NCBI RefSeq assembly: GCF_988242995.1
Contig: NZ_OZ547043.1
DNA length: 64,000 nucleotides
Strand: one strand, 5' to 3'
Shown: positions 1 through 64,000 of the stretch, piece by piece
Numbering within the stretch: the first letter of the stretch is position 1
How the letters are laid out: every line of letters starts with the position of its first letter
The notes under the pieces: generated by a model
The model's input: only the letters and a program-made list of their open reading frames with translations
Database searches by the model: none
What the model was told of the DNA's origin: nothing
Position numbers and translations under genes: made by a program

Positions 1-580
1 CAAAGTGTTCTGCCATCAGCATAATGTCGCTTTCGCGCTCGCGCAGGGGCGGCAGTTGCACTACATCGAAAGCCAGCCGGTCGAGCAGGTCAGCGCGAAA
101 AGTACCTTCATTGACCATCGCCGGGAGATCGGCATTCGTCGCGCATACCAACCGCACATTCACCTGCAATGGCTGGCTGCCGCCAACGCGCTCCAGTTCA
201 CCGTACTCAATCACGCGCAATAATTTCTCCTGCACCATCATCGGTGCCGTAGCGAGTTCATCAAGAAATAGCGTACCGCCGTCGGCACGTTCAAATCTCC
301 CTGGATGACGTTTTTGCGCACCGGTAAACGCGCCCGCTTCGTGACCAAACAGTTCGGAATCCAGCAGATTTTCATTTAACGCCGCGCAGTTAAGGGAAAT
401 AAACGGCCCCTGCCAACGGGAGGAGAGATAATGCAGACGGCTGGCAATCAGCTCTTTACCTGTGCCGCGCTCGCCGATGATGAGCACCGGTTTGTCCAGC
501 GGTGCGAGATGCGAAACCTGTTCCAGCACTTCGAGAAAGCTGTTTGCCTCACCAAGTAAATTATCTTTGTATTCTGCCAT
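1..580 (-). CDS. pspF: PspF sigma54-dependent activator (5' part; gene runs off the window start)
   Basis: Reverse-strand ATG at 578-580 translates MAEYKDNLLGEANSFLEVLEQVSHLAPLDKPVL..., with GERGTGKE further in. The frame is open to the window edge, so it is absent from the ORF track. Divergent from pspA. Confidence 0.93.
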   Translation of the reverse strand, partial: MAEYKDNLLGEANSFLEVLEQVSHLAPLDKPVLIIGERGTGKELIASRLHYLSSRWQGPFISLNCAALNENLLDSELFGHEAGAFTGAQKRHPGRFERADGGTLFLDELATAPMMVQEKLLRVIEYGELERVGGSQPLQVNVRLVCATNADLPAMVNEGTFRADLLDRLAFDVVQLPPLRERESDIMLMAEHF

Positions 581-674
581 GATGAAATTCGCCACTTGTT
601 AGTGTAATTCGCTAACTCATCCTGGCATGTTGCTGTTGATTCTTCAATCAGATCTTTATAAATCAAAAAGATAA

Positions 675-1415
<741 letters not shown>

Positions 1416-1468
1416 TAACATCCAGGCGGCGTCCGAACGCGCCGCCGCTCATCGTCTAAGGAGTCCTT

Positions 1469-1693
1469 ATGAGCGCGCTATTTCTGGCTATTCCGTTAAC
1501 CATTTTTGTGCTGTTTGTTTTACCGATCTGGTTATGGCTGCATTACAGCAATCGTTCTGGTCGCAGTGAATTGTCGCAAAGTGAGCAGCAGCGATTAGCG
1601 CAACTGGCTGATGAAGCAAAACGGATGCGCGAACGTATTCAGGCGCTGGAATCCATTCTTGATGCAGAACATCCGAACTGGAGGGATCGCTAA
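1469..1693 (+). CDS. pspB: Phage shock protein B
   Basis: 74-aa single-TM ORF directly after pspA. Its stop overlaps the pspC start (ATGG at 1693). Confidence 0.95.
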   Translation: MSALFLAIPLTIFVLFVLPIWLWLHYSNRSGRSELSQSEQQRLAQLADEAKRMRERIQALESILDAEHPNWRDR

Positions 1694-2052
1694 TGGCGGG
1701 CATTAATCTCAATAAAAAATTATGGCGTATTCCACAGCAGGGTATGGTACGCGGCGTCTGCGCCGGGATTGCCAACTATTTTGATGTACCAGTAAAACTG
1801 GTGCGTATCCTGGTGGTGCTGTCGATTTTCTTCGGTCTGGCGCTGTTTACCCTGGTTGCTTACATCATTTTGTCATTTGCGCTTGATCCAATGCCGGACA
1901 ACATGGCCTTTGGTGAGCAGCTACCTTCCAGCAGCGAATTGCTGGATGAAGTCGACCGTGAACTGGCGGCAAGTGAAACGCGTTTACGCGAGATGGAACG
2001 TTATGTCACTTCCGATACTTTCACGTTACGTAGCCGTTTCCGTCAACTGTGA
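1693..2052 (+). CDS. pspC: Phage shock protein C
   Basis: 119-aa ORF with a PspC-type TM region and a leucine-rich C-terminus. Operon position fits. Confidence 0.95.
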
Positions 2053-2060
2053 GGAAAGTT

Positions 2061-2282
2061 ATGAATACTCGCTGGCAACAGGCCGGGCAAAAGGTGAAGC
2101 CTGGTTTCAAATTAGCAGGCAAGCTGGTACTTCTTACCGCACTGCGCTATGGCCCGGCGGGTGTAGCTGGCTGGGCGATAAAATCAGTTGCTCGCCGACC
2201 ACTGAAAATGTTGCTGGCCGTGGCGCTGGAACCGCTGTTAAGTCGGGCTGCCAATAAACTGGCGCAGCGTTATAAAAGGTGA
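2061..2282 (+). CDS. pspD: Phage shock protein D
   Basis: Internal ATG at 2061 gives [16 protein letters not shown]... (73 aa), preceded by GAGGAAAG. The track ORF starts 4 codons earlier. Confidence 0.9.
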
Positions 2283-2356
2283 GGGGAGTTTCGCAAAAAT
2301 TGTTAAAGCTAAGGCATATTATGGATGGCAATTTTCATCCATAGAAGGACGCTTAC

Positions 2357-2671
2357 ATGTTTAAAAAAGGCTTACTTGCTCTGACACTGGTGTTTTCACT
2401 GCCCGTTTTCGCCGCTGAACACTGGATCGATGTTCGTGTTCCAGAGCAGTATCAGCAAGAGCACGTTCAGGGGGCCATCAATATTCCCCTGAAGGAAGTA
2501 AAAGAGCGCATTGCCACCGCCGTTTCGGATAAAAACGACACCGTGAAAGTGTATTGCAATGCCGGACGCCAGTCAGGGCAGGCAAAAGAGATCCTTAGCG
2601 AGATGGGATATACTCACGTTGAGAACGCCGGTGGCCTGAAAGACATCGCAATGCCGAAGGTCAAAGGTTAA
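2357..2671 (+). CDS. pspE: Periplasmic rhodanese (thiosulfate sulfurtransferase)
   Basis: 104 aa with signal peptide MFKKGLLALTLVFSLPVFA and the rhodanese active-site loop YCNAGRQS. Confidence 0.95.
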   Translation: MFKKGLLALTLVFSLPVFAAEHWIDVRVPEQYQQEHVQGAINIPLKEVKERIATAVSDKNDTVKVYCNAGRQSGQAKEILSEMGYTHVENAGGLKDIAMPKVKG

Positions 2672-2789
2672 CAAATTACTTATTGAGCGGTGTAAACAAC
2701 GCCGCTTATTCATTTGATAAATCAAAATTAACCCACATTATTATCTCCAGTATCTAATCCTTTCTACAGCTTTCTGGCACAGGACAGCA

Positions 2790-4187
2790 ATGAAGCGACT
2801 TAAAAATGAACTCAATGCGCTGGTGAATCGGGGTGTCGACAGACATCTGCGCCTCGCTGTAACCGGACTTAGCCGTAGCGGCAAAACAGCGTTTATCACC
2901 GCGATGGTTAATCAGTTGCTCAATATTCATGCCGGAGCACGTTTGCCGCTTTTAAGTGCGGTGCGTGAAGAGCGCCTGCTGGGCGTAAAACGCATTCCCC
3001 AGCGTGACTTTGGCATTCCGCGCTTCACCTATGATGAAGGACTGGCGCAGTTATATGGCGATCCTCCTGCCTGGCCGACGCCAACGCGCGGCGTCAGTGA
3101 AATCCGCCTGGCGCTACGTTTTAAATCGAACGATTCGCTGCTACGCCACTTCAAGGACACCTCCACGCTGTATCTGGAGATTGTGGATTATCCCGGCGAA
3201 TGGCTGCTCGATCTGCCGATGTTGGCGCAGGACTATTTAAGCTGGTCGCGCCAGATGACGGGCTTACTTAATGGTCAGCGCGGCGAATGGTCGGGGAAAT
3301 GGCGAATGATGTGCGAAGGGCTGGACCCGCTAGCGCCTGCCGACGAAAACCGGCTGGCAGACATTGCCGCTGCGTGGACCGATTATCTCCACCACTGTAA
3401 ACAGCAGGGGCTGCACTTTATTCAGCCAGGGCGCTTTGTCTTGCCGGGAGATATGGCAGGTGCGCCCGCGCTGCAATTCTTCCCGTGGCCGGATATCGAT
3501 GCCTGGGGCGAGTCCAAACTGGCGCAGGCCGATAAGCATACCAATGCCGGAATGCTGCGCGAGCGGTTTAATTATTACTGCGAGAAAGTGGTGAAGGGGT
3601 TCTATAAGAATCATTTTCTGCGCTTTGACCGCCAGATTGTGCTGGTGGATTGCCTGCAGCCTCTCAACAGTGGGCCACAGGCATTTAATGATATGCGTCT
3701 GGCGCTGACGCAGCTGATGCAAAGTTTCCACTACGGGCAGCGAACCCTGTTCCGGCGTTTGTTTTCGCCGGTTATCGATAAGCTATTGTTTGCTGCCACT
3801 AAAGCAGACCATGTGACCATCGATCAGCACGCCAATATGGTTTCATTACTGCAACAACTAATTCAGGATGCCTGGCAAAATGCGGCGTTCGAAGGGATCA
3901 GCATGGATTGCCTGGGGCTGGCGTCTGTTCAGGCGACCACCAGCGGAATTATTGATGTTAACGGTGAGAAAATCCCGGCGCTGCGCGGTAATCGACTCAG
4001 CGATGGCGCACCGCTCACTGTTTATCCTGGCGAAGTTCCCGCACGTTTGCCAGGTCAGGCGTTCTGGGATAAGCAAGGCTTCCAGTTTGAGGCGTTTCGT
4101 CCGCAGGTGATGGATGTCGACAAACCGCTGCCGCATATTCGTCTTGATGCTGCGCTGGAATTTTTAATAGGAGATAAATTGCGATGA
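2790..4187 (+). CDS. ycjX: YcjX, P-loop NTPase of unknown role
   Basis: 465 aa with Walker A GLSRSGKT. Recognised as the YcjX family. Stop overlaps the ycjF start. Confidence 0.93.
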
Positions 4188-5245
4188 CCGAACCGTTAAA
4201 ACCACGTATTGATTTCGACGGTCCACTGGAGGTTGATCAGAATCCAAAATTCAGGGCGCAACAGACCTTTGACGAAAATCAGGCGCAAAATTTTGCCCCG
4301 GCCACGCTCGACGAAGCGCAGGAAGAAGAGGGGCAAGTTGAAGCGGTGATGGACGCAGCGTTACGTCCGAAACGCAGCCTGTGGCGCAAAATGGTGATGG
4401 GCGGGTTGGCTCTGTTTGGCGCAAGCGTTGTCGGGCAGGGCGTGCAGTGGACAATGAACGCCTGGCAAACTCAGGATTGGGTAGCGCTGGGTGGATGTGC
4501 CGCTGGGGCATTGATTATCGGCGCTGGCGTAGGTTCTGTGGTAACAGAGTGGCGGCGCTTATGGCGCTTGCGACAGCGCGCCCATGAACGCGACGAAGCG
4601 CGCGATTTGTTGCACAGTCACGGTACGGGTAAAGGCCGCGCATTTTGCGAAAAACTGGCGCAGCAGGCGGGCATCGACCAGTCGCATCCGGCACTGCAAC
4701 GCTGGTATGCCTCAATCCATGAAACGCAAAACGATCGTGAAGTGGTCAGCCTGTATGCTCATCTGGTCCAGCCGGTTTTAGATGCCCAGGCGCGGCGCGA
4801 AATCAGCCGTTCGGCGGCGGAATCAACGTTGATGATTGCGGTCAGCCCGCTGGCGCTGGTGGATATGGCATTTATCGCCTGGCGCAATCTGCGTTTGATC
4901 AATCGCATCGCCACGCTGTATGGCATTGAACTGGGATATTACAGCCGTTTGCGCCTGTTTAAGCTGGTATTGCTGAATATCGCTTTCGCCGGAGCCAGCG
5001 AACTGGTGCGCGAAGTGGGGATGGACTGGATGTCGCAAGATCTCGCTGCGCGTTTGTCTACCCGGGCAGCTCAGGGGATTGGTGCAGGACTTCTGACGGC
5101 ACGACTGGGGATTAAAGCTATGGAGCTTTGCCGCCCTCTGCCGTGGATTGACGATGACAAACCTCGCCTCGGGGATTTCCGTCGTCAGCTTATCGGTCAG
5201 GTGAAAGAGACGCTGCAAAAAGGCAAAACGCCCAGCGAAAAATAA
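4184..5245 (+). CDS. ycjF: YcjF inner-membrane protein (UPF0283)
   Basis: 353 aa, ATGA overlap with ycjX, several hydrophobic segments. Confidence 0.92.
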
Positions 5246-5304
5246 TGCAATATCGGGTGCTGACCGGATATCTTTACGCCGAAGTGCCCGTTTTTCCGTC
5301 TTTG

Positions 5305-5322
5305 TGTCAATGATTGTTGACA
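5305..5322. promoter_or_regulatory. TyrR box (autoregulatory) upstream of tyrR
   Basis: Perfect palindrome TGTCAA-TGATTG-TTGACA fits the TGTAAA-N6-TTTACA architecture, about 70 nt upstream of the tyrR ATG. Confidence 0.75.
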
Positions 5323-5392
5323 GAAACCTTCCTGCTATCCAAATAGTGTCATATCATCATATTAATTGTTCTTTTTTCAGGTGAAGGTTCCC

Positions 5393-6934
5393 ATGCGTCT
5401 GGAAGTCTTTTGTGAAGACCGACTCGGTCTGACCCGCGAATTACTCGATCTACTCGTGCTAAGAGGCATTGATTTACGCGGTATTGAGATTGACCCCATT
5501 GGGCGAATCTACCTCAATTTTGCTGAACTGGAGTTTGAGAGTTTCAGCAGTCTGATGGCCGAAATACGCCGTATTGCAGGTGTTACCGATGTCCGTACTG
5601 TCCCGTGGATGCCTTCTGAACGTGAGCATCTGGCGTTGAGCGCGTTACTGGAAGCGTTGCCTGAACCTGTGCTCTCTGTCGATATGAAAAGCAAAGTGGA
5701 TATGGCGAACCCGGCGAGCTGTCAGCTTTTTGGGCAAAAATTGGATCGCCTGCGCAACCATACCGCCGCGCAATTGATTAACGGCTTTAATTTTTTGCGT
5801 TGGCTGGAAAGCGAACCGCAGGATTCGCATAACGAGCATGTCGTTATTAATGGGCAGAATTTCCTGATGGAGATTACGCCTGTTTATCTTCAGGATGAAA
5901 ATGATCAACACGTCCTGACCGGTGCGGTGGTGATGTTGCGATCAACGATTCGTATGGGTCGTCAGTTGCAAAATGTCGCCGCCCAGGACGTCAGCGCCTT
6001 TAGTCAAATTGTCGCCGTCAGCCCGAAAATGAAGCATGTTGTCGAACAGGCGCAGAAACTGGCGATGCTAAGCGCGCCATTGCTGATAACCGGTGATACC
6101 GGCACCGGAAAAGATCTCTTTGCGTATGCCTGTCATCAGGCAAGCCCACGCGCGGGCAAACCCTATCTGGCGCTGAACTGTGCTTCTATCCCGGAAGATG
6201 CGGTCGAGAGTGAACTGTTTGGTCATGCTCCGGAAGGGAAGAAAGGGTTCTTTGAGCAGGCGAACGGTGGTTCGGTACTGCTGGATGAAATAGGTGAGAT
6301 GTCACCACGGATGCAGGCGAAATTACTGCGTTTCCTTAATGATGGCACTTTCCGTCGGGTTGGCGAAGACCATGAGGTGCATGTCGATGTGCGGGTGATT
6401 TGCGCTACGCAGAAGAATCTGGTCGAACTGGTGCAAAAAGGCGTGTTCCGTGAAGATCTCTATTATCGTCTGAACGTGTTGACGCTCAATCTGCCGCCGC
6501 TACGTGACTGTCCGCAGGACATCATGCCTTTAACCGAGCTGTTCGTCGCCCGCTTTGCCGACGAGCAGGGCGTGCCGCGTCCGAAACTGGCCGCTGACCT
6601 GAATACTGTACTTACGCGTTATGCGTGGCCGGGAAATGTGCGGCAGTTAAAGAACGCTATTTATCGCGCACTAACACAACTGGACGGTTATGAGCTGCGT
6701 CCTCAGGATATTTTGTTGCCGGATTATGACGCCGCAACGGTAGCCGTGGGCGAAGATGCGATGGAAGGTTCGCTGGACGAAATCACCAGCCGTTTTGAAC
6801 GCTCGGTATTAACCCAGCTTTATCGCAATTATCCCAGCACGCGCAAACTGGCAAAACGTCTCGGCGTTTCGCATACCGCGATTGCCAATAAGTTGCGGGA
6901 ATATGGTCTGAGTCAGAAGAAGAACGAAGAGTAA
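5393..6934 (+). CDS. tyrR: TyrR aromatic amino-acid regulon regulator
   Basis: ATG at 5393 gives MRLEVFCEDRLGLTRELLDLL... (513 aa). Central AAA+ domain GDTGTGKD and C-terminal HTH. The track ORF carries a 9-codon upstream extension. Confidence 0.96.
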   Translation: MRLEVFCEDRLGLTRELLDLLVLRGIDLRGIEIDPIGRIYLNFAELEFESFSSLMAEIRRIAGVTDVRTVPWMPSEREHLALSALLEALPEPVLSVDMKSKVDMANPASCQLFGQKLDRLRNHTAAQLINGFNFLRWLESEPQDSHNEHVVINGQNFLMEITPVYLQDENDQHVLTGAVVMLRSTIRMGRQLQNVAAQDVSAFSQIVAVSPKMKHVVEQAQKLAMLSAPLLITGDTGTGKDLFAYACHQASPRAGKPYLALNCASIPEDAVESELFGHAPEGKKGFFEQANGGSVLLDEIGEMSPRMQAKLLRFLNDGTFRRVGEDHEVHVDVRVICATQKNLVELVQKGVFREDLYYRLNVLTLNLPPLRDCPQDIMPLTELFVARFADEQGVPRPKLAADLNTVLTRYAWPGNVRQLKNAIYRALTQLDGYELRPQDILLPDYDAATVAVGEDAMEGSLDEITSRFERSVLTQLYRNYPSTRKLAKRLGVSHTAIANKLREYGLSQKKNEE

Positions 6935-6939
6935 GCGCG

Positions 6940-6974
6940 AATATGCCTGATGGTGCAACACCATCAGGCATATT
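6940..6974. terminator. Bidirectional stem-loop between convergent tyrR and tpx
   Basis: AATATGCCTGATGGTG-CAA-CACCATCAGGCATATT, a 16-bp perfect stem between the two stop codons. Confidence 0.8.
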
Positions 6975-6977
6975 AAC

Positions 6978-7484
6978 TTATGCTTTCAGTACAGCCAGAG
7001 CTGCTTCGTAATCCGGCTCGGTGGTGATTTCATCCACCAGTTGGCTGAAAATCACATTGTCATTTTCATCAATAACCACAACGGCACGCGCTGCCAGACC
7101 TTTCAGTGGGCCATCAGCAATTGCCACACCGTAGGCTTGCAGGAATTCAGCGTTACGGAAAGTGGAGAGGGTGATAACGTTGTTCAGACCTTCTGCGCCG
7201 CAGAAACGAGACTGGGCGAACGGCAGATCGGCAGAAATACACAGCACAACGGTGTTGTCGATCTCGGTTGCCAGTTGGTTAAACTTACGTACTGATGCGG
7301 CGCAAACACCGGTATCAATACTCGGGAAAATGTTCAGCACTTTGCGTTTACCCGCAAACTGACCGAGGGTGACGTCAGACAGATCTTTTGCCACGAGAGT
7401 AAAAGTCTGCGCTTTGCTACCCGCCTGCGGGATGGAATTGGCGACTGTAACCGGGTTGCCCTGGAAATGAACGGTTTGTGACAT
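6978..7484 (-). CDS. tpx: Thiol peroxidase
   Basis: 168 aa, [28 protein letters not shown]..., peroxiredoxin motif SIDTGVCA. Confidence 0.97.
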
Positions 7485-7592
7485 GATTATCTTTCCTGTT
7501 TACATATAGTTAACGTCACACCTAGTTTATGCTAACTGTCAATAACACAGCAAACGCTATTTGCGCTTAATCCGCAGACCACCGCGACAACA

Positions 7593-8542
<950 letters not shown>

Positions 8543-8568
<26 letters not shown>

Positions 8569-9271
8569 GATGCCAGCGCAGCAAGTTTGCCATCGCAAAG
8601 AGATATTTTTCGCTGGCTTCGTCGGAGGAGATGGGGGGAAACTCTGCGGTGATGCAATGCAGGTTGAGATCCGCACACCAACTACCGAAAGAGCCAGGTG
8701 TTTCATAACCGACGCTGGTTACCAGAGGCAATTCAAACGCCTGGGCCAGCCATTCGCCTAATTCGCTGTGTCTGGGATCTTCAATACAGGCCAGCGGATC
8801 GTGGAATGAGACCACCCAGGCGGGTTGAATGCGGTGTATAAGCTGGCACAGCGCCTGGGTTTCAGGTTCAGAGCCAGGTTTGTCACCTGTCAGCAATACG
8901 ACATCACGTTCTTCAGCGGCGCTGTTCCAGCGATAAACGGTTTCACCTTCCTTCCAGTTCGCCGCCGGAAAGTTTCTGTTTAAATCCACACCATTAGCAT
9001 TGGCCCGTAACCCCAACTGGCAGCCGTCAGGATTCACACACAGCACCACATGATGGCGGCGCAAAGACGGTGTCAAAGTCCGCAGAGCACAGGAGAGCGT
9101 GACGACCGAAGAGTTTTCATCACCGTGAGTGCCAGCCAGAATCAAACCACTTTCGCGGCTGGCTGCAGGGGCCGGAAACCAGATTAACGGCGCGCCCAAT
9201 AATGAACGTCCGTAATGTTCTGTTCCGGGCGGAAATGCGCCGCGTTCGGCGCGTGGGCGAGTTACGGTCAT
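8543..9271 (-). CDS. mpaA: Murein tripeptide amidase A (gamma-D-Glu-DAP amidase)
   Basis: Internal start gives MTVTRPRAERGAFPPGTEHYGRSLLG... (242 aa) with M14 carboxypeptidase-like motifs HGDE and NRNF. Confidence 0.92.
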
Positions 9272-9516
9272 GATCGTCTCTGGTTCAGGAAGTATTACAG
9301 GCAGTGTTGTGCAAATTTTGCGGATTATCAAATCCTTTTCTTCAACGCTATGTCATCGATCTTGTATCACCTTTTTGCCGGAAGTTGTTTGCATTTTCAT
9401 TGATGGTCAGATATTAGAATTGTCGTAATGTTATATACATGGCGTATTTTATTCTTACTGGTTCTACACATGTTAATCGCATCTGATTGATCAGTTCACC
9501 TTAATAAGTTTAATAA

Positions 9517-9543
9517 ATCGTACTGCACATAGTACAGTACGAT
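9517..9543 (-). terminator. Stem-loop just downstream of ymjC (possible intra-operon terminator or attenuator)
   Basis: ATCGTACTG-N9-CAGTACGAT, a 9-bp perfect stem 19 nt past the ymjC stop. AT-rich on the minus-strand 3' side. Confidence 0.35.
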
Positions 9544-9561
9544 GGTAGCTATATAATTGAT

Positions 9562-10200
9562 TTACATGAAGAATGGCTTGTCGCCATCAGTCCCGGGTTG
9601 ATTGATTCCTATATTCTCACCAATGTGTTTCTCAGGTTTATCGATGATATCTGTAATTAATGCTGCGACACTCTTACGTGATACGATCGTACCTTTGAAT
9701 GGTTCATTGCGTGAGGTAAGCTCATAATCAATAATATCTTCATCGGTCAGCCAGGCAGGGCGAAGAATTGTATATTCCAGTCCAGAAGCCTCAATTGCAT
9801 CCGCAGCCCTGCGGAATGGTTTTAGGGGTTCACCAATAACTGCATTATTCCATTCGCCAAATTTTCCTGGAACTTCATCATAAATACCGAGGGAAAGAAC
9901 AAAGATCAGACGTTTAACATCACAGGCTTTCATCGCAGCGATCACTGAATTTGCCTGAATATCTAAATCTTCCCCCGTAAGGTTGGCATACACAACATCC
10001 TGTCCCTGCATGGCCTGCTTCAGTGCTGCATGATTCAGTACATCCCCCATAATAATCTTGCTATTAGTGGGATAGGGTTTGTGGATTTTTGCTGGCTGAC
10101 GGGCAAATAAAGTTTGTTTAATGGTTTGTTTATCTGCCAGTTGATTAATCACATGGCGGGCTATCTGACCGCCAGCACCAAGAATCAGTACATTTTTCAT
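9562..10200 (-). CDS. ymjC: NAD(P)-binding Rossmann oxidoreductase (NmrA/SDR-like), intact frame
   Basis: 212 aa with N-terminal ILGAGGQIARH dinucleotide-binding motif. By position it corresponds to the ymjC/ymjD fragments I recall as pseudogenic in K-12. Confidence 0.8.
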   Translation of the reverse strand: MKNVLILGAGGQIARHVINQLADKQTIKQTLFARQPAKIHKPYPTNSKIIMGDVLNHAALKQAMQGQDVVYANLTGEDLDIQANSVIAAMKACDVKRLIFVLSLGIYDEVPGKFGEWNNAVIGEPLKPFRRAADAIEASGLEYTILRPAWLTDEDIIDYELTSRNEPFKGTIVSRKSVAALITDIIDKPEKHIGENIGINQPGTDGDKPFFM

Positions 10201-10270
10201 GAAACTTTTCCCAGATTATTGGCAGCAATATGCCAGGCCATATCACTATTACGGATTTGAATATGTTTCA

Positions 10271-11191
10271 TTACAGAGTTTCCTCAAAGAACGGAGCTAA
10301 TACTGAAATTGCTTCAGCCACATAGACTTTGCCGTCATAAAGATCCATATGGTTTGCGCCTTCAACAATGTGATAGCGTTTATCCTGGCTTGATGCTCGA
10401 TCGTACAGGTCGTCACTCATCCATTTGCTCCCAGCCTGGCTGCCCGCCACAATCTGTATCGGCTGAGTCAGGTACACTTCCGCCATATGGTAAGCATCAT
10501 AGGTAATAATCTGGTTAAGGCTGCGCAAAGTAGCGTAACCCGGTGCTGTTGGGTACTGCGCGCGAGGGGTGTGGTAATACTCCCAGGCCTGACGCAGTTC
10601 TTCGTTCGGCGCATCGGACTCCTTCATTGGTGCCAGTGGCATAGTGGCGTATTCTCCGCTGCTAATATCGCTGGTTCGGGCGTTTGAACCCGCGTCAACG
10701 TATGGTAGGGCATCAATAGATTTCACATTGTTTTCCCAACCATTACGGAACATCGAACCAATATTGACCGCACTAACAGTACCGATGGCCTTGATGCGGC
10801 GATCCTGAATTGCAGCATTGGCTGTATATCCTGCACCGGCACAAATTCCCATCGCACCAATTCGGCTATTGTCGACATAAGAAAGCGTTGTCAGGTAATC
10901 AATCACGGCACTGACGTCTTCAGTACGAATGTATGGGTTTTCTAACTGACGCGGCTCGCCGCCGCTTTCACCTTGATAAGATGCGTCATAAGCAATAGTG
11001 ACAAATCCCTTTTCCGCCAGTTTTTCGGCATAGGTTCCGGCCGTTTGCTCTTTAACGCCCCCACCTGGGTGAGATACCACAATTGCCGGATACTGACGGG
11101 TTTCATCAAATTTTGGAGGGAAATAGATCACTGCAGACAAAGAGATGGTTGGATTATTGCTGTTAGTGAAGCTGACTTTATTATTCATCAT
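10271..11191 (-). CDS. ycjY: Alpha/beta hydrolase (dienelactone hydrolase/S9-like)
   Basis: MMNNKVSFTNSNNPTISLSAVIYFPPKF... (306 aa from the second start), with a nucleophile-elbow-like GICAG. Confidence 0.9.
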   Translation of the reverse strand: MMNNKVSFTNSNNPTISLSAVIYFPPKFDETRQYPAIVVSHPGGGVKEQTAGTYAEKLAEKGFVTIAYDASYQGESGGEPRQLENPYIRTEDVSAVIDYLTTLSYVDNSRIGAMGICAGAGYTANAAIQDRRIKAIGTVSAVNIGSMFRNGWENNVKSIDALPYVDAGSNARTSDISSGEYATMPLAPMKESDAPNEELRQAWEYYHTPRAQYPTAPGYATLRSLNQIITYDAYHMAEVYLTQPIQIVAGSQAGSKWMSDDLYDRASSQDKRYHIVEGANHMDLYDGKVYVAEAISVLAPFFEETL

Positions 11192-11328
11192 TCCGTTCCT
11201 CATGGAGTTGTCGGTTCGTTTTAACGGTTGGTGATATCACTATAGATATTGATCATTAAGTTGATTAGACCCAAAATCATGATTAGACCTATCATTTAAA
11301 TGATTAATAGATTGTATGGAGATACTGA

Positions 11329-12228
11329 ATGAAGCGTGAAGAAATCGCTGATCTGATGGCGTTTGTCGTCGTTGCAGAGGAGCGTAGCTTCACTCGCGCA
11401 GCAGCCCGCCTGAGCATGGCGCAGTCAGCTTTAAGCCAGATAGTGCGCCGTATAGAAGAACGATTGGGATTGCGGCTTCTGACGCGAACCACGCGCAGCG
11501 TTGTACCCACTGAAGCGGGCGAGCATCTTTTGTCTGTTCTTGGCCCTATGTTGCATGACATAGATTCTGCCCTGACATCCCTGAGCGATCTGCAGAACCG
11601 CCCATCCGGGACAATACGTATTACTACTGTAGAACATGCAGCAAAAACGATATTGTTACCAGCTATGCGCACATTCCTGAAATCGCATCCTGAAATTGAT
11701 ATCCAGCTTACCATTGATTATGGTTTGACCGATGTCGTTTCTGAACGTTTTGATGCAGGCGTCCGTCTGGGTGGGGAGATGGATAAAGATATGATCGCCA
11801 TTCGAATCGGGCCAGATATACCAATGGCTATTGTTGGCTCACCGGATTATTTTTCTCGTCGAAGTGCTCCAACGTCAGTGTCACAATTAATAGATCATCA
11901 GGCAATTAATTTGTATCTTCCCACATCGGGTACAGCAAATCGCTGGAGATTAATACGCGGTGGACGTGAAGTTCGTGTTCGCATGGAAGGTCAGCTTTTA
12001 CTGAATACGATAGACCTGATCATTGATGCTGCAATTGATGGGCATGGATTGGCGTATCTACCTTATGATCAGGTTGAGCGGGCTATTAAAGAAAAAAAAC
12101 TGATACGTGTTTTGGATAAATTCACACCAGATTTACCCGGTTATCACCTGTACTATCCACACCGTCGACATGCTGGCTCGGCATTCTCATTATTTATAGA
12201 TAGGCTGAAGTATAAAGGTGCTGTTTAG
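11329..12228 (+). CDS. pgrR: LysR-family regulator of murein peptide degradation genes
   Basis: 299 aa with N-terminal LysR HTH (FVVVAEERSFTRAAARLSMAQSALSQ). Divergent from ycjY. Confidence 0.92.
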   Translation: MKREEIADLMAFVVVAEERSFTRAAARLSMAQSALSQIVRRIEERLGLRLLTRTTRSVVPTEAGEHLLSVLGPMLHDIDSALTSLSDLQNRPSGTIRITTVEHAAKTILLPAMRTFLKSHPEIDIQLTIDYGLTDVVSERFDAGVRLGGEMDKDMIAIRIGPDIPMAIVGSPDYFSRRSAPTSVSQLIDHQAINLYLPTSGTANRWRLIRGGREVRVRMEGQLLLNTIDLIIDAAIDGHGLAYLPYDQVERAIKEKKLIRVLDKFTPDLPGYHLYYPHRRHAGSAFSLFIDRLKYKGAV

Positions 12229-12564
12229 CACTACTTGCTGATACATTAATTTAATTCTTCTCTTAACGTATTCTCAGTTCCTTTCAACGTTTTGGTCATT
12301 TTTTATTCTTCGTACAATGGCGACAGATGCTGATTATGATACCGAAAACGGGTTTGAACGTGCGAAGCCCGAACGTAGTGTTCGGAGTTCTATGTGCTTT
12401 ACCGCATTTTGGAGACTATTATTTACACTAAATCTGATTTGATATATTGATACTTAAAACATTTGATGCTTCCTTTGTCACTTTTTTGATGGAAGTTGTT
12501 TGCATTTCTTTAAGGCGAAACAAATAATTACGCATCAATTTTAATGTCGGTTAGAGGGAAACTT

Positions 12565-14178
12565 ATGAAGCACTCTGTTTCAGTCACGTGTTGTGCGCTG
12601 TTGGTCAGCAGCATTTCTCTTTCGTATGCTGCTGAAGTTCCGAGCGGCACAGTACTGGCAGAGAAGCAGGAGCTGGTGCGCCACATTAAAGATGAGCCAG
12701 CGTCGCTGGATCCCGCTAAAGCCGTGGGCCTGCCGGAGATTCAGGTCATTCGCGATCTGTTTGAAGGACTGGTGAATCAGAACGAGAAAGGGGAGATTGT
12801 CCCCGGCGTTGCGACTCAGTGGAAAAGTAATGACAACCGTATCTGGACTTTTACCCTGCGCGATAACGCAAAATGGGCGGATGGCACACCGGTAACGACG
12901 CAAGATTTTGTCTACAGCTGGCAACGTCTGGTGGACCCAAAAACATTGTCGCCATTTGCATGGTTTGCCGCGCTGGCGGGAATCAACAACGCACAGGCGA
13001 TTATTGATGGTAAAGCCACGCCTGACCAGCTTGGCGTCACCGCAGTTGATGCCCATACTTTGAAAATCCAGCTTGATAAACCGTTGCCGTGGTTTGTGAA
13101 TTTAACCGCTAACTTTGCCTTCTTCCCGGTGCAAAAAGCCAACGTAGAAAGCAGTAAAGAGTGGACGAAACCCGGAAATCTGATCGGCAATGGCGCTTAT
13201 GTTCTTAAAGAGCGCGTAGTCAATGAAAAACTGGTCGTGGTACCGAATACCCATTATTGGGATAACGCCAAAACGGTGCTGCAAAAAGTGACCTTCCTGC
13301 CAATTAATCAGGAATCCGCAGCCACTAAGCGTTACCTCGCGGGGGATATTGATATCACCGAATCCTTCCCGAAAAATATGTATCAGAAGCTGTTGAAGGA
13401 TATTCCGGGGCAGGTTTATACGCCGCCGCAGCTCGGGACCTATTATTATGCGTTTAACACGCAAAAAGGGCCGACGGCCGATCAGCGTGTTCGCCTGGCA
13501 TTAAGTATGACGATAGATCGCCGCCTGATGACCGAAAAAGTGTTGGGGACGGGGGAAAAGCCAGCGTGGCATTTTACACCAGATGTTACTGCCGGTTTTA
13601 CGCCGGAGCCTTCGCCGTTTGAACAAATGAGTCAGGAAGAACTGAATGCGCAGGCAAAAACTTTGTTGAGCGCAGCTGGTTATGGTCCGCAAAAACCGCT
13701 GAAGCTGACGCTTTTGTATAACACTTCAGAAAACCATCAAAAAATTGCGATTGCTGTAGCATCGATGTGGAAAAAGAACCTTGGCGTAGATGTTAAATTG
13801 CAGAATCAGGAATGGAAAACCTATATCGATAGCCGTAACACCGGCAATTTTGATGTTATCCGCGCCTCATGGGTAGGGGATTATAATGAACCCTCCACTT
13901 TCCTTACGTTGTTAACGTCAACGCATTCAGGGAATATTTCACGCTTTAACAATCCGGCATACGACAAAGTACTGGCCCAGGCATCAACGGAAAATACCGT
14001 TAAAGCGCGTAATGCCGATTACAATGCGGCAGAAAAAATCCTCATGGAGCAAGCACCGATTGCACCAATTTATCAATATACCAATGGACGATTAATCAAG
14101 CCGTGGCTGAAAGGTTATCCCATTAATAACCCGGAAGATGTGGCGTACAGTCGGACTATGTATATTGTGAAGCATTGA
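12565..14178 (+). CDS. mppA: Periplasmic murein tripeptide-binding protein
   Basis: ATG at 12565 gives MKHSVSVTCCALLVSSISLSYAAEVPSG... (537 aa), an OppA-like family 5 SBP. Confidence 0.95.
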   Translation: MKHSVSVTCCALLVSSISLSYAAEVPSGTVLAEKQELVRHIKDEPASLDPAKAVGLPEIQVIRDLFEGLVNQNEKGEIVPGVATQWKSNDNRIWTFTLRDNAKWADGTPVTTQDFVYSWQRLVDPKTLSPFAWFAALAGINNAQAIIDGKATPDQLGVTAVDAHTLKIQLDKPLPWFVNLTANFAFFPVQKANVESSKEWTKPGNLIGNGAYVLKERVVNEKLVVVPNTHYWDNAKTVLQKVTFLPINQESAATKRYLAGDIDITESFPKNMYQKLLKDIPGQVYTPPQLGTYYYAFNTQKGPTADQRVRLALSMTIDRRLMTEKVLGTGEKPAWHFTPDVTAGFTPEPSPFEQMSQEELNAQAKTLLSAAGYGPQKPLKLTLLYNTSENHQKIAIAVASMWKKNLGVDVKLQNQEWKTYIDSRNTGNFDVIRASWVGDYNEPSTFLTLLTSTHSGNISRFNNPAYDKVLAQASTENTVKARNADYNAAEKILMEQAPIAPIYQYTNGRLIKPWLKGYPINNPEDVAYSRTMYIVKH

Positions 14179-14228
14179 TGTGATGGGAATTGGCGTTACC
14201 CTTGTGGATAACGCCAGTGATGTCTGAT

Positions 14229-15260
14229 TTAGCGACCCTGGTCCGGCGGTGTAATGTTATCCATATACAGCGTCTGGCTGGGGAAGGCAAAGTCCGCGCC
14301 GTGTGACTGTACAATATCGATAATCTTCAAATAAACGTCTTGCTGTGCAGCAAGCCATTCAGCCCATACCGTGGTTTTGGTAAAGCAATAAACCATAATA
14401 TTTAATGACGAATCGGCAAACTGGTTGAAATAAACCAGTAAGGTTTGTCGCTGGTCGATGGCCGGGTGATTTTTCAGCATCTCACGTACGGCTTCGACAA
14501 TAACGCCCACTTTTGCCGCATCCTCATAACGTAAACCAATGGTCGTGGTAATGCGCCGGTTGGTCATTCGTCCAGGATTTTCTACGCTGATCGACGAAAA
14601 CAGCGAGTTCGGTACGTACAATGGACGATTATCAAAGGTCGTAATTTTGGTAATTCGCCAGCCAATTTCCGCTACTGTACCTTCGATATTTCTGTCCGGT
14701 GAACGGATCCAGTCGCCAATACTAAAAGGACGGTCGAAATAGAGCATAATCCCGGAAAAGAAGTTACTCAGAATATCTTTACCGGCCATACCGACAGCCA
14801 GACCACCAATACCACCAAAGGTCAACAAGCCAGAAAGGCTCATGCCGAAATGTTCGCCATAAAGCAGAACAAGCACCACAATAATGGTGATTTTGATGAT
14901 ACGCGACATAATCCGCGCACTGGTGATATCGCGACCTTTTTTAATCTGCTGTTTTTCAAACTGATTAATCAGCAGAAATAGCTTAATCGTCAGAATAACC
15001 GCAATCAGGGACGTACAGATAAAATCGATAACGCCTGGGGTGATAAATTTGAGTTTATAGTTTTCTATAACATAATTAATGATGCTACCAACAGCACTGA
15101 TAATTATGGTGTAGATTAAAAATTGCACCGCATGGAATAAAAAACCTTTTCTTTTACGATTTCCGCGGCGAAACCAAAAGCTCATCAGAATCAATGCTGC
15201 GCAGCTACCGAAAATAATGACCAGATTAAGCGCATTATTTGTAAACAGTTCAGCGATCAT
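14229..15260 (-). CDS. ynaI: MscS-family small-conductance mechanosensitive channel
   Basis: 343 aa with multiple TM helices and a conserved MscS core ([29 protein letters not shown]). Confidence 0.94.
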
Positions 15261-15503
15261 TGTTTTATCAGGCTCCTCCAGATAATTGTCGTCATGCCGG
15301 AAACCCCTGGCGGGGCTATTTTACCGCGACAATTCATTCAGATCATCAATAGTCAGGGAAGGAAGTAGCAACATTAGCTAACTAATCAATGCGTTGATTG
15401 TAAATCCAGCTAAGAGGTAAGGTTTTCAGAGCAGACAACGGTAAAATGTCATGGTATTGTTACGTTTAGGTAACAAGAAATTTGTCTGCACAAGGATTAC
15501 ATC

Positions 15504-15761
15504 ATGATTATGGCGAAACTGAAGTCAGCGAAAGGGAAGAAATTTCTCTTTGGTTTGTTGGCGGTTTTCATTATTGCGGCGTCGGTTGTGACTCGCGCGA
15601 CCATCGGCGGCGTTATAGAACAGTACAATATTCCGCTGTCTGAGTGGACGACATCAATGTATGTGATTCAGTCATCGATGATTTTTGTTTATAGCCTGGT
15701 CTTTACTGTGTTGCTGGCAATACCGTTGGGAATTTATTTTCTTGGCGGCGAAGAGCAGTAA
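15504..15761 (+). CDS. ynaJ: Small inner-membrane protein (DUF2534)
   Basis: 85 aa with two hydrophobic helices. Position between ynaI and uspE. Confidence 0.88.
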   Translation: MIMAKLKSAKGKKFLFGLLAVFIIAASVVTRATIGGVIEQYNIPLSEWTTSMYVIQSSMIFVYSLVFTVLLAIPLGIYFLGGEEQ

Positions 15762-15810
15762 GTAAAAAATAGGCCCGATAACTCGGGCCTTGTCAGTTAT
15801 TGAAGAGTCG

Positions 15811-16761
15811 TTAATCGTCTTCTTCGTCATCCAGTTCAACGGGTGTCTGATACTGGTCAGGTTTAATGACCAGCAGGTCGCAGCGAAGATGATCAATCAC
15901 CTGTTCCGCCGTGTTGCCGAGGAATGCTGCTGAAATACCGGTGCGTCCGACCGTGCCCAGAACCACAATCCCCGCCTGTAAATGCTCCGCCAAATCAGGA
16001 ATCACCTCTTCTGGCAGACCTTTTTCTACGTGCGTCATGTTTTCATTAATGCCGAATTTCTGCCGCAGGGCTTTCATTGCCAGCAAATGTTGCCCACGAA
16101 TGGCATCGTTATAAACGCTCGGATCAAATTCCGGCAGTTCAATCGCGATATTAATTGGCGTTACCGGATAAGCGCCAACCAGATGAACTTCAGTATGGTT
16201 GACTTGTTCTGCCAGTTCGATCGTCTCTTTGACCAGTTTTTCATTGAGCGCATTATGGTACGGCTCTTCACTGGCGAGATTCACCGCCACCAGCGCCTTA
16301 CCCCCTTCCGGCCACGGCTGGTCTTTCACCATCCACACCGGGCTTGGGCATTTGCGTAACAGATGCCAGTCCGTTGGCGTAAAAATCACCGCTTCCAGAC
16401 GGTCATGTTGGTGCGCCATTTTTAGCACCAAATCGTGCCCGCCGCTGATCACTTCCTGAATGATGGCTTCGAAAGGACGGTTATGCCAGACCACTTTAAT
16501 TTCAATGGGAACGCCAGCATTGAGATAATATTTTGCCTGCTCGTGGATCCAGGCTGTACGCTGGCTGATGACGCCCTGACGCATAGCGGTACGTTCGTCC
16601 GGAGAGAGCAGGGTGGTCATTTCGTATGAGAAGTCATAGATCGGCAAAAAGGCTTTAATTTTGCCACCAATCCGTTGATGTAAATAAACAGCTCGCCGCA
16701 ATGCTGGTTGGTCGTCCTGGTTAGGATCGATAACAACGAGCATGTTCTGATACATAGCCAT
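15811..16761 (-). CDS. uspE: Universal stress protein E (tandem Usp domains)
   Basis: Internal start gives [25 protein letters not shown]... (316 aa). Confidence 0.94.
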
Positions 16762-16912
16762 ACAGGGTCTCCTTACAACAACTGTCAACGCAGTTTGTAA
16801 TTAAAAGATTAACCCATATCTGGTGAATGAAACAGTGATGAACCTTCTGCCAGATCAATAAATCAGAAAAATTTAATGATATGACAGAAGGATAGTGAGT
16901 TATGCGGAAAAA

Positions 16913-17665
16913 TCAGGCAACGTTACGCGTATGACCAGCAAGCTGGGCCAGCGCATCGTTATTTTCGATGGTGATGTATTTACCTTTGACTGCCAGCATA
17001 CCGCTTTTCTGGAAGCGACCCAGCAGACGGCTGATGGTTTCTACCGTCAGGCCCAGATAGTTACCGATATCGCCACGAGTCATCGTCAGGCGGAATTCAC
17101 GAGGGGAGAAGCCGCGTTGGGCAAAACGACGGGACAGGTTGTAGATGAATGCAGCCAGACGTTCCTCGGCATTTTTCTTCGACAACAGCAGGATCATGTC
17201 CTGATCGCCTTTGATTTCACCGCTCATCAGACGCATCATCTGCTGACGCAGATTCGGCATTTTACCGGACAAATCGTCCAGCGTTTCGAACGGGATTTCA
17301 CATACCATCGAGGTTTCCAGCGCCTGCGCGAAGCTCGGGTGATGACCGCTGCCGATTGCATCAAATCCCACCAGGTCACCAGCTAAATGGAAACCAGTGA
17401 TTTGCTCGTCGCCTTGCTCAGTAATGGTATAACTTTTAATCGTACCGGAGCGGATGGCATAAAGCGATTTTAGTTCATCACCAGCCTTAAACAGCGTCTG
17501 GCCTTTCTGAATAGGCTTCTTCCGCTCAATGATATTATCAAGCTGATCAAGCTCATGTTCGTTGAGTGTGAACGGGATGCAAAGCTGGCTGATGCTGCAA
17601 TCCTGGCAATGGATAGCACAACCGCCAGACTGAATGCGCCGTATAATTCGCTTTTCCGGGATCAT
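16913..17665 (-). CDS. fnr: FNR anaerobic global regulator
   Basis: [32 protein letters not shown]... (250 aa) with an N-terminal Cys cluster and a CRP-family HTH. Confidence 0.97.
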
Positions 17666-17684
17666 AGGTCTGCTCAAGCCGTAA

Positions 17685-17698
17685 TTGATATTTGTCAA
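17685..17698. promoter_or_regulatory. FNR box in the fnr promoter (autoregulation)
   Basis: TTGAT-ATTT-GTCAA is a near-consensus TTGAT-N4-ATCAA, about 20-30 nt upstream of the fnr ATG. Confidence 0.75.
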
Positions 17699-17859
17699 TT
17701 TTAACATCTTTTTAGGGAGCAAGTAAGTCTAAGCAAACCTTAACAGCAGAGAATTCCGATATTAGATGTAAATATATGTCTATCTATTTGAAAACCCTTA
17801 AGTTGTTAAGGGTAACTTTACATAAAAGTGTGAACAAGCTGGCACAAATTGTTTAATGT

Positions 17860-18375
17860 TTACAGCAAAAGATAACCTTCGTGGCGTAATAACCACTCTT
17901 TTCGCTGAACTCTGCCTGCATATCCGGTCATGGTACCGTTTCTGCCAATGACCCGATGACAAGGCACAACAATGCTGATGGGATTCGATCCATTTGCCGC
18001 ACCTACGGCACGCGCCGCACCGGGGCGGCCCAATTGTTCAGCCAGTTGGCCGTAATGCATTACCTGCCCGCAGGGGATAGTACGTAGTGTTTTCCAGACT
18101 TCGCGCTGAAATGGCGTCCCCCCCGTGGCAGTGGGAAGCGTATCAATAATGCTAAGATTACCGGCAAAATATTCACGAAGCTTGTCACTTAAACCACCTG
18201 GGTTGGTGGCAGAAATGCGTTCATAGCCTTCTTTGCGGTAATGGATGTCCAGCAGCTGCACCATGCGTTCGCTGTACTCTTCCCATTCAACCGCCCGCAG
18301 GCGAAATTGCTCATCGCAAATCACCCACAGTGGACCCAGTGGCGTGACAATTTTTTCTTCAAGTAATCTCAGCAT
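17860..18375 (-). CDS. ogt: O6-alkylguanine-DNA methyltransferase
   Basis: 171 aa with active-site motif VPCHRVIG. Confidence 0.96.
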
Positions 18376-18385
18376 CCGTTCTCTC

Positions 18386-19912
18386 TTAAGACAAACGTGG
18401 GTAAATCCCCGGACCTATCGGCAGACCGACAAGATACCACGCCAGCAACATCAGCAGCCATACCACCAAAAAGATAAGTGGATAGGGCAAAACTAACGAA
18501 TAGTAAGTACCCAGTTTCGCGTCTGGTTTGTAGCGTTGCAGGAATCCAAGAAACAGTGGAACAAAAGGAGATACCGGCGCTAAAGGCAATACGGATGAGT
18601 CGGCAATACGAAAGAGGATTTGCGCAAATGCCGGGTGAAAGCCAAGTAGCATAAACATCGGTACGAAAATGGGGGCCAGAATCGACCAGATTGCGGAACC
18701 GCTGGCGATAAACATGCATAAGAAAGAGGAAAGCAACTCCAGACCGACAAACGCCGGGATGCCGCTAAGCCCTGAACTTTCCAGTATATCGGTCAGCCCC
18801 ACGGCGATGAATTTCCCCATGTTGCTCCAGTTAAACATGGCGACAAACTGGGCGAGGGGAAAAACCATCACGATAAATCCCGCCATCTCTTTCATCGGTT
18901 CAATCATTAATTGCGGTAAATCCGCCTGATGTCGAATTGTGCGGGTAGCGATGCCATAAGCCAGCGAGACCACAAAGAAAAAAAGAATGATCAGTGGCAC
19001 GATACCTTTAATAAAGGGTGATGGCATCACGGTGTGATTAATTGGATCGCGCAATATCCCGTTTTCCGGGATCACCATCAGCGCAATCGCAGCAATAAAA
19101 AGTAGCGATACGACACCTGCTATGCGTAAACCAAAACGCTGACTTTCGGTCAATGTCTGCAGTTTCTCATCGCTGTTTCCCTGCCATTGACCTAACCGTG
19201 GCTCGATGATTTTGTCGGTTATCAGGCCGCCAACAATCGTCAGTACGACTACGGAGCTGGCCATAAAATACCAGTTATCAATTACACTGACGTGCATTTG
19301 CGGATTGAACGCAGCCGCCGCTTCCGTGCTGATCCCCGACAGCAACACGTCGGTTGTGACAATCAGTAAATTAGCCGTAAAGCCGCAACCTACGCCTGCA
19401 ATGGCGGCAAGTAAACCTGCAACTGGATGCCTGCCCACCGCCAGAAAAATTAGCGCACCCATCGGTGGCATGATCACTAACGCCGCATCGGAAGAAATGT
19501 GGCTGAAAAAAGCAATAAACAGCACCATATAACTGGCGTAGCGGGCATTCACATGCGATGCCATTTTAACCATCAACGCTGGCAGTAAGCCGACGCGCTC
19601 CGCCAGACCGGCACCTAAAACCAGCGCCAGGATCGCACCAAGTGGAGCAAAACCGCTAAAGTTTTTAATAACATTGGGTAAAAACCAGTGTAATCCTTCC
19701 ACACTGAGCAGGTTTTTCACGACCACCGGCGTACCATCGGTCGGGTTTTTCGCACTGACGCCAAAGGCCGACAAAATTGCCGTCGTCACCATGAGTACGA
19801 TAATCAAATAGATAAAGAGCAAAAAAGGATGGGGAACCTTGTTACCAATTCTTTCGACCCAGCCATAGAGCTTCCCGGATTGGGAGGACGACGGTATGGA
19901 TGACATACTCAT
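18386..19912 (-). CDS. abgT: p-Aminobenzoyl-glutamate transporter
   Basis: Polytopic membrane ORF of about 508 aa, [25 protein letters not shown].... The track ORF begins 2 codons earlier (19918). Confidence 0.93.
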
Positions 19913-19948
19913 GGGCATTCCTCGTTTGTTGTGTTTGCGTTGTTGTTG

Positions 19949-21394
19949 TTATTTTAAAGGTGACGGTGTCACGTTTTTCGGGATAGGGCAGTGATACGGT
20001 TGCGTGTCCGTAACTTGCTGATGCTCTTGTTGGCATTCTTGCAATAGCCCTGAATCAATGAAGAGATTAAGTGTGGTTGCTGCCATAGTTTTCGCCGCCA
20101 GCAGCATTCCTTTATGAGCAATAGATGTTCGCCCCTGGCTAACCAGTTGCCACGTATGTAGCGGGGTACCGACGGCAAAGCAGGGGCTGAAACACTGGGC
20201 AACAGGCAGTTTCCAACTGACGTCGCCGACATCAGTCGATGCCGCAAGCACGTTATCGGTGGCGGCATATGGAGCGACTTCATTCGCCAGTACCGTTTCA
20301 CGATGACGTAGTGCAAAAGCCTTGCCGTTTTCGCCACCGGTTGCAGCGATATTATTCAGACTGTTTTGCCGATCGTTGGGGGTGAGCGTAGCCTGAATTT
20401 GTTTCGCAAAAGCCAGTTCTTCGCAGTTCCATTCCGGAGTACCAAAATGGGATAGGGCCTGGTACATGGCATTTTCTAAGGTGCGATTCGGGAGATAACT
20501 GGAACAGGCTTTGTCGAAGCGGCATTCAACCGTGGTTTCGGTCATCAATGCCGCACCTTCGGCGATTTTGGCGACCCGATCATAAATATGCTGCACATCG
20601 GTCATTTCGGGGGCGCGGATAAGATAAAGCACTTCTGCCTGCGCCTGGACCACGTTGGGCGAGATCCCGCCGCTATCTATGATGGCATAGTGTACGCGCG
20701 CTTTTTCAATAATATGTTCGTTGAGGAAGTTGGTGCCAGTGGTCATCAACGTTACGGCATCAAGGGCGCTGCGTCCCAAATGAGGGGAGTTCGCGGCATG
20801 TGCTGCGATCCCTTTAAAGCGCCATGATGCCTGAATGTTTGCCAGCGTGCGGGTATTGAACATACCGGCAAAGGCTTCCGGGTGCCAGGTGAGTGCCGCA
20901 TCCACATCATCAAATACCCCCTCGCGGACCATGAACGCTTTACCCGAGCCGCCTTCTTCGCCAGGACAACCATAAAAGCGCACCGTGCCGCCTTGCCCAT
21001 ATTGTTCCAGCCATTTCTTGACGGCTATTGCTGCGGCAAAGGCGGCGGTTCCCAGCAAATTGTGTCCGCAACCGTGACCATTTTCACCGGGCGTCGCGGA
21101 TGTAGGTTGCGCGCAACCTGCTTGCTGACTTAAACCTGCCAGGGCGTCATATTCCCCCAGCAGGGCGATAACCGGTTTGCCTTGACCAAACGAAGCAATA
21201 AAGGCATTTGGGATATTGCCTACGTTGCGGGTAACGGTGAAGCCTGCAGACTCCAGCGCCGAAGCCAGATGCTCCGCTGACCAGAACTCTTCAAAACGTG
21301 TTTCTGGATGATCCCAGATTTGATCGGCAATATCGGTATAACGTTGGCGATCGGCTTCAATCGCATCGTCGATAAAACGATAGATTTCCTGCAT
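19949..21394 (-). CDS. abgB: p-Aminobenzoyl-glutamate hydrolase subunit B (M20 peptidase)
   Basis: 481 aa, M20 family. Start overlaps the abgA stop. Confidence 0.94.
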   Translation of the reverse strand: MQEIYRFIDDAIEADRQRYTDIADQIWDHPETRFEEFWSAEHLASALESAGFTVTRNVGNIPNAFIASFGQGKPVIALLGEYDALAGLSQQAGCAQPTSATPGENGHGCGHNLLGTAAFAAAIAVKKWLEQYGQGGTVRFYGCPGEEGGSGKAFMVREGVFDDVDAALTWHPEAFAGMFNTRTLANIQASWRFKGIAAHAANSPHLGRSALDAVTLMTTGTNFLNEHIIEKARVHYAIIDSGGISPNVVQAQAEVLYLIRAPEMTDVQHIYDRVAKIAEGAALMTETTVECRFDKACSSYLPNRTLENAMYQALSHFGTPEWNCEELAFAKQIQATLTPNDRQNSLNNIAATGGENGKAFALRHRETVLANEVAPYAATDNVLAASTDVGDVSWKLPVAQCFSPCFAVGTPLHTWQLVSQGRTSIAHKGMLLAAKTMAATTLNLFIDSGLLQECQQEHQQVTDTQPYHCPIPKNVTPSPLK

Positions 21395-22704
21395 CAGATA
21401 CCTCGCGTCCAGGGAAAATTGAGCGCGGTGCGCGCCAGCGTTTCGACGGCAATAGCGAGAACCTGCTCGTCAAAATCGAATTTTTCGTTGTGATGACCTG
21501 CCGCCAGCTGTGTGCCAAACACCATATAGGAGGCTTGCCCTTGATGTTGCTGCACGCGGGCCATCATTAATGTGGCATCTTCGGAACCCGCAGGCGCTTC
21601 AACACGTTCAATGGCCTGATTGACCCCCGCGACCTGAGCTGCCTGACTTTGCAACCATGCGACCCATTGCGGCGAAGGAGAACTGGCGGTAGCTGCACCC
21701 ATCAGACGAGTTTCAACGCCGACACCATACATGGTTGCTGCGCCCTGAATCGCTTGTTGTGCACGGTCAAAAACATATTGATTAATGACGTCGCTGGCCC
21801 CGCGTGTTTCCACTTTCAGCAACGCTGAGGCGGGAACAACATTACGACCGCTTCCTGCCTGCATAACGCCCACGTTTACTCTGGAAGCGCCTTCGCTGTG
21901 CGGGGCGATTGCATGCAGTGCAAGAGTTGCTTGTGCTGCCGCCAACAAGGCATTGTGACCGTCTTCTGGTTTTGCGCCTGCGTGAGCGGCGGTCCCGGTG
22001 AAGTGCGCGTCAAATTTGGTGGTTGCCATAAAATTATCACTGCCGCACACCACGGTGCCCGCAGGTACGCCAGTGCCAATGTGCACGGCAGTAAAATAAT
22101 CAACATCATCCACTACACCTGCATCGACCATCGCCCGCGCGCCACGCGTACCTTCTTCTGCAGGTTGAAAAATCAGTTTGATGACGCCATGTAGTCCGGA
22201 CTCGAACTGTTTAAGGGTATGCGCCAGCCCAAGCCCAATGGTGGTATGTCCATCATGACCACAGGCATGCATCATTCCGGCGTTACATGACGCAAAACCG
22301 TCGCGGTAGGGGCGATGGCTGACATCCTGCTCTTCACTGAGATCCAGCGCGTCCATATCGACACGGAAAGCCATCACCGGACCGGGGCGACCGGTATCCA
22401 GGGTGGCGACGATACCAGTGAAACCGCCTTCAAAAGCCGCAATCCATTGTTCTAGCGCACCCTGTTGACGAGCGCGCTCGAATTCGCGTTGTAGAGTGAA
22501 TTCATCAGGTAATCCCATCCGGCTACTTTCATTAACTACTTCGCGGCCCAGCGCCAGTGAATAACCGAGCTGGTGCAATTCTTCCGCAACAAGGGTGGCA
22601 GTGCGGAATTCCACCCAGCCAGACTCTGCATAGTGGTGAAAATCACGTCGCCAGTGCGATAATTTTGGGGCAAGCGAATTAATAAATTGATTCAAAGACT
22701 CCAT
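21394..22704 (-). CDS. abgA: p-Aminobenzoyl-glutamate hydrolase subunit A (M20 peptidase)
   Basis: MESLNQFINSLAPKLSHWRRDFHHYAESGW... (436 aa from the internal start). Confidence 0.94.
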   Translation of the reverse strand: MESLNQFINSLAPKLSHWRRDFHHYAESGWVEFRTATLVAEELHQLGYSLALGREVVNESSRMGLPDEFTLQREFERARQQGALEQWIAAFEGGFTGIVATLDTGRPGPVMAFRVDMDALDLSEEQDVSHRPYRDGFASCNAGMMHACGHDGHTTIGLGLAHTLKQFESGLHGVIKLIFQPAEEGTRGARAMVDAGVVDDVDYFTAVHIGTGVPAGTVVCGSDNFMATTKFDAHFTGTAAHAGAKPEDGHNALLAAAQATLALHAIAPHSEGASRVNVGVMQAGSGRNVVPASALLKVETRGASDVINQYVFDRAQQAIQGAATMYGVGVETRLMGAATASSPSPQWVAWLQSQAAQVAGVNQAIERVEAPAGSEDATLMMARVQQHQGQASYMVFGTQLAAGHHNEKFDFDEQVLAIAVETLARTALNFPWTRGI

Positions 22705-22879
22705 AACCTTTCCCGTCATCAGTAAAAAGTGTGACCCGGTTCACGTAGCGATAGTTTTTACTTATCACTAACTGATTTTTCACAGTTTTAACCGTTCATA
22801 AATTACCCTGACACAATCATCTGCATTAAAGTAGATGCCAGTTTCTTTGGTCTGATAAATAACGGTTATCGGTGGCGTC

Positions 22880-23788
22880 ATGGCTTTTCAGGTAAAAATT
22901 CATCAAATTCGGGCTTTTGTTGAAGTGGCTCGTCAGGGCAGCATTCGCGGAGCGAGCCGAATGTTGAATATGTCGCAACCGGCACTGAGTAAATCTATTC
23001 AGGAGCTGGAAGAAGGGTTGGCGGCACAACTCTTTTTTCGCCGTAGTAAAGGCGTGACGTTAACTGATGCCGGCGAAAGTTTTTATCAGCACGCCAGTCT
23101 TATTCTTGAAGAGCTGCGCGCAGCGCAAGAGGATATTCGCCAACGACAAGGGCAACTGGCAGGGCAAATTAATATCGGCATGGGGGCCAGTATTTCCCGC
23201 AGTCTGATGCCAGCTGTCATATCTCGTTTTCATCAGCAGCATCCGCAGGTAAAAGTACGCATTATGGAAGGGCAACTGGTATCGATGATTAATGAATTGC
23301 GCCAGGGGGAACTGGATTTCACCATCAATACCTATTATCAGGGACCCTACGACCACGAATTTACTTTTGAGAAATTACTGGAAAAGCAATTCGCGATCTT
23401 TTGCCGCCCGGGACACCCCGCCATTGGTGTCCGTTCGATCAAACAGTTACTGGACTACAGCTGGACAATGCCGACGCCACACGGCAGCTACTACAAACAG
23501 TTGAGTGAATTGCTTGACGATCAGGCGCAAACGCCACAGGTCGGTGTAGTCTGCGAGACGTTCTCAGCCTGTATCAGTCTGGTGGCAAAAAGCGATTTTC
23601 TCAGCATACTGCCTGAAGAAATGGGCTGCGATCCCTTGCACGGACAGGGGCTGGTGATGTTGCCGGTTAGCGAAATTTTACCGAAAGCGACCTATTATTT
23701 GATTCAGCGGCGTGATAGTCGCCAGACACCACTGACCGCGTCATTAATCACGCAATTTCGGCGAGAATGCGGCTATCTGCAAAGTTAA
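22880..23788 (+). CDS. abgR: LysR-family regulator of the abg operon
   Basis: 302 aa with LysR HTH (FVEVARQGSIRGASRMLNMSQPALSKSIQ). Divergent from abgA. Confidence 0.94.
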   Translation: MAFQVKIHQIRAFVEVARQGSIRGASRMLNMSQPALSKSIQELEEGLAAQLFFRRSKGVTLTDAGESFYQHASLILEELRAAQEDIRQRQGQLAGQINIGMGASISRSLMPAVISRFHQQHPQVKVRIMEGQLVSMINELRQGELDFTINTYYQGPYDHEFTFEKLLEKQFAIFCRPGHPAIGVRSIKQLLDYSWTMPTPHGSYYKQLSELLDDQAQTPQVGVVCETFSACISLVAKSDFLSILPEEMGCDPLHGQGLVMLPVSEILPKATYYLIQRRDSRQTPLTASLITQFRRECGYLQS

Positions 23789-23794
23789 AACTGC

Positions 23795-23890
23795 ATAAAA
23801 AAATAGAGCCTGTCGACATCCGCCAGACTCTACAGTACACACAGCAGTGCATCCTCGTCTTAAATCCGGCCTGGTCTCCTCTGTGCCGGT
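23795..23890 (-). ncRNA. mcaS: McaS (IsrA) Hfq/CsrA-binding small RNA
   Basis: The reverse complement reads ACCGGCACAGAGGAGACCAGGCCGGATTTAAGACGAGGATGCACTGCTGTGTGTACTGTAGAGTCTGGCGGATGTCGACAGGCTCTATTTTTTTAT. This is close to the McaS sequence I recall. It has GGA motifs, a terminal hairpin and a U-run, and sits in the abgR-smrA spacer. Confidence 0.85.
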
Positions 23891-24117
23891 GACTGTGTTA
23901 TAACGGTTTTAACCTTTAGTTGCCAATTTTCTTCAGTGACAGATTTCACGAAAATATAAGTTACATTATTAATATCGTGAATGAATAATCATGCATAAGC
24001 ATTTTGCTTAAAATATCGGCAACATTTGGAACTCATTACTGGAAATTTGGGTAATACGTTGTTGGACCGACCCGGTCTGGTTATCATATCGCGCTCTTAA
24101 TTGCGGGAGGATGTAAC

Positions 24118-24681
24118 ATGAACCTTGACGACAAATCGCTGTTTCTTGACGCCATGGAAGATGTCCAGCCGCTGAAACGTGCTACAGATGTCCACTGGCA
24201 TCCAACGCGTAACCAACGTGCGCCGCAGCGTATCGACACGCTGCAACTTGATAATTTCCTCACCACCGGATTTCTCGACATCATCCCGCTAAGTCAGCCG
24301 CTGGAGTTTCGGCGGGAAGGGTTGCAACATGGGGTGCTGGATAAGCTGCGCAGTGGTAAATATCCGCAACAGGCGAGCCTGAATCTTTTGCGCCAGCCGG
24401 TGGAAGAGTGCCGCAAAATGATGTTCAGTTTCATTCAACAAGCCATGGCGGATGGTTTGCGTAACGTGCTGATTATTCATGGTAAAGGGCGGGATGATAA
24501 ATCGCATGCCAATATTGTCCGCAGCTATGTGGCGCGCTGGCTGACCGAATTTGATGATGTTCAGGCATATTGCACCGCGCTACCGCATCATGGCGGCAGC
24601 GGGGCGTGTTACGTCGCACTACGTAAAACGGCGCAGGCGAAGCAAGAAAACTGGGAGCGCCACGCTAAGCGCAGCCGTTGA
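24118..24681 (+). CDS. smrA: Smr-domain DNA endonuclease
   Basis: 187 aa with a C-terminal Smr domain (LIIHGKGRDDKSHANIVRSYV). Confidence 0.92.
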   Translation: MNLDDKSLFLDAMEDVQPLKRATDVHWHPTRNQRAPQRIDTLQLDNFLTTGFLDIIPLSQPLEFRREGLQHGVLDKLRSGKYPQQASLNLLRQPVEECRKMMFSFIQQAMADGLRNVLIIHGKGRDDKSHANIVRSYVARWLTEFDDVQAYCTALPHHGGSGACYVALRKTAQAKQENWERHAKRSR

Positions 24682-24701
24682 TCTCGAGACGCATCCGCGG
24701 C

Positions 24702-25934
24702 TTATGCCGCCAGCACGCGGTTGCGTCCATCATTTTTCGCCCGATACAAAGCATCATCAACGCGTTTAAACAGTTCATCGATGCTTTCATTTCCTTCGTG
24801 ATGCGCCACACCAATGCTGACGGTAAAGCGTGGTAAGCCTGAAATACTCACTTTTGCCACGCTTACGCGGATAGTTTCAGCCAGCGAAAGCGCGGTATCC
24901 AGTGGGGTTCTTGGTAGCAATAAGACAAACTCTTCGCCTCCCCAACGAAACACCAAATCGCCTTTGCGAGCGCAACTTTCGAGAGTGCGGGCGAGGGCGC
25001 ATAACACCTCATCACCTTTAGAATGCCCATAGAGATCGTTAATGTGTTTAAAACGATCTGTGTCGATGAGCAATAAGCTGTAATCCTGAGCGATGGCGAG
25101 GTGCTGCATTTGGCCTGGCTCGGTAATGTGATAAAACTGTCGCCGATTCAGTAATCCGGTCATCGCGTCATGGTGGGCAGCATGTTCCAGCTGCTCCTCC
25201 AGCCGTTTTTGCTCAGTAATATCATGCACAATACATAACATGAGCTTGTCGCCATAAATTTCAATCGGCCCGGCATAGGTCTGCACATGACGAGTCGAAC
25301 CATCCGCCAGTTTATGAACAAAATTCAAAGGCTTATGACCGCCTGGTAAATGCGAAATTTCATGCATGATAGGCATGACGCGACGCCCGAGCATATTTAT
25401 TTCCCAGGTATGTTTCTGGCACATCGTTTCATGGTTATAACCATAGAAATTGAGCGCGGCGAGGTTAGCATCGACGATTTGGCCATCTCGTGAGGGGTCA
25501 ATCAACAACATTGGTGCAGAGTTAGTCAGAAAAAAGCGCGCATAAAAACCTTGTTTTTTGCGCTGATAATTTGCCGAGCGACTGGCTTTTAAACCCAGCG
25601 TTGCCGGCGCTTCGATACCTTCGAAAATAATCACCGGTTCTGCTTCTGTCAGCTCTCGCAAAACAAGCCGACAGCTCAATGCTGTTTCCTCTTCATTGCG
25701 CTGAACGGTGAGGATTTCGATAATATCGTGTTGGTTTTGCAGATCGGAGAGGTATTTCGGCAGTTCTTTTTGTGAGGAGACGGAATAGGGACCGGTTCGT
25801 AGCTGACTAAACGTGAGGTCTTGCATCAACAGTCGCGCCGCGCTGTTGGCATAAATTAACTGTTCCTCAAATGGCGAAACGATCCAGACAGGACTGGTGA
25901 GTAAGTCCAGGGTATTGAAGTTGTGCGTAATCAT
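24702..25934 (-). CDS. dgcM: Diguanylate cyclase DgcM (PAS-PAS-GGDEF)
   Basis: MITHNFNTLDLLTSPVWIVSPFEEQ... (410 aa from the internal start) with active-site RWGGEEF. Confidence 0.94.
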   Translation of the reverse strand: MITHNFNTLDLLTSPVWIVSPFEEQLIYANSAARLLMQDLTFSQLRTGPYSVSSQKELPKYLSDLQNQHDIIEILTVQRNEEETALSCRLVLRELTEAEPVIIFEGIEAPATLGLKASRSANYQRKKQGFYARFFLTNSAPMLLIDPSRDGQIVDANLAALNFYGYNHETMCQKHTWEINMLGRRVMPIMHEISHLPGGHKPLNFVHKLADGSTRHVQTYAGPIEIYGDKLMLCIVHDITEQKRLEEQLEHAAHHDAMTGLLNRRQFYHITEPGQMQHLAIAQDYSLLLIDTDRFKHINDLYGHSKGDEVLCALARTLESCARKGDLVFRWGGEEFVLLLPRTPLDTALSLAETIRVSVAKVSISGLPRFTVSIGVAHHEGNESIDELFKRVDDALYRAKNDGRNRVLAA

Positions 25935-26167
25935 TGAGATCCCGTTATTTTTATCAATTTTTGTTGCTATCCGATCGCAAAAAAGCCACGTCATATGATC
26001 AGATAATTCTGATAATGATAGACGCTATTTAACACTTCACACGGTTTGTATATGGAAAAGCATTTTGCTTTTTGTATTCAATTTAGACAGAATTTTATTA
26101 ATCATTTCAGGGTAATGGGGGGATGAGATGTTGCGTAACAGGGCCAGAAGGCTAGACTACAAAATAA

Positions 26168-27172
<1,005 letters not shown>

Positions 27173-27218
27173 CAAAAGCAATTTTTCCGGCTATCTGTAT
27201 ACAAAAACGCCGCAAAGT

Positions 27219-27232
27219 TTGAGCGAAGTCAA
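27219..27232. promoter_or_regulatory. FNR box of the fnrS promoter
   Basis: TTGAG-CGAA-GTCAA, centred about 42 nt upstream of the FnrS 5' end. This is class II FNR geometry. Confidence 0.7.
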
Positions 27233-27267
27233 TAAACTCTCTACCCATTCAGGGCAATATCTCTCTT

Positions 27268-27389
27268 GCAGGTGAATGCAACGTCAAGCGATGGGCGTTG
27301 CGCTCCATATTGTCTTACTTCCTTTTTTGAATTACTGCATAGCACAATTGATTCGTACGACGCCGACTTTGATGAGTCGGCTTTTTTTT
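27268..27389 (+). ncRNA. fnrS: FnrS anaerobically induced Hfq-dependent sRNA
   Basis: GCAGGTGAATGCAACGTCAAGCGATGGGCGTTGCGCTCCATATTGTCTTACTTCC...GCCGACTTTGATGAGTCGGCTTTTTTTT matches my recollection of FnrS. Ends in a terminator hairpin plus T8. Confidence 0.92.
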
Positions 27390-27446
27390 GCCTGTTATTT
27401 ATCAGCGTCTACCCTTTAAGAGTCCACCCAATGACCGGAGGGAAAT

Positions 27447-27620
27447 ATGACGACACTTATTTATTTGCAAATTCCTGTCCCTGAACCGATTCCTGGCGAT
27501 CCTGTTCCAGTGCCCGATCCGATCCCTCGCCCGCAACCCATGCCTGACCCACCACCCGATGAAGAACCGATTAAATTGTCGCATCGTGAGCGTAGATCTG
27601 CGAGGATACGCGCCTGCTAA
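27447..27620 (+). CDS. 57-aa proline-rich small ORF between fnrS and dbpA
   Basis: GGAGGG lies 4 nt before the ATG. Translation is MTTLIYLQIPVPEPIPGDPVPVPDPIPRPQPMPDPPPDEEPIKLSHRERRSARIRAC. It ends 29 nt before the dbpA GTG and is below the ORF-track size cut-off. Confidence 0.5.
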   Translation: MTTLIYLQIPVPEPIPGDPVPVPDPIPRPQPMPDPPPDEEPIKLSHRERRSARIRAC

Positions 27621-27649
27621 CTTTGCGTCGATGACCACGAGAATAGATT

Positions 27650-29023
27650 GTGACCGCTTTTTCTACCCTGAATGTTTTGCCTCCCGCCCAACTCACGAAC
27701 CTTAATGAGTTGGGTTATTTAACCATGACGCCGGTGCAGGCCGCCGCGCTTCCGGCGATCCTTGCCGGAAAAGATGTTCGCGTGCAGGCGAAAACCGGCA
27801 GCGGCAAAACGGCGGCTTTTGGCCTCGGCTTGTTACAGCAAATTGATGCGTCGCTATTTCAAACCCAGGCTTTAGTGCTGTGTCCTACGCGTGAACTGGC
27901 GGATCAGGTGGCAGGTGAATTGCGTCGGCTGGCGCGTTTTCTGCCAAATACCAAAATTTTGACGTTGTGCGGTGGTCAACCGTTCGGTATGCAGCGTGAT
28001 TCGTTGCAACATGCGCCGCATATTATCGTGGCAACGCCGGGCCGTTTGTTGGATCATCTGCAAAAAGGCACGGTATCACTGGATGCGTTGAATACGCTGG
28101 TGATGGATGAGGCCGACCGCATGCTGGATATGGGATTTAGCGACGCCATTGATGATGTCATCCGTTTTGCGCCTGCATCTCGACAGACGCTTCTGTTTTC
28201 GGCAACCTGGCCGGAAGCCATCGCCGCAATCAGCGGACGAGTGCAACGCGATCCTTTGGCGATTGAAATTGACTCAACAGATGCTTTGCCACCCATTGAA
28301 CAACAATTTTATGAGACATCCAGTAAAGGCAAAATTCCTCTGTTGCAACGGTTATTAAGCTTGCATCAGCCATCCTCTTGTGTGGTGTTTTGCAATACCA
28401 AAAAAGATTGCCAGGCTGTCTGCGACGCGCTGAATGAAGTAGGGCAAAGTGCATTGTCGTTACACGGCGATCTGGAGCAACGTGATCGCGATCAGACCCT
28501 GGTACGTTTTGCTAACGGTAGCGCCCGTGTACTGGTTGCGACTGATGTTGCTGCGCGAGGTCTGGATATTAAATCGCTTGAGCTGGTGGTGAACTTTGAG
28601 CTGGCGTGGGATCCTGAAGTTCATGTGCATCGCATCGGTCGTACAGCGCGTGCAGGAAATAGCGGTCTGGCGATCAGTTTCTGTGCCCCGGAAGAAGCAC
28701 AGCGGGCCAATATCATTTCTGACATGTTGCAGATAAAACTTAACTGGCAAACGCCGCCAGTTAATAGTTCCATTGTGCCGCTGGAAGCCGAAATGGCAAC
28801 GTTATGTATCGATGGCGGGAAAAAAGCCAAAATGCGCCCGGGTGATGTATTAGGTGCGCTGACAGGAGATATCGGGCTTGATGGCGCAGATATTGGCAAA
28901 ATCGCCGTGCATCCGGCGCATGTCTATGTCGCGGTGCGTCAGGCTGTTGCTCATAAAGCATGGAAACAGTTACAGGGCGGGAAGATTAAAGGAAAAACGT
29001 GCCGGGTGCGGTTATTAAAATAA
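27650..29023 (+). CDS. dbpA: DEAD-box 23S rRNA-dependent RNA helicase
   Basis: 457 aa with motifs AKTGSGKT, DEAD, SAT and HRIGRTAR. Confidence 0.97.
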   Translation: MTAFSTLNVLPPAQLTNLNELGYLTMTPVQAAALPAILAGKDVRVQAKTGSGKTAAFGLGLLQQIDASLFQTQALVLCPTRELADQVAGELRRLARFLPNTKILTLCGGQPFGMQRDSLQHAPHIIVATPGRLLDHLQKGTVSLDALNTLVMDEADRMLDMGFSDAIDDVIRFAPASRQTLLFSATWPEAIAAISGRVQRDPLAIEIDSTDALPPIEQQFYETSSKGKIPLLQRLLSLHQPSSCVVFCNTKKDCQAVCDALNEVGQSALSLHGDLEQRDRDQTLVRFANGSARVLVATDVAARGLDIKSLELVVNFELAWDPEVHVHRIGRTARAGNSGLAISFCAPEEAQRANIISDMLQIKLNWQTPPVNSSIVPLEAEMATLCIDGGKKAKMRPGDVLGALTGDIGLDGADIGKIAVHPAHVYVAVRQAVAHKAWKQLQGGKIKGKTCRVRLLK

Positions 29024-29071
29024 TGAAATGTTGAATTGCAGGGTGCAAGAGTAAACATCTTCTTCGGGATT

Positions 29072-29141
29072 GCCGGATGCGACGCTGGCCGCGTCTTATC
29101 CGGCCTCCATAAGAGTAGCCCGATAAGCTTGCGCATCGGGC
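29072..29141. repeat. REP/BIME-type extragenic palindromes between dbpA and ttcA
   Basis: GCCGGATGCGACGCTGGCCGCGTCTTATCCGGCC (classic REP) followed by the GCCCGAT...ATCGGGC hairpin. Confidence 0.8.
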
Positions 29142-29151
29142 GCTATCCTGG

Positions 29152-30087
29152 TTATTTCACTTCAACCACATTCAGTCGTAACTCATCCAACTGATTTTCA
29201 TCTTCTTCAGGCTGCCAACCCGCCGGTTGTAGAGGGAGCTCTTCGCGATCAAACGCCAGATCACCCCCGTTAACAACTTCAGAACCGTGGGTAATGCCTT
29301 TGAAATCGAACAGGTTGGTATCGCACAGATGCGACGGCACCACATTCTGCATCGCGCTGAACATCGTCTCGATACGCCCCGGATAACGTTTATCCCAATC
29401 ACGCAACATGTCAGCAATCACCTGACGTTGCAGGTTAGGCTGTGAACCGCACAGGTTGCACGGAATAATCGGGAACGCTTTTGCATCGGCAAAGCGCTGA
29501 ATATCTTTCTCGCGGCAGTAGGCCAGCGGACGAATCACAATATGCTTGCCATCATCGCTCATCAGTTTCGGAGGCATACCTTTCATCTTGCCGCCGTAGA
29601 ACATATTTAAGAACAACGTTTGCAGGATATCGTCACGATGGTGACCCAGCGCGATCTTCGTCGCTCCCAGTTCCGTTGCGGTACGATAAAGGATACCGCG
29701 ACGAAGACGAGAACACAGTGAGCAAGTGGTTTTGCCCTCTGGAATTTTCTCTTTCACGATACCGTAAGTGTTCTCTTCCACAATCTTGTACTCAACGCCC
29801 AGCTTTTCAAGATACTCGGGCAGAACGTGTTCCGGGAAGCCCGGTTGCTTTTGATCGAGGTTAACAGCCACCAGCGAAAAATTGATTGGCGCGCTTTGCT
29901 GCAAATTGCGCAGAATCTCCAGCATGGTATAGCTGTCTTTACCCCCGGAGAGGCAAACCATGATGCGATCGCCTTCTTCAATCATATTGAAGTCAGCAAT
30001 GGCTTCGCCCACGTTACGACGCAGACGTTTTTGTAATTTGTTCAGGTTGTATTGTTCTTTCTTTGTAATTTGTTGATTTTCTTGCAT
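29152..30087 (-). CDS. ttcA: tRNA 2-thiocytidine(32) synthetase
   Basis: 311 aa with PP-loop SGGKDS and CxxC pairs. Its 5' end abuts the prophage integrase end. Confidence 0.96.
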
Positions 30088-30138
30088 TATTTCAGTTCTC
30101 TGGTACTAAATGGGGCAAATTGGGGGCAAACTTTGCAA

Positions 30139-31374
30139 CTACGATAACCGCGCATTCAACATGGCTATCTGTTCGTCGTTCATGTCATCAATCCACATAC
30201 CGTAAATTTCATACACCATCTGCGCAGTTTCATGCCCCATTTGGCTGGCTATAAATGCCGGGTTCGCTCCTGCCGTCAACAGCCAGCAGGCAAAAGTATG
30301 CCGCGTATGGTACGGATTACGGCGGCGAATACCAGCACGTTTTACTGCTGCATTCCACCTTGCCCCCAAACTGCTTACCGAGTAATAAGGTTTTTGTTTT
30401 CCGTTACACACCCTGGGCATGAAAACAAAATGCAGTTTTTGCTTTTCGGTTCTGCCGTACTCCCGATGATAAAAGGTGATTTCGCTTTTGCGATGATGCC
30501 CGGTCAGTTTGTATTGCTCCTTCAGTGCTTCAAGAGCAGGCTGCAGTAGTGTTACTGTTCGGATCCCGGCATTTGTTTTTGGGGGACCGAACATATCAAG
30601 TATCGTCAGGTTTCTTCTGACATTCACTATTCCCTTTTCGAGATCCACATCCTCCCACGCCAGAGCTGCCAGTTCCCCGTGACGAAGTCCTGAGTAAACG
30701 GCAAATTTCCACAAGTTCTGGCTCTGTCCTTTTTCACTTTCCATTAATGCATTGAATTCTGTTTTAGATAACGGATCAGGCTTTATTCTGTTTCGCTGTA
30801 ATTTTTTTACTCCTTCAAATGGTTTGGTTGATATAAATCCCGACTGATACGCAAAACGCAACAGCGAACAGAGCAGGGCGATATAGTTATCAACTGTGCG
30901 CACGGTTCTTCCTTTTTTGTTGGATCTTGGATTATCCAGGTAAAGCGTTTCTCCATGCAGCAGTTCATTCCGGTAGTTTAAGATATCGCTATAACGAATA
31001 TGTGATATCGGGGTACTTTCACAAATTATTATTCTGAGTGTTTTTAATTGTGATTTCGTTTTCTTCATTGTGTTTGTTGTTAACTCTGTCTCTTTAATTT
31101 TTGTCCAGATATCACAAAGCTCTCCGAACGTTTTTATGACTCTCGTTGTCACCATTTTTGCCCCAGTGCTGGACTGGGGAAAACGTCTTAAATACTCAAA
31201 TTCACCGGAGTTTATTTCATGAACTATCAGCGCTCTTAAATTTCCGGCCTTTTTAATATTACTGTTTGTAATCTCCCAGCCTTTTAATGTTTCCCGACAT
31301 CGTTTTCCTCGAAACATGAACCAGATGCGAATGTATCTACCTCTAATCTCGACACCTGTTGGTAATTTAGACAT
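30139..31374 (-). CDS. intR: Rac-type tyrosine integrase
   Basis: 411 aa with C-terminal catalytic-domain motifs (HGELAALAWEDVD...HTRHTFA...MGHETAQMVYEIY). Confidence 0.95.
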   Translation of the reverse strand: MSKLPTGVEIRGRYIRIWFMFRGKRCRETLKGWEITNSNIKKAGNLRALIVHEINSGEFEYLRRFPQSSTGAKMVTTRVIKTFGELCDIWTKIKETELTTNTMKKTKSQLKTLRIIICESTPISHIRYSDILNYRNELLHGETLYLDNPRSNKKGRTVRTVDNYIALLCSLLRFAYQSGFISTKPFEGVKKLQRNRIKPDPLSKTEFNALMESEKGQSQNLWKFAVYSGLRHGELAALAWEDVDLEKGIVNVRRNLTILDMFGPPKTNAGIRTVTLLQPALEALKEQYKLTGHHRKSEITFYHREYGRTEKQKLHFVFMPRVCNGKQKPYYSVSSLGARWNAAVKRAGIRRRNPYHTRHTFACWLLTAGANPAFIASQMGHETAQMVYEIYGMWIDDMNDEQIAMLNARLS

Positions 31375-31375
31375 A

Positions 31376-31591
31376 TCATGAGTCTTTGATAAACTGATTT
31401 ATCTTTGGATAGTTGTACCAGATAATCCCTCGTTTGCTGTCTGGCTTACCTAAAGGAGATACTCGTTTGAAGTGGAAGCCCTCCACCCAACAGTTCTGGC
31501 GGTATGCTTCAATTTGTCTGGCCCCCAGACCAGTGCGAAGCATCAGGCCGTATTCAACCATCCACTCTTCATTAAAGATTACTTGTGCCAT
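31376..31591 (-). CDS. xisR: Excisionase
   Basis: [32 protein letters not shown]... (71 aa from the internal start), immediately upstream of int. Confidence 0.88.
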
Positions 31592-31669
31592 CGCATCACC
31601 TCTGGCAGGCGCCAATGTTAGACTGAAATTGACGCCCGATGTTGATTATTAATAATCAGCTATGAAGTT

Positions 31670-31879
31670 TTAATTTGAATACAATGCAATTCTCGAGGAC
31701 TGAAGTTTCTCGCAATTAAAATTTATCAGTTTTACTTTCTGCTCTCTGGAAACGCCTGCTTCTTTTTTACCTGAGAGCATTTTTTCGCATTCTGATTTCG
31801 TTAGTTTAGATTTTGAATATCTTGTCCAGTTAGTAGGAGTGCCACCTTCCTTTTCAATAGTGGCGGTAATTTTATACAT
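31670..31879 (-). CDS. rcbA: Rac small protein RcbA (YdaC)
   Basis: MYKITATIEKEGGTPTNWTRYSKSKLTKSECEKML... (69 aa). Its start overlaps the 3' end of ralR by 8 nt. Confidence 0.8.
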   Translation of the reverse strand: MYKITATIEKEGGTPTNWTRYSKSKLTKSECEKMLSGKKEAGVSREQKVKLINFNCEKLQSSRIALYSN

Positions 31880-32066
31880 GAACACCTCCATTATTATTTC
31901 CAGTGGTTCGTTTATTCCATCTTTCGAGTGCTTCTTTTTCACTTCCACCATAACCGGTTCGGGATTCGCATCCGTTACACTTCGCTCGGTAATATCCTGA
32001 AATGGCTTTCACCGTTACTGATGGACAACCACAAAATGGACATGGTTTAACATTGTCATATCTCAT
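31872..32066 (-). CDS. ralR: RalR (Lar): restriction alleviation / type I toxin DNase
   Basis: MRYDNVKPCPFCGCPSVTVKAISGYYRAKCNGCESRTGYGG... (64 aa, Zn-ribbon CxxC...CxxC). Confidence 0.88.
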   Translation of the reverse strand: MRYDNVKPCPFCGCPSVTVKAISGYYRAKCNGCESRTGYGGSEKEALERWNKRTTGNNNGGVHV

Positions 32067-32122
32067 AACTTTTCTCATAAAAAATATTTCAAGTTGGCGG
32101 TGCATTACACCGCCAGGCTGAA

Positions 32123-32932
32123 TTATTCCTCTGAATTATCGATTACACTGTATTCCCCGGTTAATACAGAGGAATCTGCAGGATCGATTGTCAGTGGTTC
32201 CTTTTCATCCATTGATACTGCACGCTGGATCTCAATTGATACGGGCAGATATTTGAACAGGCGACGAATAGCCGTTTTCTTTGCCATTTCTTCCCAGTGA
32301 GTTACCCACGGCCCGTTATTACCAGCTTTACTCAGGCTGCGCACCAGCTCAATCTGTTTGCGCGTCATAACTTCAAACTGAGTACCTCCGTCTTTCAGTC
32401 TTGCGACAGCATAGACGTGGGTAACCGGGGCATCTTCGTTTTCTCCCGGGCGGTGTATTAACTTTTCATCAAGGCCAAATTCGAAGCTAAACTCGTCACC
32501 TTCACGGACAACACGGGCTGACAGGCTGGCGATTTGACCAGAACGGCGAGCCAGATCAATCATGCCGCGATAGCCAATGATTAGCTGAACGTTCTTTTTA
32601 CCGCTCTTTTCGTTTTTATTACCAAAAGGCAGTAAATATGCATGACCGAGGGCGCTACCTGGCTCAAGTCCGAGCTGTGAACACTGTACGATCGCACTGA
32701 CAAAACTCATAGTGTCACAGTTTCCTAACGCCGGAACTTTACGAATTTCTGTAGTGGCGATACGGATCATACGTTCAGCCGTCATATGGCGTGGAAGAGC
32801 TGCTGCCAGTTGCTCTTTCATTGATGGCTGGTTAATAAAGCTAATCACGTCGCTATTTTTAACTGCTGCTGGTGCACGGTTTCCCTGAGTTTTTTGCAGA
32901 TCGGCTTTTGCGATTGGTGGTTGCTTAGTCAT
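32123..32932 (-). CDS. recT: RecT single-strand annealing protein
   Basis: [32 protein letters not shown]... (269 aa). Overlaps the recE stop. Confidence 0.96.
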
Positions 32933-35525
32933 TTGCATATTCCTTAGCCCAGCGGGGCAGTGATAATGTCTTAATAGCTGGCCATTCATCGGTATTCAGG
33001 CAGTCAGACAGGGTTCGCAGATTGCGGTGATATTCCTGTTGACCTGCCAGTTTTGCTTCTTCGCCCATCATGAAAATTTCAACCGGATAACGTCCGCATT
33101 CAATAGTTGTGCTGGCAACCAGAAAAACGAAAGTTGGCTGCACTCCAAACTGTGCTTCATAACCGTCACTGTAGAATGCATCCTGAACGTGATAGCGGTA
33201 GTCGTAATAAGCGGTTTTGAATCGTTGAATATCCGCCGTAGTTTTCACGTCCATGATCCAGTGAAATTCAGGGATAATTTTGTCCGGACGGCACCGACAC
33301 AAAATTCCTGTTTCAGGATCTTCCCAGTAAATTGATGATTCAGCGTGTCCGGCGCTTTCAACAAGCCATTGCCCCAGCGGCAAAGCCATAACGCTTTGAT
33401 ACATGAGTTCAATTTTCCGGCCTTCTTCCGCAGTGATAACCGTTTTTCCTGTGCTTGCGCATTCCATCAGAAACGCTTTCTCTTCTTCTTTTCCGGCGTT
33501 TGTACGGCGGTTAAATTCAGGTGCTACGATAAAGCGGTTACTGAATTCTTCCGGTTCAAGTACCCGGCAGTGGAAAGCAGTTCCTAAATCGAGCGTTTTT
33601 GTCTTTGTGGTGTCCACGGGGGCATTTTTACGCCACAAATATAGTGCCGGAGTATCAGCAATGTCATCGAGCTGAGACTTACTGATACCGGGACCCGCGT
33701 GGTAATTCTCATTCGAAATTCCGTAATAAATACCTGGCTCTATGTCTTCTACGATTACGGGATCTGCGACTTCGCCAGTTTCATCACTGCAATCGTGATG
33801 CGGATCGCTGCCAGCATTCTCATTGTGCGGATGTTCAGCGCCTTCCATTTCCTCCGGATCATTTTCCTTAGCTTCAACCTGACTCTCTTCATCGAATGTT
33901 TCCTGGTATGTTGCGTCGCCCATCACCGCACCACAGTCAGGGCAGTTATCCCCGCCAGTCTGGCCGCAGGCATTGCAGGCTATTTCCGGTTCCTGTTGCA
34001 CTACTGGCTCAGGTTGATTCATATCTGGGCTGGTTTTTTCCGTTTCTGGCTGGTTCTGGTACACACAATCGCGAGTCTGGATCCCCTTTACCCATTTCGG
34101 ATCGTTCGGGTCGCTAATTCCGTCAACAAATTCACCACGTGATGCAGCAAGCAATTTATCGGCATCGACAGGATTTTTTGATGGAATGTTTTTCCGGGCT
34201 TCATGGAGTTCTGCCCACAGTTCCTGATATTTCGCATCAACAGAATTTACCTGTGACTGAGCATCCAGCGGCTGCGTGTCCTGATGATGTTCAGTTGCGT
34301 CCGGTTCCATTGTTTCAGCCTCTCCCTGTTCAACTGCCGTTGTTCCAGATGGTTGCGGTTTTTCTTCATCATCCTGTTTTCCTTCTTCTGTTACTCGCTG
34401 CGGCATCGGGGCAGAGGAGCGACCGCAGGCAATATCCACGATTTCCGGATCAGGGTTGGCATGATCGGTTTCAGTCAGTACTTTGTTCAGATATTCAGTG
34501 ACGTGCGCGGGGATGACCTCGATCCCAATTGGTGCTTCTTTTACGGACGCAACCACGATGGCGCGGGAATAATCCAGCCCGCCAGGCATGGTGATGAATT
34601 TGTCGCGGAAAACAGAAAAGGGCGGTTTATTTTCAGCGATAATTTCCTCAATGCGTTTAGCGTGTGCCGGATGAAGGTTATAGATGTCCAGATCCATTGA
34701 ACGGGCCAGTACGCCAGTGGCTACGTCGCGCGCCAGTGACGTCAGATCGTGTACGAAACCTTCGCCGCGATCGGTGAGGTTTCCGCCGCCAGCATTAGCA
34801 CCGGAAGCCGTGCGAGTGATGTGTGAAACACGATTACCCTTCATCCACTCTTTTGTCAGCAGTCCTCGATCGGTGTAGTCAGCGTTCAGGTATGCTTCGA
34901 AAAAAGCAGTTATCAGTCCCAGGTTTGAATTACCAGGATTAGGGAAAACTTTGTCAGTGTCACGAACCAGTTTGTGGAGTTCGCGAATTTCCAGCGGGTC
35001 GAGCAGGCTGGTTTTGTGGGAAACAGCCAGGGCAGTAACAGCCGGTAGTTCTTCAGCCCGAGCAATGTGTAATGCCTGGAGTCCGTCGCGTGAAACGTGC
35101 GTTACCGGTTTTTCGCTGCCGTGTTGAGCAAGCCAACGAATGGGCAGTTCCTGGCCAGAAATTGGGAGTAGCATATTCTCCTCAATCTCAGTCATGTCTT
35201 CGCCGTTGACGTTGGTATTGCCTTGATAGTGAGCGTTGTCTGGTGCTGCTCCCGGTTTTAGTTCCCATGTCATGGAGTCTTTGCTGAGTTGATAGCGTTC
35301 ACTCCAGGTAAAATCGATCTCACCTTCAGTGGGCAGGTCATTAACGACAGGAAAATTCGTGGCAACAGCTTTAAAATAGCTGCTCAGTTTTTTACCTGAC
35401 TTAACGATCAGGTAGTCCAGAGTGGCACAGGTCGATTCAAAATCGTTGCTTGCCCACAGGACGACGTCAGGTTCACCGGATGATTTTTTCGCTTTCCGTA
35501 ACAGGAAGAGTGGTTTTGTGCTCAT
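32925..35525 (-). CDS. recE: RecE exonuclease VIII
   Basis: 866-aa ORF with an acidic/Pro-rich middle and a C-terminal exonuclease domain. Forms the recET pair. Confidence 0.95.
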
Positions 35526-35624
35526 TGTTTTTTAACCTCAACTCAGATTAAAATTCGTTTTGTTCAGTGAATGATCTTGCCGGATACACACTGTTCATAG
35601 CCTGCGCCATACGCAGGCTATTTC

Positions 35625-36337
35625 TTGTGCACAGAAAACCCCCAGCTAGGCTGGGGGTTCCGGAAAGCTTTCAGCTTTGAGCCAGTTATTAAAACCCCTT
35701 TTGATTTGTTAAAACACTTTGCGGTCTGGCAACTGCAAGTGTCAAACAAGAAATCAAAAGGGGGTCCCAATGGGGAACGAAAAGAGCTTAGCGCACACCC
35801 GATGGAACTGTAAATATCACATAGTTTTTGCGCCAAAATACCGAAGACAGGTGTTCTACAGAGAGAAGCGTAGAGCAATAGGCAGTATTTTGAGAAAGCT
35901 GTGTGAGTGGAAAAGCGTACGGATTCTGGAAGCTGAATGCTGTGCAGATTATATCCATATGCTTGTGGAGATCCCGCCCAAAATGAGCGTATCCGGCTTT
36001 ATGGGATATCTGAAAGGGAAAAGCAGTCTGATGCTTTACGAGCAGTTTGGTGATTTGAAATTCAAATACAGGAACAGGGAGTTCTGGTGCAGAGGGTACT
36101 ACGTCGATACAGTGGGTAAGAACACGGCGAAGATACAGGATTACATAAAGCACCAGCTTGAAGAGGATAAAATGGGAGAGCAGTTATCGATTCCCTATCC
36201 GGGCAGCCCGTTTACGGGCCGTAAGTAACGAAGTTGGATGCAAATGTCAGATCGTGTGCGCCTGTTAGGGCGCGGCTGGTAAGAGAGCCTTATAGGCGCA
36301 TTTGAAAAACCTCCGGCTATGCCGGAGGATATTTATT
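35625..36337 (+). mobile_element. IS200-type insertion sequence (IS200/IS605 family), copy 1
   Basis: 713-bp block repeated at 48039-48751 (constant offset 12414; all overlapping ORF-track translations identical). Left-end hairpin AACCCCCAGC-TAG-GCTGGGGGTT (35637-35659), right-end hairpin CCTCCGGC-TAT-GCCGGAGG. No flanking target duplication. Confidence 0.93.
35770..36228 (+). CDS. tnpA: IS200 Y1 (HUH) transposase TnpA
   Basis: MGNEKSLAHTRWNCKYHIVFAPKYRRQVFY...ADYIHMLVEIPPK...YY (152 aa), with HUH-like HMLV and catalytic Tyr context. Confidence 0.93.
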   Translation: MGNEKSLAHTRWNCKYHIVFAPKYRRQVFYREKRRAIGSILRKLCEWKSVRILEAECCADYIHMLVEIPPKMSVSGFMGYLKGKSSLMLYEQFGDLKFKYRNREFWCRGYYVDTVGKNTAKIQDYIKHQLEEDKMGEQLSIPYPGSPFTGRK

Positions 36338-36613
36338 TCAGATTTCACCTTTTAATTTCATTGCAATTAGAGTTGCCAGAAATTCGGCTTTTTTTTCTGC
36401 GGGCAGATTCTTTCCGATATGCACCAGGCACATTTTTTTGACACCTTCATCAAGTGTTTTTACGTTGCCTGATGGACCATCGATATCAACCACAGTGAAT
36501 GGGGTTTCTTTATTTTCTGTTTTAATTACGTAGCCAATGCGCTTTCCTTCCAGATTCACCTCGTGAACAATGTCATCGGTAGTTACAACAGTGGCTTCAT
36601 AATTGGTAATCAT
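36338..36613 (-). CDS. racC: RacC
   Basis: MITNYEATVVTTDDIVHEVNLEGKRIGYVIKTENK... (91 aa). Its stop codon directly abuts the IS200 right end. Confidence 0.88.
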   Translation of the reverse strand: MITNYEATVVTTDDIVHEVNLEGKRIGYVIKTENKETPFTVVDIDGPSGNVKTLDEGVKKMCLVHIGKNLPAEKKAEFLATLIAMKLKGEI

Positions 36614-36687
36614 GTTTTTCTCCTTAATTAAGGTTGAGCGAATACCTGCCATTTCTGGCATAAATTTAGTTTCGAATAGTCAATTAA

Positions 36688-36858
36688 TTAAAGTTCATGT
36701 GCCATCTGGTCTTTTTCGGCACAAGCTTCACTGCAATATTTTCTCGGTTCGTCTTTTGATAAAATCCCGTGCATGAAGTGAAGCATTCTTTCAATAGCTT
36801 TGCTTTCTTCAACGTCTTTTTTGCAAAGGTGGTAAGCACATTTTATTTTCTTAGTCAT
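36688..36858 (-). CDS. ydaE: YdaE small Cys-rich (zinc-binding) protein
   Basis: Hand translation gives [56 protein letters not shown] (56 aa). ATGA overlap with the kilR stop. Below the ORF-track cut-off. Confidence 0.8.
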   Translation of the reverse strand: MTKKIKCAYHLCKKDVEESKAIERMLHFMHGILSKDEPRKYCSEACAEKDQMAHEL

Positions 36859-37079
36859 CACCATGACTCCGCCTTTACAGGTAAACCATCACGACCGAGG
36901 AAGACTTTAATCATGCGGTCAGTAATGCATGTTTTTGTGGTCAGGTTACGAATATATAGTTTTCGCTTTTTAATATTGTTTGCCGAGGCAATATATGTCC
37001 GGCCTTCATGAAGAACATAATCGCCAGGAGTCACACACTGACGTGGTATTTCATCAGTTCCGAAGTGATGTGCAATCAT
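36858..37079 (-). CDS. kilR: KilR cell-division (FtsZ) inhibitor
   Basis: [42 protein letters not shown]... (73 aa from the internal start). Confidence 0.9.
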
Positions 37080-37520
37080 AATTATCTCCATTTTTACAAA
37101 TGAACTTTGTTGATGCGGTGCCTGGTGCCTCCAGGTGACTGCAACCAGTTAACAATTACAGTCGGCTTTCCCACCCAAACCAATAAGGACTAACATGACT
37201 TTTAACTGTGCCACGTGCGCTTAGCCGCATTCACCGCATCACAAAATTCACTTTAAAAAGGGCGGACATCAGCCGAACTTCAAGAAAAAAACTGATGCCG
37301 CCAGGACTACACACAGCAATGTCGTTATTTACAACCGGAGGCGCACTCCCACCATTTAAATTTAACAGACAAGACCGACTCTTTATGGATATCGGAAATG
37401 CGCCTTCGTGTTGTGCCCGGTTTTATTTCACCACCTCCGGGCTTCGGTGGTCTCGGCTATACCCCTACAGCGAGAGCTTGTGTTAACATTTCAATACCCT
37501 TACAGTTGAGAGTTATTGAT

Positions 37521-38009
37521 ATGTTGGATGTATTTACTCCATTGTTGAAACTTTTTGCTAACGAGCCACTCGAAAGACTTATGTATACGATTATCATTTT
37601 TGGTCTCACTCTCTGGCTGATACCGAAAGAGTTTACTGCCGCATTCAATGCTTATACTGAAATACCTTGGCTCTTTCAGATTATCGTTTTTGCCTTTTCT
37701 TTCGTGGTCGCCATTTCCTTCTCAAGATTGCGAGCACATATTCAAAAGCATTATTCATTACTACCAGAGCAACGAGTATTGCTTCGTTTATCTGAGAAAG
37801 AAATCGCTGTATTTAAAGATTTCCTTAAAACAGGAAATCTTATTATCACTTCTCCTTGCCGTAACCCGGTTATGAAAAAATTAGAACGGAAGGGCATCAT
37901 TCAACATCAGAGTGATAGCGCAAACTGTTCTTATTATCTCGTCACCGAAAAATACTCCCATTTTATGAAGTTATTCTGGAACAGCAGGAGTAGACGTTTT
38001 AATCGTTAG
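37521..38009 (+). CDS. sieB: SieB superinfection exclusion protein
   Basis: ATG at 37521 gives MLDVFTPLLKLFANEPLERLMYTIIIFGLTLWLIPKEF... (162 aa, membrane). Confidence 0.9.
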   Translation: MLDVFTPLLKLFANEPLERLMYTIIIFGLTLWLIPKEFTAAFNAYTEIPWLFQIIVFAFSFVVAISFSRLRAHIQKHYSLLPEQRVLLRLSEKEIAVFKDFLKTGNLIITSPCRNPVMKKLERKGIIQHQSDSANCSYYLVTEKYSHFMKLFWNSRSRRFNR

Positions 38010-38161
38010 CTTACTGTGTGCTTCTCCAACCATCGGCGCGCACCAGTTTCGGTTTTAAATGTTTTGCTTTTGGTATACGTCATGGCAGTGAACGTTCCAT
38101 CCTGGTTGGGGAACACGCCGCACACCAGGGATTCGTTGTTGCCGAGGTCGATTTTTTGCAT
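38006..38161 (-). CDS. ydaF: YdaF small protein
   Basis: Hand translation gives MQKIDLGNNESLVCGVFPNQDGTFTAMTYTKSKTFKTETGARRWLEKHTVS (51 aa). Below the ORF-track cut-off. Confidence 0.75.
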   Translation of the reverse strand: MQKIDLGNNESLVCGVFPNQDGTFTAMTYTKSKTFKTETGARRWLEKHTVS

Positions 38162-38171
38162 TTTGCGAATC

Positions 38172-38306
38172 TCACATCTTGTTGCTACGTATAGCGACTT
38201 CTGCCTGCCAGAGATCCCAGTCGTTGCTGCGTAAAGCCTGCACAGCCTGGTTGTAAGTGATACCGCAACAATCCATCAAATACTGAACTACTTCGTAATG
38301 CACCAT
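38172..38306 (-). CDS. ydaG: YdaG small protein
   Basis: Hand translation gives MVHYEVVQYLMDCCGITYNQAVQALRSNDWDLWQAEVAIRSNKM (44 aa), preceded by GGGGAGAG. Confidence 0.75.
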   Translation of the reverse strand: MVHYEVVQYLMDCCGITYNQAVQALRSNDWDLWQAEVAIRSNKM

Positions 38307-38475
38307 CTTATCTCTCCCCTTAACGCCGGGTGGCGGAACTAACTGCTGCACTGCAAAATTTGAATCCCGCCGTCATGTTCATACGCCTCGGGCTGGCTAC
38401 TTAACCCCTTACCACTGCCTGGTAACTCGAAGTATTGCCCGGCGTTCTGTGGGGCGGGGTGGGTGGTATGCTGGA

Positions 38476-38504
38476 ACTATAGGTAATGCCTAATTGATTG
38501 TCAA
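38476..38504 (-). promoter_or_regulatory. Leftward early promoter (PL-like) with flanking GCCTAAT operator repeats
   Basis: The minus strand reads TTGACA-N17-TATAGT. It is embedded in ATTAGGC/GCCTAAT repeats and mirrors the element at 39145-39188. Confidence 0.65.
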
Positions 38505-38614
38505 TAGGCTATGCCTAATGTTTTGAGCGTAACCTAATAGGTGATGGCGACAGCAGAAAGTGATGGGGGGGTTAAATAACGGAATCCAGGAGTTTTCCGT
38601 CAGACCATATAAGT

Positions 38615-39091
38615 TTAAGTTCCAGTTTTTGTGATGTTCTGGCTTTTCCGTTCAGATTCTAGAGCTTTCAGATACTTACCCACTTTCATTTCCATCGCTG
38701 CTATATAGGCGCGAACATCGTGGTCAACCCAATCTGGTTCTGTAGCATTTCCAGATAACAGGAAAGCTACAATCGCTCTTATTTCATCAGAGGCTGCTTG
38801 ATAAAGGTTGTTTATATCTAAAAGTTCACTTTTTGTATCTGAATTGGTGGGGGTTGGTATGGGGTATTCGTTAAGCCCCCAATGCTCTGGACCAACAACA
38901 TCAGAAAAGAAACGCCATAATTCTGGAAGTTTATCTTTACTTATAGAGCCTTTCTTAATCCAGTCATAAATTGATGGTGGTTGGACTTTGAAGTGGCGTG
39001 CGACCTCCGCCTTTGATTTGACGGATCCCGATGCGATTTTTTTGTTAATGGCCTGCTCTATCGCTCGGCCTAAGTCTTTACCACTAAGCAT
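38615..39091 (-). CDS. racR: RacR prophage repressor
   Basis: 158 aa with N-terminal HTH (KSKAEVARHFKVQPPSIYDWIKKG). Divergent from ydaS. Confidence 0.93.
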   Translation of the reverse strand: MLSGKDLGRAIEQAINKKIASGSVKSKAEVARHFKVQPPSIYDWIKKGSISKDKLPELWRFFSDVVGPEHWGLNEYPIPTPTNSDTKSELLDINNLYQAASDEIRAIVAFLLSGNATEPDWVDHDVRAYIAAMEMKVGKYLKALESERKSQNITKTGT

Positions 39092-39158
39092 TGCTTAATA
39101 TTCTCCTATGCGCATTACATTAGGCAATCCCTACCCTTACCGCATTAGGCACAGCCTA

Positions 39159-39188
39159 TTGACAATTGCGTTAGGCGTCGCCTAATAT
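39159..39188 (+). promoter_or_regulatory. Rightward early promoter (PR-like) with GCCTAAT operator repeats
   Basis: TTGACA-N18-TAATAT lies 27 nt upstream of the ydaS ATG, flanked by CATTAGGC/GCCTAAT copies. Confidence 0.65.
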
Positions 39189-39214
39189 TTCTGTGTGTTT
39201 TTGGAGTTCATTCG

Positions 39215-39511
39215 ATGAAAAAAGAGAACTATTCATTCAAGCAAGCTTGTGCTGTTGTCGGTGGGCAATCAGCAATGGCTAGGCTTTTAGGTGTATCACC
39301 TCCAAGCGTAAATCAATGGATCAAAGGGGTACGTCAATTGCCTGCCGAGAGATGTCCAGCAATTGAACGTGCAACAAGAGGTGAGGTTCTGTGCGAAGAA
39401 CTTCGTCCTGATATTGACTGGTCATATTTACGACGTTCGGCATGTTGTTCGCAGAATATGTCAGTGAAGCAACTAAATGACAGTAACAAATCCTCATTTG
39501 ATCATACCTGA
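39215..39511 (+). CDS. ydaS: YdaS Cro-like HTH protein
   Basis: 98 aa with HTH ACAVVGGQSAMARLLGVSPPSVNQWIKG. First gene of the rightward operon. Confidence 0.9.
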   Translation: MKKENYSFKQACAVVGGQSAMARLLGVSPPSVNQWIKGVRQLPAERCPAIERATRGEVLCEELRPDIDWSYLRRSACCSQNMSVKQLNDSNKSSFDHT

Positions 39512-39533
39512 AACATCAAGAGGCAAATGATTC

Positions 39534-39956
39534 ATGAAAATCAAGCATGAGCACATCGAATCAGTGTTGTTTGCCCTAGCAGCCGAAAAAGGGCAGGCAT
39601 GGGTAGCCAATGCAATTACTGAAGAATATCTGCGCCAGGGGGGCGGCGAATTGCCCCTGGTTCCAGGCAAGGACTGGAACAATCAGCAGAATATCTATCA
39701 CCGTTGGTTGAAAGGTGAAACGAAAACGCAAAGAGAAAAAATTCAGAAGCTGATCCCAGCAATTCTGGCAATCCTTCCGCGCGAGCTGCGTCACCGACTC
39801 TGCATCTTCGATACCCTGGAACGCCGTGCATTACTGGCGGCGCAGGAAGCGTTAAGTACGGCAATTGATGCGCATGATGATGCAGTCCAAGCCGTTTACC
39901 GGAAAGCGCATTTCAGCGGCGGCGGTTCTTCCGACGATTCTGTCATTGTTCATTAA
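39534..39956 (+). CDS. ydaT: YdaT (CII-like position; reported toxic protein)
   Basis: 140 aa, MKIKHEHIESVLFALAAEKGQAWVANAITEEYLRQ.... Confidence 0.88.
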   Translation: MKIKHEHIESVLFALAAEKGQAWVANAITEEYLRQGGGELPLVPGKDWNNQQNIYHRWLKGETKTQREKIQKLIPAILAILPRELRHRLCIFDTLERRALLAAQEALSTAIDAHDDAVQAVYRKAHFSGGGSSDDSVIVH

Positions 39957-39968
39957 GCAAAAGTTTCC

Positions 39969-40826
39969 ATGCTGTTTGTGCTTATTCTAAGCCACCGGGC
40001 AGCATCATACGGGGCAATTATGGCCGCATTACCATACATGCAACTGTACATAGCTGATTACCTGGCTGACACCATGCATTTGTCAGCAGAGGAGCATGGT
40101 GCGTATTTGTTGCTGATGTTCAATTACTGGCAAACAGGAAAGCCAATACCTAAAAACAGGCTGGCAAAAATTGCCCGTCTGACTAACGAGCGATGGGCTG
40201 ATGTTGAACCATCCTTGCAGGAGTTTTTTTGCGATAACGGCGAGGAATGGGTGCATCTTCGGATTGAGGAAGATCTGGCATCAGTCAGGGAAAAATTAAC
40301 CAAAAAATCAGCCGCAGGAAAAGCATCTGTTCAGGCCAGAAGAAGCAGAAAGGAAGCAGATGTTCAAACAAAACAAGAGAGAAATTTAACAGGTGTTCAA
40401 ACAGATGTTGAAGTGGTGTTTGAACATGATGTCAACACAAAGGCAACTAATAAAGATACAGATAAAGATCTAAAAACAGATCCCCCCCTAAATCCCCCCC
40501 GGGGGAATCGAGGTGTCAAAAAGTTTGACCCTCTGGATATTGCTTTGCCGAACTGGATTTCTGTCTCGCTTTGGCGTGAGTGGGTTGAATTTCGCCAGGC
40601 ATTGCGAAAACCGATTCGAACGGAGCAGGGCGCTAACGGGGCGATACGGGAGCTGGAAAAATTCCGCCAGCAGGGTTTTTCACCTGAGCAGGTGATTCGA
40701 CACAGCATCGCCAATGAATACCAGGGCTTGTTCGCGCCGAAAGGTGTTCGACCTGAGACGTTACTCCGACAGGTTAACACCGTCTCGTTACCGGATAGTG
40801 CGATCCCGCCAGGCTTCAGGGGGTAA
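39969..40826 (+). CDS. ydaU: YdaU replication-initiation (O-like, DUF1376) protein
   Basis: 285 aa. Contains an internal iteron cluster, as lambda O does. Followed by a DnaC-like loader. Confidence 0.88.
   Translation: MLFVLILSHRAASYGAIMAALPYMQLYIADYLADTMHLSAEEHGAYLLLMFNYWQTGKPIPKNRLAKIARLTNERWADVEPSLQEFFCDNGEEWVHLRIEEDLASVREKLTKKSAAGKASVQARRSRKEADVQTKQERNLTGVQTDVEVVFEHDVNTKATNKDTDKDLKTDPPLNPPRGNRGVKKFDPLDIALPNWISVSLWREWVEFRQALRKPIRTEQGANGAIRELEKFRQQGFSPEQVIRHSIANEYQGLFAPKGVRPETLLRQVNTVSLPDSAIPPGFRG
40361..40437. repeat. Iteron cluster (candidate prophage origin, oriJ-like) inside ydaU
   Basis: TGTTCAAACA at 40361-40370 and 40394-40403, its inverse TGTTTGAACA at 40417-40426, and half-sites GATGTTGAAG and GATGTCAACA. 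Followed by an A/T-rich stretch and then C7-TAAAT-C7G5. Confidence 0.55.
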
Positions 40827-40832
40827 CTGACC

Positions 40833-41579
40833 ATGAAAAATATTGCGACAGGCGATGTTCTTGAACGTATCCGCAGACTGGCCCCGTCACATGTAACCGC
40901 GCCATTCAAGACGGTAGCGGAGTGGCGCGAGTGGCAACTTTCCGAAGGCCAGAAACGTTGTGAGGAGATCAACCGTCAGAATCGTCAGTTGCGGGTGGAA
41001 AAAATTCTTAATCGCTCTGGCATCCAGCCATTGCACCGCAAATGCTCGTTTTCGAATTACCAGGTGCAGAACGAAGGGCAGCGATACGCGTTGAGTCAGG
41101 CGAAATCCATCGCTGATGAACTGATGACCGGGTGTACAAATTTTGCGTTCAGCGGAAAACCTGGTACCGGAAAAAACCATCTGGCGGCGGCTATCGGGAA
41201 TCGCCTGCTGAAAGATGGCCAGACAGTGATTGTGGTTACCGTGGCTGATGTCATGAGTGCCCTACACGCCAGCTATGACGACGGGCAATCAGGCGAAAAA
41301 TTTTTGCGGGAACTGTGCCAAGTGGATCTGCTGGTTCTTGATGAAATTGGCATTCAGCGCGAGACAAAAAACGAGCAGGTGGTGCTGCACCAGATTGTTG
41401 ATCGCCGGACAGCGTCGATGCGCAGCGTGGGGATGCTGACAAACCTGAATTATGAGGCCATGAAAACATTGCTCGGCGAGAGGATTATGGATCGCATGAC
41501 CATGAACGGCGGGCGATGGGTGAATTTTAACTGGGAGAGCTGGCGTCCGAATGTCGTCCAGCCAGGAATTGCGAAGTAA
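40833..41579 (+). CDS. ydaV: YdaV DnaC-like helicase loader (AAA+)
   Basis: 248 aa with Walker [11 protein letters not shown] and Walker B LLVLDEIG. Confidence 0.92.
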
Positions 41580-41601
41580 TTTTTACCGGGAGAAAAATTT
41601 A

Positions 41602-42363
41602 ATGGAGACTGTTTTTGACGCACTGAAAGCAATGGGAAAAGCCACATCCATAGAACTTGCTGCGCGACTTGATATCAGCCGTGAAGAAGTGCTGAACGAA
41701 CTATGGGAACTGAAAAAGGCTGGTTTCGTTGATAAAAGCGCGTACACCTGGCGTGTGGCTGATAACAACGTTCAGCAGGAACAGCCAGCGCCGGCAGAAC
41801 TGCCGGAAGAAACTACCACGGCAACAGTCGCGAAAATTTCAGAGAGCGATTTAACTGCGACGATTGAACAACGTGGTCCACTAACTGCGGATGAACTGGC
41901 TACGTTGTTCGGTACCACATCCCGCAAAGTGGCTTCAACGCTGGCAATGGCAATCAGCAAAGCTCGTCTGATTCGCGTTAATCAGAACGGTAAATTTCGT
42001 TACTGCATGCCGGGCGGTAATTTACCAGCAGAGCCGAAAGCTGCATCGGTAGCGGAAACAGATGGTAAAGCCTTTCCTCAGCTAGCCGGTGTTGCGTTAC
42101 CAGTACAGGAAGCTGCAACACAGGAAGATATTAAAACAGAAACTGTGGCGGACATTGTGCAGTCGTTGCCATCGTTTACTGAAACGCAAGCGGATAACCT
42201 GATTTTACCATCGCTGCATATGGCAAACCGTGAACTGCGTCGGGCGAAAAATCATGTCCAGAAGTGGGAGCGAGTCTGCGCCGCGCTGCGGGAGCTGAAC
42301 AAGCACCGGGATATTGTTCGACAGATTTTCGATTCCTCCAGTCGTATTGTGTCGGAAAAGTGA
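41602..42363 (+). CDS. ydaW: YdaW-like protein, apparently full length (253 aa)
   Basis: ATG at 41602 gives [43 protein letters not shown]... (winged-helix N-terminus). I recall K-12 ydaW as a truncated pseudogene. Confidence 0.8.
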
Positions 42364-42378
42364 TTGCCGGAGGCACCT

Positions 42379-42810
42379 ATGGCAAAAGTATTTACACCAG
42401 AAGAGCGGGAAAAAATTAAAGGGCAGGTTGTTGAACTTGTACGTCTGAGCGGTCGCGAGACGTTACGGGCTCTGGAGGCTAAAACCGGTGCATCAAGGTA
42501 TTACATAAGCACTCTCGCCAGAGAACTGGTCGCCAGTGGTGATGTTTACAATTCAGGCTACGGATTATTCCCGTCTGAGCAGGCTCGTAAGGACTGGCAA
42601 AACGCCCGCAAAAAACTATCCAGGGCAAAGGTGAAAAAAACGGTTGTGGTTGATCCTGACCTTATCTGGTCATTACCAGACGGAGAAATACGCCGCTACG
42701 ACAGGCGCCTGAATATAATCTGTCGCGAGTGCCGGAAAAGCGAAGTTATGCAGCGTGTACTGGCATTTTACCAGAGTAATTTCAGGAGGTTGTCTGGTGA
42801 GCACGATTAA
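42379..42810 (+). CDS. Hypothetical phage protein (143 aa; HTH-like N-terminus, CRECRKS near C-terminus)
   Basis: GGAGGCACCT precedes the ATG at 42379. Translation MAKVFTPEEREKIKGQVVELVRLSGRETLRALEAKTGASRYYISTLAREL.... Last gene of the rightward block before the antisense cassette. Confidence 0.7.
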   Translation: MAKVFTPEEREKIKGQVVELVRLSGRETLRALEAKTGASRYYISTLARELVASGDVYNSGYGLFPSEQARKDWQNARKKLSRAKVKKTVVVDPDLIWSLPDGEIRRYDRRLNIICRECRKSEVMQRVLAFYQSNFRRLSGEHD

Positions 42811-42835
42811 CTACTAGGGGGGATAACAATAAAAT

Positions 42836-42855
42836 AAAGCCTCCTAGGAGGCTTT
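42836..42855. terminator. Perfect 20-nt palindrome; bidirectional terminator at the cassette boundary
   Basis: AAAGCCTCCTAGGAGGCTTT has an 8-bp stem and a CTAG loop. It overlaps the MTase stop codon (TAG). A T-rich tract follows on the minus strand. Confidence 0.7.
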
Positions 42856-43884
42856 GATTATATTAAGCAAATGTTTTCCAATCGTTTCAGACATCTTCGG
42901 AGGGACCGCATTTCCTATTTGACGAGCCCGAGATTGCAAAGAACCAATAAATTTATAATCCAAAGGAAATGTTTGTAGACACGCTGCTTCACGAACCGAT
43001 ATTGCTCGATTTTGTGTTGGATGTCCAAAACGTCCATTTGAATAGCTAATACAACGAGTTGTTAGTCCGCTGGCTGGTTTGTCCCAACTCAAACGTCCAT
43101 ATACGTCTGTATGCCCTTTATGGTTACGATGGCATTCTAAAATCAATTCATCTGGCCAAAATTCTCGACTTCCACCTTCAGGAGTGCATTTTATTCTACG
43201 TAAATTAAGCTCTGATAAGCGTGCAGCTTCATGATCAGGAATACTATTATGCTTTTCTCCTGCTTCTATCTTCGGTAAATTAGCGATCCAGTCCTTTACT
43301 GTTGAATAGGGAGTATTTCCAACCCCATGTGTAGGAGAAGGCAATGCGACATAAAAATCCTTGGATGCAATGAGCACTAATCTTTCTCGCGTCTGTGGTA
43401 CACCGTACCACGCAGCTGGCATTACTTTATAATCTACACTATATCCCTTTGATGAAAGCATTTCTAAAAACATCATGAATGTTCCTTCATTTTTGTTAAA
43501 CTTTTGCATTCCTGGCACGTTTTCAACAAAAATAAAATCAGGCATATAATGCTCTACAAAGCGACTGAATTCCTTTAATAGATCTAATCGTGGATCATCA
43601 TTTTTCTTATTTGAGTTTTGCTTAGAGTACGGTTGACAAGGCGCACATCCTGAAAAAAGAATGTAATCATTACGATGTTTTTTTACTAACTTGTTTATGG
43701 CATTGTTGTCGATTAACCTAATGTCCGAGTTAATAAAAGCAGCCTGCGGGAAATTTGCACGAAATGAACTGGCTGCATCAACGTCGAAATCGAGGCCAAA
43801 AACAATATCCATTCCAGCTTGATGGAAACCTTGGCTGGTTCCACCACAACCGGAAAAGAAGTCAAACACTTTGATTTTTTTCAT
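42844..43884 (-). CDS. DNA (cytosine-5) methyltransferase
   Basis: All canonical C5-MTase motifs occur in order: I FDFFSGCGG, IV GCAPCQPYS, VI FVENVPG, VIII QTRERLVLIA, IX REAACLQTFP, X GNAVPP. The best start is ATG 43884 with GAGGG upstream. The track ORF uses GTG 43908. Confidence 0.9.
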   Translation of the reverse strand: MKKIKVFDFFSGCGGTSQGFHQAGMDIVFGLDFDVDAASSFRANFPQAAFINSDIRLIDNNAINKLVKKHRNDYILFSGCAPCQPYSKQNSNKKNDDPRLDLLKEFSRFVEHYMPDFIFVENVPGMQKFNKNEGTFMMFLEMLSSKGYSVDYKVMPAAWYGVPQTRERLVLIASKDFYVALPSPTHGVGNTPYSTVKDWIANLPKIEAGEKHNSIPDHEAARLSELNLRRIKCTPEGGSREFWPDELILECHRNHKGHTDVYGRLSWDKPASGLTTRCISYSNGRFGHPTQNRAISVREAACLQTFPLDYKFIGSLQSRARQIGNAVPPKMSETIGKHLLNIIKAS

Positions 43885-43907
43885 TTTTCCCTCTGCATCC
43901 AGAATCA

Positions 43908-45737
43908 CTACCTAATGATACCACGGTCAAGAGCCTGAGTAATTATTTTTCTTATTTTTATAAATTCAGGCAATTCATTTTTAAGTCTTGCGGTCATCAT
44001 TTGTTGGAGGCAAAAAATTTCCTCTGCATTTACTTCTTCTTTATCATACAGGTGTTGCGCTAATAATCTTATTTGATTCTTATACAGTTCTGGATCATTA
44101 GAACTCCAGGTCTGTGAATCAATTATTTCTTTTTCACTTGGCGTAATTGCCTTTTCAATGAGTAATTGTTCGGGAGTATCAAATGGTAAATACTTCACTT
44201 TATTGAATGCATACTCAAGCACTTGCCTTTTGAGTCTATTAGATTCTTGTTCATTTTTTTTGCCATTACTACCACTGGCATTGATAATTAACTCGCAACC
44301 ATAATATTTGCACATTGTATTAACTAAATCAGCATCAGCAATTTCACTAATTCTTACTGGTTTTATTTTTTTGTTTTTATCACCATCAAGTAAAAACAAA
44401 ATATCATTGCGTTCTACCACAGCGTAACTGGGAAGATGCTTGCTTAAAATGGTCTCCGAACCACCTGGTATATAACTTACACTAAATGATAAGCTTAATC
44501 TTTCATCATTTTTAATCGCTTTATCTATAATTGCTTTAGCTAATTTATCTTCTACAATTATTGTTTTCTTGTTAATATCATGCCCTAGCTCTATAAAAGC
44601 TTCATCCGGTGCTATATTTTGAACTATTTTAGCTGTTTCACTCTCTTCATCAAAAACAAATAATTTAATGGCATCTTTGGGAAGAGTGTTCACAATAACA
44701 GGAGAATGGGTTGATATTACCACTTGATGTTTTTTCTGCTCAACAATAGAGTACAGAACATCCATCATCCTTTTTTGTGCACCAGGGTGAAGTGAAACTT
44801 CTGGTTCGTCAAGAAGAATTAATGAATTAGGTTTGGCCGAATAAATATTGAGTATTAGTGAAACTATTGCAAATTCACCACTTCCAGCAAACGCTTCTGT
44901 ATAGTTCAACTTATCAGTTGAAAGTAAAGCGGTTCCTCCTCTGGTTCCAAATAACCGATGCTCAAGAAATTTAATGACTTTATATTTTTTCCCTAATATA
45001 AATGAGACGTGCTCAACTAGTTCTGGCGCCAAGGTTATATTTTTAACAATGGTTTCCGCCCCCCAGAGTCTTAAATTACTTAGCTTTTCATCAAAAGCTT
45101 TCTTTATATATTTAGATTTGCTTCTGATATAGTCTTGCTTTGTAATTAATACACCACTCTTCTTCTTTCTTAATTTAAAATCAGAGTGATACATACATCT
45201 ATCAAATGCACTTATTTCCGATCTGAAATCTAGGAAAACCAATCCCTTCTTGATTTTTTTCCATCTGGTTGCATTACTATTAGCACCCAGATCATCCGAA
45301 ATACTCTCCATGTTATCACCAACAGATGGTCGACTTGTTTCCCAATAATCGATTGTTTTCTTGGTAGCATTGATACGTGCTTGGAGTATTTCAACTAAAC
45401 GGCCATCAGCATTTTTATATCCATATATATATCTAGGTTTAAGAGAACTGCCATCAGCAAGTTTTAGGTCAGGAAACTCATCTGTTTCAGTTGTGAACCA
45501 ATAACGAGTTATATTTTTACCATGTGGGCAACCAAATAGCGCTTTGATAACAGAACTTTTATTAGTTCCATTTTTTCCTACTAAAGCCGTTATAGGGAAC
45601 TGAAAATCGATCCTTGCATTCTGCTCTATATTTTTAAAGTATGGAAAACGGATATGTTGTATGAATGGTTCAAATTCACCGTTTTTTAACGCGCACTGGA
45701 GTGTTCGAATTTTGCTCTTGTATGCGGAAGTGCTCAT
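43908..45737 (-). CDS. OLD-like ABC-type ATPase with C-terminal Toprim/DUF4435-like region (609 aa)
   Basis: Walker A-like VGKNGTNKSS (aa 53-62), SGE signature (286-288), Walker B LILLDEPE then SLHP (306-318), H-loop STHSP (342-346), then IIVED (393-397) and LLDGD (449-453). Very AT-rich. Confidence 0.8.
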   Translation of the reverse strand: MSTSAYKSKIRTLQCALKNGEFEPFIQHIRFPYFKNIEQNARIDFQFPITALVGKNGTNKSSVIKALFGCPHGKNITRYWFTTETDEFPDLKLADGSSLKPRYIYGYKNADGRLVEILQARINATKKTIDYWETSRPSVGDNMESISDDLGANSNATRWKKIKKGLVFLDFRSEISAFDRCMYHSDFKLRKKKSGVLITKQDYIRSKSKYIKKAFDEKLSNLRLWGAETIVKNITLAPELVEHVSFILGKKYKVIKFLEHRLFGTRGGTALLSTDKLNYTEAFAGSGEFAIVSLILNIYSAKPNSLILLDEPEVSLHPGAQKRMMDVLYSIVEQKKHQVVISTHSPVIVNTLPKDAIKLFVFDEESETAKIVQNIAPDEAFIELGHDINKKTIIVEDKLAKAIIDKAIKNDERLSLSFSVSYIPGGSETILSKHLPSYAVVERNDILFLLDGDKNKKIKPVRISEIADADLVNTMCKYYGCELIINASGSNGKKNEQESNRLKRQVLEYAFNKVKYLPFDTPEQLLIEKAITPSEKEIIDSQTWSSNDPELYKNQIRLLAQHLYDKEEVNAEEIFCLQQMMTARLKNELPEFIKIRKIITQALDRGIIR

Positions 45738-45885
45738 TGTTTACTAAAGTCCATAATAGGCTATTAACAGGTTGAGGATGACATGATAACGATTTTTAAT
45801 GCAGATAAAAGAGGTTTGTTGGTTAGCACACAACAGAAAAAGTGACCTTACCGCTTGAACGAAAGGTAAGGGTAAGTAGGCTGTG

Positions 45886-46038
45886 ATGCAGCAAAAGACG
45901 ATGTTAATCGCCCTGATTGTCATCTGTATTACCGTCGTTGTGATGGCACTGGTAACAAGGAAAGACTTCTGCGAGGTACAAATCCGAACCGGTCAGACGG
46001 AGGTCGCTGTCTTCACAGCTTACGAACCTGAGGAGTGA
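45886..46038 (+). CDS. hok: Hok/Gef-family type I toxin (50 aa)
   Basis: Hand translation gives MQQKTMLIALIVICITVVVMALVTRKDFCEVQIRTGQTEVAVFTAYEPEE, closely resembling my recollection of HokD/RelF. A downstream fbi-type hairpin GGCGAGGGA-GAAA-TCCCTCGCC lies at 46046-46067. Below the ORF-track cut-off. Confidence 0.88.
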   Translation: MQQKTMLIALIVICITVVVMALVTRKDFCEVQIRTGQTEVAVFTAYEPEE

Positions 46039-46144
46039 GAGACCAGGCGAGGGAGAAATCCCTCGCCACCTCTGATGAGTCAGGCATCCTCAACGCACCC
46101 GCACTTAACCAACTTTGGCGGGTATATTTTATCTGTGAATATTT

Positions 46145-46231
46145 TTATAAAAATAATGCCCACGCACAGCATAAAACAAAAAGTATTACAGATAAAAAAG
46201 GAACGTAATGTGCAGATTTGTTGTTTTCCAT
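46145..46231 (-). CDS. Possible 28-aa hydrophobic peptide
   Basis: AAGGTGAG lies 6 nt before the ATG (46231). Translation MENNKSAHYVPFLSVILFVLCCAWALFL has a polar head and one TM-length hydrophobic tail. No recognised homology. Confidence 0.3.
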   Translation of the reverse strand: MENNKSAHYVPFLSVILFVLCCAWALFL

Positions 46232-46503
46232 ATTTACTCACCTTAATATGATTAACCCTAATAGGGTTGTTATTTCAGCGGTTTTCAAATGAGATATTAT
46301 GGTGATCTGGCAGATTTGCATAACATTAAAATTTAATTTGTTTAACCGCTTTTAATAATAAGCGTTGTTTGTATCCCAGCAATCTGTTGTTTGGTTTTTA
46401 TTCCATTAAGGTGGGGCTTTACACTGGAGCCAGTTTATTTATACTTCATACGTCAGCCTGAACAACTGGCATCTGCTGCGCTGCGCCATCGAGAGATTAA
46501 GAA

Positions 46504-47103
46504 ATGGCGCATATACAACTGGTCAAACAAACCTCTTCCGGATTACTTCTCCCGGCGACGCCGGAGAGTTGTGATTTTCTGCATCAAATCAAAATAGGCG
46601 AGTGGATACACGCAGACTTTAAGCGTGTGCGTAACTACGCATTCCACAAGCGTTTTTTCAAACTCCTGCAACTGGGATTCGATTACTGGACTCCGGTCGG
46701 TGGGGCGATCACGCCTCGCGAACGAGAACAGCTGTCTGGTTTCGTTGATTACCTGTGCGAATCAGTTGGTCGGGAACACACGCCAGCCCTGAGTGATGCC
46801 GCAGAGCAATATCTGAATACAGTTGCGACACGCAGAACCCGGGATACGGCATTGCTAAAGTCGTTTGAGGCTTTTCGCGAGTGGGTAACCATTCAGGCTG
46901 GATTTTACACCGAACATTTTTATCCGGACGGTAGCCGCGGGCGTCGGGCAAAATCTATCGCTTTTGCGAATATGGACGAAACCGAGTTTCAGCAGGTTTA
47001 TAAATCTGTTCTGAATGTGCTGTGGAACTGGATTCTGTTCCGTAAATTTTCCTCTCCGGAACAAGTCGAAAATGTGGCCGCGCAGCTGCTGGAGTTTGCG
47101 TAA
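46504..47103 (+). CDS. nin-region phage protein (DUF1367-like, YbcN-position)
   Basis: 199 aa, MAHIQLVKQTSSGLLLPATPESCDFLHQIKIGEWIHADFKRVRNYAFHKRFF.... ATGG overlap with the next gene. Assigned by resemblance to lambdoid nin-region proteins. Confidence 0.7.
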   Translation: MAHIQLVKQTSSGLLLPATPESCDFLHQIKIGEWIHADFKRVRNYAFHKRFFKLLQLGFDYWTPVGGAITPREREQLSGFVDYLCESVGREHTPALSDAAEQYLNTVATRRTRDTALLKSFEAFREWVTIQAGFYTEHFYPDGSRGRRAKSIAFANMDETEFQQVYKSVLNVLWNWILFRKFSSPEQVENVAAQLLEFA

Positions 47104-47393
47104 TGGTGGATTTACGTAAAGCGGCGCGGGGGCAGATGTGCACCGTCAGAATTCCTGGCTACTGCAATCACAATCCCGAAACATCTGTGCTGGCGCATTA
47201 CAGGCTGGCGGGGACGTGCGGAACAGCGACAAAACCACACGATATGCAGGCAGCGATTGCCTGTAGCTCATGCCACGATTTAATCGACGGGCGGGTAAAA
47301 ACCAGCGATTACACCAAAGAAGAATTACGCCTGATGCATGCAGAAGGTGTTTTTCGCACACAAGAAATCTGGAGAAAGGAAGGTTATTTATGA
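47103..47393 (+). CDS. YbcO-like (DUF1364) putative nuclease
   Basis: 96 aa, MVDLRKAARGQMCTVRIPGYCNHNPETSVLAHYRLAG...ACSSCHDLIDGR. Resembles DLP12 YbcO as I recall it (Cys/His metal site). Confidence 0.8.
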   Translation: MVDLRKAARGQMCTVRIPGYCNHNPETSVLAHYRLAGTCGTATKPHDMQAAIACSSCHDLIDGRVKTSDYTKEELRLMHAEGVFRTQEIWRKEGYL

Positions 47394-47932
47394 TTTACCC
47401 AACAAATACAGGCAAAAGCGGGGAACACCTTCGTCTCACCACGCTGGAAAGTGTCTGGATTCAGGGAAAACTGCGCATGTGGGGGCGCTGGTCGTATATT
47501 GGCGGCGGTAAGACGGGAAATATGTTTAACCAGTTGCTGGCATCCAAAAAATTGACGAAAACAGCCGTCAATGAAGCCCTGCGCAGGATGAAAAAAGCGG
47601 GAATAGAGAAACCTGAGCTGGAAGCGTTTTTGCGAGAGATGATCAATGGCAAGCAAAAGACCTGGCTGGCGCATTGTACTGATGCAGAGGCGTTATGTAT
47701 TGATAGAGTCATAAGTGAGGTGCTGGCAGAGCATCCTGGATTGATTAGTGTCCTCCGGCAACGGTATGAAGGACGGGGGATGACTAAGCGCAAAATGGCT
47801 GAATTGCTAAATGATGCACATCCTGAGTGGTGTTTTAGCACATGCGAAAAGCGAATTGCTAATTGGTTGGCTGTTGCTGAGTATGCCCTATATATTCCCA
47901 TGCGAGAATTATTTGCTCAAAAAATAGCTTGA
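47390..47932 (+). CDS. Late-gene antiterminator Q
   Basis: ATGA overlap with the previous stop. 180 aa, MIYPTNTGKSGEHLRLTTLESVWIQGKLRMWGRWSYIGGGKTGNMFNQLL.... Positioned before a tR'-like terminator and the lysis genes. The track ORF has a spurious 40-codon extension. Confidence 0.8.
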   Translation: MIYPTNTGKSGEHLRLTTLESVWIQGKLRMWGRWSYIGGGKTGNMFNQLLASKKLTKTAVNEALRRMKKAGIEKPELEAFLREMINGKQKTWLAHCTDAEALCIDRVISEVLAEHPGLISVLRQRYEGRGMTKRKMAELLNDAHPEWCFSTCEKRIANWLAVAEYALYIPMRELFAQKIA

Positions 47933-48015
47933 TTTTTTACGCATAAACTGCTTCAATTCCGGTATGCTTCGCAAAGCTGTATCGCGAGGCGAACCAAGCG
48001 CATGAACTTTACCAG

Positions 48016-48040
48016 AACCCGCCATTGAGCGGGTTTTGTT
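48016..48040 (+). terminator. tR'-like intrinsic terminator downstream of Q
   Basis: AACCCGC-CATTGA-GCGGGTT followed by TTGTT. The IS200 copy-2 left end starts at or within its T-tract. Confidence 0.65.
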
Positions 48041-48751
48041 GTGCACAGAAAACCCCCAGCTAGGCTGGGGGTTCCGGAAAGCTTTCAGCTTTGAGCCAGT
48101 TATTAAAACCCCTTTTGATTTGTTAAAACACTTTGCGGTCTGGCAACTGCAAGTGTCAAACAAGAAATCAAAAGGGGGTCCCAATGGGGAACGAAAAGAG
48201 CTTAGCGCACACCCGATGGAACTGTAAATATCACATAGTTTTTGCGCCAAAATACCGAAGACAGGTGTTCTACAGAGAGAAGCGTAGAGCAATAGGCAGT
48301 ATTTTGAGAAAGCTGTGTGAGTGGAAAAGCGTACGGATTCTGGAAGCTGAATGCTGTGCAGATTATATCCATATGCTTGTGGAGATCCCGCCCAAAATGA
48401 GCGTATCCGGCTTTATGGGATATCTGAAAGGGAAAAGCAGTCTGATGCTTTACGAGCAGTTTGGTGATTTGAAATTCAAATACAGGAACAGGGAGTTCTG
48501 GTGCAGAGGGTACTACGTCGATACAGTGGGTAAGAACACGGCGAAGATACAGGATTACATAAAGCACCAGCTTGAAGAGGATAAAATGGGAGAGCAGTTA
48601 TCGATTCCCTATCCGGGCAGCCCGTTTACGGGCCGTAAGTAACGAAGTTGGATGCAAATGTCAGATCGTGTGCGCCTGTTAGGGCGCGGCTGGTAAGAGA
48701 GCCTTATAGGCGCATTTGAAAAACCTCCGGCTATGCCGGAGGATATTTATT
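48039..48751 (+). mobile_element. IS200-type insertion sequence, copy 2
   Basis: Identical block to 35625-36337, in the same orientation. Inserted between the Q/tR' region and the lysis region. Confidence 0.93.
48184..48642 (+). CDS. tnpA: IS200 Y1 transposase TnpA (copy 2)
   Basis: Same 152-aa product as copy 1. Confidence 0.93.
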   Translation: MGNEKSLAHTRWNCKYHIVFAPKYRRQVFYREKRRAIGSILRKLCEWKSVRILEAECCADYIHMLVEIPPKMSVSGFMGYLKGKSSLMLYEQFGDLKFKYRNREFWCRGYYVDTVGKNTAKIQDYIKHQLEEDKMGEQLSIPYPGSPFTGRK

Positions 48752-48864
48752 GTTTCTGGTACTGGCGAACCTGATGTTTCATTTCTGGAGCGCGATTCCT
48801 GGCGGAATACCTAGAATCGAGACATTCTGGTAAAATTGTTTTCAGTACAGGATGTGGAGGTGAG

Positions 48865-49434
48865 ATGAGAGAACTACCTAAAGATTATTTTTTAGGAGTA
48901 GATGATGAGCTCGTCGATTATCTTGAAAAACAAGGGGAAGAGACGATACGAGAGATTCATCTTTCTAACAAAACCAATGTTGAGAATGGATACAAACTTC
49001 TGAACATTCAGATTGTTGGAATTGGTTCATCTTTTTTATTGCTGACACAGAAAACTAATTTCGATTTTCTCACCGCCGGAATTACCACATTTACATTACT
49101 ATGGACATGGTGCGCCATTTACTTGGTATGTACTGGTTTATCTGTGAAGGTTAGGGGCCTGATCAATGCCCCTCCTGATCATCTATATCATGAAAAATAT
49201 AAGGATATGGAGCCCTCGAGCTTTAAAATATTCGCTGATGCAGGATATTTAGGACCTGATAAGTTATTGCCGCTTATACGAAGGTATCGCCTTGTTGACT
49301 TGAGTGATACAGCAAGAGAGTTACTGTTGGAAAATGAGAAAATCCGCACGAGTCTCGATAAAGCAAGGATGTATACCATCCTTGCTCCGGTAGCGGCGAT
49401 GTTTATCTCGGCTGTTTTTTTATATGTTCAATGA
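48865..49434 (+). CDS. Hypothetical membrane protein (189 aa), a moron between Q and the holin
   Basis: GGAGGTGAG lies before the ATG. AT-rich. Hydrophobic segments are IVGIGSSFLLLT, GITTFTLLWTWCAIYLVCTGL and ILAPVAAMFISAVFLYV. No recognised family. Confidence 0.65.
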   Translation: MRELPKDYFLGVDDELVDYLEKQGEETIREIHLSNKTNVENGYKLLNIQIVGIGSSFLLLTQKTNFDFLTAGITTFTLLWTWCAIYLVCTGLSVKVRGLINAPPDHLYHEKYKDMEPSSFKIFADAGYLGPDKLLPLIRRYRLVDLSDTARELLLENEKIRTSLDKARMYTILAPVAAMFISAVFLYVQ

Positions 49435-49564
49435 CTGAGTCGGCAGAATCTCCAACAAAAACACGACGTGTAGCAAAGTCTGTAGTACTTTGTGTTGGAG
49501 TTGGTTTTGGTGCCACGGGGTGCTGAGGTTTATTTTCACCTTGTGGTTTGTTTTTTTCAGACAT
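49403..49564 (-). CDS. Possible 53-aa Pro/Lys-rich protein, convergent with the 189-aa gene
   Basis: AGAGGA lies 6 nt before ATG 49564. Translation MSEKNKPQGENKPQHPVAPKPTPTQSTTDFATRRVFVGDSADSVIEHIKKQPR. Its 3' end overlaps the 189-aa ORF by 32 nt. Confidence 0.35.
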   Translation of the reverse strand: MSEKNKPQGENKPQHPVAPKPTPTQSTTDFATRRVFVGDSADSVIEHIKKQPR

Positions 49565-49781
49565 AAAAATCCTCTTTGTTTGAATTGTTACTTTTGGCGA
49601 TTTAACGATATCAAACACGAGTATATACCGCCAGAAGCTTAATCTGGCACTCCATCTGACCCCGGCATGTCCCGGGGCTTTTTCGTTGTTAGGCTCCGGA
49701 AACATCCTCGACTTCTTGTTAGCAAGCCTGAGAGCCTGAATCTTACACTTAGCACCATCCGAACTCTCGGAGGTGAGGCTT

Positions 49782-50123
49782 ATGAAAATGCACAATGCCC
49801 CTCATTCCTGGCCTGACTTACTGGAACTCTTACAAAGTTGGTGGCGTGGAGATACGCCGCTGGGTGCAGTGGTTATGTCAATTATTATGGCTGGTTTGCG
49901 CATTGCCTATTTTGGCGGTGGCGGCGGCTGGAAACGAAAAACGCTTGAGATTCTGCTTTGTGGTGCTCTGACGCTGACCTTTGCATCCGCGCTTGAGTAT
50001 GTCGGATGGCCTAAATCACTTTCTGTTGCCATTGGTGGTGGGGTGGGGCTGATTGGTGTTGATGCTATTCGTAGTGCGGCAATGAGGGTCATCGGTAACA
50101 AGTTCGGTGCCCATAAGGAGTAA
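49782..50123 (+). CDS. Lambda S-like class I holin with dual-start motif
   Basis: GGAGGTGAGG lies before the ATG. MKMHNAPHSW... carries a Met1-Lys2-Met3 dual start like lambda S107/S105. Three hydrophobic helices and a charged C-terminus. Confidence 0.88.
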   Translation: MKMHNAPHSWPDLLELLQSWWRGDTPLGAVVMSIIMAGLRIAYFGGGGGWKRKTLEILLCGALTLTFASALEYVGWPKSLSVAIGGGVGLIGVDAIRSAAMRVIGNKFGAHKE

Positions 50124-50126
50124 TTA

Positions 50127-50603
50127 ATGCAGACACTTAATTCCCAGCGTAAAGCTTTCCTTGATATGGTGGCATGGTCAGAAGGAACAGATAACGGACG
50201 GCAGAAAACCAGAAATCACGGTTATGATATTATTGTCGGTGGCGAACTGTTCACTGATTACTCCGATCACCCCCGCAAACTTGTCACGCTAAATCCGAAA
50301 CTCAAATCAACAGCCGCTGGACGTTACCAGCTTCTTTCACGCTGGTGGGATGCCTACCGCAAGCAACTTGGCCTGAAAGATTTTTCTCCAGAAAGTCAGG
50401 ATGCTGTAGCGCTGCAGCAGATTAAAGAGCGTGGCGCTTTGCCGATGATTGATCGCGGTGATATCCGTCAGGCTATCGACCGTTGCAGCAATATATGGGC
50501 TTCACTGCCGGGCGCTGGTTATGGTCAGTTCGAGCATAAGGCTGACAGTCTGATTGCAAAATTCAAAGAAGCTGGCGGAACGGTCAGAGAGATTGAGGTA
50601 TGA
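50127..50603 (+). CDS. Lambda R-type endolysin (lytic transglycosylase)
   Basis: 158 aa, ...[49 protein letters not shown].... Nearly colinear with lambda R as I recall it. Confidence 0.95.
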
Positions 50604-51064
50604 GCAGAGTAACCGCGATTATCTCCGCTCTGGTTATCTGCATCGTCGTCTGCCTGTCATGGGGTGTTAATCATTACCGTGATAACGCCATCGCCTACAA
50701 AGAACAGCGCGACAAAAATGCCAGAGAACTGAAGCTGGCGAACGCGGCAATTACTGAGATGCAGATGCGTCAGCGTGATGTTGCTGCGCTCGATGCAAAA
50801 TACACGAAGGAGTTAGCTGATGCGAAAGCTGAAAATGATGCTCTGCGTGATGATGTTGCCGCTGGTCGTCGTCGGTTGCACATCAAAGCAGTCTGTCAGT
50901 CAGTGCGTGAAGCCACCACCGCCTCCGGCGTGGATAATGCAGCCTCCCCCCGACTGGCAGACACCGCTGAACGGGATTATTTCACCCTCCGGGAACGACT
51001 GGTAATGATGCAGGCCCAACTTGAAGGTGCTCAGCAATACATAACCGAGCAGTGTTTAAAGTAA
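50600..51064 (+). CDS. Rz i-spanin
   Basis: 154 aa with an N-terminal TM and a coiled-coil periplasmic domain. ATGA overlap with the endolysin. Confidence 0.92.
50820..51005 (+). CDS. Rz1 o-spanin lipoprotein embedded in Rz (+1 frame)
   Basis: 61 aa, [22 protein letters not shown]..., with a lipobox Cys and a Pro-rich mature part ([20 protein letters not shown]). Confidence 0.9.
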
Positions 51065-51201
51065 AATCTTAACTACAATATGATTCATTTTGATGATTGT
51101 TTCATAAGGAACAGTGAAGTAAGATCTAAGAGGAGTTAAATTTTATACAGTATAATCATAATATTGCAGCAAGGTGGTTATAATTGAAAGAATATTTAGA
51201 T

Positions 51202-52659
51202 ATGAATACATCTCATGTAAGAGTTGTTACTCATATGTGTGGGTTCCTGGTTTGGCTCTATAGTCTTTCAATGTTGCCACCAATGGTTGTAGCATTGTTT
51301 TATAAAGAAAAAAGCCTGTTTGTTTTCTTTATAACTTTCGTTATATTTTTTTGCATTGGTGGCGGAGCGTGGTATACAACTAAGAAATCTGGCATTCAAT
51401 TACGTACCCGTGATGGGTTTATTATAATTGTAATGTTTTGGATTTTGTTTTCTGTTATTAGTGCATTCCCTTTATGGATTGACTCAGAACTTAATTTAAC
51501 GTTCATTGATGCTCTGTTTGAAGGGGTTTCTGGAATAACAACAACAGGAGCAACTGTAATTGATGATGTTAGTTCATTACCTCGGGCATATTTGTACTAT
51601 CGGTCACAGTTAAATTTTATAGGTGGTTTAGGAGTTATTGTTCTGGCGGTTGCTGTATTGCCATTATTGGGTATTGGTGGTGCAAAGCTTTATCAGTCAG
51701 AAATGCCGGGGCCATTTAAGGATGACAAACTCACTCCCCGCCTGGCCGATACGTCACGGACACTGTGGATAACTTATTCTTTATTAGGTATTGCTTGTAT
51801 TGTCTGTTATAGACTTGCAGGAATGCCTTTGTTTGATGCTATTTGTCACGGGATTTCCACAGTTTCGCTTGGTGGTTTCTCAACTCATAGCGAGAGTATC
51901 GGATATTTTAATAACTATTTGGTTGAGCTGGTGGCTGGTTCTTTTTCCCTGCTATCGGCTTTCAACTTCACTCTTTGGTATATTGTTATTAGCAGGAAAA
52001 CGATAAAACCTTTAATCAGAGATATTGAACTTCGTTTCTTTCTGTTAATAGCCTTAGGTGTGATCATTGTTACCTCTTTCCAGGTCTGGCATATAGGTAT
52101 GTATGACTTGCATGGAAGTTTTATTCATTCGTTTTTTCTTGCCAGCTCCATGCTCACTGATAATGGTTTAGCTACGCAGGATTATGCAAGTTGGCCCACG
52201 CACACGATAGTGTTTTTGCTGTTGTCAAGTTTCTTTGGGGGATGTATAGGTTCAACTTGTGGTGGAATTAAGTCACTTCGATTTCTTATACTTTTCAAAC
52301 AAAGCAAACACGAGATAAATCAGCTTTCTCATCCCAGAGCGTTGTTGAGTGTAAATGTAGGAGGGAAGATAGTTACAGATCGTGTAATGAGGTCTGTATG
52401 GAGTTTCTTTTTTCTTTATACTCTCTTCACGGTGTTTTTTATACTGGTGTTAAATGGTATGGGATATGATTTTCTTACATCATTTGCAACAGTGGCTGCA
52501 TGCATTAATAATATGGGATTAGGTTTTGGGGCTACTGCATCGTCATTCGGAGTGCTTAATGACATTGCAAAATGTTTAATGTGCATAGCTATGATTCTTG
52601 GTCGCCTTGAAATTTATCCTGTTATTATATTGTTTTCAGGTTTTTTTTGGCGCTCCTAA
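51202..52659 (+). CDS. trkG: TrkG K+ uptake protein (prophage moron)
   Basis: MNTSHVRVVTHMCGFLVWLYSLSMLPPMVVALFYKEK... (485 aa from the internal ATG). Polytopic, AT-rich. Confidence 0.94.
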   Translation: MNTSHVRVVTHMCGFLVWLYSLSMLPPMVVALFYKEKSLFVFFITFVIFFCIGGGAWYTTKKSGIQLRTRDGFIIIVMFWILFSVISAFPLWIDSELNLTFIDALFEGVSGITTTGATVIDDVSSLPRAYLYYRSQLNFIGGLGVIVLAVAVLPLLGIGGAKLYQSEMPGPFKDDKLTPRLADTSRTLWITYSLLGIACIVCYRLAGMPLFDAICHGISTVSLGGFSTHSESIGYFNNYLVELVAGSFSLLSAFNFTLWYIVISRKTIKPLIRDIELRFFLLIALGVIIVTSFQVWHIGMYDLHGSFIHSFFLASSMLTDNGLATQDYASWPTHTIVFLLLSSFFGGCIGSTCGGIKSLRFLILFKQSKHEINQLSHPRALLSVNVGGKIVTDRVMRSVWSFFFLYTLFTVFFILVLNGMGYDFLTSFATVAACINNMGLGFGATASSFGVLNDIAKCLMCIAMILGRLEIYPVIILFSGFFWRS

Positions 52660-52796
52660 TATATGGCTGATTTATAATTGTGAGTTTAATATTATGTTGA
52701 CTCACTCATTGATCCAATACCTAACTTTACCAGCAACACCTCCGTCCCCAGTAGCACTGGCTGCTGGGGTGCGTTTTATTCATAAAGCAAGGCTGT

Positions 52797-53588
52797 ATGA
52801 GCGAGAAATTAAAGATAGTCTATCGCCCATTACAAGAATTGTCACCGTATGCGCACAACGCCAGGACGCACAGTACTGAGCAGGTGGCACAACTGGTAGA
52901 AAGTATTAAGCAATTCGGCTGGACTAATCCGGTGCTGATTGACGAAAAGGGCGAAATTATTGCGGGTCACGGTCGTGTTATGGCGGCTGAAATGCTCAAA
53001 ATGGATTCTGTTCCGGTCATTGTTCTGTCTGGCCTGACGGATGAGCAGAAAAAGGCGTACCGCCTGGCAGATAATCGCCTGCCGATGAATGCTGGCTGGG
53101 ATGAAGATCTGTTGCGGATGGAGCTGTCGGACCTAATCAATGCTGATTTTGATGTCTCCCTGACAGGCTTCATCCCGACAGAAATTGATGAACTGTTGAC
53201 GGATGTTTTGCCCGGTACAGGAAATGAGGAGGAGCCGTATACGACGAAAATTGATACGCCTGTTTATGAGCCGTCGGGCGGTAAACCGGATATCAGTGAA
53301 CTGTACGACGATACGAAAACTCAGGAGCTGATCAGCCGGATACGTTCGGCGTCCCTTGAGCCTGATATTGAGAAATTCCTCCTGTGTGCGGCAGAACGTC
53401 ACACGGTGTTTAATTTCAGCAGAATTGCGGACTATTACGCTCACGCCCCCTCTGAAATTCAGTGTTTTTTCGAGGAGTCGGCGCTGGTGATCATTGATTA
53501 TCAGCAGGCTATTGAAAATGGATTTGTCCGGATGACGCAGCGCATGGTGGAGATCATGCATGGTGGTGAGGAGGAGGAATATGCGTGA
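52797..53588 (+). CDS. ynaK: ParB/Srx-like N-terminal-domain protein, full-length YnaK-type (263 aa)
   Basis: MSEKLKIVYRPLQELSPYAHNARTHSTEQVAQLVESIKQFGWTNPVLIDEKGEIIAGHGRVMAA...AYRLADNRL has ParB-like GHGR and ADN motifs. I recall K-12 YnaK as only the N-terminal ~87 aa. Confidence 0.85.
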   Translation: MSEKLKIVYRPLQELSPYAHNARTHSTEQVAQLVESIKQFGWTNPVLIDEKGEIIAGHGRVMAAEMLKMDSVPVIVLSGLTDEQKKAYRLADNRLPMNAGWDEDLLRMELSDLINADFDVSLTGFIPTEIDELLTDVLPGTGNEEEPYTTKIDTPVYEPSGGKPDISELYDDTKTQELISRIRSASLEPDIEKFLLCAAERHTVFNFSRIADYYAHAPSEIQCFFEESALVIIDYQQAIENGFVRMTQRMVEIMHGGEEEEYA

Positions 53589-54513
53589 TGATTTTTGCGC
53601 CTTTATTCTGACTCACGGGCGACCGGACAAAGTTCTGACTTACCGGACGTTGCGTCGTGCTGGCTATACCGGGAAAATTTTTATCGTTGTTGATGATGAA
53701 GATAAGACACGGCATCAGTACATGGCTGAATTTGGTGAACAGGTGCTGGTGTTTTCCAAAGCCGATATCGCCAGTCGTTTTGACGAAGCCGATAATTTCT
53801 GTGACCGCCGCTCAATTTTTTACGCCCGTAATGCCTGTTTCGACCTGGCAAAACTGGTCGGGTGTAAATACTTCATTCAGCTCGATGATGATTATCACGA
53901 GTTCCAGTTTCGGGTGGATCGCAACTATGACCAGGCCTATTTTCCGATAAGGAAACTGGATGCGATCCTTTCTGAAATGCTGGCGTACTACGAATCAATA
54001 CCTGCTCTTTCCATCGCTATGTCGCAGGGCGGGGATTTTCTTGGTGACAATGGCGGCCATGCTTCGTGGGTGAAACGCAAGGCAATGAACAGCTTTATCT
54101 GTTCGGTTGATCGACCGTTCTCATTCATGGGGCGCATTAACGAGGATGTGAATACGTACACGAATCTCGGTCGCTGTGGTGAATTGTTTATGACGATCGG
54201 TGCTGTCCAGTTAGGGCAGAAACAGACGCAGAAAAACAGCGGCGGAATGACCGAGCTGTATCTGGATTCCGGAACCTACGTTAAAAGTTTTTACTCCGTC
54301 ATGTATGCGCCGTCGTGCGTAAAAATTTCACTGATGGGTGCCAGCCATAAACGCATTCACCATCAGGTCACCTGGAACAACGCTGCAGTAAAAATCCTTC
54401 ACGAAAAATACAGGAAGAAGACACCCTGCATATCAATGGGGGTGACAAATGATTCCGTATTCGAAAGTCGAGTCTCTGGCAGCGTGCCGGATGACTGCAC
54501 AACAAATCGCTGA
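53581..54513 (+). CDS. Hypothetical protein with GT-A glycosyltransferase-like signatures (310 aa)
   Basis: GGAGGAGG lies before ATG 53581, which overlaps the ynaK-like stop by 8 nt. Signatures are an N-terminal FILTHGRPDKVLTYRTLRRAG strand-helix, VVDDED, the DxD-like QLDDDYHEF, and RINEDVNTY. The fold assignment is an inference from these motifs only. Confidence 0.6.
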   Translation: MRDDFCAFILTHGRPDKVLTYRTLRRAGYTGKIFIVVDDEDKTRHQYMAEFGEQVLVFSKADIASRFDEADNFCDRRSIFYARNACFDLAKLVGCKYFIQLDDDYHEFQFRVDRNYDQAYFPIRKLDAILSEMLAYYESIPALSIAMSQGGDFLGDNGGHASWVKRKAMNSFICSVDRPFSFMGRINEDVNTYTNLGRCGELFMTIGAVQLGQKQTQKNSGGMTELYLDSGTYVKSFYSVMYAPSCVKISLMGASHKRIHHQVTWNNAAVKILHEKYRKKTPCISMGVTNDSVFESRVSGSVPDDCTTNR

Positions 54514-54700
54514 CGTTCTGGATGTTGATCTGAACCGACTGAAAGAAAATCGGGAAGCAATGACAGATTTTTATGCGGCCATCCGTAAGGGCAGAGCGAA
54601 AGGTGAAGCCGAGTTACGAGCGGCATTGTTTAAGCTTGCCAGAAAAGGGGATGCCTTTGCTCTGCGCGAACTACTCAGGGTGGATAAAAATCAGGACTAA
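54449..54700 (+). CDS. Small HTH protein upstream of terminase (83 aa)
   Basis: MIPYSKVESLAACRMTAQQIADVLDVDLNRLKENREAM... has an HTH-like segment. The 5' end overlaps the previous ORF by 65 nt, so the start is uncertain. Confidence 0.5.
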   Translation: MIPYSKVESLAACRMTAQQIADVLDVDLNRLKENREAMTDFYAAIRKGRAKGEAELRAALFKLARKGDAFALRELLRVDKNQD

Positions 54701-54703
54701 CTG

Positions 54704-55798
54704 ATGAGCAGACCGGACTGGGGGGCGTTGCAGCAGGAGTATATTGCTGAATACACCCGCTCCGGTATATCTCCGGTGGCATGGTGTGAAGCAAGGGGAC
54801 TGAATTACGCAACAGCCCGTCGTTACATCAAAAAAACTCCGAAAAATGCGCAGACAGAAATGTGCAAAACTGCGCAAAAAAGTGCGCAGAAAAAATCTGC
54901 GCAGACTGCACAAAAGCGGAACGAAAAATCTCAGGAAAAAAAGCCAGTATTCGATGCGGGCCTGAATGAGGGCGACGCGGAGGAATTTTCGTTCTGTCCC
55001 GATGAATTCGGCATTTCTGACCAGCAGGCTAAGTTTGCGATGCTTGTTGCTCAGGGTAAAAAGCCGACAGAGGCGTACCGACTAGCCGGTTATGAGGGGC
55101 AAGGTGCGACAGCTAACAGCAACGCCAGTCGTATGCTTAGAAATGCCAGGGTTTTTCGCGCTATCAGCTACTTCCGCAATCAGTACCAGAAACGCTATAC
55201 CGCAGACCTGGATTTACTAGTGAGTCAGTTGATGGCTATTGTCCTGGCCGACCCCAATCAGCTTGCACAATTTCGCCGTGTTAACTGCCGTTATTGCTGG
55301 GGCGAGAATCATCTCTACCAGTGGCGCGATATAGCAGAATTCGACAAGGCAGCGGCGCAGGCTTCCAGAGATGGCAAACCCGAACCGGAATATGGAGGCC
55401 TCGGCTTTGTTGATAACGCCATACCCAATCCGGACTGCCCGAAGTGCTGCGGTGAGGGAACGGGACAGCTTTATATGGCTGATACCACTCTGCTTGATGG
55501 GGATGCGCGGCAATTATATGCAGGGGCAAAATTCGGAAAATTCGGCGTTGAGATCCTGCTGGAGGATAAGGCTGCCGCCCGGCGTGAATTGTTGCGTTTG
55601 TTTTCTGCTGGCGGGGCTTTATGTGCAGATAAACGGCTACAGGAACTGGAAATTGAACGGCGCAGAATGGAAAACCAGAAGCTGCGCAAAGAGATCGAAA
55701 CGGTGGAAGATAATGAACATCCCCAGCCTGTGGCGATCAATATTAATGTGGTTGATGCCAGAGTAAGGAGTGATGAAGATGATCTCTCCGACGCTTAA
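54704..55798 (+). CDS. Terminase small subunit (Terminase_2-like core with N-terminal HTH extension)
   Basis: 364 aa. The core QQAKFAMLVAQGKKPTEAYRLAGYEGQGATANSNASRMLRNARVFRAI is typical of small terminases. Confidence 0.8.
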   Translation: MSRPDWGALQQEYIAEYTRSGISPVAWCEARGLNYATARRYIKKTPKNAQTEMCKTAQKSAQKKSAQTAQKRNEKSQEKKPVFDAGLNEGDAEEFSFCPDEFGISDQQAKFAMLVAQGKKPTEAYRLAGYEGQGATANSNASRMLRNARVFRAISYFRNQYQKRYTADLDLLVSQLMAIVLADPNQLAQFRRVNCRYCWGENHLYQWRDIAEFDKAAAQASRDGKPEPEYGGLGFVDNAIPNPDCPKCCGEGTGQLYMADTTLLDGDARQLYAGAKFGKFGVEILLEDKAAARRELLRLFSAGGALCADKRLQELEIERRRMENQKLRKEIETVEDNEHPQPVAININVVDARVRSDEDDLSDA

Positions 55799-57080
55799 TG
55801 TGCCTCAGGCGCGATTTCTTTCAATGCCCCATAAATTTAAAGCCTATATTGCTGGTTTTGGCTCGGGCAAAACATGGGTTGGGTGTAGCGGCATATGCAA
55901 GGGGATTTGGGAGCATCCAGGTATAAATCAGGGATATTTTGCGCCAACGTATCCCCAAATTCGCGATATTTTTTACCCTACAGTGGAAGAAGTTGCTGCT
56001 GACTGGGGATTGAACGTAAAAATTAATGAGGGAAATAAAGAGGTTCACTTTTATTACGGACGCCAGTATCGGGGAACCACTATCTGCAGATCGATGGAGA
56101 AGCCACAAACGATCGTCGGTTTCAAAATTGGTAATGCGTTGGTGGATGAACTGGACATTTTGCCGAAGGAAAAAGCCAGAACGGCGTGGCGCAAGATAAT
56201 TGCACGTATGCGTTATAAGATTGATGGACTTCGCAACGGTATTGACGTTACAACCACGCCGGAAGGATTCAAATTTGTCTACGAGCAGTTTGTTAAAGCC
56301 GTGCGTGAAAAAACAGAGCTGGCCTCACTGTATGGTCTGGTGCAGGCATCTACTTTCGATAATGAAAAGAACCTGCCAGCAGATTACATTCCTTCGCTTC
56401 TTGAATCATACCCTCCAGAGCTGATTAAAGCCTATCTTCGAGGACAGTTTACTAACCTGACAAGTGGTACTGTTTACCATCAGTTTGACCGGAAACTGAA
56501 TAATTGCGAAGAAGTGGAGCAGCCAGGGGAGCCGATTTATATTGGGATGGATTTTAACGTTGGAAAGATGGCGGGAATCGTCCATGTGCTGCGTTTGGGG
56601 CTTCCATGTGCGGTAACTGAAATCATCAATGCCTACGATACGCCGGATATGATCCGCATCATTAAAGAACGCTTCTGGCTGTATGATGGGAATGATTACC
56701 GGAAAGTGAGGGAAATTTATATTTATCCAGATGCTTCCGGGGATTCCAGAAAATCAAGTAACGCAAGTACGACGGATATAGCCCAGCTTAAGCAGGCTGG
56801 TTTTAACGTTGTGGTGAACAGCTCGAACCCGCCAGTAAAAGATCGCGTTAACTCAATGAATGCAATGTTCTGCAATGCCAATGGTGAGCGTCGCTATAAA
56901 GTTAATGTGAAGCGTTGCCCGTTATATGCCGAATCTCTGGAGCAACAGGTCTGGGATGAGAAGGGGGAGCCTGATAAAAAATCTGGCAATGATCACCCGA
57001 ATGATGCCGGAGGTTATTTCATCGTTAAGCAATTCCCTATTGTCAAACCGACCGGAAGAGTCACATCACTTCGGATTTAA
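55779..57080 (+). CDS. Terminase large subunit
   Basis: About 433 aa with Walker A-like AGFGSGKTW. AAGGAG lies 8 nt before ATG 55779 (alternative starts at 55770 and 55773). Position fits. Confidence 0.8.
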   Translation: MISPTLNVPQARFLSMPHKFKAYIAGFGSGKTWVGCSGICKGIWEHPGINQGYFAPTYPQIRDIFYPTVEEVAADWGLNVKINEGNKEVHFYYGRQYRGTTICRSMEKPQTIVGFKIGNALVDELDILPKEKARTAWRKIIARMRYKIDGLRNGIDVTTTPEGFKFVYEQFVKAVREKTELASLYGLVQASTFDNEKNLPADYIPSLLESYPPELIKAYLRGQFTNLTSGTVYHQFDRKLNNCEEVEQPGEPIYIGMDFNVGKMAGIVHVLRLGLPCAVTEIINAYDTPDMIRIIKERFWLYDGNDYRKVREIYIYPDASGDSRKSSNASTTDIAQLKQAGFNVVVNSSNPPVKDRVNSMNAMFCNANGERRYKVNVKRCPLYAESLEQQVWDEKGEPDKKSGNDHPNDAGGYFIVKQFPIVKPTGRVTSLRI

Positions 57081-57082
57081 TT

Positions 57083-58489
57083 ATGGCTGATATATCAACA
57101 CCCAACCTCGACTATAACGATATGCTGGAGGCGTGGGATATTAACGACGCACTGATGGGCGGTACGCTTGAAATGCGCAGGCAGGGGGAAAATTATCTCC
57201 CAAAATGGCCTAACGAAGATGAAGACGCTTATAAAAAACGCCTGTCTGTGGCTACGCTACTTCCTGTGTATGAAGAAAGCATCAAGCAAAATATTGGGCG
57301 CATATTTGCAGAGCCGACAGTATTGAGTGAGGAAACGCCGGCAAAAATCAGGGAATATGCAGAAAATATCGACATGGAGGGGAGCCGACTGGATGTGTGG
57401 GCGCAGCAATTTTTCAGCCTCGCATTTCAGTATGGTGTGGCACATGCGCTGGTGGACTATCCACGAACGGATATGAAAGAGATTCGGACAAAAGCCGATG
57501 AAAACGCGACCGGTGGTCGTCCGTACGTTACGATGCTGAATCCACGCCAGGTTATTGGATGGAAATCGAAAGTTGAAAAAGGGAAAGTTGTTCTCACTGA
57601 TTTGCGTATAAAAGAGGTCATCATTATTGATGGTGATGATTTCGGGCAGAAGAAGGTGGAGCAGATCCGCCATATTATGCCCCGTCGAGTTGAAATTTAT
57701 CGACGTAGCGAAGGCACTAATGGCGAATCTGTCTGGACGCTTCATGAGTCATGGAATACCAGCCGTGATGATATTCCTCTGGTAACACTGTACACGAAGA
57801 AAACAGGATTTATGCGTGGTACACCGCCATTGCTTAATCTTGGCTTGCTGAATATCAAGCACTGGCAAAGCCAGAGCGAGCAGGACAATATTCTTCATGT
57901 TGCCCGCGTTCCATTGCTGGTGGCCTACGGGCTGGACAGGAATGAAGAACTGACGGTTGGTGCATCCACCGCTACGATTTTTGAGGACAGAACAAAAAAT
58001 GGCCTCGAATATGTTGAACATAGTGGCGCAGCGATAGAATCTGGCGAAACATCACTTGAGAAGCTGGAAAATCAGATGCGTCATGCCGGCGCTAAACTTC
58101 TGCGTGCTGAAAATACATCCACCAAATCTGTTGATCAGACTAATGAAGAGCGAATGCAGGAAAACTCGCCGCTTTATACAATGGCGAACTCCCTCGAAGA
58201 TGCTCTCGATAATATTCTCCAGATAATGGCGGAATGGATCGGAGAGAGTTGCGGTGGCAATGTGGATGTGCGCACTGAACTGGATGTATCTGCCCAGGTG
58301 TTTGACTCATCCTCCGCGCTGGCTGTTCAGTCATTGCGTCAGGGCGGTGATATACGTCAGATTGATGCGGTTCGGGTGTTGCAGGCGTTGAAATTTATCG
58401 ATCAGGATTCCCGTCCAGAGGAAGTGATCGATGAATTAAAAAATCAGAGTGTAATGCTGATGGAAATCAATGATGCAAACCGTGAATGA
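57083..58489 (+). CDS. Portal protein (putative)
   Basis: 468-aa ORF immediately after the large terminase. Size and order are typical of a portal. Confidence 0.7.
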   Translation: MADISTPNLDYNDMLEAWDINDALMGGTLEMRRQGENYLPKWPNEDEDAYKKRLSVATLLPVYEESIKQNIGRIFAEPTVLSEETPAKIREYAENIDMEGSRLDVWAQQFFSLAFQYGVAHALVDYPRTDMKEIRTKADENATGGRPYVTMLNPRQVIGWKSKVEKGKVVLTDLRIKEVIIIDGDDFGQKKVEQIRHIMPRRVEIYRRSEGTNGESVWTLHESWNTSRDDIPLVTLYTKKTGFMRGTPPLLNLGLLNIKHWQSQSEQDNILHVARVPLLVAYGLDRNEELTVGASTATIFEDRTKNGLEYVEHSGAAIESGETSLEKLENQMRHAGAKLLRAENTSTKSVDQTNEERMQENSPLYTMANSLEDALDNILQIMAEWIGESCGGNVDVRTELDVSAQVFDSSSALAVQSLRQGGDIRQIDAVRVLQALKFIDQDSRPEEVIDELKNQSVMLMEINDANRE

Positions 58490-59585
58490 ACGGCTGCGTG
58501 ATGAATCAATTGCTCATGCAGTCTGGATATCCCGCTATAGCACTGGCGTGGCTGCCAGAATGGTGAAAATACTGAATGACAGCGATGCGGAACTTACTGC
58601 TCGCCTGCTGATAGCACTGGACAGCCTCGATCCAGGTAATTTTACCGTTAAGCGCCTGGAGTCACTTCTGGCGAGCGTCAGAGAGGTTAACCGCACTGCT
58701 ATTAACAGCATGTTTACCAGTCTCTCCGGAGAGCTGAACGAGCTGGCAATTTATGAGGCTGGTTATCAGTTAAGTCTGTTTGATTCTATGCTACCTGATT
58801 TTGTTGCTGATGTTCACCCTCTGGTTGGTATCTCTCCTGATGCACTTTATGCCGCTGCAATGGCGCGACCATTCCAGGGACGACTGCTCAGTGAGTGGGC
58901 CTCAGATCTTGAGGCGGATCGGCTCAGACGCATAACAAATACAGTGCGTCAGGGTTTTTTGCTGGGGGATACCAATGAGCAGATCGCAAGAAAAATTCGG
59001 GGACATGTCAGTAAGGGATTTCAGGATGGTGCATTGCAGATGAGCCGGGCTAATGCGGCCAGCATTGCAAAAACAGCGGTTGGACATCTTGCTGCTACTG
59101 CCCGTGAGAGTTTTGCCAGCGCGAATAATGATTTGATTAAGGGTAAGCAATGGTTATCAACGCTTGATAATCGTACTACGCCACAATGTCGAATCAGGGA
59201 TCGCCTCAAATATACGCTGAATAATAAACCTGTAGGTCACAGCGTGCCTTATTTGCAGGGGCCGGGAAAAATTCATTTCTGCTGCCGCTCAACGGAAACG
59301 TTCATTCTGAAATCAGCGAAGGAACTGGGTATTGATGTTCGCGATATTTCCCCGGCTGAGCGGGCCAGCATGGATGGCGTGGTGGCCGGAGATACAACCT
59401 ACAGGGAATGGTTTTTGCGTCAGCCTTACACCAGACAAAAACAGATTGTGGGGGAAACCCGAGCAAAGCTGATTCGGGATGGTGGTATGTCGCCAGATGA
59501 ATTTTACACCGATAAAGGCGAATGGCTGACGCTGAAGCAGCTCCGTGAGCGTGATGCACAGGTATTCAGAAAAGCAGGGATTTAA
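58470..59585 (+). CDS. Head morphogenesis protein (Mu F / SPP1 gp7-like)
   Basis: 371 aa with ...WLSTLDNRTTPQCRIRD..., resembling the Mu F family signature. Follows the portal. Confidence 0.7.
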   Translation: MMQTVNERLRDESIAHAVWISRYSTGVAARMVKILNDSDAELTARLLIALDSLDPGNFTVKRLESLLASVREVNRTAINSMFTSLSGELNELAIYEAGYQLSLFDSMLPDFVADVHPLVGISPDALYAAAMARPFQGRLLSEWASDLEADRLRRITNTVRQGFLLGDTNEQIARKIRGHVSKGFQDGALQMSRANAASIAKTAVGHLAATARESFASANNDLIKGKQWLSTLDNRTTPQCRIRDRLKYTLNNKPVGHSVPYLQGPGKIHFCCRSTETFILKSAKELGIDVRDISPAERASMDGVVAGDTTYREWFLRQPYTRQKQIVGETRAKLIRDGGMSPDEFYTDKGEWLTLKQLRERDAQVFRKAGI

Positions 59586-59604
59586 ATAAATCATTTATTA
59601 CAAC

Positions 59605-59630
59605 AGGCTACCTTCGGGTGGCCTTTTTTA
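59605..59630 (+). terminator. Stem-loop plus T-run after the Mu F-like gene
   Basis: AGGCTACC-TTCG-GGTGGCCT (one G-U pair) followed by TTTTTTATT. Confidence 0.55.
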
Positions 59631-59689
59631 TTGCTGCGATCCGGATGGTGAGCAGCGTAACTGTCGGAAGACTTAAACCAGGTACTAAT

Positions 59690-60454
59690 ATGAAACTGAA
59701 AACGGTCGAGATTAACGGAAAACAATACGCAGAAATTGATACTGCTGGCCTGCCAGTTTATGTGCACGACGATGGTAAAGAAATTGGCTTCGATGCACCG
59801 CTGGCGACAAAAAAAATTACAGAGCTTAATGGCGAGGCAAAAAATCATCGCCTGGCTAAAGAAGCTGCAGAGGAAAAACTGGCTAAGTTTGCCGCTATCG
59901 AAGACCCGAAGAAGGCGATCGAGGCACTGGAAATGCTGTCAAAAATCGACCAGAAAAAGCTGCTCGATGCGGGACAGGTTGACCAGGTTAAGGCAGAAAT
60001 TACGAAAAATTTTCAGCAGCAATTAGATGAAGAAAAGCAACGCTCTCAGATGCTGGAGAAGCAGCTTTACGATTCTATGATTGGCGGTAGTTTTGCGGGT
60101 TCAAAATATATTGCCGATAAAATTGCGATCCCGGCAGATTTATTACAAGCCCGCTTCGGGCAGGCATTCAAAGTGGAAGAAGGGAGGATCGTTGCTTATG
60201 ACGCTTCCGGCAACAAAATTTATTCCCGCGCGAAGCCTGGCGAACTGGCGCAGTTTGATGAGGCGCTGGAGTTCCTTGTCGAAAATTACCCTCAGAAAGA
60301 CTACATCCTGAAAGCCAGTGGCAACAATGGCGGCGGCTCCCGTCCGACACAGCATGATATTGGTCAGAAAACGATGAAACGCTCTGCTTTTGATGCACTG
60401 GATGTTGCAGGTAAGCAAAACGCATTGAAAGACGGTATCACAATCGTTGATTAA
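59690..60454 (+). CDS. Scaffolding protein (putative)
   Basis: 254 aa from ATG 59690, with a Lys/Glu/Ala-rich coiled-coil character. Immediately upstream of the major capsid gene. Confidence 0.6.
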   Translation: MKLKTVEINGKQYAEIDTAGLPVYVHDDGKEIGFDAPLATKKITELNGEAKNHRLAKEAAEEKLAKFAAIEDPKKAIEALEMLSKIDQKKLLDAGQVDQVKAEITKNFQQQLDEEKQRSQMLEKQLYDSMIGGSFAGSKYIADKIAIPADLLQARFGQAFKVEEGRIVAYDASGNKIYSRAKPGELAQFDEALEFLVENYPQKDYILKASGNNGGGSRPTQHDIGQKTMKRSAFDALDVAGKQNALKDGITIVD

Positions 60455-60552
60455 CACATTTGTCAGCTTCCGGATGGGAGCTGGTGTCAGGGCTGGATAG
60501 CTCATTACTCCATCTATTCACAATTACGCAAATTTTTAAGGAATATTTAATT

Positions 60553-61692
60553 ATGGCTGGAAATACCCTGACCGGGTTGATCCCGACTATTTATACCGCC
60601 CTGGATGTTGTATCCCGTGAGCAGGTAGGTTTTATCCCTGCGGTAGCAAAAAACGCAAAAGCTGACGCCGCAGCAAAAGATCAGACGGTAACCGCGCCAG
60701 TTGCGCCTGAGGCGAAAACCGAAGATATCGTACCGGGGCCGTCAGCTCCGAATACCGGTGATCAAAATATTGGCACTGTTGATGTAAAAATTACTAAATC
60801 CAAAATGGCACCGGTTAAATGGAATGGTGAAGAACAACTGGCTCTTGGCCCTTCAGGGACTTACAACACCATTCTGGCTGATCAGTTCAAGCAGGCTTTT
60901 CGCGCCCTTGCAAACGAGGTTGAGGCTGATCTTGGTGCGTTGTATTTCGGTGCTTCCCGCGCCGTGGGAACCGCAGGGACAACGCCGTTTGGTGTTAAAG
61001 ATGATCTTTCTGATGCTGCTCTGGCTCGTCAGGTTCTGGAGGATAACGGCGCACCGACAACCGATCTGCAGATGGTGCTTGGCTCCACTGCCATTGCTAA
61101 TTTGCGCGGAAAACAGTCTGTATTGTTTAAAGTGAATGAATCCGGCACTGAACAGCTACTGCGTGAGGGCGTGTTGGGGCGTCTGGAGGGATTCAATATT
61201 CACAGTTCGGCAGGTGTGAAACGAGCGCCAAAGGTTGCTGCAACTGGTTATCTCGTGAATGGAGAGAAAAAAGAAGGCGATGTTCTTATTTCCATTGATA
61301 CTGGTTCGGGGAGTATTTCTGCAGGTCAGATTGTTACGTTCGCTGGTGATCCGAATCAGTATGTTGTGGCAGCAGCGACCAGCAATCTGATTACTCTTGC
61401 AGCGCCCGGACTGCGTCAGGATCTGGCCGATGATACTGCCATCACAGTTGTTGGGGCCTTTACTGCAAATATGGCGTTTGATCGCAACGCGTTTCTGCTG
61501 GCATCCCGTACTCCGGCAATGCCGGAAGGTGGCGATAATGCTGATGATGTAATGAATGTTACGGACCCGATTTCAGGGATTACGTTCCAGATTGCACTGT
61601 ATCGTCAGTATCGCCAGGTGCGCTATGAAGTTGGACTGGCATGGGGTGTTTCATCAGTGAAGCCGGCACATGGTTGTCTGATTCTTGGTTAA
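60553..61692 (+). CDS. Major capsid protein (P22 coat-like by resemblance)
   Basis: 379 aa from ATG 60553, MAGNTLTGLIPTIYTALDVVSREQVGFIPAV.... Position and size fit. Followed by a strong terminator. Confidence 0.7.
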   Translation: MAGNTLTGLIPTIYTALDVVSREQVGFIPAVAKNAKADAAAKDQTVTAPVAPEAKTEDIVPGPSAPNTGDQNIGTVDVKITKSKMAPVKWNGEEQLALGPSGTYNTILADQFKQAFRALANEVEADLGALYFGASRAVGTAGTTPFGVKDDLSDAALARQVLEDNGAPTTDLQMVLGSTAIANLRGKQSVLFKVNESGTEQLLREGVLGRLEGFNIHSSAGVKRAPKVAATGYLVNGEKKEGDVLISIDTGSGSISAGQIVTFAGDPNQYVVAAATSNLITLAAPGLRQDLADDTAITVVGAFTANMAFDRNAFLLASRTPAMPEGGDNADDVMNVTDPISGITFQIALYRQYRQVRYEVGLAWGVSSVKPAHGCLILG

Positions 61693-61702
61693 ACATTCAA
61701 AC

Positions 61703-61722
61703 GGGGCTTCGGCCCCATTTTT
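61703..61722 (+). terminator. Intrinsic terminator after the capsid gene
   Basis: GGGGC-TTCG-GCCCC followed by ATTTTT. Confidence 0.7.
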
Positions 61723-61734
61723 AATGGAGGGCAT

Positions 61735-61911
61735 ATGGCCGGATTAACTAAAGAGCAAAGAGCACAGCGTGAAGCCGCACAAAAAACGCAAATTGAGTTA
61801 GTGGTTATGGTGACCGATTATCAGATGTTTCCCGGCGCACCAACTATCGCTAATGTTCATCCTGATGAAGTTGACAACTGGAAGGCTATGGGCTGGAAAA
61901 CTCAGGAGTAA
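61735..61911 (+). CDS. Small phage protein (58 aa)
   Basis: GGAGGG lies 5 nt before the ATG. Translation MAGLTKEQRAQREAAQKTQIELVVMVTDYQMFPGAPTIANVHPDEVDNWKAMGWKTQE. Below the ORF-track cut-off. Confidence 0.55.
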   Translation: MAGLTKEQRAQREAAQKTQIELVVMVTDYQMFPGAPTIANVHPDEVDNWKAMGWKTQE

Positions 61912-61914
61912 CAC

Positions 61915-62310
61915 ATGATCACTTACGTGACCTGTGATGACGTTGATAATGCGTTTGGGAACGCCTGGACGAGTGAGAACGCTAAAAATAAAGCTGTTTT
62001 AATGGCTAATGCCTGGCTTAATGGCTTCAACCTGAAAATTAACCCATCCCGTATTCCGGAAGAGGTAAAACTTGCGGGAGCATATGCAGCCAGAATTGCC
62101 TCATTCGGTAAGTTGTTTCAGCAGAAAAATGATTCTGGCGTTGTTATCAGTAAAGCCGTGTCGGCTGACGGGGTCAGTGTATCGAAATCATTTGCTGAGT
62201 TGCCAGCAAACAGCACTGTATTGCTTGAACCCGATTTACAGCTTGCGATAGCACTGCTGAAACCGTACGGACTTAGTCGCTCACAAGTCAGGGTTGTGAG
62301 GGGGGGATAA
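61915..62310 (+). CDS. Head-tail connector/adaptor protein (putative)
   Basis: 131 aa. Tightly packed after the capsid module, with an ATAATG overlap to the next gene. Confidence 0.5.
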   Translation: MITYVTCDDVDNAFGNAWTSENAKNKAVLMANAWLNGFNLKINPSRIPEEVKLAGAYAARIASFGKLFQQKNDSGVVISKAVSADGVSVSKSFAELPANSTVLLEPDLQLAIALLKPYGLSRSQVRVVRGG

Positions 62311-62693
62311 TGGGGCTTCGTGAAGAGATTCAGTCAGAGGTTGCCGCTGCTTTTGATGAGGATTTAGCGGACGCCGTGAGTGATTTTTCTGGTTCTTACG
62401 TTACGCACCGGCACTGGGATCCTGTGACGGAAACTGGCGGCGAATCCACCGCAATCTATACCGGGCGAGGCGTGTTGACACGTTATAAGCTGGGCAGAAT
62501 TGATGGGATTAATATTTTGCATGGTGACCTTAAATTAACCGCTCTGGTATGCGAGGTTACGGATAAACCCGCTGTCGACCATATTATTGAGATTTATGAT
62601 CCTGTATTAAGGCAGTTACAACGATACGAGGTAATTACAGCGAGTGTAGATCCTTCCGCATCAGTTTACTCTATCCAGTTAAGGAGAGCGTAA
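62310..62693 (+). CDS. Head completion protein (putative)
   Basis: 127 aa, called on gene order only. Confidence 0.45.
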   Translation: MGLREEIQSEVAAAFDEDLADAVSDFSGSYVTHRHWDPVTETGGESTAIYTGRGVLTRYKLGRIDGINILHGDLKLTALVCEVTDKPAVDHIIEIYDPVLRQLQRYEVITASVDPSASVYSIQLRRA

Positions 62694-63074
62694 ATGGCAA
62701 AGGCATGGGATATAGAACCGTCAATATTTGCCGGGATGATTGAGGAAGATGTGGGGCTGAAAATTCGCTACATCGCTATGCAGATTCTTACTGCTATTGA
62801 TATTGCTGCTCCGGTTGATACCGGACGTTTCAGAAATAACAACCTGGTGTCGTTACAGCATCCCGATTTTGGTATATCTGATAACGTGGATCCGAACGGT
62901 ACGATTGCGGTTCAGCGTGGGATCGGGGTTATTTCGAAAGCTGCAAATTACGGAGTTATTTATATCCAGAATAACCTTCCTTATGCAGAGGCTCTTGAAA
63001 ACGGTCATTCACAACAAGCGCCAACTGGCGTGTATGCCAACGCTTTTCATGGTGTTTTACAGGCTTACAAATGA
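62694..63074 (+). CDS. HK97 gp10-like head-tail joining protein
   Basis: 126 aa with PVDTGRFRNN...NNLPYAEALENGHS, typical of the gp10 family as I recall it. Confidence 0.6.
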   Translation: MAKAWDIEPSIFAGMIEEDVGLKIRYIAMQILTAIDIAAPVDTGRFRNNNLVSLQHPDFGISDNVDPNGTIAVQRGIGVISKAANYGVIYIQNNLPYAEALENGHSQQAPTGVYANAFHGVLQAYK

Positions 63075-63463
63075 CGTTTACTGAAATCAGAAATACGGTT
63101 ATTTCCAGAATGACGGCACAGACGATTATTGATGGAAAAGACGTATTGTATCCGAACGCGCCAACGTTCGATCCTTCCGGTAAGTTAATCTGGGCGCGGT
63201 TAAGTAATATTCCCGGGCAGGCTGGAGTTAATGAAATTGGCGCGGGGCCGATTGTTTATCGCACGGGGATAATCATTATTCAGTTATTTGTCCCCGCAGG
63301 TTCTGGTTCAAAACTCATTACTGAGACAGCCGATAAATTGCGGGAACTGTTTGAGTTTCAGGATGACGATCGTCTCAGTTACCAGGCTGTTTCCTCAATA
63401 GCCGTTGGCGAAAAGAATGGCTGGTTCCAGCTTAATCTTCAAATTCCATATCGCGCGCTCTAG
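63071..63463 (+). CDS. Tail completion/terminator-like protein (putative)
   Basis: 130 aa, ATGA overlap with the previous gene. Precedes the tail tube candidate. Confidence 0.45.
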   Translation: MTFTEIRNTVISRMTAQTIIDGKDVLYPNAPTFDPSGKLIWARLSNIPGQAGVNEIGAGPIVYRTGIIIIQLFVPAGSGSKLITETADKLRELFEFQDDDRLSYQAVSSIAVGEKNGWFQLNLQIPYRAL

Positions 63464-63489
63464 CGCAATTAATGACATAGGAGGCTCCT

Positions 63490-64000
63490 GTGAGTTCAGG
63501 TGCAAAGGTTATCTCGGCATTTATCCGGGAGACGGTTGCAGGCACTACGCCAGCAAGTGGTGACTGGAGTTTATTAAAACGCACAAGCTGGGGAGTAAAA
63601 CCCACCCAGAATAAAGGCGAAAATAATGAGATTGGTGGCTCCCGGATGGCTCAGGGGGCGACGCCTGGCACTGTGGATGTCGGCGGTGATGTTGGTACCA
63701 AATTTCGCTGGGGTCAACATGATGATTTTCTTGCATCCTGTTTCGGCGCGGAATGGTCAGGCGATTCTCTGACAATGGGGAATGAGCGAATAACATTTTC
63801 TCTGGCGACCTATGCGTCCGATGTCGGAATTGCCTCTGTCGTCAGAGGAGCGCAGGTTGGCTCATGGAAAATGCAGATCCCTAACGACGGCGATATTACA
63901 GCGACCGTAACCTTTGCCGGACTGGACTGGGAATCAAAGGCCGATGATACGAATTTTATCAAAGGCGAACCTGTGGATAGTGCAGGAAAGCTACGTTATT
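63490..64000 (+). CDS. Major tail (tube) protein candidate, 5' part (runs off the window end)
   Basis: GTG at 63490 preceded by TAGGAGGC. The open frame VSSGAKVISAFIRETVAGTTPASGDWSLLKRTSWGVKPTQNK... runs to the window edge without a stop. Absent from the ORF track because it is open-ended. Confidence 0.55.
   Translation, partial: MSSGAKVISAFIRETVAGTTPASGDWSLLKRTSWGVKPTQNKGENNEIGGSRMAQGATPGTVDVGGDVGTKFRWGQHDDFLASCFGAEWSGDSLTMGNERITFSLATYASDVGIASVVRGAQVGSWKMQIPNDGDITATVTFAGLDWESKADDTNFIKGEPVDSAGKLRY

Follow-up and report, generated by a model that had tools for sequence, protein, structure and literature searches.

Among glycosyltransferases of the TAGT family, most characterized members put sugars on DNA bases. 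Iyer et al. (NAR 41:7635) are said to have defined the family in 2013 and to have been the first to link ParB proteins to modification clusters. The Pfam family PF20691 includes the T2/T6 β-glucosyl-HMC-α-glucosyltransferase, and 5mYOX-linked phage GT-A enzymes transfer sugars to 5hmC in DNA. O'Toole et al. (PNAS 2026) showed that one subclass of thymine dioxygenases depends on phage ParB homologs for its action on dsDNA; in these activator ParBs a short helical segment and some 50 aa of disordered linker lie between NBD and CTD, and there is no DNA-binding domain. The TAGT family itself is not new and is annotated, and its solitary members pose a recognized open problem: according to a 2026 survey, 288 of 753 phage genomes with GTs carry them and their function is undefined, and a metavirome study of phage DNA glycosyltransferases set aside ~65% of GT contigs as lacking a hydroxymethyl-base enzyme. 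Here we find that a large and highly conserved share of solitary TAGTs corresponds to an obligate ParB-TAGT pair, which spans bacterial phyla and archaeal viruses and for which the usual acceptor source is absent from every genome or neighborhood examined.

The representative analyzed here resides in an E. coli prophage covered by a 64,000-nt stretch of DNA (hereafter the window), in which both open reading frames were confirmed on the plus strand: a gene for an acidic 263-aa ParB-like protein (52797-53588; pI 4.5, net charge −25), the full-length form of K-12 YnaK, and one for a 310-aa TAGT-family GT-A glycosyltransferase (53581-54513, ATG at 53581). The ParB stop and the TAGT start overlap by 8 nt (ATGCGTGA, 53581-53588, plus strand) and a Shine-Dalgarno sequence for the TAGT (GGAGGAGG, 53570-53577, plus strand) is embedded in the ParB coding sequence, features consistent with translational coupling and with the coupled expression proposed in the initial annotation. 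Stop/start overlaps of 4-29 nt are also found in c5, phi jlb1, HHTV-2, NTR1, and a Porphyromonas phage, and overlap is likewise seen in metagenomic loci. Although the longest form of the second frame is a 317-aa protein starting at 53560, we prefer the start at 53581 because of the Shine-Dalgarno sequence, the PGAP call in identical DNA (L002 20882-21814, equivalent to 53581-54513 of the window), and the N-termini of the homologs (MRDDFCAFIL). Upstream of the pair, a terminator-like GC-rich hairpin (10-bp stem, 7 GC pairs) followed by a T-run (tail TGCGTTTTAT; 52746-52769, plus strand) lies after the trkG moron and 27 nt before the ParB start; a promoter scan revealed no promoter dedicated to the pair, with promoter-like sites in the region at or below shuffled-sequence expectation, and judging from gene context Q-antiterminated late transcription presumably reads through the hairpin. 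Downstream, a small plus-strand frame overlapping the TAGT 3′ end (54491-54700; 69 aa as called by PGAP in L001 and L002, 83 aa from an ATG at 54449) resembles part of a small terminase subunit (PHROG 309, E 8e-23). The small (54704-55798) and large (55770-57080) terminase subunits proper (jointly 54704-57080, plus strand; PF03592, PF03237, PF17289) are conserved downstream neighbors of the pair, which indeed heads the packaging operon. At the corresponding site K-12 carries trkG, ynaK (87 aa), and ydaY and has lost the glycosyltransferase gene altogether; the initial annotation correctly placed the two latter genes there, but ydaY corresponds to the gene after the tail-tube gene in intact prophages and is no glycosyltransferase remnant.

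The 310-aa protein matches the PF20691 profile over residues 8-222 with 122.3 bits against a cut-off of 27.5 (E 3.4e-35) and PHROG 842 with an E value of 6e-104, its homologs carry the same Pfam domain in precomputed annotations, and its predicted fold is that of GT-A nucleotide-diphospho-sugar transferases. A PDB sequence search with the TAGT profile returned no relative of solved structure, the relation being visible by fold comparison only. The motifs that had first suggested a glycosyltransferase are all present, namely FILTHGRPDKVL (residues 8-19), VVDDED (36-41), QLDDDYHEF (100-108), and RINEDV (185-190), and the assignment now extends beyond such short motifs to family, fold, and catalytic residues. 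Across 31 aligned homologs no variation is seen at R14 (53620-53622), at the D102-D103-D104 triad (53884-53892), which forms the DxD motif for metal and nucleotide sugar, or at D189, and almost none at E188 (E188-D189 at 54142-54147; all on the plus strand), a pattern that matches the R...DDD...ED(Y/F) signature of phage GT-A DNA glycosyltransferases except for V190 in place of Y/F. The putative catalytic core (residues ~1-184) is followed by a basic region (185-288, pI 9.5) and by an enterobacterial tail (289-310) that overlaps the next gene. Mean pLDDT values of the AF2 models of the two proteins are only moderate (67 and 65) and the TAGT acceptor region is poorly resolved. We consider the protein to be probably an active nucleotide-sugar-dependent GT-A glycosyltransferase. 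PGAP and UniRef label it 'GREB1-related', as it shares a catalytic domain family with the animal O-GlcNAc transferase GREB1, which has a TAGT-like domain; GREB1, however, is a eukaryotic protein of very large size whose target is the estrogen receptor, and the name denotes homology only.

The 263-aa partner is modular. Its ParB/Srx-type N-terminal domain (residues 1-100; 52797-53096, plus strand; AF2 pLDDT about 70-90), already recognized in the initial annotation, is detected by PF02195 (ParB_N, E 9e-7), by a full-length PHROG 620 match (E 1e-90), and by Foldseek, which retrieves CTP-bound ParB, Noc, PadC, KorB, Srx, and SerK (E 5e-6 for CDP-/CTP-bound ParB and Noc). It retains box I-like N21/R23, box II-like G57-H-G-R60 (the GHGR motif, residues 57-60), and box III-like D92-N93 within AYRLADNRL (87-95); N21, G57, and N93 are invariant even in homologs of 25-52% identity and R23 and R60 are mostly kept. 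An acidic helix-helix segment follows (residues 101-136, WD..L..EL...FD..LTGF...EID.LL; 53097-53204, plus strand; AF2 helices 103-134), and is also found in prophage ParB-methyltransferase fusions. The remainder had been described as an unrecognized C-terminal half and resolves into a conserved linker motif and a helical domain that always travels with the TAGT. The motif, PYTxKIxxPxYEPxGxxP (residues 147-164; 53235-53288, plus strand), lies within a disordered linker (137-166, AF2 pLDDT below 50), is present in 13 of 14 homologs at 25-52% identity, that of a haloarchaeal virus included, and contains seven residues invariant in the ParB alignment (Y148, T149, K151, P155, Y157, P159, P164); it is a candidate TAGT docking peptide or sugar acceptor. 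The C-terminal domain (residues 167-263, FLLxAAERHTVFNF..IADYY...Q.LFE.SALVIID..AIE.GF; 53295-53585, plus strand) has invariant R201 and D234 and no Pfam match at E≤1; its model is helical over residues 166-255 at low to moderate confidence, with pLDDT below 50 over 230-263, too low for fold assignment, and the Foldseek matches are driven by the N-domain.

The Pfam ParB_N match and the annotators' label 'chromosome (plasmid) partitioning protein' would cast the protein as a segregation factor for a plasmid or prophage. Yet its TIGR00180 score (38.1 bits) is far under the cut-off of 58.45, there is no parA neighbor, no HTH is detected by Pfam at E≤1 and no DNA-binding domain is seen in the AF2 layout, the prophage is integrated, and a coupled glycosyltransferase gene accompanies the ParB gene in all cases; in view of its neighborhood and its domains, partition can be regarded as effectively refuted, with a negligible residual probability. 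Pfam likewise detects no methyltransferase domain in the 263-aa protein. We consider it a dedicated TAGT partner, probably neither a partition protein nor a nuclease.

ParB and TAGT form an obligate cassette: full-length ParB with both domains is encoded directly upstream of the TAGT, with stop/start overlap, in 88 of 89 loci (about half of which are near-identical E. coli copies), as judged by a ParB HMM that matched across both domains, and the same arrangement is found in c5, phi jlb1, HHTV-2, NTR1, and a Porphyromonas phage. Phages that infect Proteobacteria, Firmicutes, Actinobacteria, Bacteroidetes, and a haloarchaeon repeat the gene order of ParB, then TAGT, then terminase, with TAGT identities of 43-47% among the E. 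coli prophage, Nocardia and Lactobacillus phages, and the haloarchaeal virus. The cassette also appears embellished in the manner of a glycan pathway, with an adjoining NAD-dependent sugar epimerase (L100), a second TAGT in tandem or fused (L098, L101, P0264, P0273), and fusions to a SAM methyltransferase, a sulfotransferase, or a P-loop kinase-like domain. Among the 150 best 50%-cluster representatives, N-terminal extensions consist of a P-loop kinase-like domain or a SAM methyltransferase, and no ParB-TAGT fusion proteins are found. In the literature on ynaK, the L. delbrueckii phages c5 and LL-Ku, and HHTV-2 we found nothing on DNA modification or these genes. Separate HNH genes occur in some cassette loci.

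The strikingly conserved synteny directly upstream of terminase, the position of the pair as the first genes past cos in c5, and the older annotation wording 'ParB-like nuclease' could be read, as in the initial annotation, as a packaging accessory, in which ParB would be a nuclease or DNA-end factor helping terminase in the manner of the HNH proteins of HK97-like phages and the transferase would be incidental. However, the cassette adjoins at least five unrelated terminase types (Terminase_6, TerL_ATPase, GpA, Terminase_3, and Terminase_2/4), of both cos and pac phages, which makes a specific partnership unlikely; about 3 kb of other genes separate pair and terminase in HHTV-2, and in Vibrio jumbo phages the TAGT sits among replication genes. 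Furthermore, neither protein has an HNH match in Pfam or another nuclease motif, HNH genes are encoded separately in L003, L005, and L094, the nearest functional analog of ParB is an enzyme activator, and the intact, invariant glycosyltransferase active site would be left unexplained. We therefore regard an accessory nuclease as highly improbable. Since the TAGT is conserved across hosts while the terminase, portal, and capsid families beside it differ between phages, a structural protein of the phage is a less fitting acceptor than something universal such as DNA.

If DNA is the acceptor, the familiar route would be sugar transfer onto a hydroxymethyl-pyrimidine, as the initial annotation envisaged. 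Our annotation-based search detected no TET/5mYOX, dCMP/dUMP hydroxymethylase, or thymidylate-synthase homolog in the window's prophage, in 10 cassette neighborhoods judged by precomputed Pfam labels, or in the small phages c5, phi jlb1, and HHTV-2, whose genomes are complete. Nor did it detect, in any of these or in L001 and L002, which carry an identical cassette, a ThyS-type hydroxymethylase or a C5-methyltransferase with a consistent link to the pair, and L001 and L002 likewise show no TET/5mYOX; decoration of hydroxymethylated bases is therefore unsupported. The prophage does encode a C5-cytosine methyltransferase (42844-43908, minus strand). We rejected it as a TAGT feeder, as it is cargo on the minus strand in partnership with an OLD-like ATPase, comes with no dioxygenase, and is absent from the L001 and L002 prophages. 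The TAGT could still glycosylate 5hmU or 5hmC made by a missed enzyme, such as a very divergent dioxygenase encoded elsewhere in the phage, or certain hosts or co-infecting elements could supply the acceptor. Such a route would agree with the known activity of the TAGT family, with the presence of the C5-methyltransferase, and with the report by O'Toole et al. of thousands of 5mYOX-like sequences without TET/JBP annotation, which also names GTs, ParBs, and terminases as the commonest gene neighbors of 5mYOX. On the other hand, early-region prophage ORFs of at least 90 aa nearly all have other Pfam assignments and the few without a match (106-189 aa) are too short for a dioxygenase, the genomes of c5 (31.8 kb) and phi jlb1 (38 kb) hold no such annotation and no unassigned ORF large enough to qualify, and kinases and amino-acid transferases, rather than GTs, are the described associates of ParB-dependent 5mYOX clusters. 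Overall, we consider a missed hydroxymethyl source unlikely.

Comparison with described systems sharpens the picture. The T2/T6 α-glucosyltransferases resemble this TAGT in family score above threshold, GT-A fold, DxD and ED motifs, and phage origin, but they add a second glucose onto glucosyl-5hmC supplied by a dedicated pre-replicative pathway, whereas here there is neither an hmC pathway nor a first GT; they are also beyond the reach of tblastn at 1e-5 from this TAGT, and the coupled ParB partner defines the present clade, unlike the T-even enzymes. The trypanosome base-J glucosyltransferase and the GT-A DNA glycosyltransferases of phages with 5mYOX/TET (Burke 2021; Pyle et al. 2024) are alike in fold, R...DDD...ED(Y/F) signature, and post-replicative logic; the 5mYOX/TET-associated systems show similar epimerase, second GT, and O-methyltransferase embellishments, but here no dioxygenase or C5-methyltransferase adjoins the cassette and EDV replaces EDY/F. 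On the ParB side, 5mYOX176/ParB176 likewise features an orphan phage ParB with the layout of our AF2 model, with a DNA-modifying enzyme as its gene neighbor and terminase genes nearby. There the client is a dioxygenase, whereas here ParB adjoins a glycosyltransferase, the likeness to ParB176 is at the level of layout, and dependence on ParB is something we infer. Prophage ParB-N6/N4 DNA methyltransferase fusions, in turn, are homologous over the N-terminal 141 residues of this ParB (NBD and helix-helix), as reflected in matches of residues 3-141 to PHROG 498 'DNA methyltransferase' (E 9e-51) and of residues 10-144 to PADLOC MTase_II PDLC03229 (E 1.5e-38). Such fusions are enriched in prophages and their fused catalytic domain transfers methyl groups, whereas here a separate, translationally coupled glycosyltransferase is combined with ParB's own C-terminal domain. 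Precedents for the logic proposed below are also offered by DpdB, a ParB-like NTPase on which a DNA base-exchanging enzyme depends (DpdA/DpdB), and by phage Mu Mom, a late-expressed enzyme that modifies a canonical base against restriction, although the catalytic folds and chemistry of both systems are unrelated to TAGT.

We propose that the cassette is a late-expressed, ParB-assisted, post-replicative DNA glycosylation module, a reading that preserves the general idea of virion-DNA modification and is still the best available, albeit at about even confidence. A ParB dimer, formed by the NTP-binding N-domain and a C-terminal dimerization-type domain, would hold or activate the TAGT on dsDNA by analogy to the thymine-dioxygenase activators, with the linker peptide (residues 147-164) docking the transferase and the basic C-terminal region of the TAGT touching DNA. 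Translational coupling would fix the ParB:TAGT proportion, and a late transcript shared with terminase would allow replicated concatemers to be glycosylated before or during packaging, probably sparsely or at particular sequences. Progeny DNA could thus reach the next host already modified against restriction or other DNA-targeting defenses. The acceptor would be a canonical DNA feature or something so far unrecognized rather than a phage-made hydroxymethyl-pyrimidine.

Several observations speak against this DNA-glycosylation model: no acceptor is evident in the genomes examined, the TAGT relative GREB1 glycosylates protein, the strongly acidic ParB lacks a DNA-binding domain, and the AF2 models are moderate, with both the TAGT acceptor region and the ParB CTD poorly resolved. 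We also know of no precedent for O-glycosylation of canonical DNA bases. The cassette may install a modification of an undescribed kind, either a sugar on a canonical DNA feature (possibly an exocyclic amine, a ring nitrogen, a phosphate, or a DNA end, none of which needs a hydroxymethyl precursor) or a glycosylated ParB-like protein acting on DNA or defenses; we advance this only tentatively and find it on balance doubtful.

More generally, the TAGT could glycosylate protein, most economically ParB itself at linker residues Y148, T149, and Y157 in a glycogenin- or GREB1-like manner, with the modified ParB as the functional product, for example an acidic DNA mimic or a packaged anti-defense factor. 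ParB is the only protein that always accompanies the TAGT, and the invariant Tyr, Thr, and Pro residues of its disordered linker extend from E. coli phages to an archaeal virus; the GREB1 precedent and the missing DNA acceptor point in the same direction. Nevertheless, the phage TAGT-family members characterized to date all use DNA-linked acceptors, the architecture of ParB is that of a proven enzyme activator whose linker is only partly required, the structural likeness of TAGT to glycogenin is generic to the GT-A fold, and a docking peptide would equally give a conserved linear motif. Protein glycosylation thus strikes us as rather unlikely. We are more skeptical still of an acceptor that is neither DNA nor protein, such as RNA (2′-OH), a nucleotide, or an immune signaling molecule, with the ParB NTP-binding domain presenting the ligand and the pair acting as an anti-defense or metabolic device. 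The ParB/Srx fold binds diverse NTPs and includes kinases such as SerK, the NTP-contact residues are conserved here, and one fusion class carries a P-loop kinase-like domain, all of which, together with the lack of an evident DNA acceptor, would suit such a device; the TAGT family, however, offers no precedent for it, expression at packaging time would be odd for a role against abortive-infection signaling, and the TAGT has no PADLOC or other defense-related matches. We hold this option to be very unlikely.

Were the cassette to install a modification of an undescribed kind, it would represent a widespread temperate-phage system of bacteria and archaea missed by standard nucleoside surveys of lytic phages and, if the acceptor is DNA, the first activator-dependent DNA glycosyltransferase. 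Because ParBs have only just been shown to activate thymine dioxygenases, the pair provides a natural second test of ParB as a general loader or activator of DNA-modifying enzymes. The decisive experiments are simple and a tractable E. coli example is at hand, since the intact cassette is found in 866 of 5,426 complete E. coli genomes (about one in six) and in deposited inducible Rac-like phages.

A Rac-type lambdoid prophage fills the window from ~30.1 kb on and features an integrase gene (30139-31374, minus strand), recT/recE (32123-35525, minus strand), sieB, ydaS/ydaT/ydaU/ydaV-like genes, a Q-like antiterminator, lysis genes, and a trkG moron (51184-52659), which is directly followed by the pair under study and then by the genes for both terminase subunits (small and large), the portal, and the head. 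The two ORFs proposed in the initial annotation are confirmed as those of a ParB-like protein (52797-53588, plus strand, 263 aa) and a TET-associated glycosyltransferase, or TAGT (53581-54513, plus strand, 310 aa), which share ATGCGTGA as overlap, and all the motifs quoted there are found in the two proteins. The TAGT start at 53581 is backed by an upstream Shine-Dalgarno sequence, GGAGGAGG (53570-53577), by the PGAP call in identical DNA, and by the N-termini of homologues. The slot between the lysis and ParB genes is a moron site, whose occupant in the window is trkG (51184-52769 including a strong hairpin and T-run at 52746-52769, 3' of the gene); in a Yersinia enterocolitica prophage (L096, 2180-3332) the same slot holds heat-labile-enterotoxin-A/Scabin-like ADP-ribosyltransferase and LT-IIB subunit genes.

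On sequence grounds, membership of the 310-residue protein in the Pfam family TAGT is established (PF20691; score 122 bits, cut-off 27.5), and newer PGAP and UniRef entries label it 'GREB1-related protein'. Its best matches among predicted viral structures are TAGT-domain proteins (E 1e-21), and among homologues 60-82% identical residues R14, D102-D103-D104, N187, and D189 are invariant and E188 nearly so, in agreement with the published R...DDD...ED(Y/F) signature of phage GT-A DNA glycosyltransferases. The glycosyltransferase assignment thus extends well beyond the short motifs that had first suggested it, and the family, the structural matches, and the signature residues all argue against the non-transferase fold that had been considered as its refutation. 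We conclude that the protein is an intact GT-A transferase from a DNA-glycosylating family. Its C-terminal region is basic (pI 9.5), and the last 22 residues of the E. coli protein form a lineage-specific tail overlapping the next small gene. That small ORF (54449-54700), which overlaps the final 23-65 nt of the TAGT gene, matches just the middle of small-terminase PHROG 309 and precedes a 364-residue small terminase, whose N-terminus is weakly similar to an IS66 TnpA-type HTH.

The 263-residue partner matches ParB_N (PF02195, E 9e-7) and, end to end, the 'ParB-like partition protein' PHROG 620 (E 1e-90), and its residues 1-141 match the module found at the N-terminus of ParB-DNA-methyltransferase fusions from prophages (E 9e-51 and 1.5e-38); an actual partition function, as the PHROG name would have it, is one to which we give almost no credence. 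Structural matches of the nucleotide-binding domain (NBD, residues 1-100) include CTP/CDP-bound ParB, Noc, PadC, KorB, Srx, and SerK, and the structure model predicts further helices (103-134), a disordered stretch (137-166), and a helical C-terminal domain (CTD, 166-255). Residues N21, G57, and N93 are invariant down to 25-52% identity. Unlike the basic TAGT C-terminal region, the ParB-like protein and all its homologues are strongly acidic (pI ~4.5). The linker carries a motif, PYTxKIxxPxYEPxGxxP (residues 147-164, window 53235-53288), which is retained in 13 of 14 divergent homologues, from enterobacterial prophages, from phages of Lactobacillus and Nocardia, and from a haloarchaeal virus, and is degenerate in a Porphyromonas phage alone. 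To our knowledge this motif has no earlier description, and we consider it a candidate docking peptide or glycosylation site. The second of these options underlies a rival reading in which the acceptor is protein, most plausibly the ParB linker itself, and which we judge unlikely.

The domain layout is the same as that of the ParB activators associated with 5mYOX dioxygenases. In work by O'Toole et al. (PNAS 2026), a subclass of phage thymine dioxygenases was shown to act on dsDNA only with the help of a ParB homologue, in which an NBD and a short helical segment are joined by a disordered linker of ~50 aa to a CTD, and which lacks a DNA-binding domain. Both end domains are needed, the NTP-contact residues are conserved but dispensable in the assay, and in the models the enzyme sits between the NBD and the CTD. 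The client in the E. coli prophage is, however, a different enzyme, and by analogy the ParB-TAGT pair may represent a second class of DNA-modifying enzyme that depends on ParB. Phages repeatedly join a ParB module to a DNA-modifying enzyme or encode the two side by side, since ParB-fold fusions to DNA methyltransferases are enriched in prophages (Kaljevic et al., PNAS 2025).

To examine how tightly the two genes are paired, we built HMMs for both proteins and ran them on 89 fetched loci, roughly half of which are near-identical E. coli copies. In 88 of these a full-length ParB, whose N-terminal and C-terminal halves are both matched, lies directly upstream of TAGT with its stop overlapping the TAGT start; the sole exception (L088) encodes a TAGT-methyltransferase fusion with ParB 3 kb upstream. 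The 2-kb segment is present in 1,605 of 5,426 complete E. coli genomes (essentially full-length in 866) and in ten deposited phages, and the trkG-ParB-TAGT-terminase block is common to prophages with differing early regions and integration sites (e.g., icd in strain EC96). Carriers of the intact cassette include ETEC H10407, with a Rac-like prophage, and the vB_EcoS-...R phages. A TAGT profile search of 1.8 billion representative proteins returned 1,499 clusters (50% identity), and 716 of these scored E<=1e-30. At 27-47% identity, the order ParB, TAGT, terminase recurs in Lactobacillus gasseri phage phi jlb1, Nocardia phage NTR1, Porphyromonas phages, and the haloarchaeal virus HHTV-2, as well as in the virulent L. 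delbrueckii phage c5, whose ORF1 and ORF2, right after cos, are the pair. ParB-TAGT is therefore an obligate, translationally coupled, and very widespread cassette, with the reservation that about half of the 89 loci are near-identical E. coli sequences. Vibrio phage pv27 (L090, 11887-12888) and other ~191-kb Vibrio phages are an exception to this rule: their TAGT, 44-45% identical, has no adjacent ParB and lies within a group of replication genes (primase, helicases, exonucleases), with a 'partition protein' gene 11 kb upstream.

The adjoining terminases come from unrelated families (Terminase_6, TerL_ATPase, lambda-type GpA, Terminase_3, and Terminase_2/4), and the nearby portals and capsids likewise differ between loci. 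We regard it as highly improbable that the cassette serves these terminases as an accessory nuclease, the alternative offered in the initial annotation. TAGT stays strongly conserved although the structural proteins of the phages are unrelated from host to host, which favors a universal acceptor such as DNA, and RNA or a small molecule in that role appears very unlikely.

Characterized phage TAGT-type enzymes transfer sugar either onto 5hmC made by a methyltransferase and a TET-type dioxygenase or onto the glucose of glucosyl-5hmC, as in T2/T6. Neither a TET/5mYOX dioxygenase nor a thymidylate-synthase-type hydroxymethylase (ThyS) nor a consistently linked C5-methyltransferase was found in the window's prophage, in two other E. 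coli prophages, among the precomputed Pfam labels of ten metagenomic or genomic neighborhoods, or in c5 (31.8 kb), phi jlb1 (38.3 kb), and HHTV-2, each examined as a complete genome. The decoration of hydroxymethylated bases envisaged in the initial annotation is accordingly not upheld, and the cassette falls outside the 'hydroxymethyl-pyrimidine hypermodification' class as defined by context; a hydroxymethyl-base source that was missed is quite unlikely. TAGTs of this kind are an open class in the literature as well: a survey lists solitary TAGTs of undefined function in 288 of 753 GT-bearing phage genomes, and ~65% of ~25,000 GT contigs have no 5mYOX or ThyS neighbor. The window does contain a C5-cytosine DNA methyltransferase (42844-43908, minus strand), which we rejected as a linked acceptor source: it is minus-strand cargo and absent from other prophages with an identical cassette. 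It directly follows, stop and start abutting, a 608-residue OLD-like ABC-ATPase/Toprim gene (43908-45737, minus strand; PADLOC HEC-04, ATPase-Toprim_I-B, AriA/PtuA/GajA-like). The two cargo genes, placed between the replication and Q modules, may form a defense unit or one resembling a restriction-modification system.

Relatives of the cassette carry additional enzymes. A NAD-dependent sugar epimerase/dehydratase gene is inserted between TAGT and terminase in one locus (L100, 3418-4380), and a second TAGT occurs in tandem (L098, 9136-10861; L101, 539-2270) or as a fusion (P0264, P0273). TAGT is also fused to a class I SAM methyltransferase (L088, 10001-11719; P0248, P0256, P0282, P0267), to a carbohydrate-type sulfotransferase (P0286), or to an N-terminal P-loop kinase-like domain (P0266, P0287, P0298); no ParB-TAGT fusion was found among the 150 best representatives. 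Epimerase, second glycosyltransferase, and methyltransferase-type tailoring activities are known from DNA-glycan hypermodification clusters, and because the additions match these activities, we argue by analogy that a real glycan is built. In a metagenomic phage with the cassette (L003, 15837-16894), two Glycos_transf_2 genes follow the capsid gene, apart from the ParB-TAGT pair, an arrangement that recalls virion-glycosylating mycobacteriophages.

The cassette lies in the late operon, upstream of the packaging genes. We propose that a ParB dimer could hold or activate TAGT, docked by the linker motif, on replicated dsDNA, and that a nucleotide-sugar would be moved onto phage DNA before or during packaging, allowing evasion of the next host's restriction or other DNA-targeting defense. 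As a whole, this ParB-assisted glycosylation of phage DNA for defense evasion is a reading we hold to be evenly poised, and the more far-reaching prospect of precursor-independent DNA glycosylation, or of a glycosylated ParB effector, is one we hold to be less likely than not. The genes are annotated and a GT-ParB-terminase neighborhood has been mentioned in passing, so this is not a new family; new are the recognition of ParB-TAGT as a self-contained cassette, free of any dioxygenase, that spans two domains of life, its conserved ParB linker motif, and its candidacy, by analogy, as a further type of ParB-dependent modifying system.

The statement that K-12 retains here only an 87-residue ynaK followed by ydaY holds as to what remains, but ydaY is no remnant of the TAGT gene: in intact prophages it is the gene after the tail-tube gene, and K-12 lost TAGT, terminase, portal, and head genes by outright deletion. 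The intact 263-residue ParB gene is sometimes called a truncated 'ynaK' pseudogene by PGAP, as in an E. coli prophage (L001, 20098-20355, equivalent to window 52797-53054) where it is listed as 'ynaK, incomplete, missing C-terminus' although the DNA matches the window at 100% identity. This label is a naming artefact from the 87-residue K-12 fragment, and 'pseudogene' counts at ynaK are therefore unreliable. Many E. coli proteins (P0193-P0210, P0216, P0227) join the first ~62-63% of ParB, 98-100% identical, to fragments of late genes (Lom, terminase, NlpC/P60, tail fibre), which suggests either that deletions repeatedly end near codon 165 or that the proteins are artefacts of assembly or gene calling. 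Elsewhere in the prophage, two IS200-type Y1 transposase ORFs of 169 aa each, with equal Pfam scores, lie on the plus strand in the early-left region (35719-36228) and between Q and the lysis genes (48133-48642).
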